Part shown: positions 1 to 12,713 of the stretch, in pieces
Position numbering within the stretch: position 1 is the first letter of the stretch
Layout: every line of letters starts with the position of its first letter
IMG/VR virus record: IMGVR_UViG_2695420532_000004
Source of the DNA: a virus
Lineage: Duplodnaviria; Heunggongvirae; Uroviricota; Caudoviricetes
Strand: one strand, 5' to 3'
DNA: 12,713 bases
Translations under genes and position numbers: made by a program
The notes under the pieces: model-generated
The model's input: the letters and a program-made list of their open reading frames with translations, nothing else
Databases searched by the model: none
What the model was told of the DNA's origin: nothing

Positions 1-2
1 GT

Positions 3-374
3 GCCTGTCAGAAACTCCAGGAGGCTGTTGGCTTACCGAATCTGGCACCGCGCTATGCCATTGATGCTCCTGCTGACGCGCCTGATGGCTCAAGCCGCCC
101 CACGCTGTCACTGAGTGCACTGCTGAAGCAGTATGGTATCCGCCTGACAGCTAATCAGGCATATCACCAGATGGCGAAGCTGGGGATCGTTGAACAACGT
201 GAACGATACAGCCGCACTGCGATTAACAACATCAAAAAATTCTGGTCGCTGACAGCGAAAGGCTGCATGTTCGGCAAGAACATCACCAGTCCCGCAAATC
301 CGCGCGAGACGCAGCCGCATTTCTTCGAATCCCGGTTCCCTGAGCTGTTAAAGCTGCTCGATACCGTTCATTGA
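3..374 (+). CDS. 5'-truncated phage protein, possibly the C-terminal part of an antirepressor-like (KilAC/ANT-type) protein
   Basis: Frame 3 is open from the window edge to TGA at 372-374 (about 124 codons), so the gene starts upstream of the window. It sits directly before the DUF968 and Q genes, as expected for a nin-region gene. The product assignment is a weak guess from the C-terminal sequence character only. Confidence 0.45.
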   Translation, partial: ACQKLQEAVGLPNLAPRYAIDAPADAPDGSSRPTLSLSALLKQYGIRLTANQAYHQMAKLGIVEQRERYSRTAINNIKKFWSLTAKGCMFGKNITSPANPRETQPHFFESRFPELLKLLDTVH

Positions 375-375
375 G

Positions 376-1371
376 GTGACCGTGAGAGCGCTACTGACCC
401 CTGAAATTGCCCCGCGTATGGGGATCGTATTGTTCAGGCCAGGTTCAGAGCTGATGCCCCTGTTTATGCAGGGGCGTGTCCTGCTGGAGCCTGAGCCGGA
501 ACGTTATTCATCTTTCGCCAGTGGTGCCGTTCCGGCGGCATCACAACCGCTGGCGGATGATCCTGCCGTTCGGGCCGTGTTCCGCAATGAGGCAGTGATC
601 CGTCGTGCTGGTGGCGTGGAATGTCTTGAAAGCTGGTTACTTCGTGAAAAAGGCTGCCAGTGGCCTCATTCCGACTGGCACAGCGAGAACATGACAACAA
701 TGCGACACGCGCCGGGCGCAATCCGTCTGTGCTGGCACTGCGATAACCAGCTGCGCGATCAGTTCACGGAACGACTGGAATCAATGGCAACGGATAACTG
801 TACCCGCTGGGTGTTGTCTGTTGTGCGTCGGGATCTCGGTTTTGATGACAGTCACGTTGTGACAATGCCGGAACTGTGCTGGTGGCTGATTCGTAATGAC
901 CTGGCGGATGCCTTACCGGAAAGTGCAGCCCGTAAGGCACTGAGATTACCGAAGCCTGTTGTGCCGTCTGTCACCCGGGAAAGTGACCTTGTGCCTTCGG
1001 TTCCTGCCACCAGCATCATCCAGGATAAAGCGAAAAAGGTGCTGGCGCTGAAAGTGGATCCGGAGTCGCCGGAGTCTTTTATGTTACGCCCAAAACGTCG
1101 CCGCTGGGTTAATGAAAAGTACACGCGCTGGGTTAAGACACAGCCGTGTGCATGTTGTGGAAAGCCTGCTGATGATCCCCACCACCTGATAGGTCACGGT
1201 CAGGGTGGAATGGCTACAAAAGCGCATGACCTTTTTGTGTTGCCTTTGTGCAGAAAGCATCACGACGAGCTGCATGCGGATACCGTGGCATTTGAAGAGA
1301 AGTATGGCTCCCAGCTGGAGCTGATATTTCGTTTTATCGATCGTGCGCTGGCAATAGGCGTGCTGGCCTGA
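376..1371 (+). CDS. DUF968 / HNH-like zinc-finger phage protein (YdfU-like)
   Basis: 331-codon ORF whose C-terminus carries a Cys/His cluster (CACCGKPADDPHHLIGHG ... LCRKHHDELHA) typical of DUF968/HNH-like proteins found just upstream of Q in lambdoid prophages. The start is uncertain: GTG at 376 (ORF track), GTG at 382 or ATG at 418, none with a strong Shine-Dalgarno; the stop of the upstream gene abuts it, suggesting coupling. Confidence 0.75.
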   Translation: MTVRALLTPEIAPRMGIVLFRPGSELMPLFMQGRVLLEPEPERYSSFASGAVPAASQPLADDPAVRAVFRNEAVIRRAGGVECLESWLLREKGCQWPHSDWHSENMTTMRHAPGAIRLCWHCDNQLRDQFTERLESMATDNCTRWVLSVVRRDLGFDDSHVVTMPELCWWLIRNDLADALPESAARKALRLPKPVVPSVTRESDLVPSVPATSIIQDKAKKVLALKVDPESPESFMLRPKRRRWVNEKYTRWVKTQPCACCGKPADDPHHLIGHGQGGMATKAHDLFVLPLCRKHHDELHADTVAFEEKYGSQLELIFRFIDRALAIGVLA

Positions 1372-1388
1372 TTTTGTGGAGAAAGTTG

Positions 1389-1760
1389 ATGCGTGATATT
1401 CAAATGGTTCTTGAACGTTGGGGGGCATGGGTGGCAAATAATCACGAGGATGTGGAATGGTCATCTGTTGCTGCAGGTTTTAAGGGATTAATTCCTTCGA
1501 AAGTAAAATCCCGCCCGCAATGTAGCGATGACGATGGCCTGATCATTAGCTCTGCGATGACAGTTCTTAAGAAAAAGGAACCGTATCAATACGAATTACT
1601 GGAAATGTATTATGTGTATGGGGTTACATTACGGGCGTTGGGGGTAAAACTGGGGATATCACTTAATCAGGTTGTTATCAGACTGCAGAAAGCTGAAGGG
1701 TTTATTGACGGTTGTCTGGCAATGTTGGGGGTATCTTTAGAAATTGATTGTTACATATAG
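1389..1760 (+). CDS. late-gene antitermination protein Q, short type (Phage_antitermQ-like)
   Basis: About 123 aa from ATG 1389, which has GGAG 7 nt upstream; the ORF track begins at TTG 1374. It lies immediately upstream of the lysis/morphogenesis block and has a helix-turn-helix-like segment (YELLEMYYVYGVTLRALGVKLGIS). Size and position fit the short Q family. Confidence 0.7.
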   Translation: MRDIQMVLERWGAWVANNHEDVEWSSVAAGFKGLIPSKVKSRPQCSDDDGLIISSAMTVLKKKEPYQYELLEMYYVYGVTLRALGVKLGISLNQVVIRLQKAEGFIDGCLAMLGVSLEIDCYI

Positions 1761-1835
1761 TAATAAATTCAATCAAAGTAAATAATCATATTTTATAATA
1801 ACCTCCTGATGATACCTGTTCATTGGGAGGTTATT

Positions 1836-2453
1836 ATGGATAAAAATGTAGAGCATGTATTAGTTGATGCAATTGAAAATAAGCAATCTTTAACAGTCGT
1901 TTACTTAGGAGGGAGCCAGCCCGGAACATTAAGGAATATTTCTCCGATTAGTATAAATGGGGATAAGTTGCGGGCAAGATGCCATAGTTCTGGAGCAGTA
2001 AAGGTTTTCAATCTTGGGAAAATACAGTTACCCAGTAACTCCTGCGCGGTATCTATGCACTATGGAGATTTAGAAGTTAAAGCTTATGAGACGATGCAGA
2101 GCGTAAATGACAACTTTCATGCCCTTTATCCTGAAGGACGATGGGGTGTTGATTTTAATGAGCATCGCTTTGCTTTATTTGATTTTTTTAAAAACGGGAA
2201 ACGAAAAAAAACGGCATTTATGGCAATTGAGTTCAGGGAAAGAGATGAAGAGAAAATAATAACAGGTGTAACAATTGATATTGGTATATCTGGAACAGTG
2301 ATTTCTGAGAAATCCCGAATCCCAAAAAGACGACCATGGGTAGTGGTTGGTCCCGAACACGGAGAATACAGTACTTATTCAACTTTGGACAAGGCTGCTA
2401 CAGCGTTTTTTGAGAGGCTTTCGTTGATAGCATCCGGCCTGGAAGATAATTGA
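1836..2453 (+). CDS. hypothetical moron protein, 205 aa; N-terminal region loosely resembles a WYL/SH3-like ligand-binding fold
   Basis: Strong RBS GGGAGG at 1825-1830, 5 nt before ATG 1836; the ORF-track start at 1809 has no RBS. The gene is visibly AT-rich compared with its neighbours (rough by-eye estimate, mid-30s % GC versus about 50%). It occupies the Q-to-lysis slot where lambdoid phages carry cargo genes. No HExxH or other obvious catalytic motif was seen. Confidence 0.7.
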   Translation: MDKNVEHVLVDAIENKQSLTVVYLGGSQPGTLRNISPISINGDKLRARCHSSGAVKVFNLGKIQLPSNSCAVSMHYGDLEVKAYETMQSVNDNFHALYPEGRWGVDFNEHRFALFDFFKNGKRKKTAFMAIEFRERDEEKIITGVTIDIGISGTVISEKSRIPKRRPWVVVGPEHGEYSTYSTLDKAATAFFERLSLIASGLEDN

Positions 2454-2582
2454 TTTTATGTTTGGTATTCAGAGTTCGCCGTGCTTAAGAAAGTCAAGAT
2501 TCTAAAAATACTGAATGAGCTACTTGTGTTATAACAAAAATGCTATTAGTGTGTTAAGAGTGGTTACTTCGCCACACAACTT

Positions 2583-2607
2583 AAACCCGCCACTGAGCGG
2601 GTTTTTT
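2583..2607 (+). terminator. rho-independent terminator (candidate tR'-like)
   Basis: Stem AAACCCGC (2583-2590), loop CACTGA, stem GCGGGTTT (2597-2604), followed by a T-run to 2607. It lies about 130 nt downstream of the moron stop. Confidence 0.6.
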
Positions 2608-2705
2608 GTACCTGTAAACTTGGTGCAGTACAGTAAACACGCTGGTGGTCGTGAATACTGACTTTTTATCTTGCTGGCTTTTTAGACAAGAGTTATTGGT
2701 ATGTC

Positions 2706-2933
2706 ATGTTAACCAGAAGGGAAAAAGACATGCTAAAACAGCAAGATATGACAGAAACCGCCGCCGCAGTCCTTCATTTCTTACCTGCTGACAAGTGGGT
2801 AACGCCACGCATGATGACGAGAACTACCGGAGTAAGCGAAGCCCGGTGCCAGTTAATACTGACTCAGTTAGTTCTGGCGGGGCTGGCGAAGGATAACGGC
2901 GGGTACGGGAATAAATTCAGACGCTGCCAGTAA
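2706..2933 (+). CDS. small winged-helix regulator, FaeA/PapI-like
   Basis: 75-codon ORF (alternative starts ATG 2730 with AGGGA upstream, or ATG 2748). The pattern VLHFLPADKWVTPRMMTRTTGVSEARCQLILTQLVLAGLA matches the layout of PapI/FaeA-family wHTH proteins as recalled. It sits directly upstream of a DNA methyltransferase. Confidence 0.5.
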   Translation: MLTRREKDMLKQQDMTETAAAVLHFLPADKWVTPRMMTRTTGVSEARCQLILTQLVLAGLAKDNGGYGNKFRRCQ

Positions 2934-3083
2934 TGGCGGTTTCCTGCTGTGAAAATGGGCGGCTGGTGGGTGTTGGTAGCACCTGCCAGCCATTCGCTCA
3001 TGCTTACTGGTCACAAGCGAACCACGGCCCACTGCTTTAGCGCAAAAGCAGAGTGAGCCTACCAGAGTTACGCTTACTGATCC

Positions 3084-4136
3084 ATGAAAAATACTGTAAA
3101 AATAAACAGTGTTGATTTAATCAACGCTGATTGCCTGCATTTTATTCAGTCCCTGCCTGATGATTCCATTGACCTGATTGTTACCGATCCGCCGTACTTC
3201 AAGGTGAAACCCAACGGTTGGGACAATCAGTGGAAAGGGGACGAAGATTACCTTAAGTGGCTGGACCACTGTCTGGCCCAGTTCTGGCGGGTGTTAAAAC
3301 CTGCCGGAAGCCTTTATCTGTTCTGTGGGCATCGCCTGGCATCTGATATTGAGATCATGATGCGTGAACGTTTCAACGTGCTTAACCATATCATCTGGGC
3401 GAAGCCGTCCGGACGTTGGAATGGGTGTAATAAAGAAAGTCTGCGCGCATATTTTCCTGCCACAGAGCGCGTTCTGTTTGCTGAACATTACCAGGGGCCA
3501 TATCGCGGCAAAAGTGACGGCTATGCAGCAAAAGAAAGGGAACTCAAACAGCACATAATGGCACCGCTGATATCGTATTTCAGGGATGCTCGTGCCGAAC
3601 TGGGTATAACGGCAAAACAAATTGCCGAAGCCACAGGTAAGAAAAATATGGTTTCCCACTGGTTTGGTGCCAGTCAGTGGCAGTTGCCGAATGAGGCTGA
3701 CTATCGGAAGTTACAGGCACTGTTTTCCCGTATAGCGGCAGAGAAGTTTCAGGAACAACAACTGGAACAACCACACCACCAGCTGGTGGCATCTTATGAT
3801 TCACTGAATCGCAAATATTCTGAATTGCTGGATGAGTTTAAATCTCTCCGGCGCTATTTCTCCGTATCAGTCTCCGTGCCTTATACCGATGTCTGGACGC
3901 ATAAACCCGTTCAGTTCTACCCGGGTAAACATCCGTGCGAGAAACCGGCGGATATGCTCCGGCAAATAATCAATGCCAGTAGTCGCCCTGGTGATCTGGT
4001 TGCTGATTTCTTTATGGGATCCGGTTCCACAATAAAAGCAGCAATGGCGCTGGGGCGTCGGGCGTTAGGTGTTGAACTTGAGTCAGAGCGGTTTAATCAG
4101 ACGGTGAAAGAGGTAAGTGAACTGGTGGGGAAATAA
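3084..4136 (+). CDS. DNA methyltransferase, beta-class amino-MTase (probably N6-adenine), orphan
   Basis: Motif IV DLIVTDPPYF lies near the N-terminus and motif I (AdoMet-binding FFMGSGST...ALGRRALGVE) near the C-terminus; this IV-before-I order defines the beta class. A roughly 100-aa insert between them is a candidate target-recognition region. No restriction endonuclease gene is adjacent. Confidence 0.9.
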   Translation: MKNTVKINSVDLINADCLHFIQSLPDDSIDLIVTDPPYFKVKPNGWDNQWKGDEDYLKWLDHCLAQFWRVLKPAGSLYLFCGHRLASDIEIMMRERFNVLNHIIWAKPSGRWNGCNKESLRAYFPATERVLFAEHYQGPYRGKSDGYAAKERELKQHIMAPLISYFRDARAELGITAKQIAEATGKKNMVSHWFGASQWQLPNEADYRKLQALFSRIAAEKFQEQQLEQPHHQLVASYDSLNRKYSELLDEFKSLRRYFSVSVSVPYTDVWTHKPVQFYPGKHPCEKPADMLRQIINASSRPGDLVADFFMGSGSTIKAAMALGRRALGVELESERFNQTVKEVSELVGK

Positions 4137-4143
4137 TTCTGGT

Positions 4144-4169
4144 GGCCACGTTGCGTGGCCTTTTTATTT
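4144..4169 (+). terminator. rho-independent terminator between the MTase and the holin
   Basis: GGCCACG (4144-4150), loop TTG, CGTGGCC (4154-4160), followed by TTTTTATTT (4161-4169). Confidence 0.55.
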
Positions 4170-4212
4170 CCAACACAGCACCCGCAAATATCGCGAGGTG
4201 AGAGATGACGAA

Positions 4213-4548
4213 ATGCCTCATAACCCAAATACCTGGCCGGACTGGCTGGAGTTGTTTCAGAGCTGGTGGCGTGGAGACACGCCGCTGGGTGCAGTGATTA
4301 TGTCGATCGTTATGGCTGGTTTGCGCATCGCCTATTTTGGCGGTGGTGGTGGCTGGAAGCGAAAAACGCTCGAGATTTTGCTCTGTGGCGCTCTGACGCT
4401 GACCTTTGCATCCGCTCTTGAGTATGTCGGATGGCCTAAATCACTTTCTGTTGCCATTGGTGGCGGCGTGGGGCTGATCGGTGTCGATGCTATTCGTGGG
4501 GCTGCAATGCGAGTAATCGGTAACAAGTTTGGTGGCTCTAAGGAGTAA
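4213..4548 (+). CDS. holin (lambda S-like family)
   Basis: About 111 aa with hydrophobic transmembrane segments and a glycine-rich, basic C-terminal tail, placed immediately upstream of the endolysin. Start chosen at ATG 4213, downstream of the terminator hairpin, rather than the ORF-track start at 4117 which overlaps the MTase end. Confidence 0.8.
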   Translation: MPHNPNTWPDWLELFQSWWRGDTPLGAVIMSIVMAGLRIAYFGGGGGWKRKTLEILLCGALTLTFASALEYVGWPKSLSVAIGGGVGLIGVDAIRGAAMRVIGNKFGGSKE

Positions 4549-4551
4549 TTT

Positions 4552-5028
4552 ATGCAGGTACTAAATTCCCAGCGTAAAGCTTTCCTCGATATGTTGGCGT
4601 GGTCAGAAGGAACGGATAACGGGCGACAGCCAACCCGCAATCACGGCTACGACGTTATTGTAGGTGGTGAGTTATTCACGGATTACTCCGATCATCCTCG
4701 CAAACTTGTCACGCTAAACCCCAAACTCAAATCAACAGCCGCCGGACGTTACCAGCTTCTTTCACGCTGGTGGGATGCTTACCGTAAACAGCTTGGCCTG
4801 AAAGATTTTTCTCCAGAAAGCCAGGACGCTGTAGCTCTGCAGCAGATTAAAGAGCGTGGCGCTTTACCGATGATTGATCGCGGTGATATTCGTCAGGCTA
4901 TCGACCGTTGCAGCAATATCTGGGCTTCACTACCGGGCGCTGGTTATGGTCAGTTCGAGCATAAAGTTGACAGCCTGATTGCAAAATTCAAAGAAGCAGG
5001 CGGAACGGTCAGAGAGATTGAGGTATGA
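4552..5028 (+). CDS. R: endolysin, lambda R-type lytic transglycosylase
   Basis: The 158-aa translation ([26 protein letters not shown]...) is nearly co-linear with lambda R as recalled, including the catalytic-Glu context WSEGTD. RBS AAGGAG lies 6 nt upstream. Confidence 0.95.
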
Positions 5029-5492
5029 GCAGAGTAACCGCGATTATCTCCGCTCTGGTTATTTGTATCATCGCCTGCCTGTCATGGGCTGTTAATCATT
5101 ACCGTGATAACGCCATCGCCTACAAAGAACAGCGTGATAAAAAAGTCAGTGAGCTGAAGCAGGCGACCGCCACCATCGCTGACATGCAGCAGCGTCAGCG
5201 TGATGTTGCTGCGATCGATGCAAAATACACGAAGGAGTTAGCCGATGCGAAAACTGAAAATGAAACTCTGCGCGCTGATGTTGCCGCTGGTCGTAAGCGC
5301 CTGCGGGTCAATGCCAGTTGCTCCGCAGCCGTGCGTGAAGCCACCGGACCCACCAGCATGGATAATGCAACCAGCCCCCGACTGGCAGACACCGCTGAAC
5401 GGGATTATTTCACCCTCAGAGAACGGTTGATGACGATGCAGAAGCAACTGGAAGGGGCGCAGGAATATATCCGCACCCAGCGCATTAAGTAG
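5025..5492 (+). CDS. Rz: i-spanin Rz
   Basis: 155 aa with an N-terminal transmembrane segment and coiled-coil-like body, very similar to lambda Rz as recalled; its start overlaps the R stop (ATGA). Confidence 0.9.
5245..5430 (+). CDS. Rz1: o-spanin Rz1, lipoprotein embedded in Rz in the +1 frame
   Basis: 61-aa ORF wholly inside Rz with RBS GAAGGAG; lipobox LVVSAC and a proline-rich mature region ([24 protein letters not shown]) closely resembling lambda Rz1. Confidence 0.85.
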
Positions 5493-5876
5493 ATGGAGAA
5501 AAAACACGAATCTGTGGTTTTTACTGAGCGCGGTGTACACGGTGGAACATATGGCGGGAAGTTTGTTGCTTATGATTATGCAGCATGGCTAAACCCCGGA
5601 TTTAAATATGCAGCCTATAAAGTCCTGGATGACTACTTCACCGGAGAACTTCAGCATCGCAACAGCTTAAGTGCGCAGCTCAATATGAAGTGTCATGAGT
5701 TTGATCAGAAAAAAGATATGGCGAGCTTCTGTGGACAAGGGCTGGCGGCATGGCGCTATACGAAGCCAGTGTTGGTCGCTGAGATTAACTCCCTGGCTAA
5801 CCAGCTGCAGATAACGATCCCCGGGCTGTCCGGTATTTGCCGGTATGAAATTACCGGAAGGCGCGGTCGTTACTGA
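5493..5876 (+). CDS. KilA-N-like domain protein, apparently only the C-terminal half of the domain
   Basis: 127-aa ORF with GGTYGGKFVAYDYAAWLNPGFKYAAYKVLDDYF, resembling the conserved core of KilA-N/APSES domains. There is no clear RBS, and it starts on the codon immediately after the Rz amber stop, in the same frame. Confidence 0.45.
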   Translation: MEKKHESVVFTERGVHGGTYGGKFVAYDYAAWLNPGFKYAAYKVLDDYFTGELQHRNSLSAQLNMKCHEFDQKKDMASFCGQGLAAWRYTKPVLVAEINSLANQLQITIPGLSGICRYEITGRRGRY

Positions 5877-6119
5877 GTAACAGCAGGCATTACAGCAGCC
5901 CTTCACTGAGGGGCTGCGATAATGTGAGGAATAAAAAACCGGCAGGGGAAATCCATTGAAGATTTGCCGGTGGCAAAAGATGGCCATGCTTTTAACCTTA
6001 GTAGCAGAGTTACGGAGTTCAACAACGACCGTCGCCGTTATCTTGCTGAAAGGCGTTTCAATGATTTTCATCAATTTATTCATCAGCAATGGTGATAATC
6101 ACTCTCATTTTGGCGGGTC

Positions 6120-6329
6120 CTTCCGGTGGGGTGGCCTGCCACGGGGCGGGAGCGTCGCGGAAAAAGGCTAGTTTTTGAAATTTCATTCGTCATCACCACT
6201 ACTGTAATAGATTGATATTACAGTGGTTTTATTTTTGTAGTGTCGATTTTGATTGTTTTTTGTTCATCACTAACACCGTTTGCCTAAAGTTGTTCGCAAG
6301 ATGCATGTTTAAAACATTCTGGAGCGGGT
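6120..6329. other. cos site region (cosN-like nicking site and cosB-like terminase-binding region)
   Basis: CACGGGGCGGGAGCGTCGCGG at 6140-6160 resembles the lambda cosN context ACG|GGGCGGCGACCT|CGCGG as recalled. It is followed by an AT-rich segment with TTCGTCATCAC and a CTGTAATA-N6-TATTACAG palindrome, directly upstream of the Nu1-like terminase small subunit gene, as in lambda. Confidence 0.45.
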
Positions 6330-6824
6330 ATGGATCGAGAGTTAAAAAATCTGACGCTTAATATCAGTCAACTGGCGGCACTGTCAGGTGTACATCGCCA
6401 GACTGCTGCGGCAAGGCTGCAAAATCTACCCGTTGCAGGGGGGCATGAAAGCAACCTCAAGCTTTATCGGGTGGTTGATATTGTGTCGGCATTTCTGGCA
6501 TTACCACCGCCGGTTGCAGAAGGCGAAATGGACGCGCATGAGCGCAAAGCCTGGTATCAGTCTGAACGTGAGCGTCTTAAGTTCGAACAGGAAACGGCAC
6601 AACTCATTCCGGCCAGTGATGTCAGACGGGAGTTTGCCATCTGGGCAAAAGCGGTCGTGCAGGTGCTGGAGACATTACCGGATATTCTTGAACGTGACTG
6701 CGGTCTGCAGCCTGCCGCTGTGAGCCGTGTTCAGTCCATTATTGATGATCTGCGCGATCAGATAGCCCTGCGGGTGACTGAAGCAGGTGCGGATGATGAG
6801 GAGGAATTACAGCAGGAGGAGTAA
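6330..6824 (+). CDS. terminase small subunit (Nu1-like)
   Basis: 164 aa with an N-terminal HTH-like segment (LTLNISQLAALSGVHRQTAAARLQ) and acidic C-terminus. RBS GGAG lies 5 nt upstream; its stop overlaps the large-subunit start (TAATG). Confidence 0.85.
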   Translation: MDRELKNLTLNISQLAALSGVHRQTAAARLQNLPVAGGHESNLKLYRVVDIVSAFLALPPPVAEGEMDAHERKAWYQSERERLKFEQETAQLIPASDVRREFAIWAKAVVQVLETLPDILERDCGLQPAAVSRVQSIIDDLRDQIALRVTEAGADDEEELQQEE

Positions 6825-8926
6825 TGCTGAATCAGGAAACCGCAAAGGCAGCACGAACCGATTCAGGTTATATCCTTCGCGCACCGAGACGAATGCGGGT
6901 TGCTGATGCCGTTGCTCAGTATATGCGGGTGCCCATGGGGGCCGGGAACTCAGTCCCGTGGGATCCGCTGGTGGCACCGTATGTTATTGAGCCGATGAAC
7001 TGCCTGGCCTCGCGTGAATACGACGCAGTGATATTTGTTGGCCCGGCACGAACCGGCAAGACTATCGGCCTGATTGACGGCTGGGTGATTTACAACGTGA
7101 TTTGCGATCCTGCTGATATGCTGATCATTCAGATGACGGAGGAAAAAGCCCGCGAACACTCCAAAAAACGACTCGCCAGAACGTTTCGCGTCAGCCCGGA
7201 AGTGGTCAGTCGCCTGAGTCCGAACAAAAATGACAACAACGTTTATGACAGAACATTCCTTGCTGGCAACTACCTGAAAATCGGCTGGCCGTCAGTCAAT
7301 ATCATGTCCTCATCAGATTATAAATGCGTCGCGCTGACGGATTATGACCGTTTTCCGGAAGATATTGATGGCGAGGGGGATGCCTTCTCTCTTGCCTCAA
7401 AACGTACCACCACATTTATGTCCAGCGGTATGACGTTGGTGGAGAGTTCCCCCGGCAGGGATGTGAAGGATGTGAAATGGCGACGGACTTCACCGCATGA
7501 GGCTCCACCAACCACGGGGATCCTGTCGCTCTATAACCGTGGTGATCGCCGTCGCTGGTACTGGCCCTGTCCACACTGTGGTGAGTATTTTCAGCCCTGC
7601 GGCGATGTGGTTGCTGGTTTCCGTGATATTGCCGATCCCGTGCTGGCAAGTGAGGCGGCTTATATTCAGTGTCCTTCCTGTTCAGGACGGATTATGCCTG
7701 AACACAAACGTGAGCTGAACGGACGTGGGGTCTGGTTGCGGGATGGTGAATCCATCAATGCGGATGGCAGTCGTTATGGTGATCCCCGACGCTCACGTAT
7801 TGCGTCATTCTGGATGGAGGGTCCGGCAGCTGCTTACCAGACACTCTCGCAACTCGTTTACAAACTGCTTACTGCAGAACAGGAATACGAGACAACCGGA
7901 AGTGAAGAAACACTCAAGACGGTTATCAATACCGACTGGGGATTACCTTATCTTCCCCGCGCCAGCATGGAGCAACGAAAAAGTGAACTGCTTGAGCAGC
8001 GGGCAGAGCCAGTTCCTTCCCGCAGTGTGCCGGATGGCGTTAATTTCCTTGTGGCGACAGTGGATGTGCAGGCGGGACGTCATCGCCGTTTTGTGGTTCA
8101 GGTAACGGGCTATGGCAGCCGTGGCGAACGCTGGATTATTGATCGTTACAACATCACGCAGTCATTGCGCGGTGACAGCGACGGGGAGAGCCAGCGAATT
8201 GATCCGGCCAGCTATCCGGAAGACTGGGATGTCCTGCTGACGGATGTTTTTCATAAAAGCTGGCCGCTGGCCTCCGATCCTTCTCAACAAATGCGACTGA
8301 TGGCAATGGCGGTGGACTCCGGCGGTGAAGACGGGGTCACTGATAATGCCTATAAATTCTGGCGTCGTTGCCGTCGTGATGGCCTTGGTAAACGTATTTA
8401 CCTGTTTAAGGGCGACAGCATCCGGCGCGCAAAACTGATCACCCGTACATTCCCTGATAACACCGGACGAACGGGCCGACGGGCGCAGGCCGCAGGTGAT
8501 GTGCCGCTCTGGCTTCTTCAGACGGATGCACTGAAAGACCGGGTGAATAACGCGTTATGGCGTGACTCGCCAGGTCCCGGCTATGTGCATTTCCCTGACT
8601 GGCTGGGGAGCTGGTTTTACGACGAACTGACGTATGAAGAGCGGAGCAGTGACGGGAAATGGAGTAAGCCGGGTCGCGGTGCCAACGAAGCTTTTGACCT
8701 GATGGTGTATGCCGAGGCTCTGGTCATTCTGCATGGATACGAAAAGATCCGCTGGCCGGATGCACCGGAGTGGGCGAGCCGGGAAACCTGGCTGGAGTGT
8801 GTCCAGGACAGTACCGAACCGTCATCCTCACCGGAACCGGTATCCACGCCTGTTAAAAAACAAAAACGGAAGAAAACAGTAACTGACGATGTTAACCCCT
8901 GGCTGACTTCCGGAGGATGGTTATGA
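6824..8926 (+). CDS. terminase large subunit (lambda gpA family)
   Basis: 700 aa with a Walker-A-like FVGPARTGKT and a zinc-finger-like CPHCGEYFQPCGD...CPSCSG, co-linear in layout with lambda gpA as recalled. Confidence 0.95.
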   Translation: MLNQETAKAARTDSGYILRAPRRMRVADAVAQYMRVPMGAGNSVPWDPLVAPYVIEPMNCLASREYDAVIFVGPARTGKTIGLIDGWVIYNVICDPADMLIIQMTEEKAREHSKKRLARTFRVSPEVVSRLSPNKNDNNVYDRTFLAGNYLKIGWPSVNIMSSSDYKCVALTDYDRFPEDIDGEGDAFSLASKRTTTFMSSGMTLVESSPGRDVKDVKWRRTSPHEAPPTTGILSLYNRGDRRRWYWPCPHCGEYFQPCGDVVAGFRDIADPVLASEAAYIQCPSCSGRIMPEHKRELNGRGVWLRDGESINADGSRYGDPRRSRIASFWMEGPAAAYQTLSQLVYKLLTAEQEYETTGSEETLKTVINTDWGLPYLPRASMEQRKSELLEQRAEPVPSRSVPDGVNFLVATVDVQAGRHRRFVVQVTGYGSRGERWIIDRYNITQSLRGDSDGESQRIDPASYPEDWDVLLTDVFHKSWPLASDPSQQMRLMAMAVDSGGEDGVTDNAYKFWRRCRRDGLGKRIYLFKGDSIRRAKLITRTFPDNTGRTGRRAQAAGDVPLWLLQTDALKDRVNNALWRDSPGPGYVHFPDWLGSWFYDELTYEERSSDGKWSKPGRGANEAFDLMVYAEALVILHGYEKIRWPDAPEWASRETWLECVQDSTEPSSSPEPVSTPVKKQKRKKTVTDDVNPWLTSGGWL

Positions 8927-9135
8927 ACCAGAATGATATCGAAGCCATGATTCAGCGTTATATGGAAGCTGAAATGGCGGTGCTGGACGGAAAATCCGTC
9001 ACCTTTAATGGTCAGCAGATGACCATGGAAAACTTATCTGAGATCCGGCAGGGACGGCAGGAGTGGGAGCGCCGCCTTGCGGCTCTGATTACACGACGAC
9101 GGGGGCATCCCGGGTACCGGCTGGCGAGGTTCTGA
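8923..9135 (+). CDS. gpW-like head-tail joining / head completion protein
   Basis: About 70 aa; ATG 8923 overlaps the terminase stop (ATGA) and has GGAGG 7 nt upstream. The C-terminal TRRRGHPGY resembles the lambda gpW C-terminus. The ORF-track start at 8917 is too close to the RBS. Confidence 0.7.
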   Translation: MNQNDIEAMIQRYMEAEMAVLDGKSVTFNGQQMTMENLSEIRQGRQEWERRLAALITRRRGHPGYRLARF

Positions 9136-10643
9136 TGGCAATTCTTGATGATGTGATTGGCGTTTTTTCACCTGGATGGAAAGCGGCAAGGCTGCGTTCC
9201 CGTGCGGTGATCCAGGCTTATGAAGCCGTAAAAACGACGCGGACACACAAAGCCCGACGGGAGAACCGAACTGCCGACCAGCTAAGCCAGTACGGGGCCG
9301 TGTCGTTACGTGAGCAGGCCCGTTACCTTGATAACAACCACGATCTGGTTATTGGTGTATTTGACAAGCTGGAAGAACGGGTGGTGGGGAAAAACGGGAT
9401 TATTGTCGAGCCACATCCGGTATTACGCAATGGGGCCATTGCCCGTGATCTGGCAGCGGAGATTCGCACCCGATGGAGTGAATGGTCTGTCAGCCCGGAA
9501 GTCACCGGGCAGTTTACCCGTCCGATGCTGGAACGTCTGATGCTGCGTACCTGGCTGCGCGATGGTGAGGTGTTTGCCCAGATGGTTTCCGGGCGCATAA
9601 ACAGCCTGACGCCTTCTGCCGGTGTTCATTTCTGGCTGGAGGCGCTCGAGCCAGACTTTATTCCCATGACCAGTGATGAGAGCAACAGGCTGAATCAGGG
9701 CGTGTTTGTTGATGACTGGGGGCGTCCCGAAAAATATCTGGTGTATAAAAGCCGTCCCGTATCCGGACGGCAGATGGAAACCAAAGAAGTGGATGCAGAG
9801 CGAATGCTGCATCTTAAATTTGTTCGCCGTCTGCACCAGATGCGCGGGACGTCTTTGTTGTCCGGTGTGCTGATCCGCCTCAGTGCCCTGAAAGATTATG
9901 AAGATTATGAGCTGACTGCAGCAAGGATCGCCGCTGCTCTGGGGATGTACATCCGCAAAGGCGACGGGCAGAGCTATGAACCGGATGGTAATGGCAGCAA
10001 GGATAAGGAACGCGAGCTTACCATTCAGCCAGGCATTATTTACGACGATCTGAAACCCGGCGAAGAAATCGGAATGGTGAAGTCGGATCGCCCCAATCCT
10101 AATCTTGAAACTTTTCGTAATGGTCAGTTGCGTGCAGTGGCGGCTGGCAGTCGTCTGAGTTTTTCCAGTACAGCGCGCAACTATAACGGCACTTACAGCG
10201 CCCAGCGTCAGGAGCTGGTTGAATCCACTGATGGCTACCTGATCCTGCAGGACTGGTTTATTGGTGCCGTCACCCGCCCGATGTACCGTGCCTGGCTGAA
10301 ACAGGCTGTGGCATCCGGTGTTATCAGGCTACCCCGCGATCTTGACCGTTCTTCACTGTATACCGCGGTGTATTCCGGACCGGTGATGCCGTGGATTGAC
10401 CCTGTTAAGGAGGCTGAGGCCTGGAAAATCCAGATTCGTGGTGGAGCGGCGACAGAATCAGACTGGGTACGTGCAGGTGGTCGTAATCCGGATGATGTCA
10501 AACGTCGGCGCAAGGCCGAAATTGATGAAAACCGCAAGCTGGATCTGGTATTTGATACCGATCCGGCCAGTGATAAAGGAGGCAGCAGTGCCGCAACGAA
10601 ACGACAGGAGCCGCAGCACACCGACGACCAGTCCGAAGAATAA
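9135..10643 (+). CDS. portal protein (lambda gpB family)
   Basis: About 502 aa from ATG 9135, which overlaps the gpW stop (TGATG); the ORF-track start at 9063 would overlap gpW by 73 nt. Position after terminase/gpW and overall length fit a lambda-type portal. Confidence 0.9.
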   Translation: MAILDDVIGVFSPGWKAARLRSRAVIQAYEAVKTTRTHKARRENRTADQLSQYGAVSLREQARYLDNNHDLVIGVFDKLEERVVGKNGIIVEPHPVLRNGAIARDLAAEIRTRWSEWSVSPEVTGQFTRPMLERLMLRTWLRDGEVFAQMVSGRINSLTPSAGVHFWLEALEPDFIPMTSDESNRLNQGVFVDDWGRPEKYLVYKSRPVSGRQMETKEVDAERMLHLKFVRRLHQMRGTSLLSGVLIRLSALKDYEDYELTAARIAAALGMYIRKGDGQSYEPDGNGSKDKERELTIQPGIIYDDLKPGEEIGMVKSDRPNPNLETFRNGQLRAVAAGSRLSFSSTARNYNGTYSAQRQELVESTDGYLILQDWFIGAVTRPMYRAWLKQAVASGVIRLPRDLDRSSLYTAVYSGPVMPWIDPVKEAEAWKIQIRGGAATESDWVRAGGRNPDDVKRRRKAEIDENRKLDLVFDTDPASDKGGSSAATKRQEPQHTDDQSEE

Positions 10644-12615
10644 TTCCTGGTTCAGGATGCAGGCTGGTCACCAGAGTGACGCGGATATTTATATTTATGA
10701 CGAGATTGGTTTCTGGGGTGTTACAGCGAAGCAGTTTATCAGTGATCTGAATGCACTGGGCGATATCACCCACATTAATCTCCATATCAATTCACCGGGT
10801 GGCGATGTCTTTGAAGGCATCGCCATTTTTAATGCGCTGAAAACACATGGTGCGTCCATTACCGTTTATGTCGACGGTGTGGCGGCGTCAATGGCGTCGG
10901 TCATTGCGATGGTGGGAAAACCGGTCATTATGCCGGAAAACACCTTCATGATGATTCATAAACCATTTGGCTTTACGGGCGGTGATGCGGAGGACATGCG
11001 CACCTATGCCGACCTGCTCGATAAGGTTGAGGCGGTTCTGTTACCCGCTTATGCACAGAAAACCGGGAAAACCACCGATGAAATTGCTGCCATGCTGGCG
11101 GATGAGACCTGGATGTCCGGTGCCGAATGTCTGGCACATGGATTTGCTGATCAGGTGACGCCAGCCGTTAAGGCAATGGCATGTATTCAGTCAAAACGTA
11201 CAGAGGAATTTAAAAAGATGCCGGAATCCATTCGAAACATGATTACTCCGCCACGCAACAGTGCTCCACGCGTACAGGATAATGAACCTGCAGCCTCCCG
11301 GACGCCAGTGCAGGCAGCAGCACCCGTGGTGGATGAAAACAGTATCCGTGCGCAGGTACTGGCAGAGCAAAAAGCGCGTGTAAACGGTATTAATGATCTG
11401 TTTGCCATGTTTGGCGGGCGTTATCAGACGCTGCAGGCTCAGTGTCTTGCCGATCCTGAATGTTCGCTGGAGCAGGCCCGCGAAAAGCTGTTGAACGAGA
11501 TGGGGCGCGAGTCCACGCCATCCAATAAAAATACCCCGGCTCATATTTATGCCGGTAACGGTAATTTTGTGGGGGACGGGATCCGCCAGGCGCTGATGGC
11601 GCGTGCCGGATTTGAAAAAACCGAACGTGATAATGTCTACAACGGGATGACCCTGCGTGAATATGCCCGTATGTCACTGACTGAACGGGGTATTGGGGTT
11701 TCCGGTTATAACCCGATGCAGATGGTCGGTGCGGCGTTCACACACAGTACGTCTGACTTCGGTAATATTCTGCTGGATGTTGCGAACAAAGCCATTCTGC
11801 AGGGCTGGGAGGATGCCCCTGAAACCTATGAACAGTGGACGCGGAAAGGTCAGTTGTCTGATTTTAAAATTGCCCATCGCGTGGGTATGGGGGGCTTCAG
11901 TGCTCTGCGTCAGGTGCGTGAAGGGGCGGAATATAAATACGTCACCACCGGAGATAAACAGGCCACTATTGCACTGGCGACCTATGGCGAGCTGTTCAGT
12001 ATCACCCGTCAGGCCATTATCAATGATGATCTGAATATGCTGACCGATGTCCCGATGAAGCTGGGCCGTGCGGCGAAATCCACTATTGCCGATCTGGTTT
12101 ATGCCATTCTGACGTCTAACCCGAAAATCTCCACAGATAATGTAAGTCTGTTCGATAAAGCGAAACATGCAAACGTACTGGAGGACGCTGCAATGGACGT
12201 GGCATCGCTGGATAAAGCCCGCCAGTTGATGCGTGTTCAGAAAGAGGGGGAGCGTCATCTGAATATTCGTCCTGCGTTCGTACTGGTACCGACGGCGATG
12301 GAGTCTGTTGCTAACCAGGTCATTCGCTCCTCAAGTGTCAAGGGGGCTGACATTAACGCCGGTATTATTAACCCGGTGAAAGATTTTGCGACCGTTATTG
12401 CAGAGCCTCGTCTTGATGATAACAGCCAGACCACCTTCTACCTGGCTGCGTCAAAAGGCTCCGATACGATTGAAGTGGCTTATCTCAACGGTGTGGATAC
12501 GCCATATATTGATCAGATGGAGGGCTTCAGTGTGGATGGCGTGACAACGAAAGTGCGTATTGACGCCGGTGTCGCGCCAGTTGATCACCGCGGTCTGGTG
12601 AAATGTACGGCGTAA
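10588..12615 (+). CDS. fused prohead protease (ClpP/S14-like) - scaffold - major capsid protein (HK97-fold), Gifsy-2-type tripartite capsid gene
   Basis: One uninterrupted frame. The N-terminal part has a ClpP-like protease signature (DIYIYDEIGFWG ... INSPGGDVFEGIAIFNAL ... MASVIAMVG ... MMIHKP); the middle is low-complexity and helical; the C-terminal roughly 300 aa reads as an HK97-fold major capsid protein. Start is uncertain: GTG 10588 has AAGGAGG 5 nt upstream but overlaps the portal by 56 nt; ATG 10657 is the first ATG after the portal stop but has no RBS. Confidence 0.85.
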   Translation: MPQRNDRSRSTPTTSPKNNSWFRMQAGHQSDADIYIYDEIGFWGVTAKQFISDLNALGDITHINLHINSPGGDVFEGIAIFNALKTHGASITVYVDGVAASMASVIAMVGKPVIMPENTFMMIHKPFGFTGGDAEDMRTYADLLDKVEAVLLPAYAQKTGKTTDEIAAMLADETWMSGAECLAHGFADQVTPAVKAMACIQSKRTEEFKKMPESIRNMITPPRNSAPRVQDNEPAASRTPVQAAAPVVDENSIRAQVLAEQKARVNGINDLFAMFGGRYQTLQAQCLADPECSLEQAREKLLNEMGRESTPSNKNTPAHIYAGNGNFVGDGIRQALMARAGFEKTERDNVYNGMTLREYARMSLTERGIGVSGYNPMQMVGAAFTHSTSDFGNILLDVANKAILQGWEDAPETYEQWTRKGQLSDFKIAHRVGMGGFSALRQVREGAEYKYVTTGDKQATIALATYGELFSITRQAIINDDLNMLTDVPMKLGRAAKSTIADLVYAILTSNPKISTDNVSLFDKAKHANVLEDAAMDVASLDKARQLMRVQKEGERHLNIRPAFVLVPTAMESVANQVIRSSSVKGADINAGIINPVKDFATVIAEPRLDDNSQTTFYLAASKGSDTIEVAYLNGVDTPYIDQMEGFSVDGVTTKVRIDAGVAPVDHRGLVKCTA

Positions 12616-12616
12616 A

Positions 12617-12713
<97 letters not shown>

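Follow-up and report, generated by a model that had tools for sequence, protein, structure and literature searches.

In the lambdoid prophage of the window (the whole stretch of 12,713 nucleotides analysed here), the AT-rich gene between the antiterminator gene Q and the putative late promoter encodes a soluble protein with two domains, an N-terminal WYL domain and a C-terminal domain specific to its family. With few exceptions, the WYL domains known so far form the sensory part of transcription factors that turn on DNA-damage responses and anti-phage systems upon ssDNA binding; ssRNA and c-di-GMP are further known ligands. The present family keeps the sensor pocket and discards the DNA-binding output as well as the usual dimerisation domain. 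The protein may be a stand-alone WYL sensor or binder of ssDNA that is expressed in the lysogen and benefits it via exclusion or defence, a proposal to which we give an even chance. The features of the region, all on the + strand, are as follows.

1374-1760, +: Q antiterminator gene of the 82/DLP12 type (PF06530, Pfam E 5e-48)
1537-2550, +: AT-rich mosaic module made up of the C-terminal half of Q, the intergenic hairpin, the cargo gene, and the Q-specific upstream half of pR' (GC 0.378 versus 0.511 for the window)
1792-1840, +: 21-bp RNA hairpin over the Shine-Dalgarno sequence and AUG (arms 1792-1812 and 1820-1840, loop 1813-1819)
1794-1799, +: candidate -10 hexamer of the cargo gene's own promoter, from a relaxed promoter scan and allele comparison
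1826-1830, +: Shine-Dalgarno sequence GGAGG, 5 nt before the ATG at 1836, as read from the sequence
1836-2453, +: cargo open reading frame (205 aa, 23 kDa)
1836-2039, +: N-terminal helix and five-stranded WYL (Sm/SH3-like) barrel, codons 1-68
2040-2087, +: interdomain linker, codons 69-84, poorly conserved and of low confidence, with variable alignment columns
2088-2453, +: family-specific C-terminal alpha/beta domain, codons 85-205 and stop
2524-2552, +: putative Q-dependent late promoter pR', with -35 TTGTGT (2524-2529), a 17-nt spacer with an A-tract, and -10 TAGTGT (2547-2552)
2553-2582, +: first transcribed stretch of the late transcript, conserved (GTTAAGAGTGGTTACTTCGCCACACAAC); it contains a small hairpin (2560-2575)
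2583-2607, +: intrinsic terminator with an 8-bp stem (2583-2590/2597-2604) and a U6 run (2602-2607); dG -20.3 kcal/mol, z -3.48

The cargo gene and its protein family

The 205-aa reading frame of the original prediction is present as described at 1836-2453. An upstream ATG at 1809 is in frame here and would add only 9 residues; since it is out of frame in a paralogue of 72% identity, the true start is placed at 1836. By sequence comparison, the cargo gene is a real gene under purifying selection: against the paralogue, dN/dS is 0.23 at a dS of 0.83, nearly all of about 50 loci retain an unbroken reading frame, and conservation runs end to end in 186 clusters at E<=1e-30. A decaying, functionless hitch-hiker, retained only through trapping between Q and pR', is therefore hardly credible. 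Physical trapping does account for the linkage to Q described below, and an IS1 has inserted in the upstream hairpin of one copy (L038); however, this reading is contradicted by the purifying selection and the unbroken frames, as well as by the breadth of the family (951 clusters at 50% identity), both domains of which carry conserved motifs.

This family size was obtained by exhaustive protein search and overturned the impression of a tiny family given by a word-indexed search (9 clusters only). The protein had been said to match nothing that could be named with confidence. This holds for its C-terminal part; however, the family is neither rare nor an orphan, and some RefSeq copies are labelled 'WYL domain-containing protein'. 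The carriers are temperate phages and other mobile elements of many Proteobacteria, and at least one cyanophage. Family members lie in phage lysogeny modules, in a defence island, and in other mobile elements; in phage PY3 the member lies between integrase and repressor, in a phage-plasmid it adjoins the integrase as a BRCT fusion, and another adjoins a pair made up of GmrSD and HEPN. Membrane-anchored variants also exist. Such contexts are typical of lysogen-expressed or conflict genes. No neighbour gene is common to 13 distant loci, and the family is thus, on the gene orders compared, a stand-alone one without a conserved partner gene.

The literature search found no paper naming this protein, and searches with the conserved leader, the RefSeq accession, and the PHROG identifiers also gave nothing. 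A Gifsy-1 paper in which WYL occurs does not concern this protein, and a P2-hotspot paper has WYL only in its reference list. In PADLOC-DB v2 no described defence protein was matched; only WYL 'associated signalling' models appeared, below threshold.

The WYL domain and the C-terminal domain

A loose resemblance to a WYL/SH3-like fold had been noted at residues of about 20-70. By both profile and fold, residues of about 3-65 are a true WYL/Sm-like barrel, with an alpha-helix followed by a curved antiparallel beta-barrel, which is five-stranded in solved WYL domains. For the single protein, the direct match to PF13280 is sub-threshold (16.5 bits, E 0.0085, against a cut-off of 21.8), the PADLOC WYL models give E values of 0.0015 and 0.0085, and phmmer against PDB sequences found nothing. 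At the level of the family, PF13280 is matched by 46 of 132 members at E<=0.01 (best 4.8e-8), the family profile matches the DriD, BrxR, and CapW chains among PDB sequences (E 1e-4), and hhalign against E. coli CapW gives 94.1% (E 1.2e-7).

The conserved motif of the domain is Y23-x-GGSQPG-xx-R33 ... RARC49 ... K56-x-F58 ... K62-I. In the HMM alignment, Y23, S27, and R33 correspond to Tyr168, Ser172, and Arg178 of DriD (PMC9186387), and hhalign places K56, F58, and K62 at R194, F196, and R200 of CapW. Retention of the ligand contacts was judged on Tyr168, Ser172, Arg178, and Arg204/Trp206 of DriD and on R200 of CapW, and they were regarded as retained; the aligned positions are 92-100% conserved, with K62 counted as Lys or Arg. 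CapW senses ssDNA via its WYL domain, and its R200A mutation abolishes the response to prophage induction (PMC11662680). The equivalent of DriD Arg176 is Thr31, which is not conserved, and the W-Y-L triad is absent, the CapW alignment having a 4-residue deletion and K44-L45 in its place. Degenerate triads also occur in accepted WYL members, such as the NYL of DriD (PMC9186387). Due to the missing triad and the non-conserved Arg176 equivalent, ligand specificity could differ.

The linker has pLDDT below 50 at residues 70-78. Beyond it, the C-terminal domain runs as helix, three strands, a variable insert (about 134-167), two strands, and helix, with W103, F118, K119, N120, G121, K125, R166, P167, W168, Y181, A187, and F191 conserved. 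It is a family-specific alpha/beta sandwich whose conserved residues are basic and aromatic, plus Gly and Pro, with no recognisable catalytic residues. The earlier statement that this part carries no recognisable motif agrees with the searches, in which there was no match in Pfam or PADLOC, no meaningful match in NCBIfam, and none among PDB sequences over the domain at E<=10; nor does the protein contain the HExxH motif, as had also been stated. The BFVD viral fold search returned nothing at E<=0.001. A frataxin/CyaY-like alpha-beta sandwich gives a weak structural match with no sequence similarity, perhaps of topology only, and the acidic iron-binding ridge of frataxin/CyaY is absent. Pfam has no WCX model that picks up the WCX of CapW itself, and this ferredoxin-like dimerisation domain was judged by hhalign and topology instead: the C-terminal domain has neither WCX topology nor WCX sequence, and hhalign gave no alignment with the CapW WCX.

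These comparisons bear on whether the protein is a conventional WYL transcription factor, similar to CapW, BrxR, or DriD, that represses or activates its neighbours. Its WYL domain is nearest to those of these regulators, and the RefSeq name points the same way. However, the wHTH-WYL-WCX regulators (DriD, CapW, BrxR, PafBC) carry an N-terminal winged HTH which is lacking here; the WYL helix begins at residue 3, leaving no N-terminal HTH, and no HTH family was matched in this protein or in 132 relatives. The family further differs from these regulators in the deleted W-Y-L triad, in the absence of a WCX domain, and in being a stand-alone gene of phages and mobile elements, for which the 13 distant loci show no conserved neighbour that could be a regulated operon. 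Contradicted by the missing DNA-binding domain, a conventional regulator is very improbable. WYL1, the Cas13d accessory protein, combines RHH and WYL and has Cas13d as its partner, whereas this family has neither the RHH nor a partner gene.

The slot between Q and the putative late promoter

The compositional anomaly attributed to the cargo gene is real with respect to the window, the GC content of the reading frame being 0.395 (GC3 0.32) versus 0.511, about 2.5 sd below the mean of 618-nt windows. It does not set the gene apart from its left neighbour Q, which has a GC content of 0.424 overall and 0.402 in its C-terminal part. Homology to mEp460 by blastn covers 775-1536 and 2551-5000; its break at 1536 and its return at 2551 coincide with the ends of the AT-rich stretch. 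The anomalous unit is thus the mosaic module 1537-2550, to which the C-terminal half of Q (1537-1760) belongs, and not the cargo reading frame alone.

Accessory cargo in a variable slot after Q, as originally proposed, is borne out by the unrelated genes found at the same place in related phages: in mEp460 a reverse-strand 308-aa reading frame and one 56-aa forward reading frame, in DLP12 and 4C10 the nmpC porin gene, and in SfIV, PhiR40_1, and Stx2a_1447 other reading frames. As expected of a moron, the gene comes and goes between genes that adjoin each other in related phages, and its GC content is deviant. As to a promoter and a terminator of its own, a -10-like hexamer occurs in all alleles but with a poor -35, and the sole terminator is the shared tR'. 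The 'classic moron slot' of the original prediction holds as a variable cargo slot, but it lies between Q and pR' and is not the slot of the stx genes after tR'. The locus is an example of the cargo slot upstream of pR' in 82/DLP12-type phages, whose cargos, such as nmpC of DLP12, resemble this gene in being AT-rich, in varying between otherwise similar phages, and in being flanked by Q on one side and by the conserved late leader and terminator on the other. Apart from the 56-aa forward reading frame of mEp460, the other cargos seen are on the reverse strand, behind a terminator after Q. In contrast, this cargo gene is co-directional with Q and has no upstream terminator, with a hairpin masking the ribosome-binding site instead. 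A Stx2a phage match was rejected as a classical Q-pR'-tR' reference since it also has reverse-strand cargo upstream of the segment. The gene is present in about 1.4% of complete E. coli genomes.

The position of pR' at 2524-2552 is inferred from comparison with other phages. Promoters of the same layout precede the conserved leader by an equal distance in DLP12 of K-12 (TTTACG-16-TATGCT) and PhiR40_1 (TTTACA-16-TATGCT), as well as mEp460, SfIV, and the paralogue (TTGTGT-17-TAATCT). The lysis operon of DLP12 is reported to be under Q control (PMC7918800). Between the -35 and -10 presumably lies the cognate binding site of Q. The initial transcribed region (2553-2582) is 91-95% identical in mEp460, SfIV, SfII, Stx2a phages, and DLP12. 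A TATAAT at 1794 was rejected as pR', since the conserved leader and terminator have their own -35/-10 and the mosaic break falls at 2550/2551.

An intrinsic terminator does follow the gene, as had been noted, 130 nt past the stop codon. The segment containing it is shared by about 900 E. coli genomes, the majority of which lack the cargo gene, and therefore the terminator is not private to this gene. Given pR' at 2524-2552, the terminator is best read as tR' of the late promoter, at which any cargo transcript would end too; this places the cargo gene upstream of the late operon. The strict promoter and terminator consensus scan showed no enrichment over shuffles and missed this terminator.

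A probe of the Q C-terminal and intergenic sequence matched 75 E. coli genomes, and in 74 of them the WYL gene follows this Q allele, the 75th being a 63-nt partial match. The linkage thus holds in all 74 genomes with a full match, and for both paralogous versions. Such absolute linkage to one Q allele family, with the gene physically between Q and the putative pR', might suggest a regulator of the phage's own development, that is, a sensor of DNA damage or ssDNA which tunes Q-dependent antitermination, late transcription, or lysis timing and is coupled to this Q allele. However, the constant co-inheritance is more simply due to the position of the cargo between the specificity half of Q and its cognate promoter-proximal site. 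Moreover, distant family members never adjoin Q genes and have no conserved neighbour, and related Q proteins work without the cargo gene in many phages. Overall, this explanation appears improbable.

Expression and proposed function

The 'strong RBS' of the original prediction exists as the GGAGG, but the 21-bp hairpin at 1792-1840 encloses both it and the ATG. This hairpin has a dG of -27.3 kcal/mol (z -4.73; none of 200 shuffles folds as stably) and is, owing to four G.U pairs, specific to RNA of the + strand. The inner stem is retained in the 72% paralogue, where four of five stem substitutions keep pairing, and one allele has a G.U to G-C change. The outer stem is weaker in two other versions, at 10.5 kcal/mol for the majority allele and 8.4 kcal/mol for the paralogue. 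Opening the stretch from the Shine-Dalgarno sequence to the AUG would cost 14-22 kcal/mol on read-through RNA versus 2.8-6.2 kcal/mol on RNA starting at 1804-1808. Rfam had nothing above threshold around the gene (weak STnc130, RsaJ, and miRNA matches lie far under the gathering scores), and the tRNA search found none.

The candidate -10 in the 5' arm of the hairpin is TATAAT here, TATTAT in the majority allele, and TACAGT in the paralogue; its -35 (ATCAAA, 1772-1777, 16-nt spacer) is very poor, and the strict promoter scan reported nothing at this position. The start predicted near 1806 falls within the 5' arm. On read-through transcripts from Q, the Shine-Dalgarno sequence and AUG would be masked, while one from the -10-like hexamer could be translated and would stop at tR'. 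The hairpin could thus confine translation to transcripts from the gene's own promoter, and the protein would then be made mainly from this promoter in the lysogen. The position after Q on the early rightward transcript equally fits lytic expression, provided that RNase III, for instance, opens the hairpin.

Lytic expression is the setting of another explanation, an anti-defence decoy. An output-less WYL module made during induction or lytic growth would soak up the short ssDNA that serves as the alarm signal of the host repressors CapW and BrxR, or poison these regulators, which would keep CBASS, BREX, and similar systems under repression during phage replication. It is consistent with the conserved ssDNA-contact residues in a protein that has neither an HTH nor an enzyme, and with the location of the gene, which directly follows Q in the same direction on the early rightward transcript; no terminator follows Q here, whereas relatives with reverse-strand cargo do carry one. 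A selective incentive exists, since induction of a lambda prophage triggers CapW, and CapW-dependent CBASS cuts the lambda yield about 100-fold (PMC11662680). However, it is precisely on the read-through transcript that the Shine-Dalgarno sequence and AUG are masked, and relatives occur next to integrase and repressor genes and within a bacterial defence island rather than in early anti-defence regions. The C-terminal domain does not align with WCX, and therefore heterodimerisation with host regulators is unsupported; titration of abundant ssDNA would require very high protein levels. The decoy is therefore considered unlikely. Somewhat less likely still is its extension to the whole family, as a new class of output-less WYL 'signal sponges' of temperate phages and mobile elements that would blunt the transcriptional priming of CBASS, BREX, or CRISPR at induction. 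If true, these would be the first counter-measure against the regulators of defence systems rather than against the systems themselves.

The evenly balanced proposal of a lysogen-expressed sensor or binder can be described as follows. The WYL pocket would bind single-stranded nucleic acid, most likely short ssDNA, since the family is most conserved at the positions that make the ssDNA contacts in DriD and CapW. The basic and aromatic residues of the C-terminal domain probably complete the site or mediate oligomerisation, analogous to WCX. The ssDNA may come from incoming or replicating foreign DNA, or from DNA damage, and the mode of action of the protein would be sequestration or ligand-dependent contacts with other proteins rather than transcription control. 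The lysogen would gain via exclusion or defence, and an anti-phage or lysogenic-conversion role of the cargo gene is inferred from its context. The protein has no effector domain that accounts for how binding would stop a phage.

Whether it serves lysogen defence, exclusion, or counter-defence, each would show a second way to use ssDNA sensing in phage-host conflict, and the alternatives are easily tested with one small soluble protein for which there are clear point mutants.

Protein family and domain structure

The gene between the Q antiterminator gene and the predicted late promoter has a solid identity: it is cargo, and its product is a WYL protein that lacks an HTH and has a novel C-domain. 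The predicted 205-aa ORF at 1836-2453 is present as described, and it encodes a real protein of a large family. A word-indexed search returned only nine clusters of this family; when HMMER was run exhaustively from a profile of six sequences, the number rose to 951 (50% identity, E <= 0.001), 186 of them at E <= 1e-30, and nearly all are 187-210 aa in length and match end to end. Against a 72%-identical paralogue, dS is 0.83, dN 0.19, and dN/dS 0.23; that the gene is a dead hitch-hiker is effectively excluded. The in-frame ATG at 1809 (nine additional residues) was ruled out since in the paralogue it does not lie in the reading frame, and therefore 1836 is the start.

Features of the region (window positions)
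1792-1840, + strand: RBS-masking hairpin, 21 bp, dG -27.3 kcal/mol, z -4.7, four G.U pairs
1826-1830, + strand: Shine-Dalgarno (SD) GGAGG, 5 nt upstream of ATG 1836
1836-2453, + strand: WYL gene, 205 aa
2524-2529 and 2547-2552: putative promoter pair, TTGTGT and TAGTGT, 17-nt spacer
2583-2590/2597-2604, + strand: terminator stem, U-run to 2607, fold z -3.5

The original prediction of a WYL/SH3-like N-terminal part is borne out, with much stronger evidence at the family level than for the single protein. The 205-aa protein alone scores 16.5 bits against Pfam WYL (PF13280), under the 21.8-bit threshold, whereas 46 of 132 relatives match it (best E 4.8e-8). PDB chains of DriD, BrxR, and CapW are retrieved by the family profile, and hhalign pairs the family with a bona fide E. 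coli CapW at 94% probability (E 1.2e-7; family positions 6-73, CapW 136-208). The AlphaFold model with a deep alignment has a mean pLDDT of 85.7, and both domains exceed 90. Overall, the N-terminal domain is a WYL domain.

G26 and R33 are invariant in the 132-sequence family alignment, and at least 90% conservation is found for Y23, G25, S27, G30, P37, A47, C49, K56, F58, and K62 in the N-domain and for K119, G121, P167, A187, and F191 in the C-domain. The HMM alignment places DriD FRYEGGSTPGRTREVTP opposite family VVYLGGSQPGTLRNISP; therefore, Y23, S27, and R33 correspond to DriD Tyr168, Ser172, and Arg178, which form hydrogen bonds to the ssDNA backbone (PMC9186387). The family residue opposite DriD Arg176 is unconserved. 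In the CapW alignment, R194, F196, and R200 are opposite K56, F58, and K62, and the W-Y-L triad is missing, with a four-residue deletion and K44-L45 instead. CapW senses ssDNA via its WYL domain, and its R200A mutant does not respond to prophage induction (PMC11662680). Since the WYL pocket is conserved, it may bind ssDNA or another single-stranded nucleic acid.

In contrast to HTH-bearing WYL proteins, the 205-aa protein has no HTH because its WYL helix begins at residue 3, and a conventional WYL transcription factor is effectively excluded. For the C-domain (residues about 85-205), the AlphaFold model predicts a helix and three strands, then an insert that is variable and of low confidence, and after it two more strands and a second helix. 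Its conserved residues are basic, aromatic, Gly, and Pro only; since Asp, Glu, His, and Ser are absent among them, the pattern would suit a binding surface rather than an enzyme.

The slot between Q and the late genes

Comparison of the Q-to-lysis slot agrees with the proposed cargo position: in mEp460, SfIV, PhiR40_1, Lambda_4C10, Stx2a_1447, and K-12 DLP12, Q is followed by unrelated cargo, the GTTAAGAGTGGTTACTTCGCCACACA...terminator segment, and the late genes. The cargo of these six is on the reverse strand, with an additional 56-aa forward ORF in mEp460. A terminator-like stem with a T-run lies downstream of Q in mEp460, 4C10, and PhiR40_1; none directly follows Q in the window.

In every phage compared, a TAnnnT hexamer is directly 5' of the GTTAAGAGTGGTTACTTCGCCACACA segment; a spacer of 16-17 nt that contains an A-tract separates it from a -35-like hexamer upstream. 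The pair is TTTACG-16-TATGCT in DLP12 (between nmpC and essD), TTTACA-16-TATGCT in PhiR40_1, and TTGTGT-17-TAATCT in the paralogue. Since it occupies the same place in every phage and the essD operon is reported to be under Q control (PMC7918800), 2524-2552 is read as the putative Q-dependent late promoter pR', with a start at about 2559 and its terminator tR' at 2583-2607. Termination at tR' would leave a leader of only about 50 nt. The conserved unit of putative late promoter, leader, and terminator (window 2524-2607; about 3690-3790 in the DLP12 locus) is common to DLP12, mEp460, SfIV, SfII, PhiR40_1, 4C10, Stx2a phages, and about 900 E. coli genomes, and its -35/spacer part differs by Q allele.

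Two features assigned to the gene are shared with its surroundings. The intrinsic terminator is real, but the segment of which it is part occurs in about 900 of 5,426 complete E. coli genomes, and the WYL gene in only 51. The gene is indeed low in GC (0.395, GC3 0.32; window 0.511), but the Q C-terminal part is low as well (0.402), and the low-GC tract extends from inside Q to just short of the terminator. Homology to mEp460 by blastn (775-1536 and 2551-5000) is interrupted between; therefore, the exchanged unit is 1537-2550, comprising the Q C-terminal half, the gene, and about 100 nt past it. With pR' at 2524-2552, the mosaic break at 2550/2551 would coincide with the -10 hexamer.

The Q specificity half and the promoter-proximal DNA, presumably recognised by Q, would lie at opposite ends of this module, and the content in the middle would be co-inherited. 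Each of the 74 E. coli genomes that have the Q C-terminal and intergenic stretch in full (52 at 99% identity or above, about 22 at about 80%) has the gene behind Q. Because the specificity half and its presumed cognate DNA flank the gene in one module, this linkage needs no functional coupling to Q. A role of the WYL protein in Q function is unlikely since distant family members never accompany Q.

As to translation, GGAGG does precede the ATG by 5 nt, but the supposedly strong RBS is masked, as SD and AUG are paired with upstream sequence in the 21-bp hairpin. On read-through from Q, SD..AUG opening takes 14-22 kcal/mol in the window allele, 10.5 in the majority allele, and 8.4 in the paralogue; it takes 2.8-6.2 kcal/mol for window RNA with its start at 1804-1808. 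Every allele has a -10-like hexamer in the 5' arm (TATAAT, TATTAT, or TACAGT); the TATAAT-to-TATTAT change keeps the hexamer and breaks a stem pair, and inner-stem changes are mostly pair-preserving. We infer that the gene may be translated mainly from its own weak candidate promoter and be silent on Q read-through; alternatively, RNase III could open the hairpin by processing its long stem. In one IMG/VR copy (L038, about 5968), an IS1 end lies in the hairpin loop, replacing the 5' arm and candidate promoter.

Relatives and possible function

Longer relatives carry an N-terminal transmembrane helix and coiled coil (P0127, P0142, P0145), C-terminal zinc ribbons and transmembrane helices (P0092), an extension of about 150 aa (P0067, phage PY3 gp2), or, in the Enterobacter soli pENTAS02 member, an N-terminal BRCT domain (PF00533, E 2e-8). 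No enzymatic effector is found among these additions, and with no output or catalytic domain, the protein is argued to act through the binding as such. The extension in PY3 gp2 (L073 2006-3115) and P0067 is a conserved C-terminal domain without a Pfam match (...FRDA-x-DIK...MGWD-x-DK...), and this sub-family is probably phrog_31886.

No neighbour gene is common to 13 distant family loci. The family member lies between integrase and a LexA-type repressor in Pseudoalteromonas phage PY3, adjoins an integrase and HTH regulator on pENTAS02, is downstream of an HTH gene in an element with a DUF5906 gene, and elsewhere stands beside Rha or terminase genes. In two phage contigs that are not related in other respects, homologous Rha-family (Phage_pRha) genes directly follow it (L003 8858-9667, L067 6860-7687). 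In Leucothrix (L008 3640-5365), a GmrSD_N (DUF262) protein and a RiboL-PSP-HEPN protein are directly upstream, which indicates a defence island. Overall, these are sites at which temperate elements carry genes for conflict or for expression in the lysogen.

The integrase and repressor contexts, the defence-island neighbour, and masking on lytic read-through speak for a role on the side of the lysogen, for example in exclusion or defence. An attractive main rival is a counter-defence decoy that keeps the ssDNA alarm signal from reaching CapW/BrxR-type repressors of the host, as CapW is known to be triggered when lambda is induced; however, it fits the SD/AUG masking and the genomic contexts more poorly than the lysogen-side role. 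PADLOC gave no matching defence system, and the library search gave no paper naming the protein, its PHROGs (8498, 31886), or an HTH-less WYL protein in such a setting. Some RefSeq copies are labelled 'WYL domain-containing protein', so the WYL-domain call itself is not new.

Other observations in the window

Directly upstream of Q, 376-1371 encodes a DUF968/HNH-nuclease-like protein (phrog_96), a segment present in 42 of 50 IMG/VR loci checked (L015-L064). The minus strand at 2575-2711, overlapping the tR' region, has a sub-threshold Rfam match to the Salmonella sRNA candidate STnc130 (30 bits, gathering 55; E 0.05), which may have its origin in the corresponding part of a prophage. The first ORF past tR' (2706-2933, 75 aa, phrog_331, weak MarR- and Ren-like similarity) also precedes the methylase in mEp460, PhiR40_1, and Stx2a_1447. 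The N6/N4 DNA methyltransferase in the late operon (3084-4136; PADLOC MTase_II, E 1e-152) has a weak internal HTH_3 match and no neighbouring restriction gene, and its 3' end overlaps a GTG-start lambda-S-type holin ORF (4117-4548) by 20 nt. Rz (5025-5492) has an embedded predicted Rz1-like ORF (5245-5430) and is followed, between the lysis cassette and terminase genes, by a 127-aa KilA-N/ORF11CD3 protein (5493-5876).

Follow-up and report, generated by a model that had tools for sequence, protein, structure and literature searches.

Enzymes of the M.EcoGII family are in commercial use, and the enzyme is widely applied in chromatin footprinting. M.EcoGII is a non-specific, prophage-borne methyltransferase (MTase) that is silent in the lysogen and deleterious if expressed, and it has been proposed to act in anti-restriction (PMC5778455; PMC12707154). 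Reconstructed ancestors across the M.EcoGII family are likewise non-specific (PMC11551740). The published work on M.EcoGII and M.EcoGI, which stem from a prophage of E. coli O104:H4 C227-11, describes neither an upstream small ORF nor a leader RNA, and the word 'upstream' occurs zero times in it (PMC5778455). In phage Mu, the small zinc-finger protein Com activates translation of a toxic gene for DNA modification: it remodels the mRNA hairpin in which the start of that gene is hidden (PMC6483171, PMC3299994). The Mu-like prophage systems Hin1523, Nma1821 and Hia5 share with the proposed reading of the locus described here non-specific adenine methylation, anti-restriction and an upstream small regulator, and Com-type genes ahead of non-specific adenine MTases, which replace Mom, are documented (PMC3299994). 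Under laboratory conditions a non-specific MTase gene of a Mu-like prophage stays silent; a structured leader like the present one is not described for these systems (PMC3299994). They also differ from the present locus in MTase class (alpha versus beta), in the type of phage and in the small protein.

The window analysed here, i.e. the whole stretch of 12,713 nucleotides, contains two ORFs on the + strand that the sequence-only reading had correctly delimited as 2706-2933 (75 aa) and 3084-4136 (350 aa). The second encodes a beta-class N6-adenine DNA MTase of the M.EcoGII family. It matches the Pfam family N6_N4_Mtase (PF01555, E 1.3e-42) over residues 29-341, and its DPPY motif (residues 35-38, nt 3186-3197) precedes the FxGxG motif, present as FMGSG (residues 310-314, nt 4011-4025), which bears out the earlier assignment to the beta class. 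The comparison with M.EcoGII gave 283 identical residues out of 349 (81%) with 2 gaps, end to end and including the central helical target-recognition domain; this value is approximate, since the reference sequence was machine-read with a few errors from the PDF of Table S1 of PMC11551740. The guess that the enzyme might be of the M.EcoGII type was therefore correct. Like M.EcoGII and M.EcoGI (PMC5778455), it combines beta-class motif order and a length of 349-350 aa with location in a lambdoid prophage. The window MTase is 19% divergent from M.EcoGII, and sequence-non-specific N6-adenine methylation is what its family membership suggests. The exact protein sequence falls in a 90% cluster of 4060 members, and the homologue search with the protein returned relatives of at least 76% identity only, among the matches listed. 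A locus search with a diverse MTase alignment likewise gave near-identical loci only; distant relatives were reached via a spread tblastn search of a phage collection. The MTase itself is ordinary, a further copy of an already known and characterised enzyme family.

Since PADLOC (MTase_II PDLC03265, E 1.6e-152) and Pfam group the enzyme with Type II MTases, one could assume that it is the survivor of a decayed restriction-modification system whose nuclease was lost, the more so as the window contains a DUF968 gene (376-1371) whose HNH-like product has a weak HNHc_6 match (2.7e-06) and could be that nuclease. However, this gene lies before the Q gene in the early-right operon and does not stand beside the MTase gene in N15, PY54 or VHML, and an MTase without sequence specificity has no site-specific nuclease as its cognate partner. 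A nuclease gene next to a homologous MTase gene was looked for in related phages and prophages and found in 0 of 11 annotated contexts (SfV, Ayreon, 1720a-02, Stx2a_1447, N15, PY54, ST2-1pr, PhAER-2, VHML, phiO18P and E189); in all of them the MTase gene is flanked by terminators or the small ORF on the 5' side and by lysis genes, tRNAs or stx on the 3' side. The earlier statement that no restriction enzyme is nearby holds for the window as well, and a decayed system is hardly credible. The PADLOC scan for defence systems matched only generic Type II/orphan MTase models and left the small ORF without a match.

The surroundings of the two genes are those of a lambdoid late region, the window running through DUF968, Q, a 205/214-aa ORF, holin, lysozyme, Rz/Rz1, terminase, portal and capsid genes. 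The late antiterminator Q gene (1374-1760, +) matches Phage_antitermQ (PF06530, E 5.2e-48) and is labelled 'antiterminator Q family protein' in the RefSeq annotation of the E. coli E189 prophage, which is 99.7% identical. The 205/214-aa ORF sits between Q and a tR'-like intrinsic terminator, which was read from the sequence at 2583-2610 (+; stem 2585-2590 with 2597-2602, T-run 2602-2607) and stands 5' of the small ORF. Rho-independent terminators are annotated at homologous positions in SfV (L001, 4001-4036) and Ayreon (L002, 3992-4030). A terminator scan placed a second intrinsic terminator in the gap between the MTase and holin genes (4144-4170, +; GGCCACG-TTG-CGTGGCC followed by TTTTTATTT), and both of these phage records have a terminator annotated at the equivalent site. 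Directly 3' of the MTase gene follows the lysis cassette (4213-5492, +), known from the ORF list and the E189 RefSeq annotation, with the holin (4213-4548; PF05106, E 2.6e-27), the lysozyme (4552-5028) and Rz (5025-5492) with the embedded Rz1 (5245-5430), all on the + strand. The MTase gene also stands directly before lysis genes in N15, PY54, Vibrio ST2-1pr, Aeromonas PhAER-2 and VHML. We read the MTase cassette as the opening cassette of a lambdoid prophage's Q-dependent late operon; the MTase gene is the first gene past the late terminator. The late promoter pR' was searched for in the window and not located with confidence; an ARAGORN search found no tRNAs. With Rfam 15 and the whole window, the only match at E ≤ 1 was STnc130 (2575-2711, -) with 30.1 bits against a gathering score of 55; this weak match overlaps the terminator region and lies outside the leader described below.

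Of 5426 complete E. coli genomes, 1711 carry the segment formed by small ORF, spacer and MTase gene; among 33 loci from different species, 29 have the small ORF about 150 nt 5' of the MTase gene. The pairing of the two genes is far beyond chance. This linkage and a dN/dS of 0.30 argue that the small ORF is a real gene, so the earlier proposal of a 75-aa protein was right in that respect. Its start, however, is the second ATG, which gives a gene of 67 aa (2730-2933, +) instead of 75 aa from ATG 2706: homologues in other genera all start with MLKQQDMT, RefSeq annotates 67 aa, and pairing with the anti-SD sequence reaches -5.3 kcal/mol at ATG 2730 versus -2.8 at ATG 2706. An AF2 model (pLDDT 84.6) presents the protein as a generic, stand-alone winged helix with three helices, and its recognition helix is invariant (R-C-Q-L-I-L-T-Q-L).

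This protein had been taken for a regulator of the PapI/FaeA type, which together with adenine methylation would form a portable, heritable and phase-variable epigenetic switch. Indeed, PapI (2HTJ) and the small protein are both stand-alone winged helices of about 70 aa that hhalign places in the same helix register, and a near-invariant GATC lies 2 nt 5' of the MTase AUG. However, the FaeA family PF04703 matched neither the small protein nor any of 21 homologues at E ≤ 1, whereas PapI as positive control matched it at 6.5e-32; a profile of the small-protein family searched against the PDB did not recover PapI at E ≤ 10, and hhalign gave a probability of 18% at 18% identity. There is thus no detectable kinship with PapI. 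The genes belong to a lytic late operon and not to a fimbrial-type switch; no fimbrial operon and no Lrp/GATC switch setting is present, and the methylase partner is of a non-specific, lytic-phase family. Moreover, the small ORF is missing from 18 of 130 distinct MTase upstream regions and also from N15, PY54 and VHML, so that it is dispensable for the module. An epigenetic switch is therefore implausible, and we regard this reading as very improbable. Three roles had been offered for the pair; published work on M.EcoGII supports that of a self-protecting anti-restriction module (PMC5778455). The annotation of the small ORF is to be corrected accordingly to 67 aa and a generic winged helix that is not PapI-like. 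The source databases name some of its homologues TrmB-family or IscR-family regulators, and its accession was not found in the literature searched.

The most conserved element of the locus is neither of the two genes. The sequence-only reading had treated positions 2934-3083 as intergenic DNA; the 150-nt spacer is apparently an RNA of four helices (P0-P3) with a leader of approximately 135 nt. The covariance model R1 matches it at 2949-3086 (+) including the AUG, with 146.9 bits. P0 (2924-2939, +; CUGCCA-GUAA-UGGCGG) holds the UAA stop of the small ORF in its loop and is followed by a U/C-rich tract; its fold of -12.2 kcal/mol (z -1.05) is not significant alone. Most of the 130 upstream regions have a hairpin at this position with unrelated sequences, and the hairpin that corresponds to P0 is a strong terminator wherever a locus lacks the small ORF; in N15 and PY54 its sequence is AACCGCC...GGCGGTTTTTTT. 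P1 is a long hairpin (2955-3001, +) composed of P1a (2955-2960/2996-3001) and P1b (2961-2973/2979-2991) with an internal loop AUUC. P2 is an outer helix (3009-3082, +; 3009-3013/3078-3082 and 3015-3019/3071-3075) that is also present in the single-sequence MFE fold; its 3' arm carries a near-invariant UGAUC (GATC 3079-3082), and it encloses P3 (3026-3059, +). The most conserved unpaired stretches flank P3 (GAACCAaGGCCCA ... GAGCCUAUCA).

The predicted helices are accompanied by a covariation signal. Compensatory changes occur in 30 of the 37 pairs of P0-P3, as compared to 17.9 +/- 2.2 in shuffled alignments, none of 500 shuffles reaching this count; this strongest count used alignment A5, which was fitted to the model's own structure, and a MAFFT-based check was also run. 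Within P1b all 12 of 12 pairs are changed on both sides (38 sequences), and 8 of the 9 modelled pairs of P2 show compensatory changes. In the leader alignment 88.9% of the cells are paired, versus 26-43% with the partners slid. The + strand folds with -61.6 kcal/mol (z -2.75), the - strand with a z of only -1.44, and the G-U pairs assign P1 to the + strand.

A small DNA-binding-fold protein encoded 5' of a modification-related gene calls to mind the controller (C) proteins of Type II restriction-modification systems, where the timing of a potentially harmful enzyme is likewise under control. C proteins, however, have an Xre-type HTH, bind their effect to C-boxes and control a nuclease. It is conceivable that the spacer likewise acts as DNA, namely as operator or promoter for the winged-helix protein in a controller-like circuit, since palindromic DNA is the usual target of winged-helix proteins, P1 forms an inverted repeat of 13 bp at the DNA level and some homologues carry the names of the TrmB or IscR family. 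However, the arms of the RNA helices vary freely in sequence and stay complementary while the recognition helix of the protein is invariant, G-U pairs are confined to the + strand, which is also the better-folding one of the two, and the element is conserved where the small protein is absent. Promoter-like sites are not enriched (4 found versus 5.5 expected), there is no restriction gene, and the small protein lacks the HTH_3 signature of C proteins; in contrast to a C-protein operator, the conserved spacer behaves as RNA. P1 as a DNA operator was rejected on account of the G-U pairs, the strand asymmetry and the free covariation, and we consider the broader reading of the spacer as DNA unlikely.

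Conservation of the spacer could also be a mere by-product, either of recent horizontal spread or of an encoded small protein or uORF, and not reflect a functional RNA. The E. coli sample is largely near-identical, P1 opens with an AUG/GUG, and the spacer is overlapped by - strand ORFs (45 and 54 aa). Nevertheless, the compensatory changes extend across phages of Enterobacterales, Vibrio and Aeromonas, and the leader is more conserved than the adjoining coding DNA, its mean nucleotide identity to 25 other species being 0.82, while the MTase gene reaches 0.72 and the small ORF 0.63. The putative uORF ends after 3 to 45 codons in a frame that differs among species, and any reading frame in the spacer is broken because of 1-nt indels across the alignment. 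A by-product is therefore a very remote explanation. That the spacer codes for a small protein or leader peptide was rejected as well, as the AUG/GUG frame is interrupted at varying positions and the indels shift the frame.

What the RNA might do is suggested by its position relative to the MTase start. The 3' arm of P2 spans -13 to -2, directly before the AUG, and the start lacks an SD sequence: the anti-SD duplex amounts to -2.4 kcal/mol versus -6 to -10 for holin, R and terL, and 130 distinct leaders are equally without SD (median -2.4 kcal/mol). The MTase start is thus predicted to be sequestered in the P2 helix of the mRNA, and we infer an effect of the leader on MTase translation. Masking of the start is not universal, since in VHML an ordinary SD comes after P2. 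The relatives from Vibrio and Aeromonas have an ORF for a Mu Com-type zinc ribbon between leader and MTase gene; these unannotated ORFs of Vibrio ST2-1pr and Aeromonas PhAER-2 match Zn_ribbon_Com (PF10122) with 26.2 and 34.5 bits, respectively (gathering score 22.9), and 3' of them lie hairpins that bury the SD of the MTase gene (-12.6 and -15.6 kcal/mol, z -2.7 and -3.2).

The window locus therefore invites comparison with com-mom of Mu. Shared are a late anti-restriction modification gene, toxic according to the M.EcoGII literature, a small ORF just 5' of it, and a start of the modification gene that is paired in a conserved RNA helix, predicted in the present case. Unlike Com, which is a Cys4 zinc ribbon, the small protein of the window is a winged helix; unlike in Mu, a four-helix RNA of about 135 nt lies between small ORF and MTase gene and is present even without the small ORF; and unlike Mom, the window enzyme is a methyltransferase.

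It is tempting to assume that the small protein is the effector of the leader, i.e. an RNA-binding translational activator that opens P2 as an analogue of Com with another fold. We consider this doubtful. The small protein has no PF10122 match and no zinc ribbon or Com homology, and winged-helix proteins mostly bind double-stranded DNA. In the 18 of 130 regions and in N15, PY54 and VHML, leader and MTase gene persist without the small ORF, and the leader core is the same in loci with and without it; the small protein is thus not an obligatory ligand of the leader.

Taken as a whole, the locus is best read as encoding a late-expressed, non-specific anti-restriction methylase under Q-dependent transcription and leader-gated translation, with the small protein as an accessory regulator. 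We put the probability of this reading at roughly 0.7; it presumes activity and specificity of the enzyme, late expression and translational masking at this locus. Late in the lytic cycle the MTase would methylate replicated phage DNA and thereby let the progeny escape host restriction. Its synthesis would be locked at two levels, since the enzyme is considered toxic and must stay off in the lysogen. The transcriptional lock would consist of the terminators on both sides of the gene, a reading suggested by the anatomy of the locus and by the published silence of M.EcoGII in lysogens: with the tR'-like terminator ahead of the cassette and another one after the MTase gene, read-through would be limited to Q-modified polymerase. 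The MTase gene, which stands in a prophage late operon with no nuclease gene, is probably silent in the lysogen, as the flanking terminators and the literature suggest. The translational lock would be the pairing of P2 within the 13 nt before the SD-less AUG.

Since many unpaired bases of the leader are invariant, a specific partner probably recognises it. We rank as candidates the MTase itself, which would exert negative feedback, before a host factor or metabolite, and these before the small protein. The 67-aa protein is a lineage-restricted accessory of the cassette, encoded just 5' of the leader. That it is an accessory regulator of MTase expression is suggested by its position in the cassette and by the Com-type counterpart in Vibrio and Aeromonas; this regulatory role is the weakest link of the account.

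The leader appears to be new relative to the databases and papers searched. An Rfam search of positions 2900-3110 at E ≤ 10 returned four matches, all of at most 13.4 bits, the RefSeq and GenBank records examined (60 of phages, and those of E. coli in RefSeq) leave the leader unannotated, and its sequence was not found in the literature searched. Nor did the databases and papers searched explain how the toxic MTase is kept in check. In the 60 phage records the leader occurs once per record and adjoins the MTase start. Among 38 further viral leader matches the MTase gene follows downstream in 37, the exception (L353) preceding a 20-codon ORF; this exclusivity holds for the sample only, because the loci were gathered via the small ORF, the RNA or the MTase. 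A covariance model built from Enterobacterales only still recovered the leader 5' of the homologous operon in PY54 (59 bits), VHML (57), N15 (36), Aeromonas (35) and Vibrio (30.5). In 748 kb of unrelated DNA there were 0 matches to the leader. In metagenomes the pattern GTGGGCG...GCCCA...AGCYTAYC yielded 120 stretches, 0 of them confirmed by the covariance model; they are chance matches that serve as a negative control only.

We suggest only tentatively that the leader represents a new class of cis-regulatory RNA for non-specific adenine MTases of temperate phages, either a protein-responsive operator or a riboswitch. As an operator it may be bound by the MTase and/or the winged-helix protein, and in the latter case Mu Com would have its first analogue with a winged-helix fold; as a riboswitch it may sense a metabolite, for instance SAM or SAH. 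If such a class exists, the leader would set the timing of a genome-wide toxic DNA modification with an RNA that is present in about one third of E. coli genomes and also at the 5' end of the stx2 late transcript. If the leader gates translation, this would explain the silence of M.EcoGII-type enzymes in lysogens despite a constitutive late promoter, provide a second, structurally different case of the com-mom logic, and offer a natural control element for an M.EcoGII-type enzyme.

The leader also occurs in SfV and in Stx2a, Stx2c and Stx2d phages, in the Stx2 phages at a site flanked by the late promoter region and stx2. The closest relatives of M.EcoGII (93%), found in Stx2a phages and phage 1720a-02, share the layout of small ORF, 150-nt leader and MTase gene. 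The long stx2 late transcript of Stx2a phages includes the cassette, given its location between pR'/tR' and the tRNA-stx2 genes. This is the same neighbourhood as the pR'-tR' region that gives rise to the sRNA StxS (PMC7547250). StxS is a short terminated transcript 5' of tR', whereas the window leader lies 3' of tR' and the small ORF and has a different sequence; the EHEC sRNAs AsxR and AgvB were likewise rejected as identities of the leader, as the published papers describe other sites. In Stx2c phages the leader is 100% identical to that of the window, while the MTase protein is only 85.7% identical.

The window covers the right-hand part of a lambdoid prophage with its regulatory and late genes, all of them on the + strand. 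A DUF968 gene (376-1371) is followed by the gene for the late antiterminator Q (1374-1760; PF06530, E 5.2e-48), an ORF of 205/214 aa without assigned function (1809/1836-2453), an intrinsic, tR'-like terminator (2583-2610), a small ORF for a winged-helix protein (2706/2730-2933), a spacer of 150 nt (2934-3083), the methyltransferase (MTase) gene (3084-4136) and a second terminator (4144-4170), 3' of which the genes for holin, lysozyme and Rz/Rz1 and then for terminase, portal and a protease-capsid fusion are located. The RefSeq annotation of the E. coli E189 prophage, at 99.7% identity across the query region, matches this layout, with the small ORF as a 67-aa hypothetical protein and the spacer without annotation, and both terminators are annotated at homologous positions in the phages SfV and Ayreon. 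No location could be established in the window for the late promoter pR'.

The MTase is a beta-class amino-methyltransferase (PF01555, E 1.3e-42) with the motifs DPPY (residues 35-38) and FMGSG (residues 310-314), and no restriction gene is present in the window. This agrees with the sequence-only reading, which had placed both ORFs correctly, had described a beta-class MTase without a nearby restriction enzyme and had guessed at the M.EcoGII type. The latter guess is borne out by an end-to-end alignment with 81% identity (283/349) to M.EcoGII, a figure that is approximate because the reference (GenBank EGT69837.1, taken from the SUPREM paper, PMC11551740, Table S1) was machine-read with a few errors. 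By its sequence, the enzyme is a further member of the M.EcoGII family, an already known kind. M.EcoGII is prophage-encoded and methylates adenine in any sequence context (PMC5778455), and non-specific activity is kept in reconstructed ancestors across the family (PMC11551740). It is silent in the lysogen and harmful upon expression (PMC5778455; also PMC12707154), and its authors proposed that it is switched on when the prophage enters lytic growth, in order to defeat restriction (PMC5778455). Its nearest relatives in the phage collection (93%) occur in Stx2a phages and phage 1720a-02, in the identical arrangement of small ORF, 150-nt spacer and MTase, followed by tRNAs and stx2.

The pairing of small ORF and MTase is more than a chance juxtaposition. 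The segment occurs in 44 phage records and, among complete E. coli genomes, in 1711 of 5426. Among 33 loci from different species that were retrieved via the small protein alone, the MTase lies 3' of the small ORF in 29, with a spacer of 134-154 nt (mostly 149-151); the other four are one truncated contig and three fragments. The small ORF is a real gene, intact in 27 of 28 species loci, with a pairwise dN/dS of about 0.30 that stays below 1 in every informative pair. Its invariant helix C-Q-L-I-L-T-Q-L is encoded by two to six synonymous codons per position, which indicates selection at the protein level. The true start is most likely the ATG at 2730, which has the stronger ribosome-binding site and is also the start in RefSeq; all homologues outside E. 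coli begin with MLKQQDMT.

The proposal that this protein is a PapI/FaeA-like regulator, part of an epigenetic switch, did not hold. None of 22 family members matches FaeA in Pfam, and PapI as positive control does so clearly (PF04703, E 6.5e-32). The family profile did not recover PapI (2HTJ) at E ≤ 10 from the PDB, although it was among the searched structures, and hhalign gave a probability of 18%. Since the sequence-only reading had itself named the lack of such a match as decisive counter-evidence, we abandon the assignment; what the protein shares with PapI is no more than a very common type of fold. The best Pfam match of the window protein is MarR_2 (E 0.058), and the 22 members show weak matches to TrmB (20), MarR_2 (15) and DprA_WH (14, best 1.6e-06). 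In PHROGs the protein belongs to phrog_331 without assigned function, and it has no match in PADLOC. It is neither PapI/FaeA nor a C protein nor Com, but a member of a lineage-restricted, uncharacterised winged-helix family.

The spacer itself is predicted to be a conserved structured RNA. Aligned over 29 species loci it is more conserved than the flanking genes. The mean nucleotide identity to the window is 0.82 for the leader, whereas the MTase gene reaches 0.72 and the small ORF 0.63. The predicted fold consists of an upstream hairpin P0 (2924-2939), a long hairpin P1 with an AUUC internal loop (2955-3001), and a helix P2 (3009-3019 with 3071-3082) in which P3 (3026-3059) is nested. The + strand folds with -61.6 kcal/mol (z -2.75; - strand z -1.44), and several conserved G-U pairs also fix the RNA strand. 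In a MAFFT alignment of 22 sequences, which is independent of the covariance model, 84.5% of the cells are paired (28-45% with partners slid) and 13 pairs show compensatory change, a count reached by 0 of 500 shuffles. A model-fitted alignment of 38 distinct sequences including distant phages favours the structure of the model, but the same alignment underlies its slid controls; here 88.9% of the cells are paired (26-43% slid) and 30 of 37 pairs show compensatory change (shuffles 17.9 ± 2.2, 0/500 reach it). From E. coli to Vibrio, about fifty unpaired positions hardly vary (AAUGGGCG, CAUUC, GAACCAAGGCCCA, GAGCCUAUCA and CUGAUCYAUG). Variable stops and frame-shifting indels exclude both a peptide encoded in the leader and a protein from the minus strand. 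In 15 Stx2c phages (e.g. LC727876.1, 16593-16742) the spacer is 100% identical to that of the window, at 85.7% identity of the MTase protein and about 90% of the region DNA, which suggests that either the spacer is very strongly constrained or recombination had a boundary where the MTase begins. We found no earlier description of this leader RNA: no Rfam 15 family matches it, public records carry no annotation at the spacer, and the literature search did not find its sequence in any paper.

The RNA belongs to the MTase and not to the small ORF. Among 130 distinct regions upstream of the MTase, all contain the RNA core, 112 the small ORF, and 18 lack the latter; the core is alike in both groups. 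A covariance model built from Enterobacterales sequences only, and searched against the sequences retrieved for this analysis (its E-values are rough because calibration was shortened), detected the element in five distant phages, each time directly 5' of the homologous operon, namely in Yersinia PY54 (59 bits; MTase 61% identical to that of the window), Vibrio VHML (57 bits; 48%), N15 (36 bits; 56%), Aeromonas PhAER-2 (35 bits; 53%) and Vibrio ST2-1pr (30.5 bits; 56%). In phiO18P, a P2-like phage in which the MTase directly adjoins the preceding holin without a gap, it found no leader. With blastn, the spacer hit one site per record in 60 phage records, always adjoining the MTase start. A pattern scan of viral contigs added 38 model-confirmed elements, all but one 5' of the MTase; the exception precedes an ORF of 20 codons, the first two residues of which (MK) match the MTase. 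Metagenomic DNA matching the same loose pattern (748 kb) gave zero model matches. Since every locus was sampled by way of some part of the module, the exclusivity of RNA and MTase is well supported but not proven. Four architectures occur: terminator, small ORF, leader and MTase (this window, SfV, Stx2 phages); terminator/P0, leader and MTase (N15, PY54, some lambdoid phages); leader, Com-type ORF and MTase (ST2-1pr, PhAER-2); and leader, Shine-Dalgarno (SD) sequence and MTase (VHML).

We infer the specificity of the enzyme, its late expression, the masking of its start and every effector proposed here. An SD sequence at the MTase start is absent from all 130 distinct leaders, and the median anti-SD duplex there is -2.4 kcal/mol, whereas the holin, lysozyme and terminase genes of the window reach -6 to -10. 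Positions -13 to -2 relative to the MTase start are taken up by the P2 3' arm, and the cassette lies behind Q, flanked by terminators. Transcription of the MTase would depend on Q-mediated readthrough and its translation would be held down by the leader, so that leakage through tR' in the lysogen would give no enzyme. The near-invariant unpaired nucleotides are needless for a mere hairpin and therefore point to specific recognition of the fold. As partner we rank autoregulation by the MTase first, because the enzyme is the only constant companion of this leader and because RNA is both bound and methylated by M.EcoGII; second comes a metabolite or host factor, and third the small protein. The stop codon of the small ORF lies in the P0 loop, so its translation must melt P0. 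The invariance of its recognition helix implies that the small protein has a conserved partner, be it a nucleic acid or a protein. It is dispensable and the leader is unchanged in its absence, which argues against a role as main effector. The small protein probably modulates expression or use of the MTase.

The regulatory logic is nearest to that of Mu com-mom, although the fold, the RNA architecture and the operon order of the parts differ. Com-type genes are known 5' of non-specific adenine MTases in Mu-like prophages (PMC3299994). In ST2-1pr (locus L320, ~1366-1480) and PhAER-2 (locus L321, ~1368-1500) we detected Com-family zinc-ribbon ORFs, unannotated in GenBank, between leader RNA and MTase (PF10122, Zn_ribbon_Com, above gathering score). 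A stable hairpin 3' of each buries the SD sequence of the MTase (z -2.7 and -3.2), as in Mu. By analogy, this lends independent support to translational control in the MTase family. The winged-helix ORF is the small ORF of the cassette in the window; in the Vibrio and Aeromonas relatives that small ORF is of the Com type, but it lies 3' of the leader instead of 5'.

Some further observations concern the module. A GATC (Dam site, 3079-3082) lies 2 nt 5' of the MTase AUG and is nearly invariant across enteric leaders (within CUGAUCYAUG). It is part of the P2 3' arm, and the 5' arm often reads GAUCA too; its conservation may serve the RNA pairing alone or, in addition, a signal for DNA methylation, for which the Dam control of Mu mom may be compared. 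In N15 (NC_001901.1), the annotated MTase start of gene 52 (locus position 1735) appears about 78 codons too short, and tblastn homology and the leader RNA place it at 1501. An Enterobacteriaceae locus (MGYG-HGUT-00110, 3962-4284) contains a decayed module, which has kept small ORF and leader RNA (88.5 bits), with unrelated short ORFs in place of the MTase before holin and lysozyme. On the - strand, 2575-2711 resembles the Salmonella sRNA STnc130 below the Rfam threshold (30.1 bits, gathering score 55). This match extends over the tR'-like terminator and the beginning of the small ORF, and possibly stems from homology to the corresponding part of Salmonella lambdoid prophages.

Other observations concern neighbouring genes. 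The ORF between Q and the tR'-like terminator (probable start 1836; phrog_8498, function unassigned) has weak WYL-domain matches (Pfam E 0.0096, PADLOC E 0.0013), and a promoter-like site (1809-1837) overlaps its start. If pR' lies just after Q, this ORF would be constitutively transcribed in the lysogen, in the manner of a moron or defence gene. A 127-aa ORF (5493-5876) between Rz and the small terminase subunit, an unusual site for an antirepressor-like gene, combines an ORF11CD3 domain (E 1.7e-13) with a weak match to KilA-N. At its C-terminus the DUF968 protein weakly matches the nuclease domain HNHc_6 (E 2.7e-06) with a CxxC...HH motif, and its counterpart in phage 1720a-02 is mis-annotated as 'antitermination protein Q'. 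The E. coli E189 prophage encodes a Dam-like 'phage N-6-adenine-methyltransferase' in the nin region (5053-5706 of its locus), beyond the left end of the window. This one phage therefore has two adenine methylases, which presumably differ in timing and specificity.

Follow-up and report, generated by a model that had tools for sequence, protein, structure and literature searches.

The gene at positions 10588-12615 (+ strand) of the window, by which the whole analysed stretch of 12,713 nt is meant, is an intact orthologue of the already known tripartite head gene of the Gifsy-2 type, and comparison with its homologues makes it fairly probable that it carries a second gene nested in its own reading frame. 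The two products would be a full-length protein and a protease-free scaffold-capsid protein initiated at ATG 11218, the latter serving as the main building block of the shell. The full-length gene has a GTG start and 675 codons plus stop, and encodes a protein of 73.6 kDa. In the ORF list of the window, the frame is open from 10396 onward and meets no stop codon before the TAA at 12613-12615, and 10588-12615 is exactly the PGAP CDS WP_001136585.1 (675 aa) annotated on identical DNA of E. coli 2013C-3264. The first-pass annotation of this DNA had described one frame of about 2 kb with a protease, a linker/scaffold-like part and a capsid protein, and this is borne out by the uninterrupted ORF and by the Pfam domains found at both ends. 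Its further descriptions of the protease as ClpP-like and of the C-terminal part as HK97-fold also hold, on the evidence given in the next two paragraphs.

The protease occupies residues ~32-190 (10681-11157, + strand) and is of the ClpP-like, S14-type prohead class by its match to Pfam CLP_protease (E 4e-36; residues 23-168 in the 652-aa numbering, which counts from ATG 10657). The NCBIfam model NF045542 covers residues 32-190 with 215 bits against a cut-off of 120. The segments GVAAS101MA and MIH124KP align to the active-site motifs GxAASMA and MIH(K/Q)P of the solved ClpP structures 1y7o and 6hwm; the codons of Ser101 and His124 are at 10888-10890 and 10957-10959. S101, H124 and E173 are invariant across the aligned homologues. 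The position of the catalytic Asp of ClpP is taken by the invariant Glu173, which adjoins a variable Asp172, and Glu173 may be a stand-in for the third residue of the triad. The clpP equivalog model TIGR00493 has a cut-off of 308.6 bits, and the domain reaches only 61.6 with it; by its profile scores the domain is ClpP-related (NF045542) and not a ClpP orthologue.

Between the protease and capsid parts is a linker (residues ~211-325) that includes a helical scaffold-like segment. Its Pro/Ala-rich section (residues ~215-248; 11230-11331, + strand) is predicted to be disordered, with an AlphaFold pLDDT below 50 at model residues 16-49, and is variable in alignments, with many indels. The scaffold-like segment (residues ~250-308; 11335-11511, + strand) has three predicted helices, at model residues 51-74, 81-89 and 95-109 (pLDDT 72-86). 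This region is conserved between the ClpP-type fusions and a sister family of fusions with an S78 protease, represented by the model NF045541, whose match to the window protein begins at residue 222. The major capsid region (residues ~326-675, 38.2 kDa; 11563-12612, + strand) is assigned to the HK97 fold by Pfam, AlphaFold and Foldseek. PF25209 (Phage_capsid_4) matches residues 379-672, i.e., 11722-12603 or residues 356-649 in the 652-aa numbering, with E 2e-54, and there is a weaker match to Mu-like_gpT (E 4e-8). A Foldseek search of the PDB with the AlphaFold model gave 87 matches at E<=1e-3, and the best 50 are all HK97-fold capsid proteins or encapsulins (E 5e-7 to 2e-4); their TM-scores are low (0.35-0.56) because the model is only moderate, with a mean pLDDT of 61.6. 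Maturation cleavage would most likely fall within residues 308-325, which are predicted to be disordered.

The putative nested gene runs in frame from Met211 (11218-12615, + strand) and would encode the scaffold-like linker and the capsid region as a protein of 465 aa and 50.7 kDa. ATG 11218 is situated 21 codons past the protease domain. A putative internal Shine-Dalgarno (SD) core, AGGA (11204-11207, + strand), is found 10 nt 5′ of this ATG, followed by an A/T-rich spacer. Met211-Pro is invariant in 68 of 68 diverged homologues, as well as in all 76 members of another homologue set, and of 41 distinct contexts 39 have AGGA exactly 10 nt 5′ of the ATG. The codon that supplies the "AG" can be Glu, Gln or Lys, and it ends in G in 39 of 39 contexts as opposed to a background of 39%, for which the binomial p of 1.5e-16 overstates independence, the homologues being related by descent. 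The local mRNA minimum free energy at Met211 is -1.4, with a gene mean of -11.1; this is within the top 0.5% and is the most open site in the gene. When 14 conserved Met columns were compared, only Met211 combined an SD sequence with open mRNA. The linker of the S78-protease sister family is hypervariable and without a conserved peptide, and an ATG preceded by AAGGAGG or GGAG is found at the same place in 68 of 73 ORFs, with a median SD energy of -8.0 versus a background of -2.45. The Met211 site also corresponds to the gene boundary in a split relative, Vibrio phage K237, and it matches the N-termini of unfused family members of 400-480 aa. The comparison suggests that the two fusion families, NF045540 and NF045541, share this internal start as a conserved feature.

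It is possible, if rather doubtful, that the same gene with the same start makes a single product, whereby all ~415 subunits are full 73.6-kDa proteins that lose their own protease by autoproteolysis. The AGGA and ATG would then be kept by a protein-level constraint at the junction, or as an SD-like pause that aids co-translational folding. Taken literally, "tripartite capsid gene" means a single product, and the Gifsy-2 genes are simply called fused in the literature. Since the peptide SKRxE[ED]FxxMP around Met211 is itself conserved in the ClpP-type family, the conservation of Met211 could have protein reasons. However, such reasons do not readily cover a third base that stays G through the charge-changing swaps between Glu, Gln and Lys, nor the canonical SD and ATG that the S78-type linker keeps with no conserved peptide. 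The AGGA duplex energy at Met211 is modest (-6.0 kcal/mol), its 10-nt spacing is rather long by E. coli standards, and the gene has chance SD-plus-ATG sites at 12193 and 10996 too; these chance sites, however, lack the open, AT-rich mRNA found at Met211. The SD and openness measures are neither necessary nor calibrated, because the genuine nu3 start of lambda scores poorly on both (SD -6.9, structured mRNA). Single-product assembly would also require ~415 copies of ~35 kDa of non-shell protein to fit within a T=7 procapsid, which by our estimate is dense but not impossible.

The two-product reading is preferred here, and as a whole it is considered reasonably probable. Translation from GTG 10588 would yield the 73.6-kDa protein, made up of the ClpP-like protease, the disordered linker, the helical scaffold-like segment and the HK97-fold capsid part. 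Ribosomes would also initiate at ATG 11218, to give the 50.7-kDa scaffold-capsid protein. The full-length, protease-bearing form would be a minority subunit that is co-assembled via its capsid part. Most of the shell would be built from the internal product, a protein comparable to HK97 gp5 and its delta domain. From what is known of HK97, lambda and Gifsy-2, the capsid part would build a T=7 procapsid on the portal, the scaffold and protease parts pointing into its interior, and the protease would then cut away everything N-terminal of the mature capsid protein (~38 kDa). A trimeric decoration protein, whose gene is downstream in intact relatives, would stabilise the expanded shell. In Gifsy-2, the protease and coat genes are fused and the T=7 capsid has a trimeric decoration protein (PMC12315714, PMC8814770, PMC8538268). 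For Gifsy-2, proteolytic maturation to a C-terminal capsid protein is likewise known from the literature.

An internal start would explain how a fused gene can operate without placing a protease on each of ~415 subunits. Nested protease/scaffold designs are established in lambda C/Nu3, HSV-1 UL26/UL26.5 and HFTV1 gp17/17.5. In fused head genes, the amount of protease would be set translationally, as it is in lambda C/Nu3 and herpesvirus UL26/UL26.5, and the principle seen in lambda, Mu, herpesviruses and an archaeal virus would extend to thousands of fused head genes, which would need re-annotation as two products. No report of a two-product reading of fused head genes was found in the searchable literature; the primary Gifsy-2 paper is outside that scope, and it may discuss internal initiation or give product sizes that speak for or against a 50-kDa species.

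The start of the full-length gene was also considered. The portal gene, of the lambda gpB family (9135-10643, + strand; Pfam Phage_portal_2, E 8e-82; a PGAP CDS on identical DNA), overlaps the head gene by 56 nt at its 3′ end if the latter starts at GTG 10588. The first-pass annotation had given this overlap correctly but had called the start uncertain, and GTG 10588 is now clearly favoured over ATG 10657 from its sequence context. The SD sequence AAAGGAGG can be read directly at 10575-10582 (+ strand), within the portal CDS and 5 nt 5′ of the GTG. Its anti-SD duplex energy of -11.6 kcal/mol is the strongest among all in-frame starts, and Eeyore shares the motif, as do many enterobacterial homologues. 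The N-terminal extension that this start adds (residues 1-23; 10588-10656, + strand) has a conserved Ser20-Trp21, whose codons follow the portal stop and precede ATG 10657. In an alignment both residues are invariant in the window protein, Gifsy-2, Eeyore and Solano, and W21 is found in diverged homologues as well. Of 44 distinct contexts from diverged species, 39 have their best SD-preceded start within the portal gene, by 14-92 nt (median 56). In lambda, gene C has a GTG start after AGAGGAGG, 20 nt within gene B. Thus GTG 10588 is preferred for its strong SD, the conserved residues 5′ of ATG 10657 and the likeness to the lambda C design.

Initiation at ATG 10657, which would give a 652-aa protein and no overlap with the portal gene, is very unlikely, even though no start codon is used more often than ATG, mEp460 is annotated with this start in both GenBank and RefSeq, and the NCBIfam and Pfam profiles begin 3′ of it. 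The anti-SD duplex energy there is a negligible -2.2 kcal/mol, and the conserved Ser20-Trp21 is 5′ of this ATG and is not in the portal frame. The position of Met24, encoded by ATG 10657, is Ile in Gifsy-2 and Solano and mostly Ile, Leu or Phe in diverged homologues; thus Gifsy-2, Solano and most of the diverged homologues must start further 5′. Distant stand-alone ClpP-like head proteases also align to residues N-terminal of Met24. With GTG 10588 as start, the N-terminal part of the precursor is expected to include the segment VPQRNDRSRSTPTTSPKNNSWFR; with ATG 10657 it would begin MQAGHQ. Annotations of NF045540 members disagree on the start, with versions of 675, 652 and 707 aa, and fixing it at GTG 10588 would correct this clash.

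The whole protein matches NF045540 with 984 bits (983.8; cut-off 475) over residues 32-674. The name of this model (scaf_prot_MCP1) is [quoted passage not shown]. PHROG 133 gives an end-to-end match. Members of NF045540 include the E. coli phages mEp460, cdtI, phi458, Tritos and Ayreon and many prophages; the window gene is 99-100% identical in DNA to the genes of these phages, mEp460, cdtI and phi458 among them, and in itself shows no difference from other members. The fused ORF is present in 28 phage records (coverage at least 80%) and also, with 51-100% identity, in 68 prophages that come from different species. The fused form predominates within this capsid lineage. Full-length copies at 99-100% DNA identity are found in 1,964 of 5,426 complete E. 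coli genomes. The first-pass annotation had described the gene as unusual among lambdoid phages; at a frequency of ~36%, it is not unusual among the lambdoid prophages of E. coli. The gene itself places the prophage in the Gifsy-2 / mEp460 / cdtI head lineage, and no more; few lambdoid head types are commoner in E. coli than that of this lineage, to which cdt-converting and some Stx-converting phages belong. The notion that the fusion is an artefact or a product of decay, in which a pseudogenising indel or an error of sequencing has joined a protease gene to a capsid gene, could draw on the break of this prophage by IS100, on indel-made portal-capsid fusions at this locus in databases and on relatives such as Vibrio phage K237, where protease and capsid are encoded separately, but it is refuted for practical purposes because independent copies carry the same continuous frame (in the plaque-forming phages mEp460, phi458, Tritos and Ayreon, the 1,964 E. 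coli genomes, Gifsy-2 and the 68 species-level prophages) and a curated NCBIfam model, NF045540, exists for the fusion. No frameshift or stop separates protease and capsid in thousands of independent intact copies, and the sequencing error that the first-pass annotation had allowed for is excluded, as is a loss of protease or capsid similarity.

Upstream of the fused head gene, the order of the module is TerS, TerL, gpW-like adaptor and lambda-type portal (Pfam, PHROG). Downstream, the left end of an IS100 element of the IS21 family (12617-12713, + strand) begins 2 nt past the capsid stop, and its 97 nt are identical to IS100 in NZ_CP148378. In intact relatives, this place is taken by a terminator and a gene for a DUF2190 decoration protein. 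IS100 separates the window gene from its terminator and from the downstream head and tail genes; the gene is left intact, but the operon is probably crippled.

Among the closest known systems is Gifsy-2, whose tripartite capsid gene is reportedly the subject of a 2010 paper by Effantin et al. (Virology 402:355). The relationship, and with it the lack of novelty, had been stated in the first-pass annotation, and alignment to the Gifsy-2 gene product (STM1034.3n; NC_010393, 22471-24561) confirms it, with 70% identity and 83% positives by BLASTP over residues 18-674 and a shared three-part architecture. The gene order is also shared, with a gpW-like adaptor and a lambda-type portal on the 5′ side and a start that falls within the final part of the portal gene. 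Both conserve Met211-Pro and a GAGGAG 5′ of it. The two genes are orthologues and not one allele. The differences are in the start, which is a GTG with a 56-nt portal overlap in the window and an ATG with an 86-nt overlap in Gifsy-2, in the length of the linker, and in the IS100 directly 3′ of the window copy.

The window gene probably works like lambda C/Nu3, as judged from gene order and start sites. Lambda has the same order of W, portal B and protease gene, with a GTG and a strong SD inside the portal 3′ end, and its scaffold is made from an internal start that is in frame and directly follows a protease domain of the ClpP/crotonase clan. However, the lambda protease is of the S49 family and that of the window is S14-like. 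The lambda capsid protein E is from a separate gene and a different Pfam family, with the decoration gene D placed before E, whereas the scaffold of the window protein is covalently joined to the capsid part.

HK97 gp5 has an HK97-fold capsid with an N-terminal helical scaffold segment that is removed by a protease, and the putative internal product of the window gene would be its direct analogue. The first-pass annotation had proposed an alignment to HK97 gp4 and gp5. The HK97 fold was recovered by Foldseek, no sequence similarity to gp5 was detectable by phmmer against the PDB, and the window protein has no match to PF04586 or TIGR01543, the S78 (U35) prohead protease models of the gp4 type. 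HK97 has a separate gene for its S78, herpesvirus-assemblin-like protease, and chainmail crosslinks with no decoration protein.

The sister family NF045541, "prohead protease/major capsid protein fusion protein", of the Rhodobacter phage RcKai type, differs in its protease, which is the unrelated HK97 gp4-type (PF04586, S78/U35) and not ClpP-like. In other respects it resembles the window gene, with a PF25209 capsid, a related linker and scaffold (~31% identity over residues 251-672), the same fused layout after a lambda-type portal, and an internal SD and ATG past the protease domain.

A plus-strand frame without stop codons runs from position 10396 to a TAA at 12613-12615. The interval 10588-12615 proposed for the capsid gene in the first-pass annotation is exactly the PGAP coding sequence on identical DNA of E. 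coli 2013C-3264 (WP_001136585.1, 675 aa), which is labelled [quoted passage not shown]. Pfam matches are to CLP_protease in the N-terminal quarter of the protein (E 4e-36) and to Phage_capsid_4 in the C-terminal half (E 2e-54), with a weaker match to Mu-like_gpT, and PHROG 133 aligns with the protein end to end. Thus the open frame, the PGAP coding sequence and the domain matches confirm a single-frame protease-scaffold-capsid gene. Preceding it are the small terminase gene (DUF1441, 6330-6824), the large terminase gene (gpA-type, 6824-8926), and those of a gpW-like adaptor (8917-9135) and a portal protein of the lambda family (9135-10643), the last of which overlaps the capsid gene. A lambda-like cos motif (GGGCGGCG) was looked for and is absent from the window, as are tRNA genes and Rfam matches.

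The gene is real and had been read correctly, but it is already known: a curated model exists for its family, an orthologue has been studied experimentally, and near-identical copies occur in isolated phages and in thousands of genomes. The protein scores 984 bits against the curated model NF045540 (cut-off 475), and the continuous gene is 99-100% identical in phages phi458, mEp460, cdtI, Tritos and Ayreon. Full-length copies are present in 1,964 of 5,426 complete E. coli genomes, and this arrangement, which had been called unusual among lambdoid phages, is not rare among those of E. coli. One-genome-per-species data yielded 68 full-length fused ORFs (51-100% identity) from Enterobacterales, Pasteurellaceae, Shewanella and Pseudomonas. 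With residues 211-675 (numbered from GTG 10588) as the query, 7,980 relatives were found among 1.84 billion cluster representatives at E<=1e-10. The majority of the 150 best matches are 620-800 aa long and are matched in their C-terminal two-thirds, and thus the fused form is dominant in this capsid lineage.

The Gifsy-2 gene (NC_010393 22471-24561, 696 aa) is found in the same gene order as that of the window. Alignment with its product, the check proposed in the first-pass annotation, shows 70% identity and 83% positives over residues 18-674. The Gifsy-2 protein reportedly has a ClpP-like N-terminus, a central domain of ~200 residues that possibly acts in scaffolding, and a C-terminal HK97-like capsid protein.

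The protease domain covers residues ~32-190 and scores 215 bits with NF045542 (cut-off 120). In alignments with solved ClpP structures, GVAAS101MA and MIH124KP match the catalytic Ser and His motifs, and the place of the ClpP Asp is taken by an invariant Glu173. The domain scores far under the cut-offs of the true-ClpP equivalogs and is therefore ClpP-related, and not a ClpP orthologue.

A PDB sequence search matched the ClpP part alone, and since the capsid half was without a match, structure prediction was required. An AlphaFold2 model of residues 200-675, built from an 81-sequence alignment, has a mean pLDDT of 61.6 and a pTM of 0.53. In this model residues ~215-248 form a Pro/Ala-rich linker that is predicted to be disordered, and residues ~250-308 form three helices (pLDDT 72-86). 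A second predicted disordered stretch (residues ~308-325) is followed by an alpha/beta core with a long helix. Foldseek comparison of the model with the PDB gave 87 matches at E<=1e-3, and the top 50 of these are without exception shells of the HK97 fold, namely encapsulins, the JBD30 procapsid, HK97 prohead I and II, T5, P4, D3 and Bxb1. The proposed HK97-fold likeness of the C-terminal part is thus upheld. It should be noted that the model is of moderate quality; it supports the fold assignment, but neither a cleavage site nor fine domain boundaries, and the maturation cleavage, predicted to fall between residues ~308 and ~378, is not fixable to one site from sequence.

The same capsid family (PF25209), with a related linker, is also found fused to an HK97 gp4-type S78/U35 protease (NF045541) in Rhodobacter phage RcKai (locus L007, 1763-3805) and in comparison loci L088-L167, which come from alphaproteobacterial and metagenomic phages. 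The NF045541 protease is unrelated to the ClpP-like one, whereas the capsid domain is common to both families; NF045541 represents a protease-domain swap inside an otherwise conserved fused architecture. In Vibrio phage K237 (locus L247, 2501-4427) the two parts are separate genes. A 240-aa ClpP-like protease begins 29 nt within the portal gene, and a major head gene starts 28 nt downstream of the protease. The fusion junction of the window therefore falls where K237 has a gene boundary.

The first-pass annotation had also regarded the 5′ start as uncertain. GTG 10588 starts 5 nt downstream of AAAGGAGG, and no other in-frame start equals its anti-Shine-Dalgarno (anti-SD) duplex energy, -11.6 kcal/mol; that of ATG 10657, the start in the mEp460 record, is -2.2. 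The codons of Ser20 and Trp21 (10645-10650) lie between the portal stop and ATG 10657, and both residues are invariant across the window, Gifsy-2, Eeyore and Pseudomonas phage Solano. The position of Met24 of the window is Ile in Gifsy-2 and Solano. Each of the four phages has its best SD-preceded start within the 3′ end of the portal gene, the overlaps being 56, 86, 56 and 29 nt, respectively. This is also so in 39 of the 44 distinct contexts taken from diverged species, where the overlap ranges from 14 to 92 nt with a median of 56. ATG 10657 and the upstream ATGs at 10492, 10495 and 10525 have poor SDs or are without conservation, and GTG 10588 is preferred. With this start the overlap with the portal gene is 56 nt, and the start-codon question is largely settled by the comparative evidence. 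Lambda gene C has the same design, with a GTG after AGAGGAGG, 20 nt within portal gene B.

Messenger RNA structure around GTG 10588 is average (35th percentile), and initiation there is probably direct, by way of the strong SD. Ribosomes finishing the portal gene may assist by opening the mRNA, but the portal stop lies 56 nt past the GTG, which would make termination-reinitiation of the classical kind unlikely.

At least 10 public ORFs of 1158-1159 aa join the portal, ClpP and capsid domains (P0005, P0008, P0009, P0012 and P0013 among the proteins examined). A programmed frameshift from the portal into the capsid frame was considered and rejected, since the frame junctions are scattered (at about 10410, 10425, 10565 and 10592). 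With junctions at such different positions, these ORFs are products of isolated 1-nt deletions or of assembly errors within the ~250 nt that are open in both frames (10396-10643 in the window). Ahead of the capsid start its frame stays open for a further 192 nt, and thus such fusions are easily generated; this also explains the 707-aa mis-annotations, e.g., database protein P0003.

The only element of the capsid gene that is possibly new is a conserved candidate internal initiation site at ATG 11218 (Met211), just after the protease domain. Four DNA-level predictions of internal initiation were tested: conservation, a ribosome-binding site, mRNA openness and specificity. The first viral-contig loci are 72-100% identical and too uniform for this purpose, and therefore S78-type loci and species-representative genomes were added.

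Met211 is invariant in 81 of 81 aligned sequences, the NF045541 sister family included, where it lies within a hypervariable, indel-rich linker. Met-Pro is kept in all 76 ClpP-type viral contigs and all 68 species-level prophages, in a family where the flanking peptide is conserved as well. Of 41 distinct contexts of the ClpP-type family, 39 have AGGA exactly 10 nt 5′ of the ATG, a spacing on the long side for E. coli. The codon that supplies the "AG" encodes Glu, Gln or Lys and ends in G in 39 of 39 cases, compared with a 39% background (binomial p 1.5e-16, with kinship ignored, the homologues compared being non-independent samples). The NF045541 genes display a canonical internal SD and ATG 3′ of the protease domain: 68 of 73 S78-type ORFs, which span 36-67% identity to RcKai, contain, at 420-520 aa from the C-terminus, an ATG whose SD is at least as strong as -5 kcal/mol. 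These ATGs usually have AAGGAGG or GGAG 6-9 nt on the 5′ side despite differing encoded residues. Strong-SD ATGs of the S78-type ORFs cluster at the internal site (median -8.0, background -2.45), with almost none elsewhere.

The 50-nt stretch at ATG 11218 has a folding energy of -1.4 kcal/mol, compared with a mean of -11.1 over the gene, and so ranks among the top 0.5% most open; its GC content is 36%, that of the whole gene 52%. The median openness percentile at the internal site is 2.3% in ClpP-type and 5.1% in S78-type genes. Among 14 conserved Met columns, Met211 is the only one that is fully conserved, lies in open mRNA and has an SD in 96% of sequences; on the measures used here, the genuine nu3 start of lambda scores poorly. 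Two further internal SD and ATG pairs, at 10996 and 12193, were strong in the uniform set and were rejected, as the mRNA is structured at both; in addition, at 10996 the SD is too near its ATG, and at 12193 diverged homologues do not keep the Met.

The internal site coincides with the gene boundary of the split relative K237, and also with the N-termini of unfused family members of 400-480 aa. Database protein P0127 (467 aa, 99% identical to RcKai residues 214-680) comes from short metagenomic contigs in which the gene caller used the internal Met. Its length is exactly that of the proposed nested product and fits a strong internal ribosome-binding site, although truncated contigs may be the simple reason for it. 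A literature search for internal starts in protease-capsid fusions yielded genome announcements only; the work on Gifsy-2 by Effantin et al. 2010 may already cover product sizes.

From 12617 to the window end (12617-12713) the sequence matches the left end of an annotated IS100 copy (IS21 family) without a difference; the element is inserted 2 nt past the stop codon of the capsid gene. Intact relatives have a rho-independent terminator and a DUF2190 decoration gene at this position. The element leaves the capsid gene intact but interrupts the head-tail operon of the prophage.

Elsewhere in the window, the antiterminator Q gene (1374-1760) is separated from the lysis genes by a 214-aa ORF (1809-2453; phrog_8498, function unassigned, no Pfam or NCBIfam match) and an N6/N4 DNA methylase gene (3084-4136); cargo genes are frequent at this position in lambdoid prophages. 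A 61-aa plus-strand ORF (5245-5430) in the +1 frame inside Rz (5025-5492) has a lipobox-like VVSAC and a Pro-rich tail, and is most likely an embedded Rz1 o-spanin. ORFs 171-374 and 5493-5876 match separate parts of phrog_129, a transcriptional regulator (profile positions 206-269 and 64-175), and an ORF11CD3 domain is present in the latter as well. Both may represent pieces, or modular relatives, of an antirepressor/Rha-like gene.

In the most likely mechanism, GTG 10588 gives a 73.6-kDa protease-scaffold-capsid protein, and ATG 11218 probably gives a 50.7-kDa scaffold-capsid protein as well. The full-length form would co-assemble through its capsid part and so carry the protease inside the procapsid. 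After proteolysis the mature shell protein would be of ~38 kDa, and in intact relatives the mature shell would be stabilised by the DUF2190 decoration protein. The proposed nested pair resembles lambda C/Nu3, HSV-1 UL26/UL26.5 and HFTV1 gp17/17.5. Unlike in these nested pairs, the scaffold would remain joined to the capsid protein, as it does in HK97 gp5.
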